Shown: positions 1 through 64,000 of the stretch, piece by piece
How positions within the stretch are numbered: position 1 is the first letter of the stretch
How the letters are laid out: each line of letters opens with the position of its first letter
Assembly: GCA_963771885.1 (NCBI GenBank)
Contig: CAVYVF010000023.1
Coordinates: 512,001 to 576,000, forward strand
DNA: 64,000 bases
Direction of reading: 5' to 3'
Origin: Candidatus Bathyarchaeota archaeon
GTDB taxonomy: Archaea > Thermoproteota > Bathyarchaeia > TCS64
Translations under genes and position numbers: made by a program
Notes under the pieces: generated by a model
What the model saw: the letters and a program-made list of their open reading frames with translations, nothing else
Told to the model about the DNA's origin: nothing
Databases searched by the model: none

Positions 1-243
1 AGATTTTTTTAAAAGCTTTTTCAGCCCCATGGGGCTCTTCATTTCCCTGCCGCGCACCGTGAGCACACCGATTCCGTATGCGCAATGAGGCTGGTGGATA
101 AGGGCAAGATAGTGATAGAGGTCGCATACTGAGCCTCACTGCTCAACTTACTGGTCATAGCCTTGATCACCCCATAATTTTTCTTCTAGTTGAGACGCCT
201 TTTCGCCAATCGTCAACTTTAACCGTCGCTGAATCATCATTTG

Positions 244-699
244 ATGGGACCAGGTTTGTCCGACGATGTTACTGCTAGGGTGCTCGAGGAGTACCTGAAG
301 GACTCCCGCCAGTCAATAAGGGAGGTGGCGAGGAAGGTGGGCGTCTCCTCGGGGACCGTCGCCAGCCGTCTCAAGGAGATGCAGGATGCGGGTGTCATAC
401 GCCGCTACTCCGCCATACTTGATTATGAAAAACTCGGCTACGAACTTACCGCCATAACTGAAGTGACCGTCTCCGATGGCAAGATGATAGAAGTCTGCGA
501 GACTGTTGCCAAGATGAGCCAGGCTACCGGCGTTTACAACGTCACCGGCGACGCCGATATAATGATCGTCGGCAAGTTCAAGAACAGGAGGGAACTCAGC
601 GACTTCACCAAGAAACTCCTCACAATCCCCCACGTGCAGAGGACGAAGACCCACCTCGTCCTCAACACGATGAAGGAAGACTTCAGCTTAATACCTTAG
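244..699 (+). CDS. Lrp/AsnC family transcriptional regulator
   Basis: N-terminal HTH (DSRQSIREVARKVGVSSGTVASRL) and RAM domain (VYNVTGDADI...RTKTHLVL). Confidence 0.93.
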   Translation: MGPGLSDDVTARVLEEYLKDSRQSIREVARKVGVSSGTVASRLKEMQDAGVIRRYSAILDYEKLGYELTAITEVTVSDGKMIEVCETVAKMSQATGVYNVTGDADIMIVGKFKNRRELSDFTKKLLTIPHVQRTKTHLVLNTMKEDFSLIP

Positions 700-703
700 T
701 CTT

Positions 704-950
704 GGGGTTAATGGGGCGCCGCGCCGTGAGGCGCGGCAGAGAGAGTGCCCAGGCGTCGTCGCCGCGGGTGACCCCGTGTCTTCTTCCCGCCTCCGTTACC
801 GGGGGCGGCCATGCATGCACCGGATTTCACCCGGGGAGTGCTCGTTCCTCGGCAAGCCAAAGCCAACCTTGGTCTTCGCGGCCCACTCCCCGCAGCTCTT
901 CGGTTTCGGGGTTTTTCACCGCTTTTCCCCTTACCCGACTCCACCTGAGC
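704..950 (-). ncRNA. Candidate stand-alone structured RNA, family unassigned
   Basis: Lies between convergent genes; several nested GC-rich stems; purine-rich loops on the minus strand; TATA-like TATTTATT on the minus strand at 979-972. Confidence 0.6.
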
Positions 951-1061
951 AATATTTCCACGGAACCGCCAAATAAATACCTAATCCGGCACACACGGGC
1001 GCTCAGATCCCTTACCACTAATGAAGGAAGCTTCTAGGTGCAGAAAACTGGAATATATGTT

Positions 1062-2120
1062 CTAGGGCTTAAGGTAGCCCTTGAGGTACTGCTTCATGGG
1101 CCTGCCTAGTGCGGCCTCGACGGGGTCGTATATCTCGGGGTACCTGTTGCCGTCGCCCACTTTTATCCGCTCCTTGGGCACGGTGACGACGTAGACGGTG
1201 TCGCCCTTCCTTAGAGCGGCGCTGGTGACGGGGTCGCCGTCGCCGTTGAATGTCGTCATGAGGTCGGGGAACGTCATTATGCGTTTCCCACCCTTCTCGA
1301 GGGTCATGTACTCATTAACGTAGCCAAGCTCCCACGTCTCCTTGCCCTTAACCGTCATGAAGCCGACGTCGAAGCCGCCGCGGGCCTCGTTAGTCATCTC
1401 CGTGATCTTGCCCTTCTCGAGGAGCTGGCCGCCGAGGAACTTTGCAGCAGCCTTGACGGCTGCCTCGCCCTTCTTCTCCTTTAGGTAGACGTTGCCGAGG
1501 TCTATCGCCTGCTGTATTGCACCAGGTGCGCCGTGCTCTAGACACCACTCAACGGGTATTGGGTCGCGCGCCATAGCGATGAGGGCCTTACAGTCCCCAG
1601 CCATAAAGCGTATCTGGTTACTCGTCCTCTGCAGGGTGCCCCAAGCTACCATTTCGGCTCCCTCCGTGGCGCCCGCCTTGACGGAATTGTACTCTATGCG
1701 GTGCATGCCCATGCTACCCATCATCGCGGTCGGGTGGGCGCGGCCGTCGCCGGGTATGTCGACGACCGGCAGCCCGAGCGCCGCGGCGGGTATCCAGCCT
1801 CCGAAGCTGTTCTGGCCCCCGTTCTCCGCGGCGATGACGCCATCGAACTCGACGCCCGCCTCCCAGAGCATCTGGACTGCGCGTATGAAGTGGCGAGACT
1901 TGGTCTCACCTTTCTGGGTCGGGGCGCCGAGAGCGGCGACGGTGATCACATTCCACTCGGGTGGCGTCTCCTCTGGGCTCCAAAGCTCGACTCCGCCGAG
2001 CTCCATCGCGAGCTTGCCCGAAGCGCGCCCCTCGTCTGGCCAACCTCCTCCGCCGCCTCCCAGTATGGTGCCGCCGATCGTGAGTGCCTCAACATCTTCA
2101 TATGTGATCTTTCTTGGCAA
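1062..2120 (-). CDS. DUF917 family protein
   Basis: GGTILGGGGGG, E-x-GG-x-N, D-x-x-GDGRAHP and NEY...TFPDL motifs typical of DUF917. Confidence 0.85.
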   Translation of the reverse strand: MPRKITYEDVEALTIGGTILGGGGGGWPDEGRASGKLAMELGGVELWSPEETPPEWNVITVAALGAPTQKGETKSRHFIRAVQMLWEAGVEFDGVIAAENGGQNSFGGWIPAAALGLPVVDIPGDGRAHPTAMMGSMGMHRIEYNSVKAGATEGAEMVAWGTLQRTSNQIRFMAGDCKALIAMARDPIPVEWCLEHGAPGAIQQAIDLGNVYLKEKKGEAAVKAAAKFLGGQLLEKGKITEMTNEARGGFDVGFMTVKGKETWELGYVNEYMTLEKGGKRIMTFPDLMTTFNGDGDPVTSAALRKGDTVYVVTVPKERIKVGDGNRYPEIYDPVEAALGRPMKQYLKGYLKP

Positions 2121-2203
2121 TGCTATCAGGGTAGAAGACCCCTATTGTGGATATAACGTCAACCATCGAATACGCTAAACGCGCGTGAGGCACAGAATCC
2201 TTC

Positions 2204-2488
2204 ATGGTCGGCACACGTAGGTACGTCGTCATTGATGACCGCGACAACGTCGCCACGGTCGTTGAGACGCTCAGGAAAGGTGAGGTCGTCGAGGTTGGCG
2301 GCGCCAGGCTCAGGCTGCTAAGGGACATCCCTGAAGGGCACAAGTTCGCGCTCGCCAAGATACCGAAGGGCGACTACGTCGTCAAGTACGGCGAGTGGAT
2401 TGGTAGAGCGACCGCAGACATAGCCGCAGGCGACCACGCACACGTCCAGAACGTCGAGGACATAGTCGACGAGGTGAGGAAGCTATGA
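2204..2488 (+). CDS. UxaA-family dehydratase/lyase small (SAF) subunit
   Basis: DNVAT, IPEGHKFAL, VVKYGEWIG, HAHVQN motifs. Confidence 0.9.
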   Translation: MVGTRRYVVIDDRDNVATVVETLRKGEVVEVGGARLRLLRDIPEGHKFALAKIPKGDYVVKYGEWIGRATADIAAGDHAHVQNVEDIVDEVRKL

Positions 2489-3637
2489 GAACCACATTCA
2501 AAGGCTATCGCCGTGCAGACGGGCGGGTAGGCGTCCGCAACTACGTTGCTGTGGTACCAACTGTCCTCTGTAGCGTCTCAGTCGCGAGAAGCATCGCCGA
2601 GGCGACGAAGACAAACGCCTTCCCACACGAGGGGGGATGTGGGCAGGTCGGCCCAGAAAAGGATCACACCCTACGGGTACTGCAGGGCGTGGTCAGCCAC
2701 CCCAACATCGGTGCTGTCCTCACCGTCGGGCTGAGCTGCGAGCAGATAGATGCCAAAAAACTCGCCGAGGCGGCAGGGGATAAGCCGACCCGCAATATCA
2801 GGATACATGACGCCGGCGGCAACATGAAGGCGGTTAAGAAGGGTATAGAACTCGTCAAGGAGCTCAAGACGGAGATATGCGGGCGCCAAAAGGACGCGGA
2901 TAGACGTCGCGGAGCTCACCATCGCCACACAGTGCGGGAGCAGCGACACCGGCTCAGGCATCGCCTCCAACCCTGCGGTAGGTGCCATGGCGGACAGGCA
3001 CATCGAGCATGGAGGCGCCGTAATCCTCGGGGAGACCGGTGGACTCTACGGCGCAGCAGGCCTCATGGCGAGGAGGGCCGCCACCAAGGAGATAGGAGAC
3101 GAGATAATCGCGATGACCGACAGGCTCGAGGAGTACTACAGGCGGATGGGTCGCAGCCTCCGTGAGGGTAACCCGACTCCAGGCAACATCGCAGGCGGCC
3201 TCACGACGCTAGTGGAGAAGAGTCTCGGCGGCGTCAGGAAGGGCGGTACAACCATGATACAGGGCGTCCTCGGCCCCGGCGAGAGGATAACGGGCAAGGG
3301 GCTCTGGGTGATGAACACTAGCCACGGCATCGGCAGCTGCGCCGCCGCTGACATGCTCGCTTCAGGGGCACAGCTACTCGCCTACACGACAGGCGGCGGA
3401 AACCCCATAGGTAACCCACTCGCCCCCGTCGTCAAGATCACAGCCACGAGGCGGACCATAGAACGCCTCGACGACATAATCGACTTCGACGCGAGCCCGG
3501 TCCTCCGAGGAGATGAGACAGTCAAGCAATGTGGCGACCGCCTCCTGAACTCCATAATAACATTCGCAAATGGGAGGAAGGTGCAGGCTGAGAAGACGCG
3601 CCACACAGCCTTCGCAATCGGCGACGTGACGCTATAA
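2485..3637 (+). CDS. UxaA-family (altronate dehydratase/SuyB-like) large subunit, frameshift near 2878
   Basis: GYRRADGRVGVRN, HEGGCGQ, GLSCE in the first frame; QCGSSD, GNPTPGNIAGGLTTLVEKSLG, YTTGGG in the second. Confidence 0.88.
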
Positions 3638-3651
3638 GAAAAATGAGTCAG

Positions 3652-5751
3652 CTAGTAGCCGGGGAAGCGTCCCCTTTTTTCGAGCTCGAGGAGGGCCGCC
3701 CACTCCGTCGCGGCGTCCTTCTGCAGGAACTCAAGCTGCCCCTCGGTCAGGTGACGGAAACGCCCCTGAGGTTTAAGGTACTCCGCGATTGGGCGGAGCT
3801 CCTTAGGCTTAAGGTTGAGCTTGAAATTGCCCTCATCGATCTCCATCAGTGGCCAGGCCCCCGTCTGGACGGCGAGCTTGCCGATCTCCACGGTCTTGTT
3901 CTCTGGGAAGTACCAGCCGGTCGCGCATGGTTGGTGGACATGGAGGAAGGCGAGGCCTTTCCCCGCCTTCGTCACCTCGACCGCCTTCTTTATCTTCCTC
4001 TCTAGGTCGGGGAGGTAACTGAGACTCGCGGTGGCGATGTAGGGGATTCTGTGTGCCGCCATTATCATCTCGAGGTTCTTGCGCCTCACCTGCTTTCCGA
4101 GAATCACCTTGCCCGCCGGCGTCGTCGTGGTGGCGCTGAAGAGAGGCGTAGAGCCGCTGCGCTGTATGCCCGTGTTCATGTAGGCCTCGTTGTCGTAGCA
4201 GAGCCACATGATTGGCTCACCGCGCTCCGCTGCGCCGGATAGACTCTGTAGCCCGATGTCCGCGGTTCCGCCGTCTCCAGCGAAGCTGGTTATATAGACC
4301 TTGTCCGCCTTGCCCTTCTTCTTCATGGCGCGATAGACGCCTGTCTCGTAGGCTGCCGCTGCCGCGAAGTTTGCGAGTATCCAGGGGACGCGTACGGCTT
4401 GGCCGTAGTTGACTCCGCTGCAACTCGGTGGGTTGATGACTATCGTGTTGGGGCCGAGTACCTTGAGGAGGTGTCTGACGATTATGCTGGCTCCGCAGCC
4501 CGCGCAGCCATCGCTTGCAGGGTATATGGGCTCGTCCCAGTCGAGCTGGACGGGCTTGTTCATCGGCGACATCTTGTGCTCGATGAACTCGACCTCCCTC
4601 TCGACCTTCTTCGCTTTGGCGACCGCGAGAACCTTCTTACCCATAAGGTACATGTCATCGATTGGTATGTCCTCGCCGCCCATGCCGGTGACGAAACCCT
4701 GTATCGGGATCTTGACGCCGCTGTTGTAGAGGGCACCTTTAACATCCTGGAATGCTCCTCCACCGCGGGTGCCGTGGTTCATCATGCGGTCGACAACGCC
4801 TATCGCCTTGGCATTGCTTGCGATCTCCCTGATCTCTGTGTCGGGGAACGGACGCATGAAGCGGAGCTTGACTAGGCCTATCTTCTCGCCCTCGGCGCGT
4901 AGCTTGTCAATGGCGCGGCGACCTGCGGTCGTCATGCTGCCCATCGTTACGAGTAACGCCTCGGCGCCCTCAGTCTTATACTCCTCAACGAGTCCGCCGT
5001 AGCTACGACCGAAGGTCTTGGCGAAGCTCGCATCTACCTCCTTGATCACTTGCCTACTGTCCTGGAGTATCTCCTCGTAGATGCGCCTCATCGGGGTGTG
5101 CATCGTCGGTGGGATGCTGGCGGTGGGGAATTTGTCATTGATTGTGGGGTCAATTGGGTACGGCGCCTTGTAGGGTGGGAGCCACTTGTCGACGACCTCC
5201 TGGTCGGGCATCCAGACTCTCTCCTGGCTGTAGCTAAGGAAGAAACCGTCAAGGCTCATCATCGTCGGGAGCAATACGCGATAATCCTCCGCAATCTTGT
5301 AGAGCTGGAGGGTCATATCTAGAACCTCCTGGTTGCTCTCGGCGAAGTTTACTAGGTAGCCGAGGTTTAACTCGGGCATGATGTCGCTGTAATCAGGGCC
5401 TAGGCTCCAGTACCAACCGAGAGTCCTGTTGCTTACGCCTAGCAGTAGCGGGGTGCGGTAGTTGACCGCCTGCGCCACGCACTCATGCATGTAGGCGAGG
5501 CCTTGGCTGCAGGTGCTGGTAAAGACACGCGCCCCAGCAAGGGCGGCGCCCACCGCCATCGCCATACAGCTATGCTCGCCGTCTGCATGTATGTACTCGG
5601 CGTCGAGCTCACCGTTGGCGACGAACTCGGCTAGGTACTCAATGATCGTTGTCTGGGGCGTGATTGGGTAGGCGGGTATGACCTCCACCCTCGCGAGCTT
5701 GACGCCGTATGCCAGTGCCTTGTTGCCCTGTATTACGTCAAAGTCTGCCAT
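3652..5751 (-). CDS. 2-oxoacid:ferredoxin oxidoreductase, fused alpha+beta subunit (PorA-PorB type)
   Basis: Alpha motifs AYPITPQT, T-x-SQGL; beta motifs CAGCG, GDGGTADIG, YDNEAYMNTGIQRS, PCATGW in one ORF. Confidence 0.92.
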   Translation of the reverse strand: MADFDVIQGNKALAYGVKLARVEVIPAYPITPQTTIIEYLAEFVANGELDAEYIHADGEHSCMAMAVGAALAGARVFTSTCSQGLAYMHECVAQAVNYRTPLLLGVSNRTLGWYWSLGPDYSDIMPELNLGYLVNFAESNQEVLDMTLQLYKIAEDYRVLLPTMMSLDGFFLSYSQERVWMPDQEVVDKWLPPYKAPYPIDPTINDKFPTASIPPTMHTPMRRIYEEILQDSRQVIKEVDASFAKTFGRSYGGLVEEYKTEGAEALLVTMGSMTTAGRRAIDKLRAEGEKIGLVKLRFMRPFPDTEIREIASNAKAIGVVDRMMNHGTRGGGAFQDVKGALYNSGVKIPIQGFVTGMGGEDIPIDDMYLMGKKVLAVAKAKKVEREVEFIEHKMSPMNKPVQLDWDEPIYPASDGCAGCGASIIVRHLLKVLGPNTIVINPPSCSGVNYGQAVRVPWILANFAAAAAYETGVYRAMKKKGKADKVYITSFAGDGGTADIGLQSLSGAAERGEPIMWLCYDNEAYMNTGIQRSGSTPLFSATTTTPAGKVILGKQVRRKNLEMIMAAHRIPYIATASLSYLPDLERKIKKAVEVTKAGKGLAFLHVHQPCATGWYFPENKTVEIGKLAVQTGAWPLMEIDEGNFKLNLKPKELRPIAEYLKPQGRFRHLTEGQLEFLQKDAATEWAALLELEKRGRFPGY

Positions 5752-6027
5752 CTACGCAACCTCCTTCTTCATTTCTATCGCCTTTGAGGGACACTCGTTG
5801 GCGCATACGCCGCAGCCCTTGCAGAAGCGCATGTCGATCTTGGGCTTGACCTTCGGCTTGCCAGTGATGGCTGCCTCGGGGCAAATGGTGGCGCATAAGC
5901 CACATGCGACGCACTTCGACTCATCGATCACTGGCATTAGCACACGCCAGTTCCCAACGTACTGGCCTCCCCTAATGGATGTGTCCATCAGGGCGAATCC
6001 CTTGATTACACTCTTATCCTGGCTCAC
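5752..6027 (-). CDS. porD: 2-oxoacid:ferredoxin oxidoreductase delta subunit
   Basis: GNWR-x-x-x-P and two CxxCxxCxxxCP motifs. Confidence 0.9.
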   Translation of the reverse strand: MSQDKSVIKGFALMDTSIRGGQYVGNWRVLMPVIDESKCVACGLCATICPEAAITGKPKVKPKIDMRFCKGCGVCANECPSKAIEMKKEVA

Positions 6028-6584
6028 AGCGTCTTCACCTCAACCGTATCGTACCCCATCTTTACCGCGCCCTTGTTCGTCGCGGCGAGCTTCGCGGGGA
6101 ACCTCTTATCTATCGCCTTGTCGATGGACTCAATTTTCAGGAGACCGGTCGCTTTGGCGAATGCACCTAGCATCACCGTGTTAGGGATGGGGCGCCCTAT
6201 GACGCGCTGGGCTATCCCCGTCGCATCCACGACGGCAATCTTTCCTAGCTTCGCTTTGAATAGCTTCACAGCCTCGTCCGCTTTCTTCGTAGTATTGTAG
6301 ATAACAACACCACCTGGGACTAAGCCAGTTGTGACGTCCATGATCTCCGGCATCGGTGGGTCAAGCACAATAAGGTACTTGGGGTAGTAGATCATGGATC
6401 GGGTCGCCTCTGACTCATCCCCTATCTGGGCGAAGGCGAGCACCGGGGCGCCACGCCTCGCGGACCCGTACATGGGGAAAGCTCTGCAGAACTTGCCCTC
6501 GTAAGAGGCGGCAATCGCGATGAGCTCACCGGCAGCGACGACGCCTTGGCCGCCCTGACCGTGGAGCCTAATTTCCTCTACCAT
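6024..6584 (-). CDS. porG: 2-oxoacid:ferredoxin oxidoreductase gamma subunit
   Basis: EIRLHGQGGQGVV, FPMYGSARRGAP, PNTVMLGA. Confidence 0.92.
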   Translation of the reverse strand: MVEEIRLHGQGGQGVVAAGELIAIAASYEGKFCRAFPMYGSARRGAPVLAFAQIGDESEATRSMIYYPKYLIVLDPPMPEIMDVTTGLVPGGVVIYNTTKKADEAVKLFKAKLGKIAVVDATGIAQRVIGRPIPNTVMLGAFAKATGLLKIESIDKAIDKRFPAKLAATNKGAVKMGYDTVEVKTL

Positions 6585-6744
6585 GGTTCAAACCTCATAA
6601 ACAGATACGGGTCGAGGCACAGGACACGGCGAGGCTATGCGGGGCTGCCTTGACCATCCTCGACTCCTTGTGACTTCGATTGTAGGGGTTATAAGGTTTC
6701 TCAGAGTCTGAATATACACTAATTATTCCTAGAGGACTTATGAG

Positions 6745-7998
6745 GTGGGCGTAACCGTTATTATCGCGGCGGCGTTAGCGTCTTCGATCGCCTTGCTAGA
6801 CTCCAAGAAGTTCTACTCGAAGCTCGGCAACATGTTCCCGCCTGGTGAGATGAATTCGATACTCCTCCCCAAGCCCGGGGTGAAGATGATCAGGTTCACC
6901 GGCGGCAGCTATGACGTCCCCAGCCTCCCCACGGCGGAGGTTAAGCAAATATTCGCCGAAGCCTCGCCGCAGGCGTGGGCCGAGATGCTCCAGTACGGAG
7001 GCACAGCGGGCATGCCCTCCCTCCTAAAGGAGCTATCAACGTTTATGGCGGGTCACAAGATCAAGGCCGACCCAGCAAAGGAGATCATAGTCACGACGGG
7101 CAGCCAGGAGGCGATCGAGCTCGTCAGCAGAGTCTTCGTCAACAAGGGGGACAACATACTCATCGGCGCCCCCACATACCTGCAGGCGCTATCCGCCTTC
7201 AAGGCCGAGTACCCAAAGTTCGTCGACATACCCATCGATGCCGACGGCATGGACACACAAGTGCTCGAGGAGAAGCTGAAAAAACTCAAGGCGAACGGCA
7301 AGAAGGCAAAGCTCCTCTACATAATACCCAGCTTCCAGAACCCGGACAGCAGCCTCATGACGATGGAGCGCCGTAAGGCGGTGCTAGAGCTCGCCGAGGC
7401 GCACGACTTCATAATCTTCGAGGACAACCCCTACGGCTACATTAGCTTCGAGGGGCCGATGCCGACGCCCCTTTCGGGGATGGACAAGTCGGGCCGAGTC
7501 ATGTACACGAGCACGTTCAGTAAGATGGTGTCACCGGGAATGAGGATCGGGTGGATCACGGCTAACCCCGACTTCACAGGTCACATGATAGAGGCGAAGA
7601 ACAATATCAGCATCTGCAACGACGGGCTAAGCCAGTACGCCGCCGCAGAGCTCTTCAAGCGCGGCGATGTCGACCGCCAGATACCTAAGGTCACAAAGGT
7701 CTACAGAAAGAAGAGGGACGTAATGCTCGAGGCTATGGAGACGAGCTTTCCCAGGAAAGCTAAGTGGGAGACGCCAAAGGGTGGCCTCTTCCTCTGGGTC
7801 AAGACGCCGAGGAGCTTCAACGCCTCGGCCATGCTGAAGGACGCCGTCGCCAAGGGCGTCGCATTCGTCCCCGGGAGCCTGTTCTTCTCCAAGCCTGTCC
7901 ACAACTACATGCGTCTCAACTACAGTCTCCCCACCGAAGAGGAGATAGTGACGGGCATACAGGTGTTAGGCAGGCTCCTCAAGGAGAAGCTCCAGTAG
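6745..7998 (+). CDS. PLP-dependent class I aminotransferase (LysN/aromatic aminotransferase-like); start uncertain
   Basis: LQYG, TTGSQEA, PSFQNP, EDNPY, TFSKMVSPGMRIGW (PLP lysine). Confidence 0.92.
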   Translation: MGVTVIIAAALASSIALLDSKKFYSKLGNMFPPGEMNSILLPKPGVKMIRFTGGSYDVPSLPTAEVKQIFAEASPQAWAEMLQYGGTAGMPSLLKELSTFMAGHKIKADPAKEIIVTTGSQEAIELVSRVFVNKGDNILIGAPTYLQALSAFKAEYPKFVDIPIDADGMDTQVLEEKLKKLKANGKKAKLLYIIPSFQNPDSSLMTMERRKAVLELAEAHDFIIFEDNPYGYISFEGPMPTPLSGMDKSGRVMYTSTFSKMVSPGMRIGWITANPDFTGHMIEAKNNISICNDGLSQYAAAELFKRGDVDRQIPKVTKVYRKKRDVMLEAMETSFPRKAKWETPKGGLFLWVKTPRSFNASAMLKDAVAKGVAFVPGSLFFSKPVHNYMRLNYSLPTEEEIVTGIQVLGRLLKEKLQ

Positions 7999-8007
7999 AG
8001 TCGGGGG

Positions 8008-8580
8008 GTGTTTCCCTTGGTAAGCGCCCTTATCGTCTATGGGACCCGCCTCGGCACGACGGCTGGCACCTCCGAGGAGATCGCCAATGTTCTCCGCGAG
8101 GAGGGGCTTGAGGTAAGCGTTGTTGACGCCAAGAAAGAGAAAGTCAAGGTGGTTGCCGAGTACGACCTCGTTATCGTCGGCAGCGGGATAGCGATGGGCA
8201 AGTGGACGAGCGAGCCCGAGGACTTCCTGAAGAGGTTCAGAGGGGAGTTAGCTAGTAAGAAAGTGGCGCTATTCGTCTCATGTGGTTCCGCATCTCCTTC
8301 GCCCACCGCTAAGCCCGAGGCACTTGCGCTTGCGAAGAAGAATTATCTCGACGACAAGGCAGCCCTGTACGGGCTGAACCCCGTCGCACTCGGCTTCTTC
8401 GGGGCCGCCTACGACTACAACAACATGCCATGGTGGGCGAGTATGTTCATGAACGCCGCAAAGAAGGACTTTATTGCATCCGGCGCAAAGGAGACGAAAC
8501 CCGGCTTCTACGACTCAAGGGACTGGGACGCCATCCGAAGCTGGGCGCGCGAACTCGCGGCTAAGGCACGCTCCCGCTAA
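8008..8580 (+). CDS. Flavodoxin-domain protein (HemG-like)
   Basis: LIVYGTRLGTT FMN loop; DSRDWDAIRSWA C-terminus. Confidence 0.85.
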   Translation: MFPLVSALIVYGTRLGTTAGTSEEIANVLREEGLEVSVVDAKKEKVKVVAEYDLVIVGSGIAMGKWTSEPEDFLKRFRGELASKKVALFVSCGSASPSPTAKPEALALAKKNYLDDKAALYGLNPVALGFFGAAYDYNNMPWWASMFMNAAKKDFIASGAKETKPGFYDSRDWDAIRSWARELAAKARSR

Positions 8581-8614
8581 CATCCTGATAAGCAACATAG
8601 AACCCTTTTCTCGC

Positions 8615-9193
8615 ATGGTCAAGGTCCTAGGTATATCTGGCAGCCCGCGAAAGGGCGGGAACACGGAGATTCTCGTCAAGACCGCACTCGAAGCGGCGAA
8701 GGGCATGGGTGCAGAGACGGAGATGATCAGGCTCAGCGAGAAGATCGTCGCGCCTTGCGACGGCTGCGCCAGCTGCGCCAAAACGAAGAAGTGTAAGACA
8801 AAGGACGACTTCGCCGAGGTCTTCGAAAAAATGACGGCCGCCGATGCGATCCTCTTCGCGAGCCCGAGCTACTTCGAGTCCGTCACCCCACAGATGAAGG
8901 CACTCATCGACAGGGCGGGCTTCTTCAACAACCGCGCCACGGGGAGGCACGCTTTCGACGGAAAGGTCGGAGGCGCCATGGCGGTCGCCTATAGGACCGG
9001 CCTCGCCACGACGTGGTGCCAGATGCTCATCTTCATACTCGCCCAGAGGATGATCGTCCCCGGAATAGCCAGCTTCCCAAACGCCATCGCCAGCGAGCCC
9101 GGCGACGTCCTAAAGGACAAGGAGGGCATGGATAAGGCAAAGGAGATCGGTGAAGCTATGGCCAAGCTGGCTCAGAGACTCGCCAAAGATTAG
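8615..9193 (+). CDS. Iron-sulfur flavoprotein (Isf/WrbA-like)
   Basis: GSPRKGGNT, CDGCASC-x5-C, ASPSY. Confidence 0.9.
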   Translation: MVKVLGISGSPRKGGNTEILVKTALEAAKGMGAETEMIRLSEKIVAPCDGCASCAKTKKCKTKDDFAEVFEKMTAADAILFASPSYFESVTPQMKALIDRAGFFNNRATGRHAFDGKVGGAMAVAYRTGLATTWCQMLIFILAQRMIVPGIASFPNAIASEPGDVLKDKEGMDKAKEIGEAMAKLAQRLAKD

Positions 9194-9535
9194 TTACTTC
9201 TCGACCTCGAATTGCGGCTCAGGAATAGGAGCAGAGCGATAAGGACCCATCTTATCATAGAGGTCAACCACCGCATTCCTCAGGGCGAGGTCAAGCCTCG
9301 TGAACGGCTTAGCCTCCTTCTGGTACAGAACGGCGCGGTAGGGCTCCAACCTGGCGCTGAGGGTATCCGCGGCGACCTTCACCTCACCCCTCTCCCTCCA
9401 CTGGTAGACCAGACTCCCAACCTCATGCGGTGTCGTCAAGACAGTGACCCTGAAGGAGCCGCTTAGCATCGACTTCGTCCTCTCCAGATCGAGTGGCGTG
9501 TTCCACCTGAATCTGACATGATGATAGGGCTCCAT
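9194..9535 (-). CDS. Hypothetical protein, paralog of 9558..9941
   Basis: Shares PYH-x-x-RFRW-x-x-PLDLE, ADTLSA, PYRAVLYQ-x-E-x-x-PFT-x-x-DL with its neighbour. Confidence 0.8.
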   Translation of the reverse strand: MEPYHHVRFRWNTPLDLERTKSMLSGSFRVTVLTTPHEVGSLVYQWRERGEVKVAADTLSARLEPYRAVLYQKEAKPFTRLDLALRNAVVDLYDKMGPYRSAPIPEPQFEVEK

Positions 9536-9557
9536 AACCTTCAAGTGATTCTTCTCG

Positions 9558-9941
9558 TCAAGGCGGGATAGGCTTTTCGGTGTCCCGCCCCTCAACCTCG
9601 TATCTGGGCTCGGAGTCTCCGCCCCAGGGGAAGGGTGTCGGAGTCGTCTTATCGTAGTTCTTGAGAACCCAGGCCCGGAGGCGGAGATCCTTCTCCGTGA
9701 ACGGCCTGCGCTCCCTCTGGTAGAGGACCGCCCTGTAGGGGCTCACGGCGGCGGAGAGCGTGTCGGCGTGGGCGATGACCTCGTCCCTCTGGTCGCCGTA
9801 GAGTGTGAGCTCGACGGCGTCCTTTGGCCGGACTCTCTTCGTGGCTGCGAAGTCGGCGCCCAGCTCCGCCGTGGCGGCCTCGAGGTCGAGGGGCCTCATC
9901 CAGCGGAACCTCGAGTAGTGGTATGGTCTCGACAAGATCAT
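9558..9941 (-). CDS. Hypothetical protein, paralog of 9194..9535
   Basis: Same conserved blocks as the neighbouring ORF, which supports coding status. Confidence 0.8.
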   Translation of the reverse strand: MILSRPYHYSRFRWMRPLDLEAATAELGADFAATKRVRPKDAVELTLYGDQRDEVIAHADTLSAAVSPYRAVLYQRERRPFTEKDLRLRAWVLKNYDKTTPTPFPWGGDSEPRYEVEGRDTEKPIPP

Positions 9942-10030
9942 CTCCGTGATCCCTCAGAAGCGCTGCGTATAGGGATGACGCCTCTCTATATGCTAAACCA
10001 TTTATCGCATGCATCACACAGCGTATCCGT

Positions 10031-11620
10031 GTGAGGGTTTTGAAGTACGACATTTTATTCAAGGGTGGCAGAGTCGTCGACGGCTCGGGGAACACTTGGT
10101 TCCGCGCCGACGTCGGCGTAGTTGGGGACAAGATCGAGGCCGTGGGCGACCTGGGCAGCGCATCAGCGGCGAGGAAGGTGAACGTCAAGGGACACATAGT
10201 CGCCCCGGGCTTTATGGACATACACAGCCATAGCGACGTCCCACTCCTAGTCGATCCGCACGTCGAGTCCAAAGTCTACCAGGGCATCACTGTCGAGGTC
10301 GTCGGCAACTGCGGCAGCAGCGCAGCGCCGATGAACATGTCAGTGAAAGCGTACCGGGAGAAGTACGGCCGCGGCGGCGTCCCCGACGACTTCCAGTACG
10401 ATTGGTCCACGATGAAGAGCTACATGGACAGGGTTGACAGGCAGGGATGCTCTTTCAACGTTGCGACGTGGGTGGGTCACGGCACTGTGCGCCAGAACGT
10501 CATGGGATACGAGGACAGAGTACCCACTGACACCGAGTTGATGAAGATGAGGAAGCTGGTCGCCGACGCGATGCGGGACGGTGCCTACGGCATGAGCACC
10601 GGCCTCATCTACCCGCCAAGCGTCTACGGGAAGACCCCCGAAATAATTGAGCTGGCGAAGGAGTCGGCAAAGCGCGGCGGCATCTACGCGAGCCACATTA
10701 GGGGTGAAGAGGACTACTCCCTCATACCCGCAGTCAAGGAGGCTATTGAGATTGGCGAGAAGGCGAGTCTGCCCGTTCAAATAGCCCACTTCAAGGCATC
10801 CGGTAAGAAGGCGTGGGGTATGGTGAAGCAAAGTCTCGCACTCGTCGAGGAGGCGCGCGCCAGAGGCGTCGACGTCACATACGACCAGTATCCATATATC
10901 GCATCTAGCACGGGGCTCGCCGCGGTGCTCCCCCACTGGGCGCACGAGGGGGGACCCGAGAAGATGATGGAGCGCCTACGCGACCCCGAGCTCCGGAAGA
11001 GGATGTGGAAGGAGCAGAGGATTGACCGCGACTGGGATGGCGTCCTAGTCGTCTTCGCCAAGAACAACCCACAGTACAACGGCAAGACCATCGCCGAGAT
11101 CGCCAAGGAGCAGAAGAAGGCTCCGCAGGAGGCGGCATATGATCTGTTGCTCGCGGAGAACACGGTTGTCCCAGCCGTAATGTTCGGGATGAGTGAGGAA
11201 GACGTGAAGTACGTCATGAGTAGCCCCATCGGGATGATTGGGAGCGACGGCTCCGCCATCAGCCCGAAGGGCATCCTCGGCATAGGTAGACCGCACCCAC
11301 GCTTCTACGGCACCTTCCCCCGCGTCCTCGGCAAGTACGCGCGAGACGAGAAGGTCATCAGCATTGAAGAGGCGGTCCGTAAGATGACGAGCGCCCCCGC
11401 CCAGCGCCTCGGCCTCAAGAACCGCGGCCTGCTCCGCGAGGGCTTCAAGGCGGACATTGTCGTCTTCAACCCGGAGACGGTCAGGGACGAGGCGACCTTC
11501 GCCGACCCCCACAGATTCGCGTCGGGGATACCTTTCGTCGTCTGCAACGGCGTCTTCACCATCGACAAGGGGAGGCACACCGGCGCACTCCCAGGGAAGA
11601 TGCTTAGGAAGGGACAGTGA
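10031..11620 (+). CDS. N-acyl-D-amino-acid deacylase (D-aminoacylase) family amidohydrolase
   Basis: APGFMDIHSHSD, GNCG, STGLIYPP, DQYPY, GSDG, HPRFYGTFPR. Confidence 0.93.
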   Translation: MRVLKYDILFKGGRVVDGSGNTWFRADVGVVGDKIEAVGDLGSASAARKVNVKGHIVAPGFMDIHSHSDVPLLVDPHVESKVYQGITVEVVGNCGSSAAPMNMSVKAYREKYGRGGVPDDFQYDWSTMKSYMDRVDRQGCSFNVATWVGHGTVRQNVMGYEDRVPTDTELMKMRKLVADAMRDGAYGMSTGLIYPPSVYGKTPEIIELAKESAKRGGIYASHIRGEEDYSLIPAVKEAIEIGEKASLPVQIAHFKASGKKAWGMVKQSLALVEEARARGVDVTYDQYPYIASSTGLAAVLPHWAHEGGPEKMMERLRDPELRKRMWKEQRIDRDWDGVLVVFAKNNPQYNGKTIAEIAKEQKKAPQEAAYDLLLAENTVVPAVMFGMSEEDVKYVMSSPIGMIGSDGSAISPKGILGIGRPHPRFYGTFPRVLGKYARDEKVISIEEAVRKMTSAPAQRLGLKNRGLLREGFKADIVVFNPETVRDEATFADPHRFASGIPFVVCNGVFTIDKGRHTGALPGKMLRKGQ

Positions 11621-11669
11621 GCAAGCGCCTTTTACTCCGGCGCGCCCCCCTTTCTCACAGGTACTTATC

Positions 11670-12689
11670 ATGCCTAGAGTCGAGTTTGACGACCGCCTCC
11701 TCGGTAGAATACACGGCTGCCTCGCCGGAGTGGCTGTCGGTGACGCCCTCGGGATGCCTATGGCGGGGTGGACGCCCGGGGAGGTCAGGCGCCGATATGG
11801 AAAGGTCACAACCCTCATCGCTCCCGCCAAGGACCACCCGCTTCACGGTAACCTCCCCCTCGGCTCGATAACAGACGACACCCAACTCACATTGGCGATA
11901 GTCGACATGATACTCGTCGACGGCGCTGTGAGCCGCAGAGGCATGGCGGACCGCATAGTCAACTGGGTCGCCCAGAACAACCTCCTCGAGACACGCATAC
12001 TCGGCCCGAGCACGAAGGCGGCAGTACGCGACTTGATAGCGGGACGCGACCCCTCCGAGACGGGGCGGATGGGAACGACGAACGGCGGGGCTATGAAGAT
12101 AACCCCCATCGGGGTAATCAACGTCGCCCGCCCCATGGCTAAACTCGTCGACGACGTCGAGGAGACCTGCATGCCCACCCACTACACGGGCGTCGCGATA
12201 GCTGCCTCCTGTGCCGTCGCGGCAGCCGTCGCCGAGGCACTCAGACCCGGCGCCACTGTGACTTCAGTAATCTCATCCTCAAGGCGCGCCGCGAGGCTCG
12301 GCGAGGGGCGAGGCGCGCAACTCGCCTACCCCAGTGTTGAGAAGAGGATCACAATGGCGACACGCATCGCACAGAGTAAGACGCCTGAGAGGGCGGCCGA
12401 GGAGCTATACGACAGGATAGGCGCTGACATCTCGAGCAGCGACGCGATACCCACCGCCCTCGGCCTATTCGTAGCCGGCGGGGGAGACCCTATGAAGACG
12501 ATCACACTTACCGCGAACATGGGTGGGGACACCGACACAATAGGCGCCATGGCCGGCGGTATAGCCGGGGCATACGCGGGCATCGGCGACTTCCCGAGGA
12601 GCATCCTCGACACCGTCGAGCGCGTCAACGGCCTCGACCTCGCCGATAAGTCGCGGCACCTACTCGAATACGCGAGGCGATACAGGTGA
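11670..12689 (+). CDS. ADP-ribosylglycohydrolase family protein
   Basis: GDALGMP, TDDT, TNGGAM, GGDTDT. Confidence 0.92.
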   Translation: MPRVEFDDRLLGRIHGCLAGVAVGDALGMPMAGWTPGEVRRRYGKVTTLIAPAKDHPLHGNLPLGSITDDTQLTLAIVDMILVDGAVSRRGMADRIVNWVAQNNLLETRILGPSTKAAVRDLIAGRDPSETGRMGTTNGGAMKITPIGVINVARPMAKLVDDVEETCMPTHYTGVAIAASCAVAAAVAEALRPGATVTSVISSSRRAARLGEGRGAQLAYPSVEKRITMATRIAQSKTPERAAEELYDRIGADISSSDAIPTALGLFVAGGGDPMKTITLTANMGGDTDTIGAMAGGIAGAYAGIGDFPRSILDTVERVNGLDLADKSRHLLEYARRYR

Positions 12690-13636
12690 CCCTGGAACTC
12701 GTAGCCGTCGGCGACAGCACTGTCGACGTCCTCATCCCTGTCCCCCGCTTCCCCACGGCGAACGAGGACAGCGTCCACAGTAGCGGCATGGAGCGGCATA
12801 TGGGGGGTTCGAGCAACTACCTGATAATGGCGAGTCGCCTCGGTCTAAGGGTGGGGATCGCCGACGCGGTGGGAGACGACGACCTTGGCACCTACTATGT
12901 GGCAGGCCTCGAGGCGGAGGGCGTAGACACGACATGCATCAAGACGAGGCGAGGTGGAAGGACGACGGGCTGCGTCGTCCTACTCACCAACACAGGGCAG
13001 CACGCCTACATTGGGCTCGAAGGAGCCTCGCGGACATTCACACCAGCCGAGCTAGACGAGTGCTATATAGCCTCCGCGGGGGCGTTCTTCATGAGCGGCT
13101 ATCCGCTCGCCGAGGAGCCAATCTCCGGCGCGGTGATGAAGGCGCTCAAGGCCGCTAAGGGTGCGGGGAGGCACGTCTTCTTCGACCCCAGCCCCGTTGC
13201 CGACGCAATCAAAGGGGAAGCGCTCCGCGAAGCCGTGAGGTCCACCGATACGCTTATGCTGAATAACAGGGAGCTCGGCCTCGTCGCCTCCGTGCTCGGC
13301 GTAAAACCTGAACCGGGGAGCCTGCTCCGCCTCGGGGTCGGCACAGTCGTGTTGAAGATGGGCGCCGACGGCTGCTCCTTCCACACACAATCGGGTTCCA
13401 AGCACTACGCCGGGTTTAATGTGGACGTCGTAGACACGACCGGGGCGGGCGACTCTTTTGATGCCGCCATCGTCTATGGCACCGTCAAGGACTGGCCGCA
13501 CGTCGACATGGCTACCCTCGCGAATGCCGTGGGCGCCATAAAGGTCGGGAAACGCGGCGCGGGTAGGAACGTGCCGACGCTCGCCGAGGTCAGGGAGTTC
13601 CTGCGGGAACGCGGAGCTTTACCGGACAGGCTTTAG
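12686..13636 (+). CDS. PfkB family carbohydrate kinase
   Basis: GGSSN, VGDD, FFDP, DTTGAGDSF. Confidence 0.92.
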   Translation: MTLELVAVGDSTVDVLIPVPRFPTANEDSVHSSGMERHMGGSSNYLIMASRLGLRVGIADAVGDDDLGTYYVAGLEAEGVDTTCIKTRRGGRTTGCVVLLTNTGQHAYIGLEGASRTFTPAELDECYIASAGAFFMSGYPLAEEPISGAVMKALKAAKGAGRHVFFDPSPVADAIKGEALREAVRSTDTLMLNNRELGLVASVLGVKPEPGSLLRLGVGTVVLKMGADGCSFHTQSGSKHYAGFNVDVVDTTGAGDSFDAAIVYGTVKDWPHVDMATLANAVGAIKVGKRGAGRNVPTLAEVREFLRERGALPDRL

Positions 13637-14748
13637 CTCCTAAACTGGAGCTTGTCCTGTATTGCGCGGGCGAAGTCGCTACGTGTGATAATGCCGACGA
13701 GCTTGCCTTCCTCTATGACGGGTAGTCTGCCGACGCCAGCCTTCGCCAGTTTTATCAGGGCATCCACGGCAGCGTCCCCTGGCCTCGCCCAGATGAGAAC
13801 ATCTGTCCTCTTCATGATGTCACTCACCTTCTTCTCATCCCAGAGCTCCGGTTTGACGCCCCTGAGGTCCTCGTCGGTGATTATACCAAATAGTTCTCCG
13901 CCCTTCATGACCGGAAAGCCGTGGTGCTTCAGCGGCGTAAGGGCGTAGTCCTGAACCTGCTGCAGAGTCATGTCGGGGTCGACCGTCTTGACGTCCCGTG
14001 TCATTATCTCGCCGACTGTGACGCCCGTCAGCGCCTGACTGATGCGGGTCTCATTCATACTCGCCTGAGCGCTACTGTTGATGAAGAGGCCGATGAAGAG
14101 TAGCCAGATGCCGCTAAAGTCGGCGTAGAAGAGTGTCTGGGCTAGGCCGAGGCCTATGAAGCCGAAGCTAATGAGCCTCGAGATGCCGGTGACCGTCCTC
14201 GTCGCCTTCAGCACGTCCTTGTTCCGGCCCCAGATGAAGCCCCTAAGGACTCTACCGCCGTCCATGGGAAAGGCGGGGATGAGGTTGAAAAGCGCGAGAA
14301 TTATGTTAATGTAACCGGCGTACTCGATAACCGCCGAGACGGCGATGGGAAGGATGCTCCCAGCATACGTATGGATGGCTGTGAAAACGACGCTGAGAAG
14401 GACGCTTGTGAGCGGCCCAGCCGCGGCCATCCGGAGTTCGGCCCCTGGCTCGTGGGCTTCCTCCGCTATCTCGGAGACTCCGCCTAGGAAGTAGAGGGTG
14501 ATGCTGTTTACGGGTATCTTGTACCTCTGAGCCACGACGCTGTGGGCGACCTCATGAATGAGCACGGATATGAATAGCATGAGGGCGGATGCGGCGCCGA
14601 CGCCCCAATAAAAGGTGTCGCTCTGCCCAGGGTAACCAAGGGGAAGGTAGCCCCACGCCAGTGACCACGTCAGGAAGGCGAAGATTAGGAACCACGAGTA
14701 GTGTAGGCGAACTTCGACACCTGCGAGGCGGCCGATCTTCAACGACAA
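13633..14748 (-). CDS. Site-2 protease (M50) with CBS domains
   Basis: HEVAH, FNLIPAFPMDGGR, C-terminal CBS pair. Confidence 0.93.
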   Translation of the reverse strand: MSLKIGRLAGVEVRLHYSWFLIFAFLTWSLAWGYLPLGYPGQSDTFYWGVGAASALMLFISVLIHEVAHSVVAQRYKIPVNSITLYFLGGVSEIAEEAHEPGAELRMAAAGPLTSVLLSVVFTAIHTYAGSILPIAVSAVIEYAGYINIILALFNLIPAFPMDGGRVLRGFIWGRNKDVLKATRTVTGISRLISFGFIGLGLAQTLFYADFSGIWLLFIGLFINSSAQASMNETRISQALTGVTVGEIMTRDVKTVDPDMTLQQVQDYALTPLKHHGFPVMKGGELFGIITDEDLRGVKPELWDEKKVSDIMKRTDVLIWARPGDAAVDALIKLAKAGVGRLPVIEEGKLVGIITRSDFARAIQDKLQFRS

Positions 14749-14855
14749 TGGGATCGTGGGCTGGTTTGGAAGCGATTATTATGAACCTTACCCGGTGCGC
14801 CGGGCGTACTCGTAAATGTCTTATCCGCGAAAAGGCGAGTATCAACCGGATTTTC

Positions 14856-15221
14856 ATGGCAAAGATCGTGATGCGCAAGGATGCCCCGAGACTGGAGACG
14901 GTGAAGGGGCGCCACGGCGAGATACTCATCGCCGGCGAGAAATGTATGATGATGATCAACACAATAGAGCCAAACCTCCCCACGCCGCCTCACAGTCACC
15001 CCCACGAGCAGATAGGCTACCTACAGGAAGGCGAGGGCGACCTCTACATAGGCGACGAGAAGATACACATCAAGGCGCAGTGCAGCTTCGTCGCTCCCGG
15101 AGGCGTCCCCCACAACTTCGACGCAACCGGCAACAAACCCGCCGTCCTCATAGAGTGCTTCGCGCCCCCGAGGGAGGACTACCTCGAACGAGTAGCGAAA
15201 GATGCTAAGAAGAAAAAGTAG
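14856..15221 (+). CDS. Cupin domain protein
   Basis: HSHPHEQ, PGGVPH, FAPPREDY. Confidence 0.88.
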   Translation: MAKIVMRKDAPRLETVKGRHGEILIAGEKCMMMINTIEPNLPTPPHSHPHEQIGYLQEGEGDLYIGDEKIHIKAQCSFVAPGGVPHNFDATGNKPAVLIECFAPPREDYLERVAKDAKKKK

Positions 15222-15680
15222 CTACTTCAGGTTGCCCAGCATCCTGAAGTCCTCCTTCACGGTATTGAGGACGACGTGGGTGTTCGTCCTCTCGATGTCC
15301 GGCATGCTTAGTAGGGCCTTGGGGAACTCGCTTAACTCCTGCCTGTTCTTGAACTTGGCTATAGCTATGCTATCTATCTCGCCGGTGATGTCGTAGACGG
15401 CGCAGACGTAGGGTAGCTTGCTGATCGACTTTTGGACCTCGATGAGCTTGCCGCGAGCCACTGTGATCTCTATGATTACAGTGAGCTCGTAGCCTAGGCG
15501 CTCCCAGTCCACCATAACCGTGTAGTCCTTGACGACCCCCGCCGACTCCAGCCGGCTGATATGGTTGATCACTGTGGCCGTAGAGACGCCTATCGCCTTA
15601 GCCAGCTCCCTCTGGCTTCTCTTCGAGTCCTTGAGCAGTTCCCCTAGGAGCTTCCTGTCTATCTCGTCGAGCATGAACAT
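15222..15680 (-). CDS. Lrp/AsnC family transcriptional regulator
   Basis: LDEIDRKLL HTH; VYDITGEID; paralog of 244..699. Confidence 0.93.
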   Translation of the reverse strand: MFMLDEIDRKLLGELLKDSKRSQRELAKAIGVSTATVINHISRLESAGVVKDYTVMVDWERLGYELTVIIEITVARGKLIEVQKSISKLPYVCAVYDITGEIDSIAIAKFKNRQELSEFPKALLSMPDIERTNTHVVLNTVKEDFRMLGNLK

Positions 15681-15710
15681 TGCTGTTTTACACCTTTAAG
15701 GGTGTACAAG

Positions 15711-15724
15711 TATACACATGTATA
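15711..15724. promoter_or_regulatory. Palindromic operator TATACA-N2-TGTATA (copy 1)
   Basis: tatacacatgtata in the divergent lrp/DMT intergenic region; same motif upstream of glnA. Confidence 0.65.
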
Positions 15725-15776
15725 TGAAACTTGTCATAAGTTTAATATATGTAGATGATAGAAGCGCTTTTCATTA

Positions 15777-16679
15777 ATGGGTGTCGTCTTGGCGTCTGAG
15801 AGAGGTTACGGAACCGCGACCGCGATAACTGTCGCCATCATCTGGGGTCTGAGCTTCGTCGCGGCGAGCGCTATCCTTACGACGATCGCGCCGCTGATAC
15901 TGGCCACTATCCGCTTCATCATAGCAGCGTCTCTCTTCTCACCCGTCATCATCTGGGAGTACCGTAGGGGCAACAGGCCATCTATAACGGACCTGAAGGA
16001 GTTAGCGCTCCTCGGCCTCCTAAGCATGAGCATCTACTTCTGGCTCCAGTACACGGGGGTGCAGTACGCAGGAGCGGGTATCTCGGCGGTGCTCGCTACG
16101 GGTTTCACACCCGTCCTCACCGGAATAGCCGGCACCGTACTGTTGAAGGAGAGAGTCACCGCCAAGAAGGGGGCGGGAATTGCCCTCGGGCTCACGGGAG
16201 TCGCGCTCATAGCCCTACCGAAGATCGTCATCGGCAGCGTCGACTGGCTCTTCCTCCTCGGGGTCGCGTGCCTGCTCGGAAACGCAGTCTGCTGGAGCAT
16301 GTACTCAACGCTGAGTAGGCGGCTGATGAAGAGGATCGGCAACCCCCTCATGGTGACGGCATACACAACCATGTTCGGCCTCCTGTTCCTCATACCGCTC
16401 AGCCTCACCTCGGACTGGGGCGCCGTGGCGCGGCTGACGACGGATCAGTGGTTGAGCATACTATACCTCGCCGTCGTCTGCAGCTGTGTCGGCTACTTCC
16501 TCTGGAACTACACCCTAAGTAAGCTCGAGGCTGTCAAGGCGACGGTGTGGCTCTACCTCGAGCCCGTCGCAGCCTTCATCGGTTCCTTCGCCCTCTTCGG
16601 GCAGGTCCCCACCGCCTTGACCATAGTAGGGGGAGCCGCTATCATCATCGGCGCGTTCCTCACGAACAGGTCCAAGTAA
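15777..16679 (+). CDS. DMT/EamA family transporter
   Basis: IWGLSF, about 10 hydrophobic segments, two EamA repeats, YLEPV. Confidence 0.92.
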   Translation: MGVVLASERGYGTATAITVAIIWGLSFVAASAILTTIAPLILATIRFIIAASLFSPVIIWEYRRGNRPSITDLKELALLGLLSMSIYFWLQYTGVQYAGAGISAVLATGFTPVLTGIAGTVLLKERVTAKKGAGIALGLTGVALIALPKIVIGSVDWLFLLGVACLLGNAVCWSMYSTLSRRLMKRIGNPLMVTAYTTMFGLLFLIPLSLTSDWGAVARLTTDQWLSILYLAVVCSCVGYFLWNYTLSKLEAVKATVWLYLEPVAAFIGSFALFGQVPTALTIVGGAAIIIGAFLTNRSK

Positions 16680-16704
16680 AGCCGATTTAAACAACACTAT
16701 TATC

Positions 16705-16720
16705 CTATACAAATGTATAG
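16705..16720. promoter_or_regulatory. Palindromic operator CTATACA-N2-TGTATAG (copy 2), upstream of the glnA TATA box
   Basis: ctatacaaatgtatag, ~16 bp upstream of tatatatta (16737-16745). Confidence 0.65.
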
Positions 16721-16768
16721 ATAAAACGGGATAAAGTATATATTAAACGTCCGCAACGTACAGGTATT

Positions 16769-18128
16769 ATGACCAAGTCCGATTTGACCCACCCGGACAG
16801 CATCGAGTCCATCATGTCCGAGGTGAAGAGGCGCGATATCCGATACATTCGTCTAATAATCGTCGACCTGAATGGCATGCCGCGCGCCATGCTGATCCCC
16901 GAGTACCAGCTGCCCACCGCCCTCAAGGAGGGTATAGGTTTCGACGGCTCTAGCATGGGACTGGTCAACATCGAGCACAGTGACCTGACCCTACACCCAG
17001 ATCCAGCGCACCTTCATCGCGCCGATGTGGGAAACCCCCGGCGTCGCCGTCATGTTCACCTACCTTAGTAACCCGGACGGCACCCACTTCGAGGGCGACT
17101 GCCGTGGCCGCCTCAAGATGACCCTCGACGAGCTCGAGGAGAAGAACATGGGCCTCAACACGGGTCCGGAGCTCGAGTACTTCTACATCAGCAGGAGCAA
17201 TGGCAGCGTCGCCCCTTACGGGGCGGGCGGCTACTTCTACATACCCCCCATGGACCCGACGGAGGACCTCAAGCTCGACACAATGATCAACCTCGAGGCC
17301 GCTGGGTTCCAGCTCGACAAGATACACCACGAGGTGGGTCAAGGGCAACAGGAGATTAACTTTCGCTATGCCGACGCCCTTAAGACGGCGGATAATGTCG
17401 TCCTCTACAAGCTCGTGGTAAAGACGATCGCTGAGAAGAAGGGCGTCTCCGCGACCTTCATGCCGAAACCATTCTGGGGGATGAATGGGAGCGGCAGCCA
17501 CTACCACCAGAGCATGTTCGACCTGAAGAACGGCAGGAATCTCTTCGGTGACAGGGACAGCGATACAGGTCTGAGCAAGATGGCGTTCCAGTACGTGGCG
17601 GGCATACTCAGCCACGCGAGGGGTATGAGCATGGTCGTCGCCCCCATAGTCAACAGCTACAAGAGGCTCGTGCCCCACTACGAGGCGCCCGTCTACATAG
17701 CCTGGGGCCTCGGCAACAGGTCCGCCATAGTACGCGTGCCCCTCTACCCCGGTGACAAGGCGAAGGTCAGCCGCATCGAGTACAGGCACCCTGACCCAAG
17801 TTGCAATCCCTACCTAGCCACGACCGTTATGCTCAGGGCGGGACTCGACGGCCTGAAGAGGAAGGCGGATCCCCCGGAGATATTCGACGAAAACGTATAC
17901 AACGCATCGGGGCTGGAGACGCTGCCAGAGCACCTCGGCGAGGCCGTCAACGTCTTCGAGAAGGATAAGGTCCTCACGGACGCCCTCGGCGACTACATAA
18001 GCAACAACCTCGTCAAGGCGAAGAGGGCGGAACACGAGGCGTACCTCAAGTACGTGGGCACCGACTGGACCTCGAGCCGCCCACGCATCACACCGTGGGA
18101 GATAGACCGATACCTCGTCACCTGCTAA
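16769..18128 (+). CDS. glnA: Glutamine synthetase type I family, frameshift near 17008
   Basis: GFDGSS, GPELEY, HHEV-x-x-GQQEI, FMPKP, NGSGSH, NSYKRLVPHYEAP, RIEYRHPD. Confidence 0.9.
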
Positions 18129-18525
18129 ATCTGCGGGGGCATCCCATCTCCTCAATCTTCGAGGGGAGATCCTCCAGCTCCCCAACCATCTTTGAATACC
18201 ACTTGTCAAGCATGCCCTTGATAGCCGCCTTGAGCTTCTCCGGGGGCACCGCCGCGTAGACAAATTTGTAGCCTCCGAGGCCTATGAGCTCCTCCTCACG
18301 CGTCGCGAGCCCTTTCTCCACGAGCGACTGTAGGAGCCTCTGCGTTGTGGGACGGCTCTTGTCGAGACGGTCTGCAACCTCCTGGACTGTAGTCTTGCCG
18401 AGACCGGAGAGGGCGCAATATGCCTCGACCTCCGCCGTTTTGACACCGAGGGCGCACCTCATCAGCTCATCGGCGCCTAGCTCGGGGGCGTTTATTATGC
18501 TGCTAAGCTCCCTGAGACTCATCAT
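18118..18525 (-). CDS. TrmB-like winged-helix transcriptional regulator
   Basis: C-x-LG-x-x-x-x-E, TVQEVADRLDKSRPTTQRLLQSLVEKGL, GGYKFVY. Confidence 0.85.
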   Translation of the reverse strand: MMSLRELSSIINAPELGADELMRCALGVKTAEVEAYCALSGLGKTTVQEVADRLDKSRPTTQRLLQSLVEKGLATREEELIGLGGYKFVYAAVPPEKLKAAIKGMLDKWYSKMVGELEDLPSKIEEMGCPRRFSR

Positions 18526-18594
18526 GTTCAATGATGTTGAACACCTTAAAATATCTTTATATCGTCGTATCCCTCTGAGGAAATACGAGAAGAA

Positions 18595-18921
18595 ATGGCA
18601 GAACACAAAACAGTAGAGGTAACCGACGCCTCATTCGACGAGTTCGTCGCGAAGAACAAATTCGCCGTCATAGACTGCTGGGCGGCGTGGTGCGGTCCAT
18701 GCAATATGCTCAGCCCAGTCATCGAGCAGCTCGCAGGCGAGAAGCCCAATATAACCTTCGCCAAGCTAAACGTCGACCAGAACCGGAGCATACCCATGAG
18801 ATACGGAATCATGAGCATACCTACTCTCCTCTACTTCAAGGACGGCAAGCTCGCAGACAAGACCCTCGGCGCCCTGCCGAAAAAGATGCTTGAGGGTAGG
18901 TTAGAGAAACTTACCTCGTAA
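18595..18921 (+). CDS. trxA: Thioredoxin
   Basis: WCGPC active site; IMSIPTL. Confidence 0.95.
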   Translation: MAEHKTVEVTDASFDEFVAKNKFAVIDCWAAWCGPCNMLSPVIEQLAGEKPNITFAKLNVDQNRSIPMRYGIMSIPTLLYFKDGKLADKTLGALPKKMLEGRLEKLTS

Positions 18922-19006
18922 CCCTACATATTCGCACTCGACAGAGGGGTATAGTCGACGATTAGTATCCACGTATCAGGTATGCACACATGGGTTTCTT
19001 AGTGTG

Positions 19007-19306
19007 CTAGTTGTTCCAAATATATGATATGTTAATGGATAATTGATGCAACTTATCAGGGATGTCAAGAGCCAAGAGTATCTCCTGAGTGCTCAATACA
19101 CCCTTGTACGGCTTACCATTTATGAGTAAGGCGGGCACTGTAAGGAGACCGCTCCTCTGGGCGAGCCCTATGTGGTCGGGAAGGGTGTAAATCTGGACCT
19201 TGACGGCAGGGCGATCTTTCTTCACCTGAGCTAAGTTTGCGACGACCTGCTTACACTTCCCGCAGAGTGGGATCCTGAATAGGACTATGTCAGCGTTCTC
19301 CGTCAT
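19007..19306 (-). CDS. Small thioredoxin/glutaredoxin-like protein
   Basis: CGKC motif and TVPALLING cis-Pro loop. Confidence 0.75.
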   Translation of the reverse strand: MTENADIVLFRIPLCGKCKQVVANLAQVKKDRPAVKVQIYTLPDHIGLAQRSGLLTVPALLINGKPYKGVLSTQEILLALDIPDKLHQLSINISYIWNN

Positions 19307-19400
19307 GGATATAGGATCTCGGAGGGGAAATAAAACGGCATCCACGGCGGTAAGGGTTTAATAGAGACACGATCGATTCGAGTGGATAGCTGGCGCAGGC

Positions 19401-20600
19401 ATGATTGAGCTGCTCGGTTTACTACTCGCCTTCATCGTAATCTTCTATCTCCGGTTCAAGGAATTCGACTTCGCCGCGAGCATACTGATCGCCGCGGGGA
19501 TAATCGGCATAACCTCGGGGAAGCCTCTCGGAATCTTCGTCGACGCCTTGCTTGAGACTGTTGGGGACAAGACGACGTGGGAGCTCTGCGCCGCCGTGGG
19601 TTTCATCACTGTATTCGGCTACGCGTTGAAGGAGACGGGTCATATGGTGGAGCTGATCGACAAGCTCCGCGGCTTTGTGCCGAGTAGGTTCCTGTTGGCG
19701 CTAATTCCGGCGCTTTTTGGGATACTCTCGATGCCTGGTGGGGCGCTCATGTCGGCGCCTTTCAACGAGCCCGAGTCGGAGCGCCTCAAGTTGAAGCCCG
19801 AGCACAGGACATTCATCAATGTCTGGTTCCGTCACGTCTGGTACTGGGCGAGTCCTATCAGCCCCTCGACGCTCGTCGCCTGTAGCATCGCTGGCATCGC
19901 CATCACCGACTTCATCAGGGTCAACTTCCCCCTCTTCATCGCGACATGGGTCATAGGCTTCGCGATAAGTTGGAAGTGGATTCAAAAGGAGGAGACGTTG
20001 GTGGGCGGCACCAAGGACTACGTGGGCAGCCTCGTGGGGCTATCCCCGATACTCATAACGGTCTTCCTCACGCTTATCGCAATACCCGTCTGGATATGCG
20101 TGGCCATCGGCATCGCCATGTTAATAGTGATGAGGAAGGTGAGCCTCAGCCGAGCCAAGACCTATGTAACCAAAGGGTTGAAACTTGACCTCGTCGCTGC
20201 CGTCTTCGCCACTCTCTATTTCAGGTACATGGTTGTCTCATCGGGGAGTGTGAGCACCCTCCTCAGCAACATACTAAACATGGGCGTGCCGCTTCTCGCA
20301 CTCTTCATCGTTGTGCCCCTACTCGTCGGCGCCATCTCGGCCCAACCCACGCTGGGCATCGGTATCGTCTTCCCCATTCTCATGCCCCTCGTCGCCCCCA
20401 TCGACGTAAACTGGATGACAATCATGTTCGCCGGCATAGTCGCAGGTTACACGGCATCCCCCCTCCATCTCTGCCTCATATTAACCAACCAGTACTACAA
20501 GTCCGACCTCAACAAGGTCTACAAATACCTCATACCGGGTCTGCTGATCCTCGTCTCGGCGATGGTTCTCTACCACGTCGCCCTCGGTGGCCTGTGGTAA
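19401..20600 (+). CDS. DUF401 family membrane protein (putative transporter)
   Basis: MPGGALMSAP, NVWFRH, SPLHLCL; multi-TM. Confidence 0.85.
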   Translation: MIELLGLLLAFIVIFYLRFKEFDFAASILIAAGIIGITSGKPLGIFVDALLETVGDKTTWELCAAVGFITVFGYALKETGHMVELIDKLRGFVPSRFLLALIPALFGILSMPGGALMSAPFNEPESERLKLKPEHRTFINVWFRHVWYWASPISPSTLVACSIAGIAITDFIRVNFPLFIATWVIGFAISWKWIQKEETLVGGTKDYVGSLVGLSPILITVFLTLIAIPVWICVAIGIAMLIVMRKVSLSRAKTYVTKGLKLDLVAAVFATLYFRYMVVSSGSVSTLLSNILNMGVPLLALFIVVPLLVGAISAQPTLGIGIVFPILMPLVAPIDVNWMTIMFAGIVAGYTASPLHLCLILTNQYYKSDLNKVYKYLIPGLLILVSAMVLYHVALGGLW

Positions 20601-20638
20601 CCATTTAAACCCCCTCTACCACTCCTTATCCGATTCAT

Positions 20639-21664
20639 TTGGGCGTAAACCTCACCCCGATAGTCGAGAGGAGGGTGGTCACCCTCGACGACCTGAGGGG
20701 GAGGAGCTTCGCCGTCGACGGCTTCGTCGTGCTACATCAGTTCCTCGCCCTCATCAGGGCGCGTGACGGGACGCCACTGATGGATAATAAGGGCAGGACG
20801 ACGAGCCACCTCGTCGGACTCGCCTTCCGAACTACGCGACTAATCGCTGACTACGGTATGAGGCTCGCCTTCGTCTTCGATGGGTGCCCGCCACAGCTCA
20901 AGCGCGCCGAGGTCGAGAAGCGCCGAGAGATCAGGCAGAGGTATGAGAAGGAGTACAGGGAGGCGATCGCCACTGGAGACTACAAGACCGCCATGTCCAA
21001 GGCAGTTATGACGAGTCGCCTCACTGGAGAGGCGATCGCCGACGCGAAGAGGCTCCTCGACCTACTCGGTATCCCCTGGGTACAGGCACCGAGCGAGGGG
21101 GAGGCCCAGGCAGCATACATGGCGGTGAAGGGAGATGTCTGGGCGGTCAACAGCCAAGACTACGACAGCCTGCTCTTCGGTACGCCGCGGCTTGTCCGCT
21201 ACATAACAATACAGGGGGAGGAATGGCTCCCAAGCAAGGGGCGCGCACGAAAACTCCAACCCGAGATAATCGACCTCGACGCCCTCTCCCAGGCGTGGGG
21301 ACTGACGCGCCTCCAGATGATTGACCTCGGCATACTCATCGGCACCGACTTCAACACCGGCATCAGAGGCATTGGCCCCAAGACAGCGCTCAAACTCATC
21401 AGGAAGCACGGGCATCTCGAGGAGCTGCCCCCCGAGATAAGGGAACAGTTGACCCCGGACATCGACGCGATCCGCGATCTCTATTTGCATCCCCCAGCCA
21501 CAGACGACTACATACTGGAGGAGAAGCCGCTCCAAGAGGACGAGTTCGTAAGGTTTCTCTGTGGCGAGCACGACTTCAGCAGAGAGCGGGTCGAGACGGT
21601 TATACAGAGGATGAGGAAGGCGAGGGGGCAGAAGAGCCTTCGCGACTGGTTCGGAGGCGTATGA
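20639..21664 (+). CDS. fen: Flap endonuclease 1
   Basis: QFLALIR, TSHL-x-G, FVFDG, QAPSEGEAQAA, SQDYD, GTDFN, C-terminal PIP box QKSLRDWF. Confidence 0.95.
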   Translation: MGVNLTPIVERRVVTLDDLRGRSFAVDGFVVLHQFLALIRARDGTPLMDNKGRTTSHLVGLAFRTTRLIADYGMRLAFVFDGCPPQLKRAEVEKRREIRQRYEKEYREAIATGDYKTAMSKAVMTSRLTGEAIADAKRLLDLLGIPWVQAPSEGEAQAAYMAVKGDVWAVNSQDYDSLLFGTPRLVRYITIQGEEWLPSKGRARKLQPEIIDLDALSQAWGLTRLQMIDLGILIGTDFNTGIRGIGPKTALKLIRKHGHLEELPPEIREQLTPDIDAIRDLYLHPPATDDYILEEKPLQEDEFVRFLCGEHDFSRERVETVIQRMRKARGQKSLRDWFGGV

Positions 21665-21665
21665 G

Positions 21666-23246
21666 TTGGTGACACCCTTCTCTAAACTCGTACAGCTCTG
21701 CAAGGCGCTCGAGGCCACCACGAAGCGAACCGAGAAGACGCGTCTCATCTCTGAGTTCCTTAGATTGCTCGAGCCCGAGGAGATAGCCCCCGCCGTCCTC
21801 CTAGTCGTCGGCCAGATCTTCCCAGAGTTCGACCCCCGGACACTAGACGTCGGCTGGAACACTATGAAGCGCGTCCTCGAGAAAGCGAAGCAGACCACGC
21901 TTCTAAGGGACCAGCTCACGATACGCCGCGTCCACTCGACCCTCGGAGAGATAGCAGTATCACGCGGCGCCCAGTCGCGGAAGCAGAAGGAGCGCCTTCT
22001 CACCGGTCTCCTCAGCGACGCGGGGCGGGACGAGGTAGAGATACTCGCACGGATCATCTTCGGGGAGATGAGGATAGGCGTCAACGAGGGGGTTATGCTC
22101 GATGCCCTCGCCGTGACATCAAACGTGAAGCTCAGTGTTGTTCGCCGGGCGCTCATGCTCACGGGGAATCTCGGCGAGGTCGCATTAGTCGCCCTCACCC
22201 AGGGCGAGAAGGGGCTGGAGGGCATAAAGCCGGAGCTATTCGTCCCCCTGAAGCCGATGCTCGCCGAGACCGCAGACGACCCCGAGGAGGCGATAAAGGA
22301 GCATGGGGGCAGGACCGTCTTCGAGTACAAGTTCGACGGTGCGCGCGTCCAGATTCACCGCCTCGGCGAAGAGGTCCGCGTCTACAGCAGACGCCTCAGC
22401 GACGTCACCGAGAGTGTACCCGACATCGTCAGTCTCGTGCAGAGGTTCCTCCCCAAGGTGGGTACCATCGTCGAGGGGGAAATAACCGCCGTCGGCCCCG
22501 GGGGAAAGCCCCTCCCCTTCCAGGACCTAATGCGCCGATTCACACGCGTTAAGGACGTCCAACAGGCGACGGAGCAGATACCCCTCAGGCTCCACCTTTT
22601 CGATATCCTCTACCTCGACGGCACCCTGCTCATCGACGAGCCCTACGAGACCCGATGGGCCATACTCGTCAAGATCACGCCCTCGGAGCTCCTCGCCGAG
22701 CACACCATCACAAACAGCGTGAAGGAGGCGTCTGCATTCCTCAAGGCGGCGATGAAGGCAGGACACGAGGGTCTGATGGCGAAGCGCCTCGACAGCCACT
22801 ACAACCCCGGCGCACGCGGCAAGGACTGGCTCAAGCTTAAGCCAGTCGAAACCGTTGACCTAGCCATAGTCGCCGCGGACTGGGGCTCGGGGCGCCGCAG
22901 GGGCTGGCTCAGTAACTACCACCTCGCGGCCCGCGACGGTGACGAGTGGAAGGTCGTGGGGAAGACCTTCAAGGGGTTGACAGACGAGGAGTTCCGCTAC
23001 ATGACAAAGCGGCTACAGGTCCTCAAGGTGAGCGAGACCGACTACACGGTCTCTGTGCGCTCCGAGGTCATCGTCGAAGTCGCCTTCAACGAAGTACAGC
23101 GTAGCCCACACTACAAGAGTGGATTTGCCCTACGCTTCGCACGCATAACGAGGATACGCGACGACAAAGGGCCTCAGGATGCAGATACACTCGACCAGAT
23201 AAGGGCACTCTACAAGAGGCAGTTCAGGGTCAAGGACCAACTATAG
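21666..23246 (+). CDS. lig: ATP-dependent DNA ligase
   Basis: Motif I EYKFDG, EGE, FDILY, EGLMAK, WLKLK, ALRFAR. Confidence 0.95.
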   Translation: MVTPFSKLVQLCKALEATTKRTEKTRLISEFLRLLEPEEIAPAVLLVVGQIFPEFDPRTLDVGWNTMKRVLEKAKQTTLLRDQLTIRRVHSTLGEIAVSRGAQSRKQKERLLTGLLSDAGRDEVEILARIIFGEMRIGVNEGVMLDALAVTSNVKLSVVRRALMLTGNLGEVALVALTQGEKGLEGIKPELFVPLKPMLAETADDPEEAIKEHGGRTVFEYKFDGARVQIHRLGEEVRVYSRRLSDVTESVPDIVSLVQRFLPKVGTIVEGEITAVGPGGKPLPFQDLMRRFTRVKDVQQATEQIPLRLHLFDILYLDGTLLIDEPYETRWAILVKITPSELLAEHTITNSVKEASAFLKAAMKAGHEGLMAKRLDSHYNPGARGKDWLKLKPVETVDLAIVAADWGSGRRRGWLSNYHLAARDGDEWKVVGKTFKGLTDEEFRYMTKRLQVLKVSETDYTVSVRSEVIVEVAFNEVQRSPHYKSGFALRFARITRIRDDKGPQDADTLDQIRALYKRQFRVKDQL

Positions 23247-23303
23247 ACGCGTGTCGGTCAAATTATTCTTAGTTCATTGGGTGGTATAAGGAAAACAACA
23301 TGG

Positions 23304-23723
23304 TTAGGGAGTCAGGAGTGGTATCTTTGACTGAGCCTTGAGCTTCTCGTAGACGGGGCCCAGCATCTTCCCACCCGTACCCGTGGTACCGATGGCTATC
23401 GCATCGAAGCCCTCCTTCTGGGCGACGGCGAGTATCCCTTCGGGTATGTCGCGCTGCTGCTCGACACGCATATCATACTCCAGCTTGCTCCTCTTGAGTA
23501 TGGGCTCGATGTCCCTGAATATCCTGCTCCCCGCGTCCTGCTCCGCATTCTCGACACTGTGCATGAGAAGGTCGCTCTTCCTCTCCTCGGGATCCCAATA
23601 GACGTGTAGCAGAGTCACTGAGCCCTTTGGCTTCGCCGCCTCTATCGCCTTAACGACCGCGGCGTCGGCGCTCTCTGAGCCGTCGTATGCGACCAGAATC
23701 TTTTTTCCTTCCATTTCCAACAC
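23304..23723 (-). CDS. Universal stress protein
   Basis: KILVAYDGSESA, G-x-x-G-x-G, LGPV. Confidence 0.88.
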   Translation of the reverse strand: MLEMEGKKILVAYDGSESADAAVVKAIEAAKPKGSVTLLHVYWDPEERKSDLLMHSVENAEQDAGSRIFRDIEPILKRSKLEYDMRVEQQRDIPEGILAVAQKEGFDAIAIGTTGTGGKMLGPVYEKLKAQSKIPLLTP

Positions 23724-23792
23724 CAGAAGTGGGTGGGGAAGCTCTGTTAATAGAGGTTACCCGCGGCGCGAACGCGCCGGGTCATTGGGGCT

Positions 23793-25212
23793 TTAAAACT
23801 GCTTAAGCGGTGGCTTCAGGTCGAGCGGGATCGGGGGCTTGTACTTCCTCCCCGCGAGGCGTGTCTTGAACTCGGCCTTTACGTCCTTGAGAAGCTTTGG
23901 CTTCGTCATGAGGTCGAGTGCGGAGCCCGCCATCGTCTTCGTGGCGAATAGCAGCCCCTTGTGGCCGATGCTCATGCCACCTTGGGCGGTGAACTGCCAG
24001 CTATGCCCCGGGGTGCCGAGCATACATGTGACTGTGCTGAACTCCTTCGTCGGCGTGACCCAACTGACGTCCGAGACGTCCGTGCTGCCAGCGCCGACCA
24101 TGCCGGCCTGATAGTCGTCGAGGATGCGCTCGTCGAACAGCTCGTCTACGAGCTTCTCCCAGCCGGGCCGATTGCCCTTGCGGAGGCCCTCCTTCTTCTG
24201 GGCGGGATCGATGCTTTTGTTCATCTCCTTTGCGAACTTGAGGTCGGACTCGTCGTGGACGGGTGCACCGACCTCGCGCATATTAGCAACGATTGTTTCA
24301 CAGAGTTTACCGTTGGGTAACTCATTGTAGCACCCGGTTAGGAATTCTACCTTGTGGGTGGTGCGCGCCATCTTGTCGGCGCCGTCTGCGATCTGTAAGA
24401 CCCAGTTGTAGATGGGCTCCATCTGCTCCCTCTCGGGGGCACGTGTGTAGTACCAGACGCGTGCGTATGCGGGGACAACGTTCGGCTGGCCTCCACCGAC
24501 CTCAGTGACGTAGTGGACGCGAGCCTTCTCGATTATGTGCTCGCGCATGAAGTTGACACCGTTACTCATGAGTTCTACAGCGTCCAGTGCGCTGACGCCA
24601 TTCTCGGGGTCACCAGCGCTGTGCGCGGTCTTACCGTAGAAATGGAGCTTGAAACTGTTCATCGAGTTGCTGCTGCCGGTGCCCGCGGTGTTGGCACCAC
24701 CAGGGTGGTGGCTGAGGCAGGCATCGACACCCTTGAAAAGGTTGTGGCGGGTCATCCAGACCTTGCCAACCAGCGTCTCCTCGGCGGGGCACCCATACAT
24801 CTTGATGGTGCCCTTGATCTTCTTGTCTTCCATGGCCGACTTGAGGGCGACGGCGGCGGTGAGTGCGGTTGTGCCGTGCATATTATGGCCGCAGCCATGT
24901 CCTGGAGCGCCCTCTTTGATGGGCTCCTTATAGGGGACAGCCTTCTGGCTGAGCCCCGCTAAGGCGTCTAGCTCTCCCATGAGACCAATCGTTGGGCCAT
25001 CCCCGTTGCTCCACGTCGCCACGAATGCGGTGGGCATGTCAGCGACACCGCGCTCAAGTTTGAAGCCCTTCTTCTCAATCCAGTCTGCGAAGAGCTTGCT
25101 GGTCTTCGTCTCCTGAAGGCCGACCTCGGCATATTCCCAGGCGGAGTTGCTGAGTCTTGATTATCTCCTTCTCGTTCTCGTCTACCCAGTTCCAGGCTGT
25201 CTTCTTCGGCAT
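23793..25212 (-). CDS. M20 amidohydrolase (AbgB-like), frameshift near 25145
   Basis: GELDAL, HGCGHN, PAEE, GGGQPNVVP, GSTDVSDVSW; N-terminus MPKKTAWNWVDE in another frame. Confidence 0.88.
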
Positions 25213-25256
25213 GATAATCGGTCTCTAGTTGCCTTTAGGGTGTATAAAACCAGCGA

Positions 25257-25811
25257 CTAGGCTTGGGGAGCGGGGAACCTGCGCTTTATCGCCTCGTGTA
25301 GTGTAGCACCGAGGAGGATGGTGATAGCACCAGAGACGACGTTGAAGGCGGCTATGAGGGGGAGCATGCCGTAGACGACGAGGTCAGGGTAGCCGTAGAG
25401 AGGGAGGACAAGTATGTTGGCGGCGCTCATGGCAACGACTCGGAATGCGACTCCGAGTGCAAGACCCGCACCCTTCTGTACGAGGGGCGCGAATCGCTCC
25501 GCCGCCTTCATGCCTAGCCCCAGCCCGAGTACCGTCGAGAACTCCGCTGCGAACTTCATCGAGGCGCCAATCACATCTCCGCTCCTCGCCAAAATGCCGA
25601 CAAAGGCGACGAGGCTCGTCGTCAGCGCCGAGGGCGGTCCATACATAAAGAGGCTAAGGGCGATGGGTATCCCTGTGAAGTCGAACTTGAGCGTCGGCAT
25701 CCAGGGGAACGGTATCTTGAGCCCGCTGAACTTGAGGGCGTAGTCGAAGACGATGACTAGCGCCGCGAGTAGAGCGGTGCCGGTCAGCTTCGATGACTTC
25801 GAGGCAGACAA
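25257..25811 (-). CDS. ECF transporter S component (RibU/PanT-like)
   Basis: IPFP-x-x-P-x-LKFD-x-x-x-IP, IGASMKF, FNV; 5-6 TM. Confidence 0.82.
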   Translation of the reverse strand: MSASKSSKLTGTALLAALVIVFDYALKFSGLKIPFPWMPTLKFDFTGIPIALSLFMYGPPSALTTSLVAFVGILARSGDVIGASMKFAAEFSTVLGLGLGMKAAERFAPLVQKGAGLALGVAFRVVAMSAANILVLPLYGYPDLVVYGMLPLIAAFNVVSGAITILLGATLHEAIKRRFPAPQA

Positions 25812-26118
25812 AGAGACACCGGGAAGAACCCGCCACCGGATAAAAACATAGCTACCTGCATGAAAGGGAGGGAGGGATTAAGACAATCCGAGTAAAACAA
25901 CTCATTCCCGAAAACAAGCCCGAAATCGAGCTCAATCAGGGGTGCAAAGTGATTACGAAAAAGCACATTAAAAGGACGATTTACGCTCGAATCATTACCT
26001 AAAAGGAACACAATAACTAAATAGGCAGCAGTATCCCTGCCCAAAGGGCTTTTTAACATTAGGCAACACTCGCGTTGGTGAACTGGGGAATGACGCACCT
26101 CCAATATCTACAGGCGGA

Positions 26119-26412
26119 GTGGAAGACCTCCGCAGACTCCTTCTAAGGACCCTAAACGATAACCAACTCCTGATACTCAGCCGGGTGGCTGCGAATGAAC
26201 GTCCACTGACGGGGCTGCTGATCAATCTCTCCCGGGAGACAGGTGTTCCGCTATCGACACTGAAGCTGAACGCCCGCATCCTCCGCGAGTTAAATCTGAT
26301 CAGCTATGGCTCAGTCGGCGAGAGACGGCAGGCTGAGGTAGAGCCAGTGGGAAACCTTGTGCTGCGCCTAATGGATGCTCCTGATAACGCGAAGATACGG
26401 CTTTATGATTAG
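26119..26412 (+). CDS. Winged-helix DNA-binding protein
   Basis: LSRETGVPLSTLKLNARILRELNLI HTH pattern followed by a wing. Confidence 0.75.
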   Translation: MEDLRRLLLRTLNDNQLLILSRVAANERPLTGLLINLSRETGVPLSTLKLNARILRELNLISYGSVGERRQAEVEPVGNLVLRLMDAPDNAKIRLYD

Positions 26413-26505
26413 CCGGTGCCGGTCCTAGCCACCCTTCACCCCGTTTTAACCCTCACCCATTTAAGCCCGTGGGGTAAATATCCGTTACTCTCGGCTGGTG
26501 AGGAT

Positions 26506-28226
26506 ATGGGCGAGATCAAGATACTCCTGGGCTTCGAGGTCGGAACCGGCAAGGAGGTAAACATGGGACTCCACCACACAATAATCACCGGAATGACCCA
26601 GTTATCGGGCAAAACGACCACCATGGAGGCTATCATCAGCCGCGCCAATAGGCGCGCCATCGCCTTCAAGACCAAGCGCGGCGAGTCCGGCTTTAACAAC
26701 TACCGCGAGATACCCCCATTCTTCGAGGAGCGCGCTGACTGGCAATACGTATCCACACTCCTCGAAGCCGTGATGCGGGAGAAGATGAAGTTCGAGCGTC
26801 CATGGATCATGAAGGCGACCCAGGGCACAAATAGTCTCCGCGAGGTCCTCGAGAACGTTCAGATGCTACGCGCTGAGACGACCACAGTCACTACCCGAGA
26901 ATGTCTACACCGCCCTCGAGGAGTACCTTAAGATTGTCGTCCCCCAGATAGAGAAGTTCAGGTTCAGCAAGAACCTCAGCCTCATTGACGGAATCAATGT
27001 TATGGACCTCACCGAGATGACGCTGGAGCTCCAGGGGCTCGTCATCCAGAGCACCATGGAGTACGTCATTAACAACCTCCACGAGACTATACTCATCGTC
27101 CCGGAGGCTTGGGAACACATCCCACAGGGGCGCAACACACCGGTGAAGCTCTACGCGGAGACATTCATCCGCAAAGGAGCCGCCATCGGCAACTATCTCT
27201 TCATCGACTCCCAGGACATCGCGGGCATCGACAAGATGCCCCTCCGCCAGTGCAACAACTGGATACTCGGGCGCCAGCGCGAGGGGCACGAGGTGGAGCG
27301 GGTACGCGAGCAGATAGGACGCAACAAGATAGACGCCGAGGAGATCAGGACACTCCCCTCGGCCACTTCCTCGCCATACTCGGCGACGACATGAAGAAGG
27401 TCTACGTTCTCCCCGCTGGCGTTCCATCGAAGATAGGGCGTCAGCGTTGCGATGGGCGAGATTAGCCGCCACGGAAGCGGGCAAGTACATGAACAACACC
27501 GGCAGCAATGAAGAGGAGCACATCCGGACCAGCAGACGGGTATCCGCAGCTTCCTCCAGGTGCCGACGAGCGACCGCACAATGCGCCGCATAGAGGAACT
27601 CGACATGAAGCTCGACCCGCCGCGACAACGAGATATCCTTACTGCGCATCCGAGCTCGACGGACTCAGAACTGAGTTCATCACGAATACAGCAAAGCTTG
27701 AGCAGTTAATCCATCAGCAGGAGGCGCGGAGCAACGCGCCGCAAAGAGTCAGGTACCCGCGGTCCGCCCCGGTTTCACAGTAGACGACCTCAACCAACTC
27801 ATCGACCAGCGAATGCACCAGATAATCCAGTACGATAAGCCCACGTTCTTCACCCAGACCGATGTCTCAGGAGCGGTTCAAGGAGATAGTTAAGGAGCGC
27901 TTCGTCCGGGAGCTGGGGCTTCAGGATAAGGGGCTGCCCGCCGCACGTTGATACATACGGCTATGATCGTCCACGAGAGAAAGGGCATCAAACGCGGCGA
28001 GCTCTACAGCTTCCTCCACGGAGGAAACACGAGGATCACCGACGACTTCTACTCTGACCTTCAGAGGCTGGAAGAGGTTCGCCTCGTCGTCTATAGCAAG
28101 GAGACGGGCATCGTCCACTGGGCGCTGGGCGAGTACCTGAAGCATGAGCTCGGGAACATGTACGACGAGGCGGCGGTGAAGCAGGCGGAGGACTACCTCG
28201 CGAGCCTGCTCCTGCCCTCTAGCTGA
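26506..28226 (+). CDS. HerA/FtsK-superfamily ATPase with coiled-coil and C-terminal winged helix; multiply frameshifted
   Basis: RBS ggtgagga; HTIITGMTQLSGKTT, ILIVPEAW, IDSQD, WILGRQ, LPLGHF spread across frames. Confidence 0.7.
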
Positions 28227-28683
28227 CCCTGTGGTCGTACTCCATGTCGGGGGTGACGACGGGGCGCGTCGTTAGGGAACCGTCCTCTATGTTCCACTCG
28301 CGGAGACCAGCGTACTCGATCTTATTATCTTCAAGGAGCTTCCGCGCCTTCGCGCCTTCCCCGGCTGGGACATAGACGAAGAACTTCTTGAACTTCTCAC
28401 CCATACTCGTCTTCTCGGAAAGCAGCCTCCACTTCTCAACGAGGTCCGGAGTGACCTCCATCTCGACCTCACCTATCTCCCTGACCCTGCCATCGGGATT
28501 GAGGACGATGACGCTCGGGTAGACGTCGCCCATCGATCCATTTATCGGAAAAGACCTCTCTTTCATGGTGTTGACGAGTGTCTTCCTTTCTTCGTCCCAT
28601 GTGATCTGGTCTACGAAAGGGAATCGTGTTGCTGCTATGATTCGTGCAATGCGGTCCCTGAGAACTTCCTTTGGCGGGAGCAT
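28219..28683 (-). CDS. Hypothetical protein, possible degenerate PD-(D/E)xK fold
   Basis: YPSVIV...IGEVE...KW...FFVYVP pattern. Confidence 0.7.
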   Translation of the reverse strand: MLPPKEVLRDRIARIIAATRFPFVDQITWDEERKTLVNTMKERSFPINGSMGDVYPSVIVLNPDGRVREIGEVEMEVTPDLVEKWRLLSEKTSMGEKFKKFFVYVPAGEGAKARKLLEDNKIEYAGLREWNIEDGSLTTRPVVTPDMEYDHRVS

Positions 28684-28705
28684 GGAGGATAAACGCGTGG
28701 GTTGC

Positions 28706-30401
28706 TTATGATTTCTGCGTCCCTTGCTCAGGGGCGTAGTCTTCCATAGCCTTCTGAACGCGACGCTCGATCTCCGCCTCGACGGCAACGCGGTCGACCT
28801 TTCCCATGCCCGTCATCGGTAGACTAGAAACTATTTCTATCCTCCCAGGGACTTCGTAGGGCTCCAGCTTCTCCCTGCAAAGTTGTATCAGCTTCGCCTC
28901 GACTCCCACCTTTGGGGAACCTCTCCTGAGGACGACGAGCGCTTGTATGTCTGTGTTGCATCTGAGCGGGTCGGGAGCGCCGACAGCAACCGCCGCCTCC
29001 ACCTCGGGACTGCCGAGGAGAACTTCCTCGACCTCCGTGGGCCAGACTATATGACCGCTAGCGACTATCCGGTCCCGCTTGCGCCCGACGACGTAGAGCC
29101 AGCCTGCCTCGTCGACGCGGACGACATCGCCAGTGTGGAGCCAGCCGTCTGCGAGGACTTTCGCCGTTTCCTCGGGTGCCTTCCAGTAACCCTTCATGAT
29201 CTGGGGACCACGAACGAGGAGCTCACCCTCCTTGCCGACAGGGACCTCTACCTCGCTGATCTGGGTGTCGACTACCCTGATCTCGGTGTCGGGGTAAGCC
29301 ATGCCCGGGCTGAGGTAGTTGCGATCTCCCTCGATGGGCGTCGCGTGGGTCGCGGGTCCTGCCTCGGTGAGCCCATAGCCCTGGTAGAACTTGGCGCCAG
29401 TGATCGCCTCGAATCTCTTCATGAGCTCGGGGCTAATCGCCGCGCCTCCACTCGACGCGGTCGTTACGCTGTTAAGGTCATAGCTGTTGATCTTTGGATG
29501 TGCTAGTATCTCGGAGACGAAGCGGGGGATAAGGGGCATGTGTGTAACCCTATGCCTCTGGGCCGCCTCTAGGATCGCCTCCGCCTTCGGGTCGGGCACC
29601 AGCACGAGGGTGCAGCCGAAGCTCACGGCCTCGTTCATAATGTTCAGTCCATAGCTGTGGAAGAATGGAACGGCGCATAGGATGAGAGGCCAGCCTGCGG
29701 GCTGAGGTTTGGCACTGTAGCCCCAGCCGCGGAGCCAGTAGTAACTCTGCAGCGCGTTCGCGGTGAGCGAGTAGTGGGTGAGCATAACACCCTTGGGCTG
29801 TCCTGTTGTGCCGGATGTGTAGAGTATGGCAGCGAGGTCCTCTCTCCCCTCAATCCCTACTGGATTCGCCTCCTCCCCCGAGGTCGCCTCTGCCGAAACC
29901 AATAGCTCCAGCGGGGCTTGTCCCCCTGTAGGCTATTGAACCCAGCAGTCTCAGACCTGCAGGCGCATACTCCGCCGCGTCTGCGACGACGACCTTCCCC
30001 GCGAAGCCGGAGGGCAGCGTACCGAGCAGCCTGTCGAGCACGACGAGCACCTTGCACTCCGTCTCGGCGAGCTCCCGCCCTATCTCCTCGACAGGGTTGA
30101 GTGGGTTCACGGCTACGACGACTCCCCCCGCGGCGAGGACGCCATTGAAGGCGATGATGAACTGTGGTGTGTTGGCGAGGAGTAGCCCGACGCGGTCACC
30201 CTTCTCCACTCCTAGTTGCCTCAGGTACCCAGCGAAGCGGAGCGTCCTACTCCAAAGCGTCGAGTAGGTTATCCCGTTGCCGATGTAGACTGCCCCAACC
30301 CTCCTGGGGAACTTGCGGGCGCTGTTCTCCAGAAAGCTGTAGAGGGGCATCACTGGGTACTCTATGCTCCGGGGCACTCCGGGGGGGAAGAAACGGGTCA
30401 T
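28706..30401 (-). CDS. Long-chain acyl-CoA synthetase (AMP-binding), frameshift near 29900
   Basis: YTSGTTGQPKG, PFFHSYG, QGYGLTEA, WLHTGD, GKVDR. Confidence 0.9.
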
Positions 30402-30481
30402 CGTGGATCGGATTTATGCAGGACGCCTATAAACCTCGGCCTCCGAATCCAGTTTTAACCACGACTCCCCAATCACTACCC

Positions 30482-31375
30482 ATGGCTAGGCTGAAGCTAG
30501 AGGGTGTCTACGTCCCAAACGTCACACCCTTCGACGCGAAGGGAGAGGTACAATACGATGCACTCGCCGACCTTATCGAGTACTGGATACAGGCGGGCGT
30601 CTCCGGCGTCGTCGCGAACGCGAGCACGGGAGAGTCCCCATACCTGAGCAGAGGCGAGCTGCAGGAGGTTCTTCGCTTCGTCATCGATCACATAGACGGG
30701 CGCGTGCAGGTCCTAGCCGGGACAGGCGCCATGGCAACCCGTGAGACCATAGAGCTCACACGGGATGCCTCCAACGAGGGAGCTGACGCCGCTCTCATCA
30801 CATCGCCGTGGTTCTTCCGACCAAGTGAGGAGGAGCTATATCGCCACTATTACACCGTGCTCAACGCAGTCGACCTCCCCGTCGTCCTATACAACGTCCC
30901 AAAGTTCACAGGCTACAGCATCGCCCCCAAGACCATCGCTCGCCTCGCCGAGGACTGCAGTGGTCTCGTCGGTGTCAAAGACAGCAGTGGGGCTCCCGGC
31001 AACATGGCGGAAATAATACGCCTCTGCGGCGACAAGATAGCCTCTCTCAGCGGCGCCGCCGACATGTTCCTCCCCACACTCAGCCTCGGAGGCAAGGGCG
31101 CAGTCCTCGCAATCGCCAACGTTGTCCCCGGCACATGCGTCGAGTTATTAAACGCGTTCAAAGCTGGCGACATCGCCACGGCGGGGAGGAGGCAGCGCAC
31201 TGCCAGCCACGTAAACAACGTCCTCGTCGCAAGCCACCCACAGGTCGCTGCCATAAAGAGCGCGCTCAACCACATGGGTTACAATGCAGGGATCCCCCGC
31301 CCCCCACTCGGGCCACTCAACGAGGCACAGGAGAAATCGTCTACCGAAGCCCTCAAAAACACGAAGCTGTACTGA
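30482..31375 (+). CDS. DapA/NAL family aldolase
   Basis: TPF, STGE, YNVP-x-x-TG, GVKDS. Confidence 0.9.
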   Translation: MARLKLEGVYVPNVTPFDAKGEVQYDALADLIEYWIQAGVSGVVANASTGESPYLSRGELQEVLRFVIDHIDGRVQVLAGTGAMATRETIELTRDASNEGADAALITSPWFFRPSEEELYRHYYTVLNAVDLPVVLYNVPKFTGYSIAPKTIARLAEDCSGLVGVKDSSGAPGNMAEIIRLCGDKIASLSGAADMFLPTLSLGGKGAVLAIANVVPGTCVELLNAFKAGDIATAGRRQRTASHVNNVLVASHPQVAAIKSALNHMGYNAGIPRPPLGPLNEAQEKSSTEALKNTKLY

Positions 31376-31727
31376 TTGGAAAAATGAGATCAGCCGAATA
31401 AGCTGTTCCATCGAATATTTTTCCAAAGAAGACTAGAAATCGCCCTTATCGTGATCAGATCTATTCAAGAGGAGCACGTGTTCGCTACATAACCCGCGTA
31501 TCGAAAAAAAGAGGGAGTATTATGGATGCATGGAAAAGGCGCGACTCTGAAACGAAGCCGCAAGTTCGGTCAGCTCGCCGATCATTGAGCTATAACTGAG
31601 ACACTTCGAGTCTAATCACCCTGAACTTCCCGACACAGTCACTTCTACCCCATACGAACAACGCCGAACCCACCTCCCCCAACTTTTTAATATGGAAGAC
31701 AGCAGAGTTACACGAACTATCTCCGAG

Positions 31728-33170
31728 ATGATCGTGATGGATACGAAGGAGTCTCTAAACGCCATCTTCAACCCCAAGAGCGTAGCACTCATCGGCGCCA
31801 CCGCCGACTCGAGTAAGTGGGGCTACATGTTCGTAAACGCCGTCAAAGTAGGCGGCTACCAGGGTAAAGTCTACCCCGTCAACCCCAAGGCTGCTGAGAT
31901 CGGCAGCATCCTCGACTACAAGGTGTACCCGAGCCTCAGCTCTATCCCAGACGAGGTCGACTGCGCCATCATACTCGTCCCTGCCCGGGTCGTCCCCAAC
32001 GTATTTGACGAGATGATCCAGAAGAAAGTCAAGGGCGCCGTCGTCATCACAAGCGGTTTCGGCGAGACCGGCGAGGAAGGCGCGAAGCTCATCGCTAGTG
32101 TCAAGGAGAAGGCTGCTGGCAATTTCCGCTTCGTCGGACCAAACTGCATGGGTGTAAGCAGCAGCGAGTCCAAGTTCAGCGCCCTCATGGTCCCCCTCGT
32201 AAGCAAGGAGGGCGAGGTCGCTTTCATTAGTCAGAGCGGAGGCTACGGGCTACAGCTCTTCCTACGTGCAAACGCATTGGGAGTTGGAATAAGCAAATTC
32301 GTCAGCAGCGGAAACGAGACCGACCTCAAGGGCTGGGAGTACTGCAACCATTTCGCCGAGGATCCAACCACGAAGGTCCTCTGTATGTACATCGAAGGTC
32401 TCAAGGAGGGACGCAAGTGGTTCGAAGCAGCCAAGCAGATCACTAAGAGGAAGCCGATAGTCGCCATCAAGGTTGGCGTAACTGAGGCTGGCAGCAAGGC
32501 AGCAGCCAGTCACACCGGCTCCATCGCTGGTAGTGACAAGGTCTACGACGCAGCTTTCAGGCAGGCGGGTGTCATACGAGCGGGAGACGCAGCCGAGATG
32601 TTCGACTACGTCAAGGGACTCCTTTACTGTCCACTCCCGAAGGGACCGAATATCGGCATCGTCAGCAACTCTGGAGGAGTAGCCGTTGAGACGGCCGATA
32701 GGCTCATCATGAACAACCTTAAGGTCCCCACACTCAGCGAGGCGGCGCAAAGCGAGATCAAGACCGTCATCCCCGCCTTCGGTAGTGCGAGGAACCCCGT
32801 CGACCTCACAGCCAACCTCGACGTCTGGAAGCTCGGCCAGGTAGCCGAGATGGTCCTCAAGCAGCCGGAGATCGACGGGCTCATTACAATCGGGCTGGGC
32901 ACCGCGATGGTCAAGGCGATGTTCCCCGACGTCGACCAGGAGACACTCACGGGACTCATCAAGATGATCGATAACAACCTTATCTCGACCTACAAGAAGT
33001 TCGAGAAGCCAACTATCATCATCGAGCCATCTGCCGACGTCGAGCCCGAGTCAGCGAAGATGTTGGAGGCGGCGAGGGTCCCCGTCTATACCACCCCAGA
33101 GAGGGCGGCGGACGTCATGGGAGTCCTCTACAGGCGCAAGCTCTACCTAGATAAGGTAGGCTCCGCCTAA
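31728..33170 (+). CDS. acdA: ADP-forming acetate/acyl-CoA ligase alpha subunit
   Basis: FNPKSVALIGA, GPNCMG, SQSGG, AASHTGS, NSGG, NPVDLT. Confidence 0.9.
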   Translation: MIVMDTKESLNAIFNPKSVALIGATADSSKWGYMFVNAVKVGGYQGKVYPVNPKAAEIGSILDYKVYPSLSSIPDEVDCAIILVPARVVPNVFDEMIQKKVKGAVVITSGFGETGEEGAKLIASVKEKAAGNFRFVGPNCMGVSSSESKFSALMVPLVSKEGEVAFISQSGGYGLQLFLRANALGVGISKFVSSGNETDLKGWEYCNHFAEDPTTKVLCMYIEGLKEGRKWFEAAKQITKRKPIVAIKVGVTEAGSKAAASHTGSIAGSDKVYDAAFRQAGVIRAGDAAEMFDYVKGLLYCPLPKGPNIGIVSNSGGVAVETADRLIMNNLKVPTLSEAAQSEIKTVIPAFGSARNPVDLTANLDVWKLGQVAEMVLKQPEIDGLITIGLGTAMVKAMFPDVDQETLTGLIKMIDNNLISTYKKFEKPTIIIEPSADVEPESAKMLEAARVPVYTTPERAADVMGVLYRRKLYLDKVGSA

Positions 33171-33250
33171 TCATTACCTAATTCGGTTCATTAATCTGGT
33201 TTATTGATCCTTTAGGGTCTTATACGGGGGTTCCCGATTTTTTCGCTGGG

Positions 33251-33544
33251 ATGTCGAGGAACAAGGTTGTAGAGGTCGGCGGGAAAAGGTACACGGTCAG
33301 GGGGATCACCTTCGAGGAGTTCGTCAAGCTTGGGTCCATGGGCTCAGAGTCGAAGGATAGCAAGGAGATCGTCGCCGAGGTTATCCAGAGGTGCCTCATA
33401 GAGCCAAAGCTCAAGTCCGAGCAGATAACTGGGCTTGACAATAAGACCCTCGTTATACTCGTTACTATCGCGCTCGACATCGCTAAGAGTGGTCTCGAGG
33501 GCATAGGGGTCGTCTCGATGCCGAGCGCTCCCTCCGCTACGTGA
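33251..33544 (+). CDS. Hypothetical protein, weak resemblance to phage tail-assembly chaperones
   Basis: YTVRGITFEE...RCLIEPKL..EQI pattern; upstream TATA-like cttata. Confidence 0.6.
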   Translation: MSRNKVVEVGGKRYTVRGITFEEFVKLGSMGSESKDSKEIVAEVIQRCLIEPKLKSEQITGLDNKTLVILVTIALDIAKSGLEGIGVVSMPSAPSAT

Positions 33545-33557
33545 CCTTCTGCGATTT

Positions 33558-34339
33558 TTACTTGAGCTTCTTCCTCGCCCAGTCGGCGAGCTCCTTCCCT
33601 GTCGGGAACCAGACGTCGCCGCCCTCTTTCGCCTCGGAGACGAGCCTTTCTAGTACTTTGAGTCGGCTGAGTTTACCGATGCACTCGGGGTGACAGGTGA
33701 GCCCAAAGTATAGACCCGCTTCGTGTATCGCCTCCCACTCCGGCTTCCAGAGTTGGTACACCTGCTCAGGTGCGCTCCTGTCCATCTCGAAGTGGGGCCA
33801 GTCGTCGAGCAGCCACTCGACTGGAAGTTCCACGAACCCGTGGGTTTACCTTTATGGTCGAGCATGTAAGGCATATCATCGTCCATCATGTTACTGCTAT
33901 ACTTGAAGCCAAGGCGCTTCATGTGGTTGATGCTGCGGTCGCCGAACATCCAGTAAGGGGCGCGGTATCCATCCGGCTTTACGCCCACCTTCTCCAGCGC
34001 AGCCATGCTCCTTTCCCAGACGTCTGCCTCCTTCTCGGCGGTGAGGTCGGTCATCTTCTCGTGTGCGTAGCTGTGCGCACCGATCTCGTGCTCCCTGCTC
34101 AGAATTTCCTTGACCGAGTCGGGGTGGTTGTCGCACGTCCAACCCGGAATGAAGAACGTCGTCTTCAACTCGTACCTATCAAGCAGGTCGAGTATACGGG
34201 GGATCGCGACACGCGGCGCGTAGCGCCCCTTGCTCAGCGATGAGAGATCGTCCGGGGTCTTCCATGTCTCCGCGCTAGAAGCGTCGTAGTCGAAGCTCAG
34301 GAAGAAGCAACTCTTGTAGCCCTTGGGCCAGAAACCCAT
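33558..34339 (-). CDS. Polysaccharide deacetylase (CE4, PuuE/PgdA-like), frameshift near 33835
   Basis: SFDYDA, TFFIPG, HEIGAHSYAH, GYRAP, ELPVEWLLDDW, HPECIG. Confidence 0.88.
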
Positions 34340-34435
34340 CAATACACCGGTTGGATACCCGTGCCGAAACAGATTTTAAACCTTCTACCCAACGCGGGGA
34401 AACCCTCATCACCCGCACCCGCAGAGTGGATCGGG

Positions 34436-35206
34436 ATGAAAAGCGGCGCTCTCGAACGTGCATTCACCACCCGCTTACTGGCGATGACGAATGGCGAGCC
34501 ACTTGAGGTGAACGCACTACGCGACTCCCTGCGTATAACCGCCGAGGCTTTCGACTCGTTGATGCAGAGCTTCTCCGACAGCGGGCTACTCTCGATCCAG
34601 AATGGATCCATCTTTCTTAGTTTGGAGCAGAGGCTCGACATCGCCATGAGGGCGATCGAGGTAGGCGCCGACCCTGAGGCGGTTAGCAGGTGCCTCGGCT
34701 GGCTTGAGTTCGAGGAACTCTCGGCGAGGGTATTCGAGTCTAACGGGTTCCGCGTCATGCGCCGGTTCAGGTTCACGGCCGAGGGGAGACGTTGGGAGCT
34801 CGATCTCCTAGCCGTCTGCACCCCCTACCTCGTCTGCTGCGAATGCAAACACTGGGGCAAGGGAATGGGGAACCAGACAGCGAGGAGTATCATAGAGATA
34901 CACCTTGAGAAAGTGGAGGTATTTTCCAAGCACATCGAGGGACTAAGGGAGCGTATAGGTATCTGTGGCTGGTCGCGAGCTGTAGCACTGCCGATGGCTC
35001 TAACTCTATCCGCGACGCCGATGGAGCTATACCGACGCGTCCCCTCCGTTTCTGTCCTATCCCTCCCAAGCTTCATAAACGAATTCAGGGGCCAACTCGA
35101 ACGCCTCGCTAACTTCAAGCTAGAGTTGACCCCAGTAAAAACCAAAAATAAACAGACTAAACCGAAGAATGGGGTCAGCGGCTCCAGGCGAGCTCGCCGT
35201 CGATGA
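34436..35206 (+). CDS. PD-(D/E)xK restriction-endonuclease-like protein (Mrr/NERD-like) with N-terminal wHTH
   Basis: W-x-EFEE, ELDLLA, ECKHW. Confidence 0.8.
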   Translation: MKSGALERAFTTRLLAMTNGEPLEVNALRDSLRITAEAFDSLMQSFSDSGLLSIQNGSIFLSLEQRLDIAMRAIEVGADPEAVSRCLGWLEFEELSARVFESNGFRVMRRFRFTAEGRRWELDLLAVCTPYLVCCECKHWGKGMGNQTARSIIEIHLEKVEVFSKHIEGLRERIGICGWSRAVALPMALTLSATPMELYRRVPSVSVLSLPSFINEFRGQLERLANFKLELTPVKTKNKQTKPKNGVSGSRRARRR

Positions 35207-36359
35207 TTACCTTCTCGACCTTCGTCTTGAGTTCGAGTGGGTCACCACTTAGAATGCGTATATCGGCATCCTTGCCCTTCTCGAGACTTCCAACGCGTTC
35301 ACCGACCCCAATTATCTTGGCGGGGTTGATGGTTATCGCCTTCAGCGCCTCCTCGTAGGGCAGACCCTCCCTGCAGGCGAGACCCGCGCAGATGGGGAGG
35401 AACGCGATCGTGCTACCCACTGCATCCGTCTGGATGGCGAAGAAGACGCCAGCGTCGAAAAGCGCCTTTGGCGTCTCGAAGCTGAGTTCCCTCATCTCCC
35501 ACTTGCCCCTCGCTGTGAGGCTAGGTCCCCAGATGGCGGGCACCTTCTTCTCCGCGAGCCACTTTGCTACGCGGTGTCCCTCCGTCGCATGCTCCCAGCT
35601 CATCTGGAGCCCGAATTCCTCGCATATCCTGATTGCTGTGGCGACGTCGTCCGCCCTGTGGGCGTGTGCCCTTAGGGGTATCTGTTTCTTCACGACTGGC
35701 ATGAGTGCTTCGAGGCGTGGGTCTCTCTCCGGCATCTTGATCGGATCTTTCTGCTGTCTCGCGGACTCCGTCTTCTCCGCGTAGAGAAGTGCCTTGTTTA
35801 GCCACTCCCTCATGAGGGCGGCTACGCCCATGCGTGTGCTGGGCATCTTCTTGTACTCGACGCCATAGACGCGGCGCGGGTTCTCCCCGAAGGCGACTTT
35901 CATCCCTGAGGGGTTCTTTATCACCATTTCGTCGACTGTGACCTTGCGCGCTGTCTTTACGACTACGCCGGTGCCGCCGATCACGTTGGCGCTCCCCGGT
36001 AGTATCTGTGCCGTTGTGACCCCCGTGCAGAGAGCCGCTGCAAGCCCCGACTCGTCCGCATTAGCCTTGATGCCGTCGATCGCCCTCATGTGGGGCGTAA
36101 TCGGCTCCGTCGCCTCGTTACCGTCGCTGCCGTACCACCCAACGGACTCCTCCCAGATCCCTATGTGGCAGTGAGCCTCGACCAGTCCAGGCATCACTAC
36201 CTTCCTGTTAGCGTTGATGACCTTCGCGTCGGCGGGGATCTTGACGTCCTTGCCAACCGCCTTTATCTTTCCCTTCTCGATGAGTATCACGCCGCCGTCG
36301 ATGACGCCGTTCGTGATTGTGAGAACCTTGCCACCTTTTATCGCGAGCATTTGAACCAC
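35175..36359 (-). CDS. Metal-dependent amidohydrolase
   Basis: MPGLVEAHCHIG, PGSANVIGG, KVAFGENP, HAHRADD, GSLEKGKDAD. Confidence 0.92.
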   Translation of the reverse strand: MVQMLAIKGGKVLTITNGVIDGGVILIEKGKIKAVGKDVKIPADAKVINANRKVVMPGLVEAHCHIGIWEESVGWYGSDGNEATEPITPHMRAIDGIKANADESGLAAALCTGVTTAQILPGSANVIGGTGVVVKTARKVTVDEMVIKNPSGMKVAFGENPRRVYGVEYKKMPSTRMGVAALMREWLNKALLYAEKTESARQQKDPIKMPERDPRLEALMPVVKKQIPLRAHAHRADDVATAIRICEEFGLQMSWEHATEGHRVAKWLAEKKVPAIWGPSLTARGKWEMRELSFETPKALFDAGVFFAIQTDAVGSTIAFLPICAGLACREGLPYEEALKAITINPAKIIGVGERVGSLEKGKDADIRILSGDPLELKTKVEKVIIDGELAWSR

Positions 36360-36464
36360 GGCTTACACTTAGGGTGATTTGATATTTTAGCCTTAAACCA
36401 TTAAGCCGCAGCACCTATTGAGCCGAAAGAAGGCTGAAACGAACACCGTGCCAACTAACCTGTC

Positions 36465-36490
36465 GAAAAAATGGGAAAAAGAAAGGAAAG
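36465..36490 (-). terminator. Pyrimidine/T-rich archaeal-type terminator after the four-gene membrane operon
   Basis: Minus strand reads ctttcctttctttttcccatttttt just after the corrected stop at 36502. Confidence 0.45.
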
Positions 36491-36501
36491 GTGGGTTAGG
36501 G

Positions 36502-37228
36502 TTACTGCTTCTTGTTCCTCTGCATGAGGTCGTAGCCGATCATCGTCGCGAGCATTATCAACGCGATGACGATGAAGGCTGGTACTGCTTCCGCGTGGGT
36601 TCGGAGTGATGCCCAGCAGGAACTGTGCGCGTCCGATGAACATGCTGTACCTTGTGAGTATCGTGTAGCCGAAGCCAGCTCCGAAGCCGGCCATCATCGT
36701 GTACCTCGCAACCCTGTCGATGACCTTCATTGGGGTGGAGTCCCTGTAACTTCCAGTGAACCAGAAGTATAGGACTACACATGGCACCATTATGAAGATC
36801 ATGATGTTGTTGAAGGATTTCATCAGGTCGCCTGCGACCCATAGGTTGAGCTTCGCTTGGGCGATTATCTGCGTCGTGAACTGGGCGAAGATGACCGTCC
36901 TGAGTGCAGCGCCTATGCCTGTGCCTACGATGATGGCGAGTGGCCAGCGGTAGAGGTAGAAGTATTGCTTCGTGAAACGGAAGTACCAGAGCAGCCCAAC
37001 CAGAATTGCTAGGGCGTAGCCGATCATCATTATCGATGATGATGACCATTGCCCCGCCCACTGGTCGCGGACGTACTTCATGTCGAGGGCGACTTGGTAC
37101 CCTACGGCGAGCCCTAGGAATACTGACTCTGCGAACCTATACCATGGGTTCTCCTTGTATAGGATAGTGTAGATGGCTAGTGTGAAGAAGACTGCTGAGT
37201 ATACGCCTAGTAGCTGTATTAGTTCCAT
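36502..37228 (-). CDS. Uncharacterised multi-TM membrane protein (operon gene 4), frameshift near 36595
   Basis: YKENPWYRFAE, GFGAGFG; corrected C-terminus AEAVPAFIVIALIMLATMIGYDLMQRNKKQ* restores a final TM helix. Confidence 0.82.
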
Positions 37229-38058
37229 TATTTCTTCTTCCCCCTGTTGACGAAGTAGGCTATGTTACCCAGGACTACCAGTGCGACGACGAGTATGTGG
37301 CTCATAGAGACGGCGTCTACGCCTGCGATGGCGAGTCCCTTTCTGTTGAGCAGGAGCTCATACTCTGCGCTCGACGTAAGGCCGGGCAGCAGGGCGTTGA
37401 GTTGTCCTGACTGGAGGAAGGGTGCCATTCCAGGTGCTGAGACTCCGATGCAGCCGACGACGATGGGTGTCTTGTATGGCTCGTTCCACTGGCGGAGCCA
37501 CTCGGTGAGCCCGGGTGTACCAGTCTCGATGCTGATGATGAGGTCGATGTCGTTTGCGCTGTTTACAGTCTGCATTATCGGGAACTCGCTAAGGTTCTTG
37601 CCCTCGATATAGTCCTTAGCGACAGCCTTCGCCATGTCGTCACCGAACGCCCTCATGGCGGGTTCGCTTCCGGGGATGTAGCCGAGGTTGATCCAGTCCT
37701 CGCCGTAGACCTTACCGTAGCTGGTCGGGTCCATCTGGGCGAGGAGCTGCGTGAAAACAAGCGGTCCCTCCGCCCAGAAACTCACGACGATGACCTTGAC
37801 GTCTTTGCTCCATAACTGGTGCATGGTGGCTAGGGTCATCGGGAAGAGCTCAGGCATCCCGGATGTGCCGTACATGGGTGCGAATACAACTGTGCTCCCG
37901 TCTGGTATGTCGCTGATCGCCTTGAACCACTGCTGTGATTCCTTGTTGATTGGGACGGGGAGTCCTAGTGGGTAGATGAGTGGGAAGAGTACGAAGAGCC
38001 ATGAGAGAAGATAGACCCAGCGTCTATCTAGGTTCTCAAACTTGTCGAAGAACGACAT
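37228..38058 (-). CDS. Uncharacterised membrane protein with soluble alpha/beta domain (operon gene 3)
   Basis: N-terminal TM, YGEDWINLGYIPG, PFLQSGQL, AEYE, C-terminal TM. Confidence 0.85.
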   Translation of the reverse strand: MSFFDKFENLDRRWVYLLSWLFVLFPLIYPLGLPVPINKESQQWFKAISDIPDGSTVVFAPMYGTSGMPELFPMTLATMHQLWSKDVKVIVVSFWAEGPLVFTQLLAQMDPTSYGKVYGEDWINLGYIPGSEPAMRAFGDDMAKAVAKDYIEGKNLSEFPIMQTVNSANDIDLIISIETGTPGLTEWLRQWNEPYKTPIVVGCIGVSAPGMAPFLQSGQLNALLPGLTSSAEYELLLNRKGLAIAGVDAVSMSHILVVALVVLGNIAYFVNRGKKK

Positions 38059-38711
38059 TAGTCACTGCCTCCCCTGAGGTAGCCACGCTCGATGCCCATC
38101 AGAGTCCTGACGGCGAGGGCGATAGCCCCCAGCGCCGCACCGATTGTAACCGCCCTGTTAGTCGCCATGTTGGGTACATCGTAGATCCACTGGCCGATTA
38201 TCCTAAAACCAGGCCACGACGCCGTGAATACTGGTGCATTGTACATGACCATGGCTAAACCAGCTACGAGTACGAGGGTCGCCTCGATATTCTTAGCTCT
38301 GAAGGCGCGGTAAGCCGCCGACGTAATGAAGAAGGCGATGATTCCGTACATCGTGCCCGAGAGCGGGGTTTGGCCGTATGTGAACAACCACTGGTAAACA
38401 GCGTTAGTAGTTCCTAGGCCGACCTCTGCGAATGGCAGGCCCGTTATGGACATTATCACCGTAGCGATTAGTACAACCACACTGAAGTACCACCCCTTGC
38501 CTCTTTTCTGGACCGCCTTGCCGTGGACCTGCATCAGGCTGAGTGGCCCGATGAAGGTGGCCCACGCGACAACTAGAATGACCCAGAGGTTTACTGTGTT
38601 AGCCGTGTCGTTGATGACGGGTATGTTGATGTAGTAGGGTATGACCTGAAGCAGCGTAGCGATAATCGTGAGGAAGATGGGTATCTCGATTCTTCTAAGC
38701 ACGTTACTCAT
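38058..38711 (-). CDS. Uncharacterised multi-TM membrane protein (operon gene 2)
   Basis: AFFITSAAYRAFRA, VPNMA, R-x-L-x-GIER; about 6 TM. Confidence 0.85.
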   Translation of the reverse strand: MSNVLRRIEIPIFLTIIATLLQVIPYYINIPVINDTANTVNLWVILVVAWATFIGPLSLMQVHGKAVQKRGKGWYFSVVVLIATVIMSITGLPFAEVGLGTTNAVYQWLFTYGQTPLSGTMYGIIAFFITSAAYRAFRAKNIEATLVLVAGLAMVMYNAPVFTASWPGFRIIGQWIYDVPNMATNRAVTIGAALGAIALAVRTLMGIERGYLRGGSD

Positions 38712-38715
38712 AGTA

Positions 38716-39513
38716 TCACCACGACATTACTGTCAGGAGCGGGTTCCCAGCGGCGGTGAGTGCCGTCGTGAGTAGCGCCCCGACTATGCCGAGTATGACG
38801 GCGATTATCCTTCCGAAGTCCTGGCCAGCGAGGCTCGCGATGAGTGGCGCCTCGTTCGTCAGGTATGCTCCGGCGGCGTAGATCTCCTCGCCAATAAGGC
38901 AATAGTCTGTGGAGACGAGGAAGAAGGGTATCTGGCTGGTCTGGGCCGTGCCACTGATCTGCATTGCGCCGACGCGGCTGCCGGTCTCGGCTAGCTGCAT
39001 CGATTCGGCCCAGTAGGCGCCGATCATGATGTTGGCGCCGGGTTTCTCCCTCATGAGAAGGCCGATGTAGTTGCTTGAGAATCCGAACTGTTCGCTGCTG
39101 AGGTACATGATGTCACTCTGCTGGTACTCCTCTCCCTTGCCCGCCATCTTGTAGGCGGTCTCGACGACATCAGCGGCGATGGGCCACACCTCCGGTTGGC
39201 GTACCGGAACGATTAGGCGTGTGCTGACCTCGGCACACTTCTTGGCCACGTAGCTGAGGACGCTGAGACCGGCGATGGTTTGCGGGCCGGTTGTCGAGTC
39301 CCTGAGGTTGGCGATGCCGTGGCTGGCTATCACGGGGCGGCCCATCTCGACGGCTCGGCCTATCGCCTCGTCGATGGCGTCTATGCCGGGAATCCGTCGG
39401 ACCTTGGGAACCTTGCCCCCCTGAGCCCGCCTGATGAAATAAGCGACTGCCAACATGATCGCTAGTAGGCAGACAAATCCGAACATCCTATTTGCTATCA
39501 GAATTGAAGCCAA
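38716..39513 (-). CDS. DUF6754-like membrane-anchored protein (operon gene 1)
   Basis: RRIPGIDAIDEAIGRAVEMGRP, AE-x-G-x-x-x-GAMQI, QIPFF, LIGEE-x-YAAGAYL; family assignment from recall. Confidence 0.8.
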   Translation of the reverse strand: MASILIANRMFGFVCLLAIMLAVAYFIRRAQGGKVPKVRRIPGIDAIDEAIGRAVEMGRPVIASHGIANLRDSTTGPQTIAGLSVLSYVAKKCAEVSTRLIVPVRQPEVWPIAADVVETAYKMAGKGEEYQQSDIMYLSSEQFGFSSNYIGLLMREKPGANIMIGAYWAESMQLAETGSRVGAMQISGTAQTSQIPFFLVSTDYCLIGEEIYAAGAYLTNEAPLIASLAGQDFGRIIAVILGIVGALLTTALTAAGNPLLTVMSW

Positions 39514-39987
39514 TCTTTAGCCTCCGTTTAGGCAAAAATTAATCAGTCCTAAAGCGTATTTAAGATTTAATTCGATGGAAACTAAATAAAAGCAATAATT
39601 ATGGGATAATACTGATAATTTTCTTACAAACAATATAACTATTTGGAATTCTCTATAGATGCGATTGAGGCATACGCGGGTCAAGTTGACGTGTTTGCGG
39701 CGGTTACTGCGGAGGGAATTCTCCTTCTCTTCCTCATTTAGGGCGAGCCTCTGCTCCATGGTTGTCTCGTAGTACTCGATTTCGTTTGCCCATAGTCCCT
39801 TTGACCCTCCTGCGCTCTGTCCGAGTGGTGACGGAAATCGCCTCCCCCGAAGCCATGAACCTCGGACTTGGTAGCTCTTCTAAAGACCTTGGCTCGAAGC
39901 CAGCGCCTCGAAGATTATTATGAAGAGAACCAAGTTATTGACAGTCCAATTCTATGTAACAGTATTGGGTGCGGGGATAAAGTGTGG

Positions 39988-41823
39988 CTACTTGAGCCTG
40001 ACGACCTTGTTAAGGGCTTCAGCTTCCTGCTCGAGGCCTAGCTTCCTCATCGTCGCCTTCGTCGGTATGCCCCTAACGTCCCAGCCCCGCTTCTCGTAGT
40101 AGTCCGAGAGGAGGCCATCATACTTTGCCTTGTCGAGCTTCTTCCCTGCGAGTGGTCCCTCGGTTAGTGGCTCCTTGAACCAGCGCTCCGGCGGATAGTC
40201 CTGAGCACAATCCCACTTACCGTTGAACTCACGTACCCAAAATGCGCGTATAAGGGCATAGACGCGGTCACCAAGCGTCCACATGTCGTCGAGGCTCCAC
40301 TTGAGCCCGGTCGCCGCCTCCATATAACGTGGGTAATGATCGACCTCAAATCCCAACTCGATCCAAGGGAACCTACAAGCGACGAGGCTCTCAAACATAC
40401 CACCGCGTATCCGCTGGAACTCAATGACTTTATCGGCCTTCTCTGGTCCATACTCCTCACGCTTCCCCGTGCTTATCTCCCAGCTTATCACCCATGCGTC
40501 TTTATGGTGGGCGCCTATGGGGCTGGTTCCGAAGCTTAGGCTCATCCCCGGGCAGAGGTGGCAGTCGTATGCGCTGCACTCGAGGCCCTTAACCTGCATC
40601 GCGAAGTCTATGGAGCCCTTTCCGATAATGTCGGCAGCAGCCTTCGTGCCGAGGCCGAAGACGGCGCCATGGCCCCGCATGTAAGCCATGTCCTCGAGGA
40701 GCCTCTGGGATCCCTCGAAGTCGCCCCAGCTGAGCTTGAGGTCCTTAACCATATTCTTCTCACTGCACTCCATGGCGAAGCCGATAGCGCTGCCGGCACT
40801 GATGGTGTCGAGGCCAAGCATGTCACACATCCTGTTGAGGCGACCGACCTGTTTGAGGTCGCCGACACCGATGTTGCTGCCGAGCATTACGACGTTCTCG
40901 TAGTCGAGTTCGGACTCCTCGCCGTTTGTGTCGAGGATGACGTTTCCACATATCATATTGCAGTTGGGGCAACCTCGCTGCTTGACAGTCGACGCCTCCA
41001 TGGTGTTGCCGTCGATCTCCTTGCTGTGATCGAAGACGCCCTCGCGGAAGTTACGGGTAGGAAGGGTAGAAGCTGCCTGACACCATTCGACTGTCGCCAT
41101 CGTACCCTGTGCCTTCCAGTGTTTGTAGTTGGGTCGCTTAAGTAGGTCAAGGAAGTCCTCCTTACCCATCTTCTTGAGGGCGTCCATGTCTGCGACGGGT
41201 ATCTCACCGGTGCCGTGGATGACGACCGCTTTCAGGTTCTTGCTGCCCATGACGGCGCCCATCCCGGGGCGGCCGCCAGCACGTCCCTCCTGAGACACCA
41301 CGGTGGCGAACCTACAGAGATTCTCGCCGCTCTGCCCAATGCTGAGGACGCCGGCGGTGGCTCCGTGTTCCGCCTTAAGGCGCTTCTCCGTCTCGTAGCT
41401 GTCTTTGCCCCAGAGGTCCTCGGCGATCCTGAGCTGGACCTCATCGTCGCTTATCCAGACATAGGTGGGCTTCTTCGCCTTGCCGGTGACTACGATGCCG
41501 TCCAAGCCCGCCTTGCGCATATTGGGAGAAGCCATGGTGCCGAGGTTGCCGTCCCCGTAGCCCCCGGTGAGGGGGCTCTTGGCAGCGACGACCATCTTAC
41601 CGCTATTCACTGCGGGCAACCCCGCATAGAGTCCGCCAGCGAAGACGAGGATATTCTTGGGACCGAGCGGGTCGATGCCGGGTTCCATTTCATCCCAGAG
41701 CAGCTTAACGGCGAGTCCGCGCCCGCCTATGAACTTCTTGGCGAGTTCCTCCGAGTACTCGGCGTGAACCGCTTTTCCTTTCGTGAGATCGACCCTTAGT
41801 AGGCGCCCAGTCCACCCCTTCAT
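39988..41823 (-). CDS. Aldehyde:ferredoxin oxidoreductase family tungsto/molybdo-enzyme (canonical CxxCxxxC)
   Basis: IGGRGLA, KSPLTG, GRPGMGAVMGSKNLKA, CPNCNMIC, DYE, GLDTIS, VKGLE, YYEKRGWD. Confidence 0.93.
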   Translation of the reverse strand: MKGWTGRLLRVDLTKGKAVHAEYSEELAKKFIGGRGLAVKLLWDEMEPGIDPLGPKNILVFAGGLYAGLPAVNSGKMVVAAKSPLTGGYGDGNLGTMASPNMRKAGLDGIVVTGKAKKPTYVWISDDEVQLRIAEDLWGKDSYETEKRLKAEHGATAGVLSIGQSGENLCRFATVVSQEGRAGGRPGMGAVMGSKNLKAVVIHGTGEIPVADMDALKKMGKEDFLDLLKRPNYKHWKAQGTMATVEWCQAASTLPTRNFREGVFDHSKEIDGNTMEASTVKQRGCPNCNMICGNVILDTNGEESELDYENVVMLGSNIGVGDLKQVGRLNRMCDMLGLDTISAGSAIGFAMECSEKNMVKDLKLSWGDFEGSQRLLEDMAYMRGHGAVFGLGTKAAADIIGKGSIDFAMQVKGLECSAYDCHLCPGMSLSFGTSPIGAHHKDAWVISWEISTGKREEYGPEKADKVIEFQRIRGGMFESLVACRFPWIELGFEVDHYPRYMEAATGLKWSLDDMWTLGDRVYALIRAFWVREFNGKWDCAQDYPPERWFKEPLTEGPLAGKKLDKAKYDGLLSDYYEKRGWDVRGIPTKATMRKLGLEQEAEALNKVVRLK

Positions 41824-41987
41824 GTGACACACCTGAAGGCTGTTGAGATTGAAGGTTGATAAAGATTGAGCCATCGAGATGTTTAGTAATTCATATCGTT
41901 TTATGGTGTGAGGAAAATGCACAACTGAAAATCAGGGGGTGTATCAGGGCTTATATCCCCACGCGGGTAGACCGATAGAGACAATCT

Positions 41988-42470
41988 ATGTCGATTGAAG
42001 CAAGGTTGAGAGAGCTTGGCATATCACTCCCTGAGCCAACAAAGGCGCCGCCCACGTTTCGCCAGACCTTCCCGTTCGTGAGGGTTCACGGCGACAGGGC
42101 GTACGTATCGGGGCACGGACCAACTGGTCCAGATGGCTCAATTGTGAAGTATACCGGTAAGGTAGGCGCGGGGGTCACGCAGGACGACGCATATAAGGCT
42201 GCGCGCCTTACGGGTCTGGCCATCCTGTCCGACCTCAGGCAAGAGCTGGGTGACCTCGACAGGGTAGAGAAGTGGTTAAAAGTGCTTGGGCTGGTCAACG
42301 CTGCGCCAGGCTTCACGAACATGCCTGCCGTTGTGAACGGGTTCAGCGACCTCATCATCGAGGTCTGGGGAAAAGAGGCGGGCAGGCACGGGAGATCAGC
42401 AATAGGCGTGGCGGAACTACCCTTCGGAATACCCGTGGAAATAGAGGCAGAGGTTCTAATTCAGCCCTAG
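41988..42470 (+). CDS. RidA/YjgF family protein
   Basis: YVSGHGP, GKVG, VNGFSD, HGRSAIGVAELP. Confidence 0.9.
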   Translation: MSIEARLRELGISLPEPTKAPPTFRQTFPFVRVHGDRAYVSGHGPTGPDGSIVKYTGKVGAGVTQDDAYKAARLTGLAILSDLRQELGDLDRVEKWLKVLGLVNAAPGFTNMPAVVNGFSDLIIEVWGKEAGRHGRSAIGVAELPFGIPVEIEAEVLIQP

Positions 42471-42742
42471 CCGCCAGCTGTAGGCTGCATTACAACTATC
42501 TCGTCCCCGTCCCTCAGCATTGTGCCGGGGCCGTCGATCATATCGATGTTCTTCCCGTTTACAAGCACTGCGAGGTCCTTGCCTCCGACCTGGAACTCGC
42601 CTAAGAAGCCCATACGCTGACCCGACTTCTCCCCTACCTTGTTTGTCACGGTTGATACGGTGGAGCCTTCTGGGACGTCGATCTCATGGCGCTTGCCGAT
42701 TATCTGAGAGACATCGCCGAAGACGCGTACGAGTATCTTCAT
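42467..42742 (-). CDS. moaD: MoaD/ThiS ubiquitin-like sulfur carrier
   Basis: VLVNG, L-x-DGD, C-terminal PTAGG. Confidence 0.85.
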   Translation of the reverse strand: MKILVRVFGDVSQIIGKRHEIDVPEGSTVSTVTNKVGEKSGQRMGFLGEFQVGGKDLAVLVNGKNIDMIDGPGTMLRDGDEIVVMQPTAGG

Positions 42743-43070
42743 TGATAAAAGCCCGGGGCTCGAGGAAAATAAGGGTTGAGAGGATTTCCGTTTCCTTTGA
42801 TGACACTTTACGTCGGAAAATGCATCGGTTCAAGTGAATTTCTAAACAAAAAAAAGGTCAGCGCGCGATCCCACTGGTGCCGTACTCACTCTATTTGGGT
42901 GTAGGATAAACTACAAATTTTCGCTGTGGAGAAGGCAACTCTACTACGAGGGCGTGAAATGGCTCTTGTTCTCGAATGAGGATGTACTCGACGCACTCGG
43001 AATCTTACACGGTTATCGTACCGCTGTTTCTATTTGCTTCACTCTGGGAGTTTTTCCCACTGTTAGGAGG

Positions 43071-44939
43071 TTATGCCCTCAGCTTCTTCATCTGTGGCTC
43101 ACAGTCGCCCAGCCCCATCTTGATGAGGGTCTTATTCGTCGGTATTCCACGCTCGTCCCAGCCTAGTGTGGCGAAGTAGGTTTGCAGTTTCTTGTCTACC
43201 TTCGCCTTGTCGGTAGTCTTGCCCTTGTACGGGCCGTTGGGTAGTGGTTCGTAGAAGCGTGGTGGGTTGTCGTCGTCCTTGATTGGCTCCCAAGTCACGT
43301 CGGGGCCGCCGAGCAGTAGTAGCACCTTCTGGAGGGTCACTATGCGTGGTCCGGTGACCCTACGCCAGCTCTCAAGTGTGATTGGGAACCCGGTTATTGC
43401 CTTGGCGAAGTCGATGACAAGGTCCTGTGGGACGCCGTTGTAGGCGAAGCTGCAGAAGACGCCGCAGTCCGCAAATATGCTCCCTGACATGTCCGTGTAG
43501 CCGTCGTAGACGAGGCTCGTATGGTCGCCACCCTGAACCGAAGCGGCGTAGCCGATGTCGTGAGCGAAGTCAGCGTCGCTACGCGTGCCGTGGGCGCCGA
43601 CCTCGATTCCCTTAACGACGATTGCGTACTTGAGGAGTTCCTCGGGCTTCATGCCCTTCATCTCAGCGATCTTCAAGGCGGCGCGGTAAGTACCCTCGGC
43701 GATGACGTCGCCGATGCCCTCTCTCTTCGCCACCATGCGCATGAGGCGATCGAATGCGTCAACGTTACCCCATTCCAGCTTGAAGCCGATGTCCTCCTCG
43801 GTGAGTATGCCCCTCTGGTAGAGCTCAGCCGCGTAGCTCATGGCGCTCATACCGTTGATGCCGGAGTGGCCGAGGAGGTCGCATAGGGTGCTCAGGTGCA
43901 CGATTTCGCCAGCGTCGAATATGCCGAAGTTGGTACCGCAGTGGCTCTCCAACTCGTAATCAGGCATGTCGGTGATGTCGCCCTTGAAGCGGCCCGATTT
44001 AATGCAGCTGACCTTCATGCAGTTTGTCGTGCAGTTAAAGTCGGTCCACTTCTTCTTGACCCAGAACCGGGTCTCAAACATGGGACCGCCGATGCTCCTC
44101 TCGTCATGCCACTCCTCCTGCCAGTTCCTTATGGGCTCGCTGCTCGTGTTGTTGCCGAAACTGTAGCCACCGTAGCCTGTACCCCATCGGCGGAACTGGG
44201 TACGGGCTATCAGGTGCTCGTGGGTCCTCTTCCAGATGAGCTTGGCCGCCTCGGGTGCGTTCGGCCTCGGCATCATGGCGCGCCCCTTGGCGACGATCGC
44301 CTTGAGGTTCTTCGACCCCATCACGGAGCCGTAGCCGCCGTAGCCGCAGGCGTGGCAGAGCTTCGTCATCACCGCGGCATTGCGGACCAGGTTCTCCCCC
44401 GCGGGGCCGATGTATATCTGCCCGGGCTCGCGCCACAGCCCGACGCTCGGCTTCCTCTTCGAGAAGTATGCGTCCGTCTCCCTGTTGAGAGCGATGAGGG
44501 TCTTCTCCCCGTCCAGCCCCCAGAGGTGTTTCGCCGACACGATCTCGCTGCCGTCGTTTGTGACCCTTATATAGACGGGCTCGTCCGCCCTTCCTGAGAC
44601 AATCACGCCGTCATAGCCGGCGCACTTGAGCTCGTGGGCGAACTCGGTGGATGCTGTGGAGCCGACTGTGCCGTTGCTCATGGGGCTCTTACCGGAGACG
44701 CATATTCTGCCCCCGGGGTAGATGCCCGTCATCGGCCCCGTGAGGGCGATGAGGAGGTTATCAGGGCTGAGGGCGTCGACCTTACTCCAGCGCTTCCCCA
44801 GTCTGTCCCAGAGTATTTTCGCGGCGAGCCCCCTGCCGCCGAAGAACATCTCAAGCGTCTCGTCACCGAAGATAATGTCCTTGATCTTCCCCCTCGTGAG
44901 GTCTACATCAAGAAACTTCCCCGCGTATCCGCCGGGCAT
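43071..44939 (-). CDS. AOR-family oxidoreductase, paralog C (DxxCxxxC)
   Basis: FGGRGLA, GKSP, MGSKNLKA, DFNCTTNC, PDYE, VKGIE. Confidence 0.92.
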   Translation of the reverse strand: MPGGYAGKFLDVDLTRGKIKDIIFGDETLEMFFGGRGLAAKILWDRLGKRWSKVDALSPDNLLIALTGPMTGIYPGGRICVSGKSPMSNGTVGSTASTEFAHELKCAGYDGVIVSGRADEPVYIRVTNDGSEIVSAKHLWGLDGEKTLIALNRETDAYFSKRKPSVGLWREPGQIYIGPAGENLVRNAAVMTKLCHACGYGGYGSVMGSKNLKAIVAKGRAMMPRPNAPEAAKLIWKRTHEHLIARTQFRRWGTGYGGYSFGNNTSSEPIRNWQEEWHDERSIGGPMFETRFWVKKKWTDFNCTTNCMKVSCIKSGRFKGDITDMPDYELESHCGTNFGIFDAGEIVHLSTLCDLLGHSGINGMSAMSYAAELYQRGILTEEDIGFKLEWGNVDAFDRLMRMVAKREGIGDVIAEGTYRAALKIAEMKGMKPEELLKYAIVVKGIEVGAHGTRSDADFAHDIGYAASVQGGDHTSLVYDGYTDMSGSIFADCGVFCSFAYNGVPQDLVIDFAKAITGFPITLESWRRVTGPRIVTLQKVLLLLGGPDVTWEPIKDDDNPPRFYEPLPNGPYKGKTTDKAKVDKKLQTYFATLGWDERGIPTNKTLIKMGLGDCEPQMKKLRA

Positions 44940-44969
44940 GTCTTTCACTCCAAAAAATTTGAGGGAGTC

Positions 44970-46839
44970 CTACTCCCTGAACTTCTTCATCGTGGACTCG
45001 CAGTCGCTGAGCCCGAGCTTCTTCAGCGTCTCTTTGGTCGGGATGCCCCTAGCGTCCCAGCCGAGGGTGTTGAAGTAGGCCTGGAGCTTCTCATCCACCT
45101 TCTTGTGGTCGGTTGTCTTCCCCTTGAATGGGCCGGTTGGCAGCGGCTCGTAGAAGCGCGGAGGGTTGTCGTCGTCCTTGATGGGGTCCCAGGTCACGTC
45201 GGGGCCGCCCATGAGGAGGAGCACCTTCTGCAGGGTCACTATGCGAGGGCCGGTAACCTTGCGCCAGCTCTCGACTGTGATGGGGAAGCCCGTGATCCCC
45301 TTGGCGTAGTCGAAGGCGAGCACCTGCGGGACAGCGTAGTAGCAGAAGTTGCAGAAGACCGCGGAGTCGGTGAATACGTTTGTGCTCATCTCCGAGTACC
45401 CGTCGACAGCGACCGAGGTGTGGTCCCCACCCTGTACGCTCGCCGCGTAGGCGATGTCGTGCGTGTAGTCGGCGTCGCTGCGGGTCCCGTGGGCACCGAT
45501 CTCGATGCCTTTCACGTGGACGGCGTACTTGAGGAGCTCCTCTGGCTTCATCTTCTTCATCTTGGCGATCTTGACCGCCGCCCTGTAGGTGCCCTCGGCG
45601 AGTACGTCGCCTATCTTCTGCCTCTTGGCGATGAGCCAAGCGAGCTTTTCCATCGACTCGGCGTCGCCCCAGATCGGCTTGAAGCCGAAGTCCTTCTCCT
45701 TGAGTATGCCCCTCTGGTATAGCTCGGCGGCGAAGCCCATCGTGTTGGGACCGTTGATGCCGGAGTGCCCCAGTTTATCGATTATTGTGCTTATGTGAAT
45801 GGTGTCAGCGGCGTCGAATATGCCGAGGTTCGTGCCACAGTAGGCCTCGAGCTCGTAGTCGGGCATGTCGGTGATGTCGCCCTTCCACTTGCCCGACTTG
45901 ATACAGGTGACCTTCATGCAGTTTGTCGTGCAGTTGAAGTCAGCCCACTTCTTCTTGACCCAGAACTTGTTCTCGAACTTTGGGCCGCCCATGTTCTTCT
46001 CGTCGTGCCACTCCTCCTGCCAGTTCTTGACGGGCTCTGAGCTCGTGTCGGCCCCTACGGCGTAGCCGCCGTAGCCGGTACCCCAGCGGCGCATCCTCGT
46101 CTGGGCGATGAGGTACTCGTGCGTCCTCTTCCACATGACCTTGACCGCCTCGGGGGCATCGACTACTGGGAGCCTGCCCCTGCCCTTTGCGACGATCGCC
46201 TTCAGGTTCTTCGAGCCCATGAGGGCGCCGTAGCCTCCGTACCCAGCGGCGTGGCACACCTTCGTCATAACGGCGGCGTTGCGGACCATGTTCTCCCCTG
46301 CGGGGCCCGTGTAAATGATGCCGGGCTCCTTCCAGAGGCCAACGAGGGGTTTCTTCTTTGTCAGGTCTGCCGTGACCTCCTTGTTGAGGAGCTTTATCGT
46401 GTCCTCGCCAACAGTACCCCATAGGTGCTTCGCAGGCTTGATCTCGCCTCCGGTATTCGTGATCTGGATGTAGACGGGCTCGTCCGCCTTTCCCGTGACG
46501 ATGACGCCGTCGTAGCCCGCCATCTTGATCTCGGATGCGAACTCTGTCGAAGCGGTCGAGCCGACGACGCCGTTACTCGTCGGGCTCTTACCCGAGCACA
46601 TTATGCGTGCGCCAGGGTAGATCGCCGTCATCGGCCCAGTAAGGGCGAGGAAGATGTTCTCCGGATCGAGTGCGTCGATCTCCCCCCACTTCTTGCCAAT
46701 ACGGTCCCAGAGAATCTTCGACGCAAGACCCCTACCGCCGAAGTACATCTCAAGCGATCTCATCGTCAAACGTTGTGTCCTTTATCTTCCTCTTCGTGAG
46801 GTCGACGTCAAGGAACTTGCCCGCGTATCCTCCGGGCAT
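44970..46839 (-). CDS. AOR-family oxidoreductase, paralog B, frameshift near 46775
   Basis: MPGGYAGKFLDVDL start at 46839 in a different frame from the body; DFNCTTNC. Confidence 0.9.
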
Positions 46840-47361
46840 CTAGATTACCTCCTCGCCCTTCTCGCCGAAGAAGAAGACCGCGAGCTCCTTCGCCACCTCG
46901 AGCGGCGGCCTGCTGAACAGCTTCTTGTTAACGTTCGGCCCCTCGGGAACCACGGTCAATGCGTTATAACCCGCCTCGACGCAGACCTTTACGCACTCAG
47001 GGTCGCCGTTGCATAGGTTACAGATGACCGCCTTGTTTGTCTCGGGGTGCAGGTAGGGCACTTGGCCAGGGCACGCCCTGATGCAGCTGCCACAGCTTAT
47101 GCACTTCTCCTTATCCACTATGACCGCCGTCGTGACGGGGTCGACGCTCAGTGCCTTCGGGGCGCAGGACGCCACGCATGGGTAGTCATTGCACTGTGCG
47201 CAGAGGTGCGGCACCTCGACGCCAGGGAAGGGCATGAAAACCCTCACCATCGACGCCTCGGGGAACATCCACCCCTCCCACTTCATGCTGCATGCCAGCT
47301 CACAGCGCTTGCAACCACTGCAGGCGGCGTAGTCTCGGGCGATCCAGATCGGTTTGCTCAT
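46840..47361 (-). CDS. Four-cluster 4Fe-4S protein (DmsB/HydN type), AOR small subunit
   Basis: Four Cys groups: CSGCKRC-x3-C, CAQC-x4-C-x3-C, CISCGSC-x3-CP, CNLC-x5-C-x3-C. Confidence 0.92.
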   Translation of the reverse strand: MSKPIWIARDYAACSGCKRCELACSMKWEGWMFPEASMVRVFMPFPGVEVPHLCAQCNDYPCVASCAPKALSVDPVTTAVIVDKEKCISCGSCIRACPGQVPYLHPETNKAVICNLCNGDPECVKVCVEAGYNALTVVPEGPNVNKKLFSRPPLEVAKELAVFFFGEKGEEVI

Positions 47362-47511
47362 TCGTTCACCAGAATAGGTACTCTGAGCCAACGAAGCGAT
47401 AAAAAAGCTTCGAAAAACAGGGGAACCCGCCGAAATACACAGTAAAACATATCGAATCGGGGAAAAACCGAGAAAAATGCCTGAAATTATCGAAAACGGT
47501 TTAAAACCCGG

Positions 47512-48443
47512 CTATATGACTACCGGTGCCCCTTTGAGCAATTTATCTGCAAATGACTCTATTATAAAACGCTTCGAGAGCCCAGAGACCAACCCGGCGG
47601 GTATCGCATCGACGCCGTAGTAGGCGCCTGCCAATTGTCCATAGACTGCTCCCACCGTATCCGCGTCGTCCCCGAGATTCACAGCGAGCAGGCAGCCCTC
47701 CTCGAATGTGCTCGTCTTGTTGAATGCCCACAGGGCGGCCTCAAGCGTCTTCACCGCCGTACCGAGGGCCTGTATATCGGGCGGCTCAGCCCCCCTGTAG
47801 GAGCCCCGTGCAACAACCGCGACCTCGGACGACAGAGGCGCTCTGCTCCATATTCCCCTAGCCGGTTCGTACATGTCGGTGAGGAGTCGTTCCTTTCTCT
47901 CTCCGATGAGCGCCCCCACAATAAGTGCACCAAGGTACCTGCACGAGTCAACAGCCGCAGGGGCGCCGTGAGTCGTCTTCGAGCTCAGCCCGGAGTACTT
48001 CACCGCATCTTCCGGATGGGCGTGGAAGAAGAGCGGGACGGGGGCGAGCCTCATCAGGCTCCCGTTGCTCGCCTTCGAGGGATCAGTCGGCCCAGAGTAG
48101 GGGTCTCCCGTGTCGAGGAACCTCTGCAGGCTCCACCTCGTCGTGTTGCCGATGTCGAAGCAGTTGCCGGTACAGCTCAGGTGACCCTCTCTCCACCATG
48201 CTATGTACCTCTCCGCCTGGTCACGTGGGTCGAAACCGAGCTTCTCGACGAGGCTCTCAGCGAGGCAGAGAGCAAGGCTCGTGTCATCCGTCCAGTCTCC
48301 CGCCCCGAGGTTGAATGGGCCGCCGCCCCGGTAGTCGGTTATCGGCGGGAAGCTGCCCCGGGGCTCGAACTCAACCGGAGCACCTAGGGCGTCCCCGACA
48401 GCCAATCCGAGGAGGCACCCCCTGAACCTGCTGAGAGATCCAT
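47512..48443 (-). CDS. ADP-ribosylglycohydrolase family protein (DraG-like); probable indel just after the ATG at 48443
   Basis: RFRGCLLGLAVGDALG, WTDDT, FDIGNTT, SNGSLMR, GDDADT. Confidence 0.9.
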
Positions 48444-48482
48444 CGAGGAAAAGAGAGAATTTGGAAATAAAAGGAGGAGGGG

Positions 48483-50342
48483 CTACGCACGGAGCTTCTT
48501 CATGGAGGACTCAACATCGGCTAGATCCAGCCTCTTAAGCGTCTCTTTCGTGGGTACGCCGCGCTCATCCCAGCCCACCGCCTCGAAGTATGCCTGCAGC
48601 TTCTGGTCTGTGAGCTTCTTGTCGGTGGTCCTGCCCTTGTAGGGCCCCTCTGGGAGGGGCTCGTAGAAGCGCGGCGGGTTGTCGTCGTCCTTGAGTGGCT
48701 CCCACTTCATGTCTGGGCCACCGAGCAGGAGGAGCGCCCTCTGGAGGGTGACTATCCTTGGTCCGGTCTCCTTTCTCCACGACTCGACCGTAATCGGGAA
48801 GCCGGTGATGGCCTTGGCAAAGTCGAACTCTAACTCGCGTGTCGTCCTGCAGAAGTCGCAGAAGACGCCCGAGTCGGCGAAGACGGCGTCGCTCATGTCC
48901 GTGTAGCCGTCGCTGATCGTCGAGGTGTGGTCTCCTCCCTGAACGTTGCCTGCGTAGCTTGCGTCGTGGACGTAGTCGAGGTCACTGCGAGTGCCGTGGG
49001 CGCCGATCTCGATGCCCTTGACGTGGACGACGTACTTGAGCAGCTCTTCCTTCGGTAGCCCCTTCATCTCGGCGATCTTGATGGCTGCGCGGTATGTGCC
49101 CTCTGCGAGGACATCGCCTATGCCCTCACGTTTCGCCATCATCCACGCCAACTTCGTGAATGCGTCAGTGTCTCCCCACTTTAACTCGAAACCTATGTCC
49201 TTCTTGGTGAGTATCTTGCGCTGGTAGAGCTCCGCGGCGAATCCCATCGTGTTTGGGCCATTGATGCCGCTGTGGCCGAGGTTATCGATGAGGGCGCTCA
49301 TGTGTATGTTCTCGACTGGCTCGAAAATGCCGAGGTTGGTCCCGCAGTAGGCCTGCAGCTCGTAGTCTGGGAGGTCGGTTATATCCCCCTTCCACTTGCC
49401 GTTCTTTATGCAGCTTACCTTCATGCAGTTTGTGGTGCAGTTCCAGTCCGACCACTTCTTCTTGACCCAGTAGGCCTCGAAGCGTGGGCCGGCGTAGCTC
49501 TTCTCGTCATGCCATTCGGTCTGCCAGTTCTTGATCGGCTCGCTGCTTCTATCCGCTCCCACCGTGTAGCCGAGGTAGCCTGTACCATAGCGGCGCATCT
49601 CGCTGTTAGCGATGAGAATCTGGTGGGCCTTCTTCCAAAGGAGCTTCGCCGCCTCAGGCGCGTCTGGTGCAGGCATCTTTCCCCTGCCCTTGGCGACGAC
49701 GGCCTTGAGCTTCTTGCTGCCCATGAGGGCTCCATAACCACCGTAGCCCGCCGCATGACATATCTTGCTCATGACGCCGCTGTTTCGGACCATGTTCTCG
49801 CCAGCGGGGCCGATGTAGATGCTTCCCGGCTCACGCCAGATTCCGACGTTCGGCTTCTTCTTTCTCAGCGCTTCGGTGACTTCCCTGTTAAGTACCTTGA
49901 TGGTCTCCTCGCCGACTTTACCCCAAAGGTGCTCCGCGGGTCTGATCTCAGCACCTTCGTCTGTGATAAGGAGGTAGACAGGCTTCTCGGCCTTGCCGGA
50001 GAGTATGACGCCGTCGTATCCGGCGCAGCGCATCTCGTGTGCGAATTCGGTGGCTGCTGTTGATCCGACGGTGCCCATGCTTACCGGGCTCTTCCCGGAG
50101 ACGCATATTCTGCCACCCGGATAAATGCCCGTCATTGGGCCGCCGAGGACGATGAGCGGGCTCTCAGGCGCGTAGGGGTCGAGGCTGTCCCACTTCTTTC
50201 CGACGCGATCCCAGAGGATCTTCGCCGCGAGGCCCCTGCCTCCGAAGTACTGCTGGAGGATCTTGTCGTCGAAACTGATCTCCTTAACCTTCTCCTTGGT
50301 GAGGTCGATGTCGAGGAACTTGCCTGCGTATCCGCCGGGCAT
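48483..50342 (-). CDS. AOR-family oxidoreductase, paralog A (DxxCxxxC)
   Basis: MPGGYAGKFL, DWNCTTNC, PDYE, VKGIEIGAH. Confidence 0.93.
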   Translation of the reverse strand: MPGGYAGKFLDIDLTKEKVKEISFDDKILQQYFGGRGLAAKILWDRVGKKWDSLDPYAPESPLIVLGGPMTGIYPGGRICVSGKSPVSMGTVGSTAATEFAHEMRCAGYDGVILSGKAEKPVYLLITDEGAEIRPAEHLWGKVGEETIKVLNREVTEALRKKKPNVGIWREPGSIYIGPAGENMVRNSGVMSKICHAAGYGGYGALMGSKKLKAVVAKGRGKMPAPDAPEAAKLLWKKAHQILIANSEMRRYGTGYLGYTVGADRSSEPIKNWQTEWHDEKSYAGPRFEAYWVKKKWSDWNCTTNCMKVSCIKNGKWKGDITDLPDYELQAYCGTNLGIFEPVENIHMSALIDNLGHSGINGPNTMGFAAELYQRKILTKKDIGFELKWGDTDAFTKLAWMMAKREGIGDVLAEGTYRAAIKIAEMKGLPKEELLKYVVHVKGIEIGAHGTRSDLDYVHDASYAGNVQGGDHTSTISDGYTDMSDAVFADSGVFCDFCRTTRELEFDFAKAITGFPITVESWRKETGPRIVTLQRALLLLGGPDMKWEPLKDDDNPPRFYEPLPEGPYKGRTTDKKLTDQKLQAYFEAVGWDERGVPTKETLKRLDLADVESSMKKLRA

Positions 50343-50343
50343 T

Positions 50344-50862
50344 TTAGATTACCTCCTCGCCCTTCTCGCCGAAGAAGTATACAGCAAGCTCCTTCGCCAC
50401 TTCTACCGGGTGCCTACTGAAGAGCTTCCTGTTGGGGCCTGGTCCCTCGTCTACGAGCATAAGGGCATTATAGCCGGCCTCCTTGCAGACCTTTACGCAC
50501 TCGGGGTCGCCGTTGCATAGGTTGCAGATGGTGGCTTTGTTCGTCTCTGGGTGGAGGATCGGCACGTTGCCGGGGCAAGCGCGTATGCAGTTGCCGCAAC
50601 TTGTGCACTTCTCCTTGTCCACGATGACTGCCTTCGTGTTTGGGTCTACTGAGAGGGCGACAGTGGGGCAGCTACCCACACATGGGTAGTCTGCACACTG
50701 TGCGCAGAGATGTGGTACCTCGACGCCGGGGAAGGGCATGAATACTCTGACCATAGACGCCTCGGGCCATATCCAACCCTCGAACTTCATGCTGCACGCT
50801 ATCTCGCACCGTTTGCAGCCGCTGCAGGCGGCGTAGTCGCGGGCGATCCAGATGTTTGCCAT
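50344..50862 (-). CDS. Four-cluster 4Fe-4S protein, AOR small subunit (paralog of 46840..47361)
   Basis: Same four Cys groups; closely similar protein. Confidence 0.92.
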   Translation of the reverse strand: MANIWIARDYAACSGCKRCEIACSMKFEGWIWPEASMVRVFMPFPGVEVPHLCAQCADYPCVGSCPTVALSVDPNTKAVIVDKEKCTSCGNCIRACPGNVPILHPETNKATICNLCNGDPECVKVCKEAGYNALMLVDEGPGPNRKLFSRHPVEVAKELAVYFFGEKGEEVI

Positions 50863-50987
50863 TGAACCACTGATCTCTGAAAGACGATTGCCTCATAAAG
50901 AACGCTTCGAAGCGCAATTTTGTGCATATCGCGTGTTTTCGGTCCGCAACCCGAAGGATTATTGAGAAACTAAGCGTCCCTTATTTC

Positions 50988-52391
50988 ATGAAGACCGGCG
51001 AAGCCTTGAAGTATGCGTTTACCGGCCTTACTTTTCTCATCTTCGGCTACCTCGCTCTCGGTGGGATCGAGTCGCAGATACTAGGTGTCGTCTTACTCGC
51101 CCTCGTCGTCTGGAGTCTCTACCCAAAGAGGCACCTCGAGTCGAGTATAGTGATAATCTCCCTGATCGCCTTTTTCGAAGCTAGCCTCAACATCCAGGAG
51201 TTCATCAACGGGCTTTTGGGCACCTACGGTGGGAGCGGGCTCTGGATTATCCTCGCGGGCTTTGTCCTCGCGAAGGGTATGGAGGTCAGCGGTCTTGGGA
51301 AGCGTGTCGCTCTGCTTATTGCGACGTCGATGGGATGCAACCCCAGGAACATCGTTCTCGCCGTCGCCGTGGCGAGCATGGCGATAAGTCCTCTCAGCCC
51401 AAGCACGACAGCAAAGGCATTCATCATGCTCCCAATATGCATCGGCCTCATAGAGGCATTCGGCGTCGAGAAGGGGAAGAGCCGTTTCGGCGCTTGCGTG
51501 ATGCTCATGGCGATGGCTGGAAATAACATCTGCAGCACCGCCTTCCTCACGGGCACGATACCAAACCCAATCAGCGCCGACTACCTCTCGGCCATCGGCA
51601 TCAACCTAGACTGGGGCGGCTGGTTCAAGATGGCGTTTCCCGTCACACTGATGCTCCTATTCGCCAGCTATGTCCTCGTAGTCTGGATGTTCAAGCCTGA
51701 AGTATCCGCCTCAAAGGAGACGACTGATAAGGTGTACGCTATTAGGGACAGGCTCGGGCCTCTGTCGTGGAGAGAGAAGGTAGTCGCTGTAACGTTCGGC
51801 CTCTCGCTGGTTCTCTGGATTACGGAGCGGTACCTCCAGTTCAATGCCGGCATCGTGAGCCTCGCTCTGAGCCTTCTCCTATTCCTCCCCTGGACCAAGG
51901 TCATGGAGGTGGGAAAGTTCGGCGGTAGCGTTCCATGGGGAAGTATCATGCTGTTCGCGGCGAGCATGTTCCTCGCTAAGGCGGTGGGACAGTACAGGGC
52001 CCTCGACACCGTCGCCGTGGGGATATTCAACGCCCTAGGGCTCGGACAGCTCCCCACCTACCTCTTCGTGGTGGGGACCGTGCTCATCGCAATGATTCTT
52101 CACGTCATCTTCACGAGCACGACGGTCTACGCTACGGTCATGGTGCCCGTCATCATCGGGTTGACGAGGATCGCCGGCGTGAATCCCACTTTAACGGCGC
52201 TACCGACAGCCCTACTAGCACCCATCGCCGTTATACTCCCCGTCAACACGATACCCAACATCATCTTCCACACAGAGGGCTGGTTCACTGAGAGGCAGAT
52301 TATATCGTACGGGATTGTGCTGAGCCTAGCCTCTGTCGCTATCGTGCTACTCCTCGGCGTACCCTACTGGCAGCTGATCAGCCTCATCTAG
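50988..52391 (+). CDS. DASS/SLC13 family sodium:anion symporter
   Basis: SGLGKR, PSTTAK, FLTG-x-x-PN, S-x-T and PVNTIPN hairpin motifs. Confidence 0.88.
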   Translation: MKTGEALKYAFTGLTFLIFGYLALGGIESQILGVVLLALVVWSLYPKRHLESSIVIISLIAFFEASLNIQEFINGLLGTYGGSGLWIILAGFVLAKGMEVSGLGKRVALLIATSMGCNPRNIVLAVAVASMAISPLSPSTTAKAFIMLPICIGLIEAFGVEKGKSRFGACVMLMAMAGNNICSTAFLTGTIPNPISADYLSAIGINLDWGGWFKMAFPVTLMLLFASYVLVVWMFKPEVSASKETTDKVYAIRDRLGPLSWREKVVAVTFGLSLVLWITERYLQFNAGIVSLALSLLLFLPWTKVMEVGKFGGSVPWGSIMLFAASMFLAKAVGQYRALDTVAVGIFNALGLGQLPTYLFVVGTVLIAMILHVIFTSTTVYATVMVPVIIGLTRIAGVNPTLTALPTALLAPIAVILPVNTIPNIIFHTEGWFTERQIISYGIVLSLASVAIVLLLGVPYWQLISLI

Positions 52392-52917
52392 CCGCGCGCG
52401 CCACGCGCCGAATTTATGCTTCATTGCGTGCGGATAATACTCTTGAGGGTAAGGGCCTCTTCGGTCCTCTCGTGCACGTGCGGATCTTATTCAAGTTGTT
52501 TATGTGTAGTGTGTATTGGGTGATGTGTGGTCGTTGGAGATTGGTTTGAGGGGCGTTTGATTGTTGTTTGAAAGTCGTTGGAAACGTGTTGGAATTTTTT
52601 ATTCAAATGTTCCTCCATATTGCTATGAGAGTGTATATGCGTGTATCCCTGGTGGGGTTTTGTGGGGTCCATGGTGTTGGTGTCCACGCTCTCTCTATGT
52701 CTCGCTCCAATTTCTTGGGTCACTTCAGGTCTCACTTAATTGCGGTAGCGTCTTGTGTCTGAGCGCTGGCGTCGCGCGCGGGTTTCCTCGCGACCTTGCC
52801 GGGGTACAGACGGAGGAGGGCACACGGCAAAGGCAGCCTACAGTTGTCAGAGTCCGGATGCGTGAATACGTAAAAGACTCGCTGGTGGGGCGCGTTGCTG
52901 TGGCTATCATGTCTCTG

Positions 52918-54240
52918 TTATCCGGCTGATGCGCCTTTCCAGCGCCGTCTAGCTTCACCGACGACGAAGACGGATCCTGCAACTAGGACCATGTCCTCAT
53001 CCCTAGCCTTCGCGATGGCGCGGTCGACAGCGTCGGACACCTTCTCCACGGACTCCCAGGGCCTTCCGTAATTTCCTATTTCACCGCCGAGCGCCTCCCT
53101 CTCCGCGGCGCGTCCCATTACGCTGTGGCTCGTGACGACGAACTCGTCTGAGACGCGGGCGAGGTTGGCTATCATTCCGGGTATGTTCTTGTCGCTGCTT
53201 ATGCTGACGACTGTGATGAGCCTGCGGTGCGGGAGCTCCTCAACCGCCTCGGCGAGGGCGCGCGTCGCCTCGGTGTCCTTGGCGGAGTCTAGTACGACGA
53301 GTGGGCTTCTCTGCATGATCTCGAGTCGCCCCGGCCACTCGACGGAGGCGAGCCCCTCCTTGATCGCAGAGCCTGATATGTCGATATCATAGTTGCTTAG
53401 GCACTCGATAGCGCCTACAGCGGTGGCAGCGTTGTAGAGCTGGTAGCCCCCTAGGAGGGGGGTGAAGAGCTTGTAACTCCCCCTGAGGCCGTCGACAGTG
53501 AAGCTCTGCCCGTCGAGATCCTCCTTAAGCCTCTTGAATCGGATGTCCCCGCCTACACGGTGGATTTCTGTGCCGAGCTTGCGGCAAGTCTCCTCGAAGA
53601 ATGCATAGACGGAGTCGTCCCGCGTCGCCGTCACCAGAACGCCGTTTGGCTTGATTATCCCCGCCTTCTCGTAGGCGATCTTTAGTATGGTGTCGCCTAG
53701 GACCTGCATGTGCTCGAGGCTGATGTTTGTGATGATGGAGACGAGTGGCTGGACGACGTTCGTGGCGTCGAGTCTGCCTCCCATTCCGACCTCCAGCACG
53801 GCGAAGTCGACGTTCCTCTCCTCGAAGTATTTGAAGGCGATTGCAGTGACTATGTCGAAGAAGAGGGGGTGAATGCGTTCGGGCTCGGAATCAAGCCTTT
53901 CGACGAGGGGGCGGATGAGCTTGGTGAGTCTGACGACGTCCGATCCATGTATCTCCTCGCCATCGACCATTATGCGCTCGGTGAAGCGCTCGAGGTGTGG
54001 ACTGGTGAAAAGGCCGACACTGTAGCCTGCGGCGCGGAGTATGCTGGCGATCATCGCGGATGTGCTGCCCTTACCGTTAGTGCCAGTGATGTGGATAGCC
54101 TTGAAGCTCTTTTGAGGGTCACCTAAGAGCCCCACTAGTCGGATTATCGGCTCGAGCGTCCTCTCGGGGCCGAACCTCCGCACCTGGAAGAGCCAGTCGA
54201 CGGCCTCCCTGTATCCGCTGGTCGCCAAGGTCGGGTGCAT
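52918..54240 (-). CDS. folC: Folylpolyglutamate synthase/dihydrofolate synthase
   Basis: HITGTNGKGST, FTSPHL, EVGMGGRLDATN, EKAGI, WPGRLE. Confidence 0.93.
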   Translation of the reverse strand: MHPTLATSGYREAVDWLFQVRRFGPERTLEPIIRLVGLLGDPQKSFKAIHITGTNGKGSTSAMIASILRAAGYSVGLFTSPHLERFTERIMVDGEEIHGSDVVRLTKLIRPLVERLDSEPERIHPLFFDIVTAIAFKYFEERNVDFAVLEVGMGGRLDATNVVQPLVSIITNISLEHMQVLGDTILKIAYEKAGIIKPNGVLVTATRDDSVYAFFEETCRKLGTEIHRVGGDIRFKRLKEDLDGQSFTVDGLRGSYKLFTPLLGGYQLYNAATAVGAIECLSNYDIDISGSAIKEGLASVEWPGRLEIMQRSPLVVLDSAKDTEATRALAEAVEELPHRRLITVVSISSDKNIPGMIANLARVSDEFVVTSHSVMGRAAEREALGGEIGNYGRPWESVEKVSDAVDRAIAKARDEDMVLVAGSVFVVGEARRRWKGASAG

Positions 54241-54285
54241 CTACACCTGCCTCCGATAAAGGGTTATTCACGCATCGCCGGATCG

Positions 54286-55179
54286 CTAGAGGAAGTAACT
54301 GAGTATGATTGAGGTAGTGTAGACGAGCATGGCGAGGTGGAAGAGGGGTAGTACCTTCAATGCTGATGATGGCGTGGGATCCCTCTGCACGGCTATGTTT
54401 GCAGATAAGAGGAGTAGAAGTCCCACGGTGACTCCGATGACTGCGGTAGGGCGGAGGACGGAGGTGAAGAAGAGGGCGGCGATGATGTGGAGGACGGTGA
54501 AGCCGATTACCCAGTATCCCGTTCCCTTGAGCCCATAGAGCGTCGCCGGCGTTTTCATCCTGCGCGTCTCGTCGTTCGTCACATCTATGAGGTCGTTCAT
54601 CCCGAGGTGAGCCTGCGCGTAGGGGTAGAAGAAGAGGAAGTAGAGCACGGGCACGATGTCCAGCTGCCCGTTGACGAGGTAACCAGCGATGGGGAAGAGG
54701 CTGAAGTCGGTGCGCCCGATGAGCTGGGCGAGTGGTAACTTCTGTTTTCTTTTCCTTATCTGGTAGAATACCTCGACGACGTAACTGTAAGCCATTATGG
54801 CGAGAACCCATAAGCTGTGGGGGGAGGGGAGGGTGAGTACGAGCGCGGCCGCGGAGGCGGCGAGGACGACAAACAGGATAAGGGCTCCCCTGAGCGAGAC
54901 TCTCCCCGTCGGAAGCGGACGCCTCCCGAAGACGCGCCAGTACTTTGTCAGTTTATCATGCTCCACGTCCCGGGAGTCGGGGCCCCTGTCGATGATGTCG
55001 TTAAGGATGAAGCCCGCTTCGAACCCGAGGAGGGCAATCGCCGCCGCTTTGGCGACGAGCAGCCAGTCAAAACCACCGTAAGTCTGGAAGCTGAGAAAGA
55101 GCCCGGAGAGGAAGAGGAGTGGCCAGACGAAGAAGAACTGGATGCGCGTGAGGTCGACGTACGCCTTTAGGGTCTGCAT
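54286..55179 (-). CDS. UbiA family prenyltransferase
   Basis: NDIIDRGPD, RPLPTG, NDLIDVTND. Confidence 0.88.
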   Translation of the reverse strand: MQTLKAYVDLTRIQFFFVWPLLFLSGLFLSFQTYGGFDWLLVAKAAAIALLGFEAGFILNDIIDRGPDSRDVEHDKLTKYWRVFGRRPLPTGRVSLRGALILFVVLAASAAALVLTLPSPHSLWVLAIMAYSYVVEVFYQIRKRKQKLPLAQLIGRTDFSLFPIAGYLVNGQLDIVPVLYFLFFYPYAQAHLGMNDLIDVTNDETRRMKTPATLYGLKGTGYWVIGFTVLHIIAALFFTSVLRPTAVIGVTVGLLLLLSANIAVQRDPTPSSALKVLPLFHLAMLVYTTSIILSYFL

Positions 55180-55244
55180 CTTTAGCCTCGGTTGGATTCA
55201 ATAGGTGTCTTTAAAATACCTTACCTCCCGGCTCTATTCAACGG

Positions 55245-56126
55245 GTGGTGGCTGCGTTGGGTGGGTATTTCGACCTGCTGAGGGTTGTGAGGGTGCCCAT
55301 ACTCGTCGGCGGGGCTCTCGGATACATTCTCGGCGTCCTCCTCGGCGTAGCCATGGGTGGTGTCGTGGACGCCGGACTCGTCGCCCTCTGCTATATCGTG
55401 GTCGCCCTCGGCGACCTCTCCACCCACTTCAGCAACGACTACTACGACGTCGAATGCGATCGGCTTTCTCTGGGGAAGACGTTCGGGGGGAGCAACGTAC
55501 TCGTGGCGCGTGGCGACCTCGTTCCCTATGCGCTTGTGTCAGCCGAGGTTCTTTCAACTACGTCGGTCGCCTTGTCGTTCGTCGCGGTTCTCTTCGGGGT
55601 GTCAGTCCTCCTCATACCTCTCGCCGTCGGCGCCAACATCCTCGGCTGGTCCTACTCGGCTAGGTTGAGGCTCGCGCATCGTGGGCTGGGTGAGGCGGCG
55701 ATAGCAATTGGTACTGGTTTCGGCGTCCCAGCTGCGGGGTACCTCGCGGTTAAAGGCGCATTGGATACAGGTTTCATGGCGACGTCTGCCGCACTCGTCC
55801 TCCTCGGTTTCGTTCTCAGTCTCTGCCTCGAGCTCCCGGACGGGGAGGCGGACAAGGCTTGCGGAAAGATGAACCTAGTCGCCCGCTTCGGCGCGGTTGC
55901 CTGCACTCGACTTGCATTGTTTCTGTGTTTGGGCTCCACAACCATGCTGCTGCTTTTCGGTAGCACCGCTTTGTGTTCAGCGAGCCTTGTTCCGCTTGCG
56001 ACAGTGGCTCTTGGCAACCTGATTTTGTTTAGAAGGTGTCAGCCGAACCCCATATCGACGGTCTGCATACTCTCCCTCTATGCCTTCCTAATTGTATCCG
56101 TCGTATTGTTGGTTATCCAACTGTAG
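55245..56126 (+). CDS. UbiA family prenyltransferase (MenA-like)
   Basis: NDYYDVECD, GGS, GLGE, PDGEAD. Confidence 0.85.
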   Translation: MVAALGGYFDLLRVVRVPILVGGALGYILGVLLGVAMGGVVDAGLVALCYIVVALGDLSTHFSNDYYDVECDRLSLGKTFGGSNVLVARGDLVPYALVSAEVLSTTSVALSFVAVLFGVSVLLIPLAVGANILGWSYSARLRLAHRGLGEAAIAIGTGFGVPAAGYLAVKGALDTGFMATSAALVLLGFVLSLCLELPDGEADKACGKMNLVARFGAVACTRLALFLCLGSTTMLLLFGSTALCSASLVPLATVALGNLILFRRCQPNPISTVCILSLYAFLIVSVVLLVIQL

Positions 56127-56941
56127 CCCAACTTGCCCCGCCCTATCTTTCCGAGGACACCGGGGATGTGGGGGACGAAGAGTGTGAGCCCTCGCCTATG
56201 CGCGTCCTCGACGAGCATAGTCCTGCTTGCTATCGCTGTCTTCTTGTCCGTCTCGAATGAGGGTATCCATTCGAGATGCTCGACGTGGGCTTGGTGTATA
56301 ATGAGGTCTGATGTGTAGACGAGCGTCTCCCCGCCTGAGGATAACTCAGTGAGGGTTATCCCCGGGGTGTGGCCGGGGGATACCCTGACCGTGACTCCGG
56401 GGCTGGCTTCCGTGACATCTGGGAGTAGCCTCAGCCTATCACCTAAAAACGTGCATAGTATTCGGATGCCCAGCCCTCGGGCTTTCCCCTTGATGTGCTC
56501 CGCCTCACGAGCGCTCATCAGGTACTCCGCTTTGGGGAATGTCGGCTTCCCTCCAGTGACGGCTCCGCCGAAGTGGTCCCAATGACAGTGGGAGATGATG
56601 ACTGCGTTCACGTCACCAACGTCGAAGCCCGCCTCTCCGAGGCTCGCCACGAGCAGCCCAGCGGTCTCGTTGGGGTTTTTCTCGTTCTCTGCTTGGTCCC
56701 CGCAGCCGGTATCAATGAGGGTCGCGTACTCGTCCCTTTCGGCGAGGAGATAGTTGAATTGTATCTCTGTCCTTGGGCTGATTCCACCATAGGACTTGAG
56801 GGCAGCCTCGACCTCAGCCTCGGGAGCGTCGCCGAATATGAATTTCCTCGCCGGGTCCCTCGTCATCGATCCGATGCTTCGCGAGCCGTCATATAGAGTG
56901 TGGCAGGTAAAGTCGCCGAGTCGGAAGCGTTGGTGAGCCAT
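56078..56941 (-). CDS. Metallo-beta-lactamase fold hydrolase (YtnP-like)
   Basis: LIDTG, SHCHWDHFGG, PGHTPG, SDL. Confidence 0.85.
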   Translation of the reverse strand: MAHQRFRLGDFTCHTLYDGSRSIGSMTRDPARKFIFGDAPEAEVEAALKSYGGISPRTEIQFNYLLAERDEYATLIDTGCGDQAENEKNPNETAGLLVASLGEAGFDVGDVNAVIISHCHWDHFGGAVTGGKPTFPKAEYLMSAREAEHIKGKARGLGIRILCTFLGDRLRLLPDVTEASPGVTVRVSPGHTPGITLTELSSGGETLVYTSDLIIHQAHVEHLEWIPSFETDKKTAIASRTMLVEDAHRRGLTLFVPHIPGVLGKIGRGKLGYSWITNNTTDTIRKA

Positions 56942-56997
56942 GGTTATCCCTGACCCATCAAGGGTATGGGGTTTACGACGAAAAAAAGGCGTCGCCG

Positions 56998-58119
56998 TCA
57001 CGCCATTTTCTTGAATCTAGGCTCGAGTTGCTTGAGGACAGTGGGGAGCGTCGTATACTCCATAGCCTCTGGTCCAAGCCTCGCTGGCTCAAACTCGCCC
57101 ATACGACGGAGGAATTGGCTCATCTGTATCGCCTCCTGGCGCGCGCCGTCGAAGGCGACGTCCTCGAAGAAGTCGACCACAAGTGGGTTACCGTCGTCGT
57201 CTGCGGCGAGCTTGCCGTTGCTAATCTGGACGCCGAGGCAGACAATCCTCGGGGGGCCGTCGAATACTGTGCACTTGCTGTCCTTGAGCCCAACCGGCAT
57301 GAATGGTCCCCAGTGGCTTCCTCTCATCCAACCCGCTACTAGATAGGTATGTTGGAAGGGGGCGATGACCTCGCCGACGCTCGGGAAGCCGCTCTGGCCC
57401 CTGACTAGGCAGACTGGGTCGTCCTTGCCCACGTAGCTGCCTGCGATGAGGCTTAGCTTTGTGGTGCTGCTTGTGGATGCGATCTCATTGTCGCTCGTGC
57501 GCCAGACCTTGCTGACCATGTACCTGCTCGTGGCGCCGATGAGGGCGATGAGCTGGTAGAGCTCCTTGGGGCTCTCTAGGACGACGCTCTTGTCCTCGTA
57601 TGCGTCGAAGACCTCGAACTTGAATCCGCCCGTCATCTTGGGGTCGATGACGAGTCCGGCTGTGTTGCTCGGGTCTGCGAAGACGCGGTAGAGGAGGTAG
57701 TTGAAGGCGCTAGGCTCGGTCTTGTCGGCAGCGAAGATGACGAGGGGGTCGCTTCCGCGTTCCTCAAACTCCATCTCGGCGACGCCTGGGCCCATGCCCT
57801 TAACATTTCCACTGAAGGCGTCGTGGAGCAGGTCCTGCCCCGCGCCGTAGAGCTTGAGCTCCTTCGCCTTCTTCGTGCATGCGAGGAACGTGTCCCAAGC
57901 GAGCTTGTGTATCTCCTCGTTGTCAACACCTTTGAAGTGGGTCATAAGCAGCTCTAGGTCGTCTCCTGCGTTGAAGACGAAGTAGCTGTTTATGATGCCC
58001 TGCTTCTGGGCCTCCTTGAGTCTGCTCTTCGCTATTTCGAAGAGGGGCTGGGCCACTACGGAGTGGCCGGCTACGCTTCCTATATCGGCTTTTATGAGTG
58101 ATACCGTGGTCTTGACCAT
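56998..58119 (-). CDS. fbp: Fructose-1,6-bisphosphate aldolase/phosphatase
   Basis: KADIGS-x-x-GH, GDD, LYGAGQDLL, DKTEP, YVGKDDP, GWMRGSH. Confidence 0.96.
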   Translation of the reverse strand: MVKTTVSLIKADIGSVAGHSVVAQPLFEIAKSRLKEAQKQGIINSYFVFNAGDDLELLMTHFKGVDNEEIHKLAWDTFLACTKKAKELKLYGAGQDLLHDAFSGNVKGMGPGVAEMEFEERGSDPLVIFAADKTEPSAFNYLLYRVFADPSNTAGLVIDPKMTGGFKFEVFDAYEDKSVVLESPKELYQLIALIGATSRYMVSKVWRTSDNEIASTSSTTKLSLIAGSYVGKDDPVCLVRGQSGFPSVGEVIAPFQHTYLVAGWMRGSHWGPFMPVGLKDSKCTVFDGPPRIVCLGVQISNGKLAADDDGNPLVVDFFEDVAFDGARQEAIQMSQFLRRMGEFEPARLGPEAMEYTTLPTVLKQLEPRFKKMA

Positions 58120-58209
58120 CGGGTTGTGCCTCACATCTTGGGATGTTAGTAGCATATTTAATGATTGGTCTCCGCCTCGTTGCAGGTATATGCGTCACTT
58201 TTTGGGCGA

Positions 58210-58578
58210 CTAATTGTGCTCCTCGGGCTTTATGTCGATGACGGGGGAGCCCTCGAAGGCGTCGAGACCCCTCACACTGAGGCGTTCGCCCTCTATCTTT
58301 ACGAGGTCTACTGTCGTGAGCCCTATTGGGTTTGGGCGGTGCGGGCTGTGCGTTGAGAATACGCCTCGCTCCTCGGTGGCGCCGTGGCGGCGGGGCACGA
58401 CCCTTAGCGTCGCCCTCCTCTCCGGATTGTCTCCCTTGTGCATCCAATAGATTATGTAGAGCCGCTTGTATTCGTCGAGCCCGTCAAGTCCGGGGGCGAA
58501 CTGGGGATAGATGAGGATCGTCGATGTGTCATCCTCGACTTTCTCGACGAAGCCGATGAAGTTGATGACCCCGCTCAA
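58210..58578 (-). CDS. tsaA: tRNA m6t6A37 methyltransferase TrmO/TsaA family
   Basis: GVFSTHSPHRPNPIGL, GLDA-x-x-GSPVIDIKP. Confidence 0.88.
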   Translation of the reverse strand: MSGVINFIGFVEKVEDDTSTILIYPQFAPGLDGLDEYKRLYIIYWMHKGDNPERRATLRVVPRRHGATEERGVFSTHSPHRPNPIGLTTVDLVKIEGERLSVRGLDAFEGSPVIDIKPEEHN

Positions 58579-58834
58579 ATTGACCAGAATTAGAGACTCT
58601 CGTCGGTTATTTACCGCTTGCTCGTGAGGGATATGATAATTATTTGTCCGTTTTGGGACTTAATGTTGATTCAACGGGGCTTTTTTTCAATCTTCTTTGA
58701 CCAGACGGTAACCTGTTTTCTGGTTGGATGGTCCACTCCTTTTTTTAAGGTGGGGCTGCTCACCGGTGAAGTAATTATGGCCGCAAACGGGGACAGTTTC
58801 ATATCCCCTCGATGGCTTGTTGACTCGATGACTC

Positions 58835-59983
58835 ATGGGTAAGGTCTCCATAGTTAAGAGCGCCAGGGCTCCGAGCGACGTAGAGGTCGCGGGGCTCGTC
58901 AAGAAGGCCGTCGACCTCGTTGGCGGGATAAAGAGCGTCGTGAAGAAGGGCGACGTTGTCGCCTTGAAGCCGAACGTCGTCACGGGTAGGGTGTCGAAGC
59001 CCGGCGTCATCACGGACAAGCGCGTCGTCGAGGCGATGATCAGGATGTGCCAGGGAGCAGGGGCTTCCAAGGTGCTCGTCGTCGAGGGCTCAGGTTACTT
59101 CACGCCCACAGACGTTGCGCTTGAGAAGAGCGGGATAAAGGCGGCGGCCGAGTCTCTCGGTGCCGAGGTTATCGACGTAGACAAGGACAAGCTGGTGGAG
59201 CTGCCTGTTCCCGGCCACCTCATCGTCGACAAGATCCCCATCTCCAAGGCGTTCATGGATGCCGACGTTAGGATAAACATGCCCGTCATGAAGACCCACG
59301 ACCAGCTCCTCGTTACTCTCGGCGTCAAGAACCTCAAGGGGGTCATCCCCAAGCCTTGGAAGAGGAACTTTCACAAGATTGGTGTTGTGAAGGCTATCGT
59401 GGACTTGAACCGCGTCGTGCCCATCGATCTCACAGTGCTCGACGCTATAGCTGCGATGGAAGGGCTTGGCCCCAGCTTCGGGGATATTGTTCCCCTGAAT
59501 ATGATCATGGCGTCGAAAGATGTCTGGAGCCTCGACCTCGCCGCCAGTCGGGTGATGGGTTTCGAGATAGAAGAGCTAGACTACATGAAGGAGGGGCTGA
59601 GGCTCGGCCTATACGACCCTAAGGAACTCGAAGTGGTCGGAGAGCCCATCGAGGCGGTTGCCCGTAAGTTCAAGAGGCCGCCCACAGACCTCGAGTTCGG
59701 CGAGGGTATTACCGTCGTGAGCGACGGCGCGTGTAGCGCCTGTCGCGGCACGATACACAGCGTCCTTTACGACCTTGAGATGGCGAAGAAGATGGGTGAG
59801 ATACGTGACCTCACAATCGTCGTCGGTGCAAACGCGAAGGTGCCCAAGGGGTTGAAGTGCACGCCCCTTGTTATGGGCACGTGCCTCAAGGCGCGGGAGC
59901 AGGAGGGCATTTACGTCGTCGGCTGCCCCCCAAACAACGACGGCATGCTCGCTGCGATAAAAAAGATCTGTAAAATTGAGTAA
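58835..59983 (+). CDS. DUF362 domain Fe-S protein
   Basis: LKPNVV, P-x-MKTH, KNLKG, MEG-x-GP, CSAC, GCPP. Confidence 0.88.
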   Translation: MGKVSIVKSARAPSDVEVAGLVKKAVDLVGGIKSVVKKGDVVALKPNVVTGRVSKPGVITDKRVVEAMIRMCQGAGASKVLVVEGSGYFTPTDVALEKSGIKAAAESLGAEVIDVDKDKLVELPVPGHLIVDKIPISKAFMDADVRINMPVMKTHDQLLVTLGVKNLKGVIPKPWKRNFHKIGVVKAIVDLNRVVPIDLTVLDAIAAMEGLGPSFGDIVPLNMIMASKDVWSLDLAASRVMGFEIEELDYMKEGLRLGLYDPKELEVVGEPIEAVARKFKRPPTDLEFGEGITVVSDGACSACRGTIHSVLYDLEMAKKMGEIRDLTIVVGANAKVPKGLKCTPLVMGTCLKAREQEGIYVVGCPPNNDGMLAAIKKICKIE

Positions 59984-59985
59984 GG

Positions 59986-60114
59986 TTACTCGTCGAGGGA
60001 CTCGACTAGCTTGGCGATGTCTAGCCCCTCCTCTTCTTCCTTCGGGTTGATCGCACGCGCTGACGACGACGCTGTTCGCCTAATGGTGCTGTCGCGCGCA
60101 CTCTCTGCCCCCAT
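59986..60114 (-). CDS. Possible small acidic protein (42 aa)
   Basis: Intact ORF MGAESARD...EEEEGLDIAKLVESLDE; no homology evidence. Confidence 0.3.
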   Translation of the reverse strand: MGAESARDSTIRRTASSSARAINPKEEEEGLDIAKLVESLDE

Positions 60115-60186
60115 ACAGAGATTTTTTTCGGCGGGGCATATCCGCGGCTGCTCGGTCTTTTAAGCTTCAACACCCAGTTTCAAGTG

Positions 60187-60687
60187 ATGGCGGGGATCAC
60201 CGAGGGGGAGGCCCACCGCCTGCTGGAGGGTTCCAGCAAGAAATTTCATTCTATCCTAGTCGGTCGTCTTATGGAGGTTCTCGCGCCCACATTCGGAGCT
60301 ACCTCCCAGGAATGGAGCCTCGTTGGCTTACTCCACGACCTCGACCACGACGCAACGGAGAACGATCCCGCCCGACACGGGCATAGGACCGCCGAGACGT
60401 TATCTGGCCGGCTTTCAGACGCGAGCCTGCACGCCATCAAGGCGCACGACTACAGGTCAGGTGTCAAGCCCATAACGATCCTCGACCGCGCCTTAATTTT
60501 CGCCGACAACCTTGCCATACTTATCGAGAACCAGAAGCTTAAGACACCCTGCACACCGACGGCGCTTTTCGAGGCGGTGAGGAACGAGTGCCAGAATAAG
60601 CCATGGATAGCGGAGAACGTCCTCGGCTTCGCAGAAAGGGAGGGAATCGCCATCTGGGACGTCGTCAACAGGATAGGCCCCGGATAG
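60187..60687 (+). CDS. HD/HDIG domain hydrolase
   Basis: HS-x-x-V, GLLHDLD, HG, IKAHD, AD. Confidence 0.82.
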   Translation: MAGITEGEAHRLLEGSSKKFHSILVGRLMEVLAPTFGATSQEWSLVGLLHDLDHDATENDPARHGHRTAETLSGRLSDASLHAIKAHDYRSGVKPITILDRALIFADNLAILIENQKLKTPCTPTALFEAVRNECQNKPWIAENVLGFAEREGIAIWDVVNRIGPG

Positions 60688-60740
60688 GGGCACCCACCAT
60701 GCGGGAAACCTCTCAAATAGACTCGGAACACATTTAACTC

Positions 60741-61289
60741 GTGGACAAAGACGGGCTTATAGACTTCATAACTGAAGCGGGCAAATTGAAAAGGCTCCCA
60801 CGGACGGGTTGGGTGGAGTCCGGCATACCGGACCCAGAGTCTGTCGCCGATCACAGCTTCCGCGTCGCACTGATCACGCTTGTCCTCGCCGACCGGAGGG
60901 GGCTCGACTCCCTCAAAGCCGTTAGGATGGCGCTGCTCCATGACCTCGCTGAGGCTGAGACGGGTGACCTCACACCGACCCAGAAAGAGGCGGACCCAGC
61001 TGCGTCGAGACACGCCGAAGAGGAAGCTATGGAGAAGCTACTAACAAAACTCCCCGTGGGTATCAGACACTCATACTCGGAAGCCTGGCGAGAGTTCGCC
61101 GAATCCTCCACCGAAGAGGCGCGCCTCGTCCGGGACGCCGACAAGCTCGACATGGTCGTGCAGGCGTCCGAGTACCAGAGGGAAGGTGGCGACCGATCTA
61201 GGCTGATGCGATTCTGGCACGCGGAAATAATTGGGGAGGACGCCCGAGCCATCCGGGACGCGGTCAGGAGCCGGGAACGAGCCCTCTGA
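60741..61289 (+). CDS. HD domain 5'-deoxynucleotidase (YfbR/HDDC2-like)
   Basis: LKRLPRTGW, ESVADHS, HDLAEA-x-TGD, DADKLD. Confidence 0.9.
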   Translation: MDKDGLIDFITEAGKLKRLPRTGWVESGIPDPESVADHSFRVALITLVLADRRGLDSLKAVRMALLHDLAEAETGDLTPTQKEADPAASRHAEEEAMEKLLTKLPVGIRHSYSEAWREFAESSTEEARLVRDADKLDMVVQASEYQREGGDRSRLMRFWHAEIIGEDARAIRDAVRSRERAL

Positions 61290-61522
61290 ATTTCCTGAGA
61301 TTCTCGCGTTTTCTCCGCAGGCACCGCGTATGACTCCACATGCCTAATAGGTGCTCCTCGTACGCCCTCATGTCGAATTAGCCATGGCATTGAGCAAGAA
61401 GCGTATTGTCTTCTCCTCCTTTGCCCCAGCAGGCTTGCAGCCGATACATTCTCATTGCCTCTCAACTGGCAGAAGAACGAAGGTGCTGCGTGCAGATAGA
61501 TGCGGCTAATCAGCATCGATTA

Positions 61523-62080
61523 TTAGCAGAGGAACTCGGCGACTTCGTCAACGGGGAGCCTCGGCGGCCCCTTCTTACCCATCATCTTCTCTGAGGGGTA
61601 GCCGAATCCTACGCCGGCGATGAGCTCCCAGTCCTCGTGGGCGTACTTCGCCATAATCTCGTTCTTGCTCCACCTGACTGCGGCGACCCAGAGTGAGCCG
61701 ACGCCAATGCCATGTGCCTTAAGCATCATCGTCTGTATGCACGCCCCGATGCCCTGCTGGCTTACCATGCCCTTTTCCTTGTCCCAGACGAGTACGATGA
61801 TATCCGACTTCTCAAGGCTGGTGCAACTCCAAAAGGCAATGTTCGCCGACTGTTCGGACATGCCGGATTTCTTTTTCTCGAGGTCTGCCCGGTGGAATGT
61901 GATGAAGTCATCCTTTGCTTTTCCGCTGAGGACAGTGAACCTCCAGGGCTGGCTGTTCGTGCCAGAAGGCGCCCAAGTCCCGTAGTGGAGGATCTCCCTC
62001 ATCTGCTCCACAGTGACGTGCTTGGATGGGTCGTAGCTTCGGCAGCTACGTCTGCTGAGTATTGCCTCGTCGAGTTCCAT
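61523..62080 (-). CDS. Nitroreductase family protein
   Basis: RRSCRSY, APSGTNSQPWRF, G-x-GSLW, GYP. Confidence 0.9.
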   Translation of the reverse strand: MELDEAILSRRSCRSYDPSKHVTVEQMREILHYGTWAPSGTNSQPWRFTVLSGKAKDDFITFHRADLEKKKSGMSEQSANIAFWSCTSLEKSDIIVLVWDKEKGMVSQQGIGACIQTMMLKAHGIGVGSLWVAAVRWSKNEIMAKYAHEDWELIAGVGFGYPSEKMMGKKGPPRLPVDEVAEFLC

Positions 62081-62125
62081 GGCGATCCAGATAAATTCCA
62101 CTCCGGGTAGCTTTAAGGGACTCGC

Positions 62126-62929
62126 ATGAGGCTTCTCGCTGTCGGAGATAACTGCATTGACAACTACTCAGAGCTTGGGAAGCGCTTCCCCGGCGGCAAC
62201 GCCCTAAACGTCGCCGTCTACTCCCACAGGGTCCCCGGCGTCGAGTCCGACTACATAGGCGTCATGGGGGACGACGAGGCGGGTGACTTCATGGTCGACC
62301 AGATGAAACGCGAGGGACTGCGCACCGATGGTGTCATACGCCTCCACGGGGAGTCCGCGGTCACCACCATACTCATTCGAAACGGCGACCGCGTCTTCGC
62401 CAGCTACGTCGAGGGAGTACAGAAGGACGCGAAGTTCCCATCCAGACTCCTCCCCAGGGTTAGAACGTACGACCTCGTCCACTTCAGCGTCTGGGGCTTC
62501 GGTAGGAACCACATCCCCTGGATAAAGCAAGGGAACCGCCCGCTCCTCAGCTTCGACTTCAGCAACCAGCACAATCACAACGCCCTCAGCGTCCTCCCCC
62601 ACCTCGACTACAGCTTCTTCAGCGGCAAAGAGCTCGTCTCGAAGGGCGCAGACATCGAGGCGATGCTCAGGGGCTACAAGGCGAGGACGCCTGGGCTCGT
62701 TGCCATGACCCTCGGTGAGCACGGCTCTATTGTCTACGACGGCAAGAAGTTCTACCGCGGGGAAGCGAAACCTGTTGAGGTTGTGGACACCCTAGGCGCC
62801 GGCGACAGCTACATCGCCACATTCCTCTGCGCATGCATGAGCGGTGCCACGATACCCGAAGCCATCGAGAAGGGTCACGCCGCCGCCACCGAGATATGCA
62901 AGCGCTTAGGCGGGTGGGGCGGCGCCTAA
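62126..62929 (+). CDS. frlD: Fructoselysine 6-kinase-like PfkB kinase
   Basis: VGDNCIDNY, PGGNALNVAV, GDRVF, SFDFS, DTLGAGDSY. Confidence 0.78.
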   Translation: MRLLAVGDNCIDNYSELGKRFPGGNALNVAVYSHRVPGVESDYIGVMGDDEAGDFMVDQMKREGLRTDGVIRLHGESAVTTILIRNGDRVFASYVEGVQKDAKFPSRLLPRVRTYDLVHFSVWGFGRNHIPWIKQGNRPLLSFDFSNQHNHNALSVLPHLDYSFFSGKELVSKGADIEAMLRGYKARTPGLVAMTLGEHGSIVYDGKKFYRGEAKPVEVVDTLGAGDSYIATFLCACMSGATIPEAIEKGHAAATEICKRLGGWGGA

Positions 62930-62956
62930 AAAATTTGCATACTGGCTCTGATTGGG

Positions 62957-63976
62957 CTACCACTCGACTTTGTCGTAGTAGCGCCACTGCGCCATATCCC
63001 TGTTCTTAGCTAGGCTCAGGTAGTAGCTCAGCCACTCTAGCTCGATGAAGAGGGTGAAGGGCGTGATGAGGTTGTCCACCTCGCTCCCCTGGCTGTCGAG
63101 TACTATGCCCCTGACGCCGTTCTGTGTGCTCCAGTTTACTACCGCCTTCTCAAGCTCTCCCTCGTTTCCCCTGCTGCGCAGGAAGATCGCGGGCGTCCCC
63201 GGTGCAAACATCTCCACGGGGCCATGGCGGAACTCAGAGTAGTTGATTGGGGTCGCGTGGACCCAGCACATCTCCTGCAGCGTGCAAATCGCATACTGGT
63301 AGGCGAGGCCCCAGTTAATGCCGCCGCCGAGGACGTACATCTCCCTCTCATCTTTGAACCTGATCGCCGTCTTCTTGGCGAACTCCCTCGCCTTCGGTAT
63401 CATGGGCAGGAGCACTGTCGGCAGTGACTCCGCTGCCTTGATCATTCTGCCGCCGACCTCGAACCCCTTCTCCTTGAGCACGGTACCGAAGAGCAAGTAG
63501 AGGGTGGTGAGCTTGCCCATGGTAACGCCGCGGGCTTCAGTGCCGAAACCGATGTCCGCCGTCTTATTGACGACAGAGTCCTGCTTCTGGCTAAGCCCCA
63601 TCGTGAATGCGCCGTTCTTCTTCGCCCATTCAAGGGCGCGCACTACCTCCTTCGTCTTACCGCTCTGGGTGATGAAGACGCAGGCAGCGCCCTCGTTCGC
63701 CGCCCACGGCATACGCTCGAGGAACTCCCAGCCGCTGTACTGGAGGACGGGTATGTCCGAGTACTTTTCGGCGAGGTATCTAGCGGGAAACTGGACGCTG
63801 TAACTTCCCCCGCTGCCGACGAGGTAGAACCTCTCCGCCTTAGACAGCTCCCTTCCAAGCCGCTGTATCTCCACCTTCGCGCCGAGTACGGCCTTGAGGC
63901 TCGCCTCAGTCACGCCGTCCTTCAGCCAGTCTGGGCGATAAGTATCCTCGGTAAGATATGAAATCGGTTCACCCAT
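62957..63976 (-). CDS. frlB: SIS-domain fructosamine-6-phosphate deglycase
   Basis: GSGGS, QSGKTKE, CTLQEMCW, EFRHGP-x-E, C-terminal RYY-x-KVEW. Confidence 0.8.
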   Translation of the reverse strand: MGEPISYLTEDTYRPDWLKDGVTEASLKAVLGAKVEIQRLGRELSKAERFYLVGSGGSYSVQFPARYLAEKYSDIPVLQYSGWEFLERMPWAANEGAACVFITQSGKTKEVVRALEWAKKNGAFTMGLSQKQDSVVNKTADIGFGTEARGVTMGKLTTLYLLFGTVLKEKGFEVGGRMIKAAESLPTVLLPMIPKAREFAKKTAIRFKDEREMYVLGGGINWGLAYQYAICTLQEMCWVHATPINYSEFRHGPVEMFAPGTPAIFLRSRGNEGELEKAVVNWSTQNGVRGIVLDSQGSEVDNLITPFTLFIELEWLSYYLSLAKNRDMAQWRYYDKVEW

Positions 63977-64000
63977 GCACCATCAAAGGGTAAACCGACC

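Follow-up and report, generated by a model that had tools for sequence, protein, structure and literature searches.

To our knowledge, few structured archaeal RNA classes are known beyond rRNA, tRNA, RNase P, SRP and guide RNAs. 5S rRNA is laid out as a terminal helix, a three-way junction and two interrupted arms, and purine and c-di-GMP-I riboswitches use a three-way junction locked by a distal loop contact, a common aptamer layout. Y RNAs, which are found with Ro60, are small RNAs present in several copies, each with its ends paired and one domain variable, and CsrB and CsrC are reportedly protein-sequestering RNAs with many GGA loops. The raiA-motif RNA is described as having a closed conserved P1, a pseudoknot core and variable peripheral stems (PMC12968392). 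Here we compare with these systems a locus in a window of 64,000 nt, the whole stretch of DNA from a sediment-dwelling Candidatus Bathyarchaeota archaeon that was analyzed, and we conclude that it belongs to a family of noncoding RNAs that is almost certainly real and expressed.

An earlier note, made from the letters of this DNA alone, had proposed that the gap between two convergent genes encodes a structured RNA of ~250 nt, transcribed independently from the minus strand. The features of the locus are as follows.

241..699, plus strand: lrp, an Lrp/AsnC regulator gene and the convergent neighbor of the RNA, with no sign of a functional link
718..737: 8-bp hairpin that is not part of the conserved unit, with 8.0 expected pairs on both strands
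745..950, minus strand: ncRNA gene of ~206 nt, placed by homology boundaries, covariance-model scores, fold z and RNA contigs, its exact ends being predicted
G950, minus strand: predicted +1 of the ncRNA gene
972..979, minus strand: TATA-like box at -29..-22 relative to the predicted +1, read from the sequence and set against the AT peak of family promoters
1062..2120, minus strand: DUF917/S-Me-THD-like gene, the upstream neighbor of the RNA, with no sign of a functional link

In the homolog alignment, family conservation begins at 951-950 and stops at 745-744, where P1 closes, and the RNA is therefore ~206 nt rather than 250 nt long. A folded, noncoding minus-strand element starting at ~950 stands as proposed; its 3′ boundary does not. 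The fold z of 745-950 is -4.0 on the minus strand (0 of 200 shuffles as good) and -2.4 on the plus strand (3 of 200), and over the wider interval that had first been delimited (700-955) it is -2.0 for plus and -1.9 for minus. The hairpin 718-725/730-737 is real and has the 8 bp described, but it lies outside the conserved unit and is absent from other family members by homolog comparison; possibly it serves as a 3′ signal for lrp or forms a trailer to the window RNA. Elsewhere in the window, two overlapping frames at 2485-3637 together make up a galactarate/altronate dehydratase-like gene, whose interruption reflects a frameshift, an assembly error or a pseudogene.

Independent transcription from the minus strand is supported by homologs that carry their own TATA box and a T-rich 3′ tract in unrelated gene contexts. 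The box at 979-972, suggested as a promoter, occupies the same place as in family promoters, where the AT peak lies at -28..-24 across 104 upstream regions, with A at -34 in 93/104 and T at -1 in 102/104. Most copies also have in common a dyad of the form TTK-N11-MAA just upstream of the BRE/TATA (T at -54 in 96/104, A at -39 in 90/104). Five or more of the six dyad positions are present in 86/102 family promoters, 1/41 tRNA promoters and 25/242 random TATA-like anchors; the window copy, with 2/6 positions, is without the dyad. On the 3′ side, a T-rich tract is found 8-11 nt after P1 in the family. For 105 copies, the flanking genes of one subtype bear no relation to those of another, convergent orientation is frequent and no downstream gene is consistent, and a cis riboswitch, which the earlier note had argued against, was rejected because same-strand downstream genes of related function are lacking among these copies. 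Near-identical dyad promoters also occur at G000:C5:10068 and C6:21643 of the window's genome, each before a leaderless 522-aa gene, and this pair is possibly a further regulon member or a duplicated piece of the assembly.

Twelve runs on record as RNA contain about a quarter of the words from 600-1100. The metatranscriptome check that had been proposed, for a ~250-nt transcript starting near 950, gave contigs inside the RNA unit for 4/4 RNA runs from four metatranscriptome studies, but all of them lie within 755-936, and since the runs were picked for containing the stretch and contigs lose low-depth parts, the coverage gap outside 755-936 is no proof of the ends. Nine of 15 RNA contigs match at 99% or better, and one RNA run has adapter ends at 755 and 928. 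The contigs speak for the presence of the stretch, not for its strand, ends or level, in libraries that may contain DNA, and are in keeping with a stable RNA.

The window stretch as a query matched 8 of 41 genomes, its own included, and a typical homolog matched 27 of 71. A covariance model (R1) built from 11 short members found one to six copies in 51 of 79 genomes of the order; by family, these are 50 of the 70 other genomes of the window's Bathyarchaeia family and 0 of the 8 outside it, in five genera. When a sample of the class was searched with 22 candidates scored per genome, R1 matched 24/35 genomes in the family and 0/114 of other families, and a second model (R2), with the same number scored per genome, was run on another sample of 150 genomes and gave no match beyond the family. 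Five family genomes from four other genera gave no match at E ≤ 1. A pattern scan of 185,579 species genomes returned 59 loci, 58 of them titled Bathyarchaeia or Bathyarchaeota. The 59th (L077) is on a bacterial-MAG contig, where the RNA and its flanks are closely like type C copies of Bathyarchaeia, and this contig is probably misbinned. At least 120 family loci occur in metagenome contigs, and viral contigs gave no match with two patterns.

Measured from +1 to the end of P1, members fall into type C (57 copies, 125-139 nt), type D (9 copies, 130 nt), type B (11 copies, 139-141 nt) and type A (25 copies, 164-206 nt). Types B, C and D are kept at syntenic loci across species, and type A copies lie at many unrelated loci. 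The window's genome keeps five related, diverged copies side by side. Among these, the window copy has the greatest length and divergence and the lowest score (44.9 and 54.5 bits in two covariance-model searches), and its kinship is with the long A forms. Only 1 of 40 other genomes yielded an ortholog of it, which occupies the same locus but is missing its first third and promoter; the (GC)n run found at the junction there may be an assembly scar. Because the ortholog is rare and lacks these parts, the window copy may be drifting. Short (GC)n runs were also seen at deletion or homology breakpoints in several genomes of the genus (L002:1715-1735; L055, L056, L057, L061, L355), as either assembly scars or a real deletion signature.

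A site of ~30 bp recurs in the variable regions of the genus (L045, L275, L301; 13 places in the window's genome), commonly with a spacing of 0.6-1.4 kb, a constant orientation and a start codon 25-40 nt further on. Type A copies are often found next to this site, and some type A RNA genes sit between two such sites as ~415-bp units. The site may be a portable promoter or a cassette recombination site. Window positions 921-952, at the 5′ end of the RNA, resemble its other strand (282 of 4.9 million positions score as high), and the other four copies in the genome score far lower; recombination at a site of this kind may have given rise to the window copy.

The family fold, supported by covariation, consists of a closing stem, a three-way junction, a 5-bp pseudoknot between a loop and an internal loop, and a near-invariant G·U/UUNG tip hairpin that caps P4. 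In 63 distinct short members 94.9% of cells are paired and 22/33 pairs have changed on both sides, against 33-40% paired in slid controls for this alignment; in 74 distinct metagenome rows the values are 93.7% and 20/33. As the alignments were fitted to the model, compensatory changes were also counted on a tree of 97 rows, where the 11 strongest column pairs all fall within the model, in P1, P2b, P3, P4a and P4c. Homologs with compensatory changes, for which a search among relatives had been advised, were thereby found. P1 is paired in 99% of cells, with changes on both sides at 7/10 pairs. The pseudoknot is paired in 97.4% of cells, with 3/5 pairs changed on both sides and 0/500 shuffles as high; among 164 rows, 148 have 5/5 pairs, 5 have fewer and 11 (mostly type D) were unparsed. 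On the tree it has few independent changes, with one compensatory branch each for two pairs. In the window copy, 922-918 and 882-878 differ in sequence from the other members and still match each other. At the tip, the G-C and C-G pairs are unchanged in 63/63 short members and 74/74 metagenome rows, and the G·U is kept in 61/63 and 74/74, respectively. Since the arms are of similar length, they probably lie side by side with the tip on top. Unpaired conserved purines gather at the junction, where the letters vary between subtypes. The helices of the window copy, all on the minus strand, are as follows.

951-942/755-746, minus strand: P1 closing stem, by helix calculation and family covariation
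938-935/903-900, minus strand: P2a, read from the sequence and alignment
930-927/911-908, minus strand: P2b, by alignment
926-912, minus strand: loop L2, by alignment
922-918/882-878, minus strand: 5-bp pseudoknot of an L2 strand with the internal-loop strand above P4a, by helix calculation and family alignment
896-892/765-761, minus strand: P3, by MFE and helix list, with compensatory branches on the tree
891-884/840-833, minus strand: P4a, by MFE and helix list, with compensatory branches on the tree
within 761..896, minus strand: second three-way junction, with P5, by MFE and helix list
855..864, minus strand: tip hairpin, in which G·U, G-C and C-G close a UUUG loop, near-invariant in the family and the proposed protein-binding site
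766..832, minus strand: P5 extension (P5a, P5b, P5c), confined to type A and long members
832-827/771-766, minus strand: P5a
808-800/795-787, minus strand: P5c

This arrangement departs from the nested architecture of eight helices first drawn for the locus. Two of those helices lie inside the RNA and agree with both ensemble pairs and the family structure, namely the stem 832-840/884-892 (P4a) and the hairpin 787-795/800-808 (P5c), but the rest are outside the unit or in conflict with covariation. The closing stem 705-716/927-936, the hairpin 752-763 and the stems 764-770/917-922 and 771-776/907-912 each have 0.0 expected pairs on the minus strand, and these four helices use strands that covariation gives to P1, P2, P3, P5 and the pseudoknot. 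The hairpin 857-872 is favored by energy (4.9 expected pairs), and the computed fold of the window copy prefers it over the tip, but it competes with the near-invariant tip at 864-855. The idea of paired T-loops was given up, because in the alignment the CCGAAAC segment is a variable internal-loop strand and GGUGAAA is a helix strand of P5a, in the P5 arm missing from the 125-141-nt members. A double T-loop of the RNase P S-domain/T-box kind was rejected likewise, with one segment varying freely and the other being the P5 helix strand, which short members do not have. Neither the pseudoknot nor the invariant tip had been noticed, nor that the RNA belongs to a multicopy family.

The RNA is uncatalogued: novelty against Rfam, raised as a check on the locus, was confirmed by the lack of a match. 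With Rfam 15 the best E for window 500-1200 was 2.7, far under the gathering score; 11 homolog loci gave none at E ≤ 1, and two short members searched alone gave a best E of 4.2 for one and none for the other. Literature searches turned up no description of the RNA, although one beyond their reach is possible. The claim that the RNA is neither SRP nor RNase P RNA was upheld, as each has a canonical gene elsewhere in the genome and no match at the locus: RNase P RNA (RF00373, with its P4 core and CR-I/CR-V) has its sole match at 184.9 bits, and archaeal SRP RNA (RF01857, with helix 6/8) its single match at 132.2 bits. 5S rRNA (RF00001) has one match elsewhere in the genome at E ≤ 1 and none on short members. 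A tRNA- or tmRNA-like mimic was rejected because host tRNA genes end in CCA and the family ends in A-C-Y-Y, with position 8 paired in P1. Likenesses to the tRNA-Leu acceptor stem, to the SAM-I, lysine, cobalamin and c-di-GMP-I junctions, and to telomerase P6.1, group II intron domain 5 and the hammerhead core were dropped, because the alignments lose the defining letters and Rfam gives no match.

A scan of the window's genome with the family promoter matrix found, after the family copies and the duplicated leaderless gene, a site at G000:C2:253000, which precedes a second RNA.

G000:C2:~252755-252945 (L343), minus strand: second closed-stem RNA of ~190 nt, a 5′ leader that shares its promoter type and tip hairpin with the family

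This leader has no Rfam match. Its gene is single-copy, is present in 65/79 genomes of the order and encodes a 112-aa protein with a zinc ribbon. A Myb-like identity is a weak lead, given by PF00249 in 16% of a single Atlas cluster. The model of the protein has a pLDDT of 73.9; the protein gave no significant family match, no PDB sequence match under E 0.4 and no fold match at E ≤ 0.001, the best being archaeal Rpp21 and GcrA at E 0.07. The interior of the leader is highly variable across genera, and a hairpin of G·U, G-C and G-C with a UNNG loop is kept, so that the leader tip is the family tip with its closing pair swapped to G-C. Most of its loops are UUUG, UUGG or UUAG, which are the loops of the family tip. 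The tip hairpin is present in 21/30 and 7/20 leaders (28/50), by a pattern defined after both RNAs were known. In the five family-bearing genera it occurs in 6/13, 16/18, 2/3, 1/1 and 0/1 leaders (25/36), the 6/13 being those of the window's own genus; it occurs in 0/11 in five genera where the family was not found and in 3/3 in three further genera without the family found, whose genomes are 64-79% complete. The co-distribution of tip and family may reflect one ancestral gain. As the pattern is post hoc and related genomes are non-independent, the shared hairpin is only a lead. A scan of the window's genome for the tip 10-mer gave ~100 occurrences, mostly chance matches in coding DNA.

A further feature is confined to long copies.

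810..817, minus strand: 8-nt self-complementary loop, a candidate homodimer (kissing) site, palindromic in 18/18 long copies

Sixteen of 16 long A copies carry an identical 8-nt self-complementary word in the P5 loop, and in the window copy (817-810) and its ortholog the palindrome is changed at two symmetric places and is still self-complementary; the count of 18 leaves out one type B row, a false inclusion. By calculation the word is mostly unpaired in the monomer and its self-duplex has -9.9 kcal/mol. Because an 8-nt palindrome cannot close a hairpin, we infer a dimer contact, but the palindrome may instead be a site that acts at the DNA level.

That the ends are closed, that no guide sequence is left free, that an exposed tip is invariant, that a leader shares its motif and that paralogs exist would all be explained by a protein-binding RNA. 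We therefore suggest, tentatively and at somewhat below an even chance, that the family is a trans-acting protein-binding RNA, a decoy or scaffold that is possibly dimeric. In the mechanism we propose, a rigid pseudoknotted body would present the tip to an RNA-binding protein that would also bind the leader of the Myb-like gene, and one candidate binder is the Myb-like/zinc-ribbon protein itself. By titrating or holding the binder, the one to six paralogs would tune a small circuit induced together with them, much as GlmY or CsrB do. The window copy, without the dyad, would supply a tip site outside dyad regulation, and long copies may dimerize through the 8-nt palindrome and carry two tip sites. 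The regulated promoter and terminator that a decoy calls for are found in the family, and the window copy has a TATA box without the dyad; counted against a decoy are the single tip per RNA, which makes a poor sponge, the exceptions in how the leader tip is spread over genera and, for the window copy, the computed preference for another hairpin. The full circuit, in which one activator induces both the family and the Myb-like/zinc-ribbon regulator, the RNAs titrate the tip binder and long forms, the window copy among them, dimerize, is doubtful, as is the claim that such an archaeal RNA-decoy circuit would have no known counterpart.

We considered whether the family might instead bind a small molecule, as an aptamer that acts in trans or gates read-through at the T-tract after P1. 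A three-way junction locked by a distal loop contact, conserved unpaired purines at that junction and a T-tract directly 3′ of P1 would all suit this explanation. However, no Rfam riboswitch matches, the genes downstream are unrelated and often convergent, as at the window, no alternative expression-platform pairing is conserved and the junction letters differ between subtypes, and we regard ligand binding as unlikely.

A role in translation, as a 5S-like RNA or tRNA-like mimic acting with the ribosome or an AlaX-type editing deacylase, is quite unlikely. It draws on size, closing helix and three-way layout, which recall 5S rRNA, and on gene order, since 32/51 RNA-bearing genomes have an AlaX-S-like gene 0.1-4.7 kb downstream of one copy and on the same strand (e.g., L122:2402-2875 and orthologs, with Pfam tRNA_SAD below cut-off). 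Differing genes are inserted between the copy and the AlaX-S-like gene. The linkage is weakened by the near-universal presence of the AlaX-like gene in the order, including genera without the RNA, by its being unlinked to the RNA in the one single-contig genome, and by 20 AlaX-like gene regions that were searched without filters and gave no RNA (best E 0.57); moreover, the window copy is not near such a gene. Nor does the RNA itself fit, as there is no 5S or tRNA match, canonical 5S is present, and tRNA genes encode CCA whereas the family ends in A-C-Y-Y, with A fourth in 2/102.

Of similarly low probability is a structural RNA that is abundant, assembles with itself rather than with one particular protein and has a role in stress or dormancy, like raiA-motif, ROOL, GOLLD or OLE RNAs. 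The closed P1, pseudoknot core and variable peripheral stems fit the raiA description (PMC12968392), contigs are present in metatranscriptomes and long copies have the self-complementary loop. Yet that palindrome is missing from most members, Rfam gives no match to raiA or the others, and a hairpin common to an mRNA leader would be left unexplained.

Type A, with its many unrelated loci, raises the question of whether the RNA multiplies within the genome as a selfish or mobile element or as a ribozyme. Some type A copies are flanked by ~30-bp sites repeated in direct orientation, at about -196 on one side and +220 on the other, with the two together at 3 type A loci, and the 5′ end of the window copy resembles the other strand of that site. 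Against this, types B, C and D are syntenic across species, the commonest neighbor clusters include no recurring transposase or reverse transcriptase, the RNA contigs have no joints, and there is no Rfam ribozyme match and no viral-contig match with two patterns. No terminal inverted repeats, target duplications or linked transposase were seen in flank alignments or the main neighbor clusters, and we consider a mobile element or ribozyme very unlikely. Finally, a base-pairing sRNA or modification guide is the least probable explanation and hardly credible, for although the RNAs have their own promoter and terminator and the paralogs could address different targets, there is no long unpaired variable stretch, the main loop is taken up by the pseudoknot, and no C/D or H/ACA match rises above noise.

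Whether or not the preferred reading of a protein-binding decoy or scaffold holds, the family adds a new fold that includes a tertiary contact and is maintained as several diverged copies within single genomes of an abundant uncultured lineage, and its stretch is present in soil and sediment metatranscriptomes. At 125-206 nt its members are small enough to make, probe and solve in vitro, and the hairpin and promoter shared with the leader, together with the palindrome, turn the question of function into binding and dimer tests.

Compared with known systems, the family is like archaeal RNase P RNA (RF00373) and SRP RNA (RF01857) in being made up of independently transcribed, stable, closed-end archaeal RNAs, and unlike them in that their canonical genes lie elsewhere in the same genome and their models fail at the window locus. 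It shares with 5S rRNA a minimal size of ~130 nt, the terminal helix and the three-way junction, but its arms are joined by a pseudoknot, it consists of diverged paralogs with their own regulated promoters, and no 5S model matches. Y RNAs differ in that no Ro60 (TROVE) gene was found in the 92%-complete genome (0 matches; the control matched in 2/14 genomes) and in having no Rfam match here, and a Y RNA was rejected. As in the raiA-motif RNA, the members are stand-alone structured ncRNAs whose subtypes differ in peripheral stems (PMC12968392). Unlike it, the family is archaeal and of narrow range, with one pseudoknot rather than two, one to six paralogs per genome and no Rfam match. The logic we propose is closest to that of the GlmY decoy sRNA of E. 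coli, which is described as a separate regulated RNA that bears the structural site of another RNA and sequesters a protein (PMC7073468). There is no sequence or fold match to GlmY or to CsrB and CsrC, and the family is archaeal, with one tip in a pseudoknotted body. What is new is the family and its fold; the decoy logic, if it holds, would be a new form of one already known from bacteria.

Follow-up and report, generated by a model that had tools for sequence, protein, structure and literature searches.

A conserved four-gene membrane cassette with a DUF6754 subunit, possibly the translocating part of a solute transporter coupled to an actin-fold ATPase

Four co-oriented open reading frames on the minus strand of the window (the whole 64-kb stretch of DNA that was analysed), here called A, B, C and D, form a conserved membrane cassette that, judged by sequence, is not a member of the ABC, ECF, TRAP, MFS or Rnf/Nqr systems. 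The cassette is kept and lost together with a pair of proteins, E and F, one of which has an actin fold, and it is thus likely to be part of an ATP-coupled transporter and not a self-contained one. That ABCD would form the membrane portion that translocates the solute in an undescribed transporter coupled to the actin-fold ATPase E together with F is an explanation to which we give about an even chance. We know of no characterised transporter that draws its power from an actin-fold ATPase.

The cassette and its surroundings comprise the following features:

39514-39660, minus strand: AT-rich region upstream of A (GC 0.27 versus 0.58 for the window)
38716-39513, minus strand: gene A, DUF6754, 265 aa, TTG start, GGAGG at 39521-39525
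39334-39369, minus strand: residues 49-60 of A, helix motif E-A-x-G-R-A-x-E-M-G-x-P, on helix 42-57 of the model
38058-38711, minus strand: gene B, 217 aa
37228-38058, minus strand: gene C, 276 aa
36502-37228, minus strand: gene D, start at 37228; interrupted in the assembly by one extra base near 36594
36462-36492, minus strand: T-rich tract after D (17 T of 31)
35175-36359, minus strand: amidohydrolase-superfamily gene (PF01979/PF07969), 142 bases past D, beyond the T-rich tract

Genes A and B are separated by a gap of 4 bp, and B/C and C/D each overlap by one base (TAATG), so the tight co-oriented packing described in the first-pass annotation is borne out by the coordinates of the reading frames. 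The same annotation had placed D at 36502-37228, which gives the right end point for the intact gene, but the frame is broken in this assembly. As assembled, 36502-37228 is not a single open frame, the reading frame of D extends to 36455 with a non-homologous tail, and the hydrophobic last helix, which ends at 36502, sits in a different frame. The extra base near 36594 is missing from two relatives of the same genus (88-89% identity) and from a contig of 12,964 bases of an independent DNA run, and 36502 is therefore the correct end of the intact gene. The independent run also lacks other breaks of this assembly, one at window position 33836 and, at another locus, those in argG and in the ATPase gene, which indicates that this assembly is prone to indels; thus, the one-base insertion in D is probably an assembly error. 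A true frameshift in D was ruled out by the two relatives and the independent contig.

The region upstream of A, with the GGAGG ribosome-binding site, is likely to be the promoter, and its GC content was the lowest among the 147-nt windows sampled. The long AT-rich upstream region that had been claimed does contain such a stretch, but it takes up only about 150 of the 474 intergenic bases. The T-rich stretch reported after the operon is present, has comparable counterparts in two relatives (L117 and L118), and is likely an archaeal terminator. Beyond it lies, as had been stated, the amidohydrolase gene on the same strand, which is a neighbour outside the core ABCD unit. Contigs from RNA libraries of one study span A to D and pieces of E and F; the runs had been chosen for holding this stretch, and contig depth can neither rank genes nor prove transcription, so that these contigs were not used for expression level.

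A is a full-length member of the Pfam family DUF6754 (PF20539; E 1e-83, 280.7 bits versus a gathering cut-off of 27) and matches no other family. B, C and D matched no family above cut-off in Pfam and NCBIfam, and the same holds for F and the small protein G, introduced below. In agreement with the first-pass annotation, these two databases gave no ABC, ECF, TRAP or MFS match for A to D. The parts of an ABC importer (P-loop ABC ATPase, BPD_transp permease and binding protein) are absent from A to D, the linked ATPase belonging to PF13941; the EcfT, S-component and ABC ATPase families gave no sequence match; and neither a DctM/TctA-type match (TRAP/TTT) nor a 12-TM MFS match was found, every subunit having at most seven predicted transmembrane (TM) helices. 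Profile searches against solved structures with A, B, C, D, E and F gave nothing at E <= 0.001, and by sequence no known transporter was matched. In the protein Atlas, B and D had unnamed clusters only. For DUF6754 no function, solved relative or publication was found: the literature searches, with subscription papers mostly outside their coverage, gave no publication naming DUF6754, PF20539 or PF13941 and, using combined terms and judged from listings, none on this system.

The conservation of the four-gene membrane unit is high. The order A-B-C-D is kept in 82 of the 83 cassettes with an A gene having at least 2.6 kb of downstream sequence, from archaea and many bacterial phyla, which supports the earlier proposal of a conserved unit outside the known transporter families and establishes the co-occurrence of the four genes in other genomes. 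The proteins examined included no fusion of A, B, C and D. A GTDB scan, in which the best 80 of 609 confirmed A matches yielded 78 loci, covered Bathyarchaeia, other archaea, Bacillota, Zixibacteria, Ignavibacteria, WOR-3, Planctomycetota, Cloacimonadota and others. The genome under study contains a second cassette of the same order (C23:21295-24246; 29-37% identical). PF20539 is present in 105 of 301 genomes of the class Bathyarchaeia and in 67 of the 70 genomes of the host's own family, and several kin genomes have at least eight matches each. Such multiple copies of A per genome are as expected of a specificity-bearing family.

A, the most conserved subunit, was modelled as an N-terminal TM helix, a six-stranded Rossmann-like domain and a C-terminal TM helix (pLDDT 94), and the model of C has the same layout (pLDDT 97), as had been claimed for the two genes. 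The order of elements is identical in both models (TM helix, helix, six alternating strand-helix units, TM helix), and the two motifs of A and C compared in the first-pass annotation both lie on strand 3 of the predicted domains. Furthermore, both domains align to MT0777 (1kjn_B) across the same range (C with Z 10.2, rmsd 3.4 and 140 residues; A with Z 9.3, rmsd 3.3 and 133 residues). The paralogy proposed for the two genes thus gains from the common fold, but the A-C profile-profile probability is only 2-11%, and therefore the models make a common origin likely without proving it. Neither C (best E 4e-4, TM 0.30) nor A had a clear Foldseek match, and the structure matches of the A domain had Z scores of 9.6-8.6 over the top 50, with RCK domains interleaved with other folds; C behaved likewise.

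The membrane topology was predicted from the K/R bias in 86-120 sequences per subunit. In A the bias is 1.4 before TM1 versus 5.0 after it, which predicts a cytoplasmic domain, and in C it is 3.0 ahead of TM1 and 3.1 past the final TM helix, which predicts a domain outside the cell. A and C would be same-fold subunits of opposite orientation, with the A domain inside and the C domain outside. Natural domain insertions agree with this predicted topology: an FN3 domain precedes the first helix of A in one of 13 extended homologues scanned, a CARDB insertion lies inside the C domain of one homologue (P0220), a zinc ribbon is found at the N-terminus of C, and a C-like domain occupies the outer loop between TM3 and TM4 of B in another (P0273). 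B has six predicted TM helices with both termini inside, and D has six to seven with the N-terminus outside. Invariant charged residues occur in or at membrane segments (R186 of B, E34 and R193 of D, D232 of A), with H254 and N265 of C as further invariant positions, and B also has a cytoplasmic loop AAYRAFR and a C-terminal G-x-E-R tail (38085-38096, minus strand). C is a candidate solute-receiving subunit. The claimed paralogy of B and D is unsupported (profile probability 0.7-3.9%), so that the suggestion of a pseudo-symmetric 2+2 complex agrees with the predicted fold and orientation of A and C, but finds no support in the profile comparison of B and D.

Alongside its two ABCD cassettes, this genome contains two E-F pairs, one of which is preceded by the small gene G. 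E is a long PF13941 protein of about 610 aa with a GlmL-like actin fold, and its partner F is a barrel-sandwich/KOW protein. The sequences D-x-G-S-T-T-T-K and G-G-A-T-T, which we take to be the phosphate-1 and phosphate-2 motifs of actin/Hsp70-fold (ASKHA) ATPases, are found in 23 of 24 aligned E proteins and make E a predicted ATPase of this fold; one E copy of this genome has degenerate phosphate motifs, the other is intact. E or F is located within 10 kb of A in 25 of the 78 GTDB loci (from the best 80 of 609 matches), and among the other neighbours G is found most often (20 of 99 loci). Among 301 genomes of Bacillota, 25 have A, 25 have F and 24 have both, and PF13941 of any type, mostly the short type, is present in 120. 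Among 301 genomes of Bathyarchaeia, 90 have A and E, 15 only A, 14 only E, and 182 neither; an E/F pair is thus carried by 90 of the 105 A-bearing genomes, and seven of the 14 E-only genomes carry the short type. Kin genomes are not independent, and therefore these co-occurrences are given as counts without a test statistic. F reaches up to eight matches per genome in Bacillota, so that the ATPase is not simply shared among cassettes. One genome (G304) gave no E match.

The first cytoplasmic helix of A carries the core motif G-[RK]-[ACS]-x-E in 135 of 135 proteins outside the lineages without E/F and in none of the seven inside (A proteins of more than 230 aa, loci L038-L155), E/F presence having been checked genome by genome for a minority of these 135. 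Eight of the 15 A-only Bathyarchaeia belong to a single genus, g84. Seven genomes of this genus (88-96% complete) had no E or F by profile search, with which both controls, this genome and G218, were positive; six cassettes that were fetched are intact, have 71-77% mutual identity, and still have G adjoining D. The Bacillota genome G402 has a cassette without F, PF13941 of the short type only, and an A without the core motif. The C-terminal G-x-E-R of B is likewise absent from all seven cassettes without E/F, and from eight of 129 others, and at locus L135 seven of the 14 lost conserved positions of A fall within residues 50-60. Among eight more A sequences that span the site, seven keep the motif, and the eighth, a divergent A protein (L159), lacks the core motif, yet lies beside an F gene. 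Three A-only genomes outside g84 (G116, G230 and G050) retain the motif, which would fit missing contigs. In a tree of A, which is midpoint-rooted and cannot tell whether the motif-less state is derived, the six g84 proteins form one clade and G402 one long branch; the motif-less cases are thus two lineages, both on long branches, so that general divergence contributes. The absence of the motif where E/F is absent points to helix 49-60 of A as a putative docking surface for the E/F pair. The ATP independence assumed in the first-pass annotation is mostly contradicted, because the unit tracks the actin-fold ATPase pair and a conserved cytoplasmic motif is absent where the pair is absent.

In the mechanism that we propose, A, B, C and D would assemble into one membrane complex, to which B and D would contribute about 12 TM helices with the invariant charged residues. 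E/F, together with the small protein G, would dock on helix 49-60 of A and on the C-terminal tail of B, and its ATP cycle would drive a change of access, the variable outer domain of C taking up the solute. E/F would power or gate ABCD while being encoded separately, and paralogous cassettes would confer differing specificities. More tentatively, at somewhat less than an even chance, the system would represent a new primary active transporter class: its motor would be an actin/Hsp70-fold ATPase, in place of an ABC, P-type or AAA one, which would bind to DUF6754 at a coupling helix and drive a four-subunit translocase of inverted topology. This class would extend over archaea and many bacterial phyla of anaerobes, and one genus of Bathyarchaeia would have a form that is naturally uncoupled. 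The least secure part is that small organic solutes would be imported, which in this lineage would probably be amino acids or peptides.

E has the actin-fold family and the phosphate motifs in common with GlmL (NF040745, TIGR01319), Or-4 (NF040744) and MutL (PF13941). However, GlmL and Or-4 have about 460 aa, E has about 150 aa more in its long form and is paired with F, and two intact E proteins scored 208-219 versus a cut-off of 475 and 204-215 versus one of 600, below all three NCBIfam cut-offs. The naming "Or-4/GlmL-related" is that of two papers (PMC3958899, PMC11633334). By their family names, the short relatives of E are B12-mutase accessory proteins and not transport motors, and none of the seven Bathyarchaeia with a short-type relative has DUF6754. 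The large subunit of glutamate mutase (PF06368) was not found in this genome (92% complete), and a search for PF09043 gave no match here and none in the controls either. Group II ECF systems likewise have several membrane units and a separately encoded ATPase module, with rare units lacking the module; solitary BioY and BtuM transport without it (PMC11109136). In contrast, the ATPase linked to ABCD is of the actin fold and not ABC, the EcfT and S-component families are unmatched, and there are four subunits, two of which carry soluble domains predicted on opposite sides.

The A and C domains align with RCK/KTN domains (TrkA, KtrA/C, MthK) and MT0777 (1kjn) at Z 7.6-10.2 and an rmsd of about 3-6 A over 115-140 residues. 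However, these scores tie with generic Rossmann folds, ABCD has no K+ channel subunit, and the A and C domains are TM-anchored at both ends, one of them predicted outside. In Rnf/Nqr, RnfA/E and NqrD/E are pairs of six-TM subunits of about 200 aa in opposite orientation; B and D resemble them in size, TM number and opposite predicted orientation, and F gives weak RnfC_N/NQRA_N barrel-sandwich matches, but ABCD is without Fe-S or flavin partners and without an Rnf/Nqr family match. No Cys reaches at least 50% conservation in B (101 sequences) or D (87), and no conserved Cys/His ligand set was found in A to D, by which a redox complex was ruled out.

Neighbouring peptidase or amidohydrolase genes (M19, M20, M55, S58, C26 and amidohydrolases) were found at eight of 13 Bacillota-type, five of ten archaeal and none of 55 other-bacterial loci (from the best 80 of 609 matches), Bacillota-type being our own grouping, which includes two records labelled Pseudomonadota. 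Such a gene is present in 42 of 111 20-kb tiles of this genome, so that the archaeal loci are at about background. The claim that peptides or amino-acid derivatives are imported for adjacent hydrolases therefore finds some support at the Bacillota-type loci, but none at the other bacterial and little at the archaeal ones, and the second cassette of this genome, which has no adjoining amidohydrolase, speaks against the link. The amidohydrolase cluster was met with at 13 of 99 loci; four of these are Bacillota-type, and most of the others are the orthologous locus in Bathyarchaeia. The window cassette is flanked by aldehyde:ferredoxin oxidoreductases and the amidohydrolase, a layout that kin share at their orthologous locus. 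Amino acids or peptides are a plausible cargo in these lineages; neighbourhood alone sets no general rule.

It should be noted that other explanations can be given for the same genes. ABCD might itself be an ion-gradient carrier or channel, with E/F regulating it or acting as a remodelling chaperone, so as to open, reset or assemble it. The intact cassettes without E/F in g84 and G402, the E copy with degenerate phosphate motifs, and GlmL and Or-4, accessory proteins, as the nearest named relatives of E would all suit this explanation, since reactivating ATPases act on B12 enzymes, as would the RCK matches of A and C (Z about 8-9.5), since RCK rings gate K+ transporters. However, unrelated Rossmann folds score as well as the RCK matches, and co-occurrence in 24 of 25 Bacillota is tight for an optional regulator, and we regard this explanation as unlikely. 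The self-contained, ATP-independent and pseudo-symmetric 2+2 importer that would supply adjacent hydrolases with peptides or amino-acid derivatives, as proposed in the first-pass annotation, could draw on the inverted single fold of A and C, the opposite predicted orientation of B and D, the hydrolase neighbours at Bacillota-type and archaeal loci, and the existence of lineages without E/F. It is very improbable in view of the E/F co-occurrence and motif loss, the undetected B-D homology, the lack of hydrolases at the 55 other bacterial loci, and the second cassette without such a neighbour.

An exporter or envelope-biogenesis machine driven by E/F, for the movement of lipid, glycan or protein, would match the mostly housekeeping context of the locus in Zixibacteria, Ignavibacteria, WOR-3 and Planctomycetota and the FN3, CARDB and Ig domains that are added at the outer face. 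Nevertheless, ABCD is carried by both archaea and diderm bacteria despite their very different envelopes, and there are at least eight copies in catabolic contexts, which leaves this proposal rather improbable. We give least credence to a receptor without net transport, in which C would sense an outside ligand and A would relay to a nucleotide switch formed by E/F. A variable outer domain, a conserved inner domain and paralogue expansion suit receptors equally, but the 70 largest neighbour clusters contained no output domain or recurring regulator, and two polytopic subunits with invariant charges exceed the needs of a relay.

With the ATP-coupled transporter as the preferred explanation, two aspects deserve attention. 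Relatives of gene C form 3333 clusters at 50% identity, and the named close homologues come from Bathyarchaeia; such a large family, expanded in this class, could explain part of the carbon uptake by these sediment heterotrophs. The motif contrast pairs a putative three-residue docking site with a natural ATPase-free version for comparison, and the entire gene set is present in one locus of Symbiobacterium thermophilum.

The small gene G is retained in all six loci of g84 (L135-L140), a Bathyarchaeia genus with intact ABCD membrane cassettes, despite the absence of the actin-fold ATPase E and its partner F. It adjoins D, to which it is convergent, and in five of these loci a KaiC/RecA-like ATPase gene lies next to it. 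G is possibly associated with the ABCD unit and not with the E/F pair.

The window's own genome contains a second E-F pair:

G000:C2:461958-464565 (= L036:6959-9566), second E-F pair

The phosphate motifs of this E are degenerate and the F is devoid of the C-terminal KOW-like part; the pair is possibly a catalytically altered paralogue.

Two proteins have an unusual domain content:

L090:1255-2598, Planctomycetota B subunit P0273, with an entire C-like domain inserted in the TM3-TM4 loop

The same cassette holds a normal C. In the protein P0124 the C-type domain carries a hydrophobic segment at its N-terminus and an Ig-like domain replaces the usual C-terminal helix; this protein could possibly be a stand-alone surface binding protein.

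Three genes of the window's genome are split by single-base indels:

window:33558-34342, polysaccharide deacetylase
L037:3845-5165, argG
L037:6669-8541, ATPase E

These indels are missing from independent contigs, and thus the assembly is indel-prone.

Window:39988-50862 contains four tandem aldehyde:ferredoxin oxidoreductase genes (the Pfam check covered the first and two more), together with genes for two 4Fe-4S proteins and one gene resembling MoaD/ThiS. In some Bathyarchaeia (L052, L058, L129, L133) 2-oxoacid:ferredoxin oxidoreductase-like genes precede the cassette, and M19/M20 peptidases follow it in L058 and L129. Directly upstream of either the cassette or E, a further small membrane protein recurs (cluster 6, 7 loci):

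L042, L072, L085, L096 (about 9200-9850); L071, L078, L092, L113, small membrane protein with no Pfam family assignment

Three ABCD cassettes occur in tandem in Bacillota and other bacteria (L148, L149, L044, L073, L094, L114).
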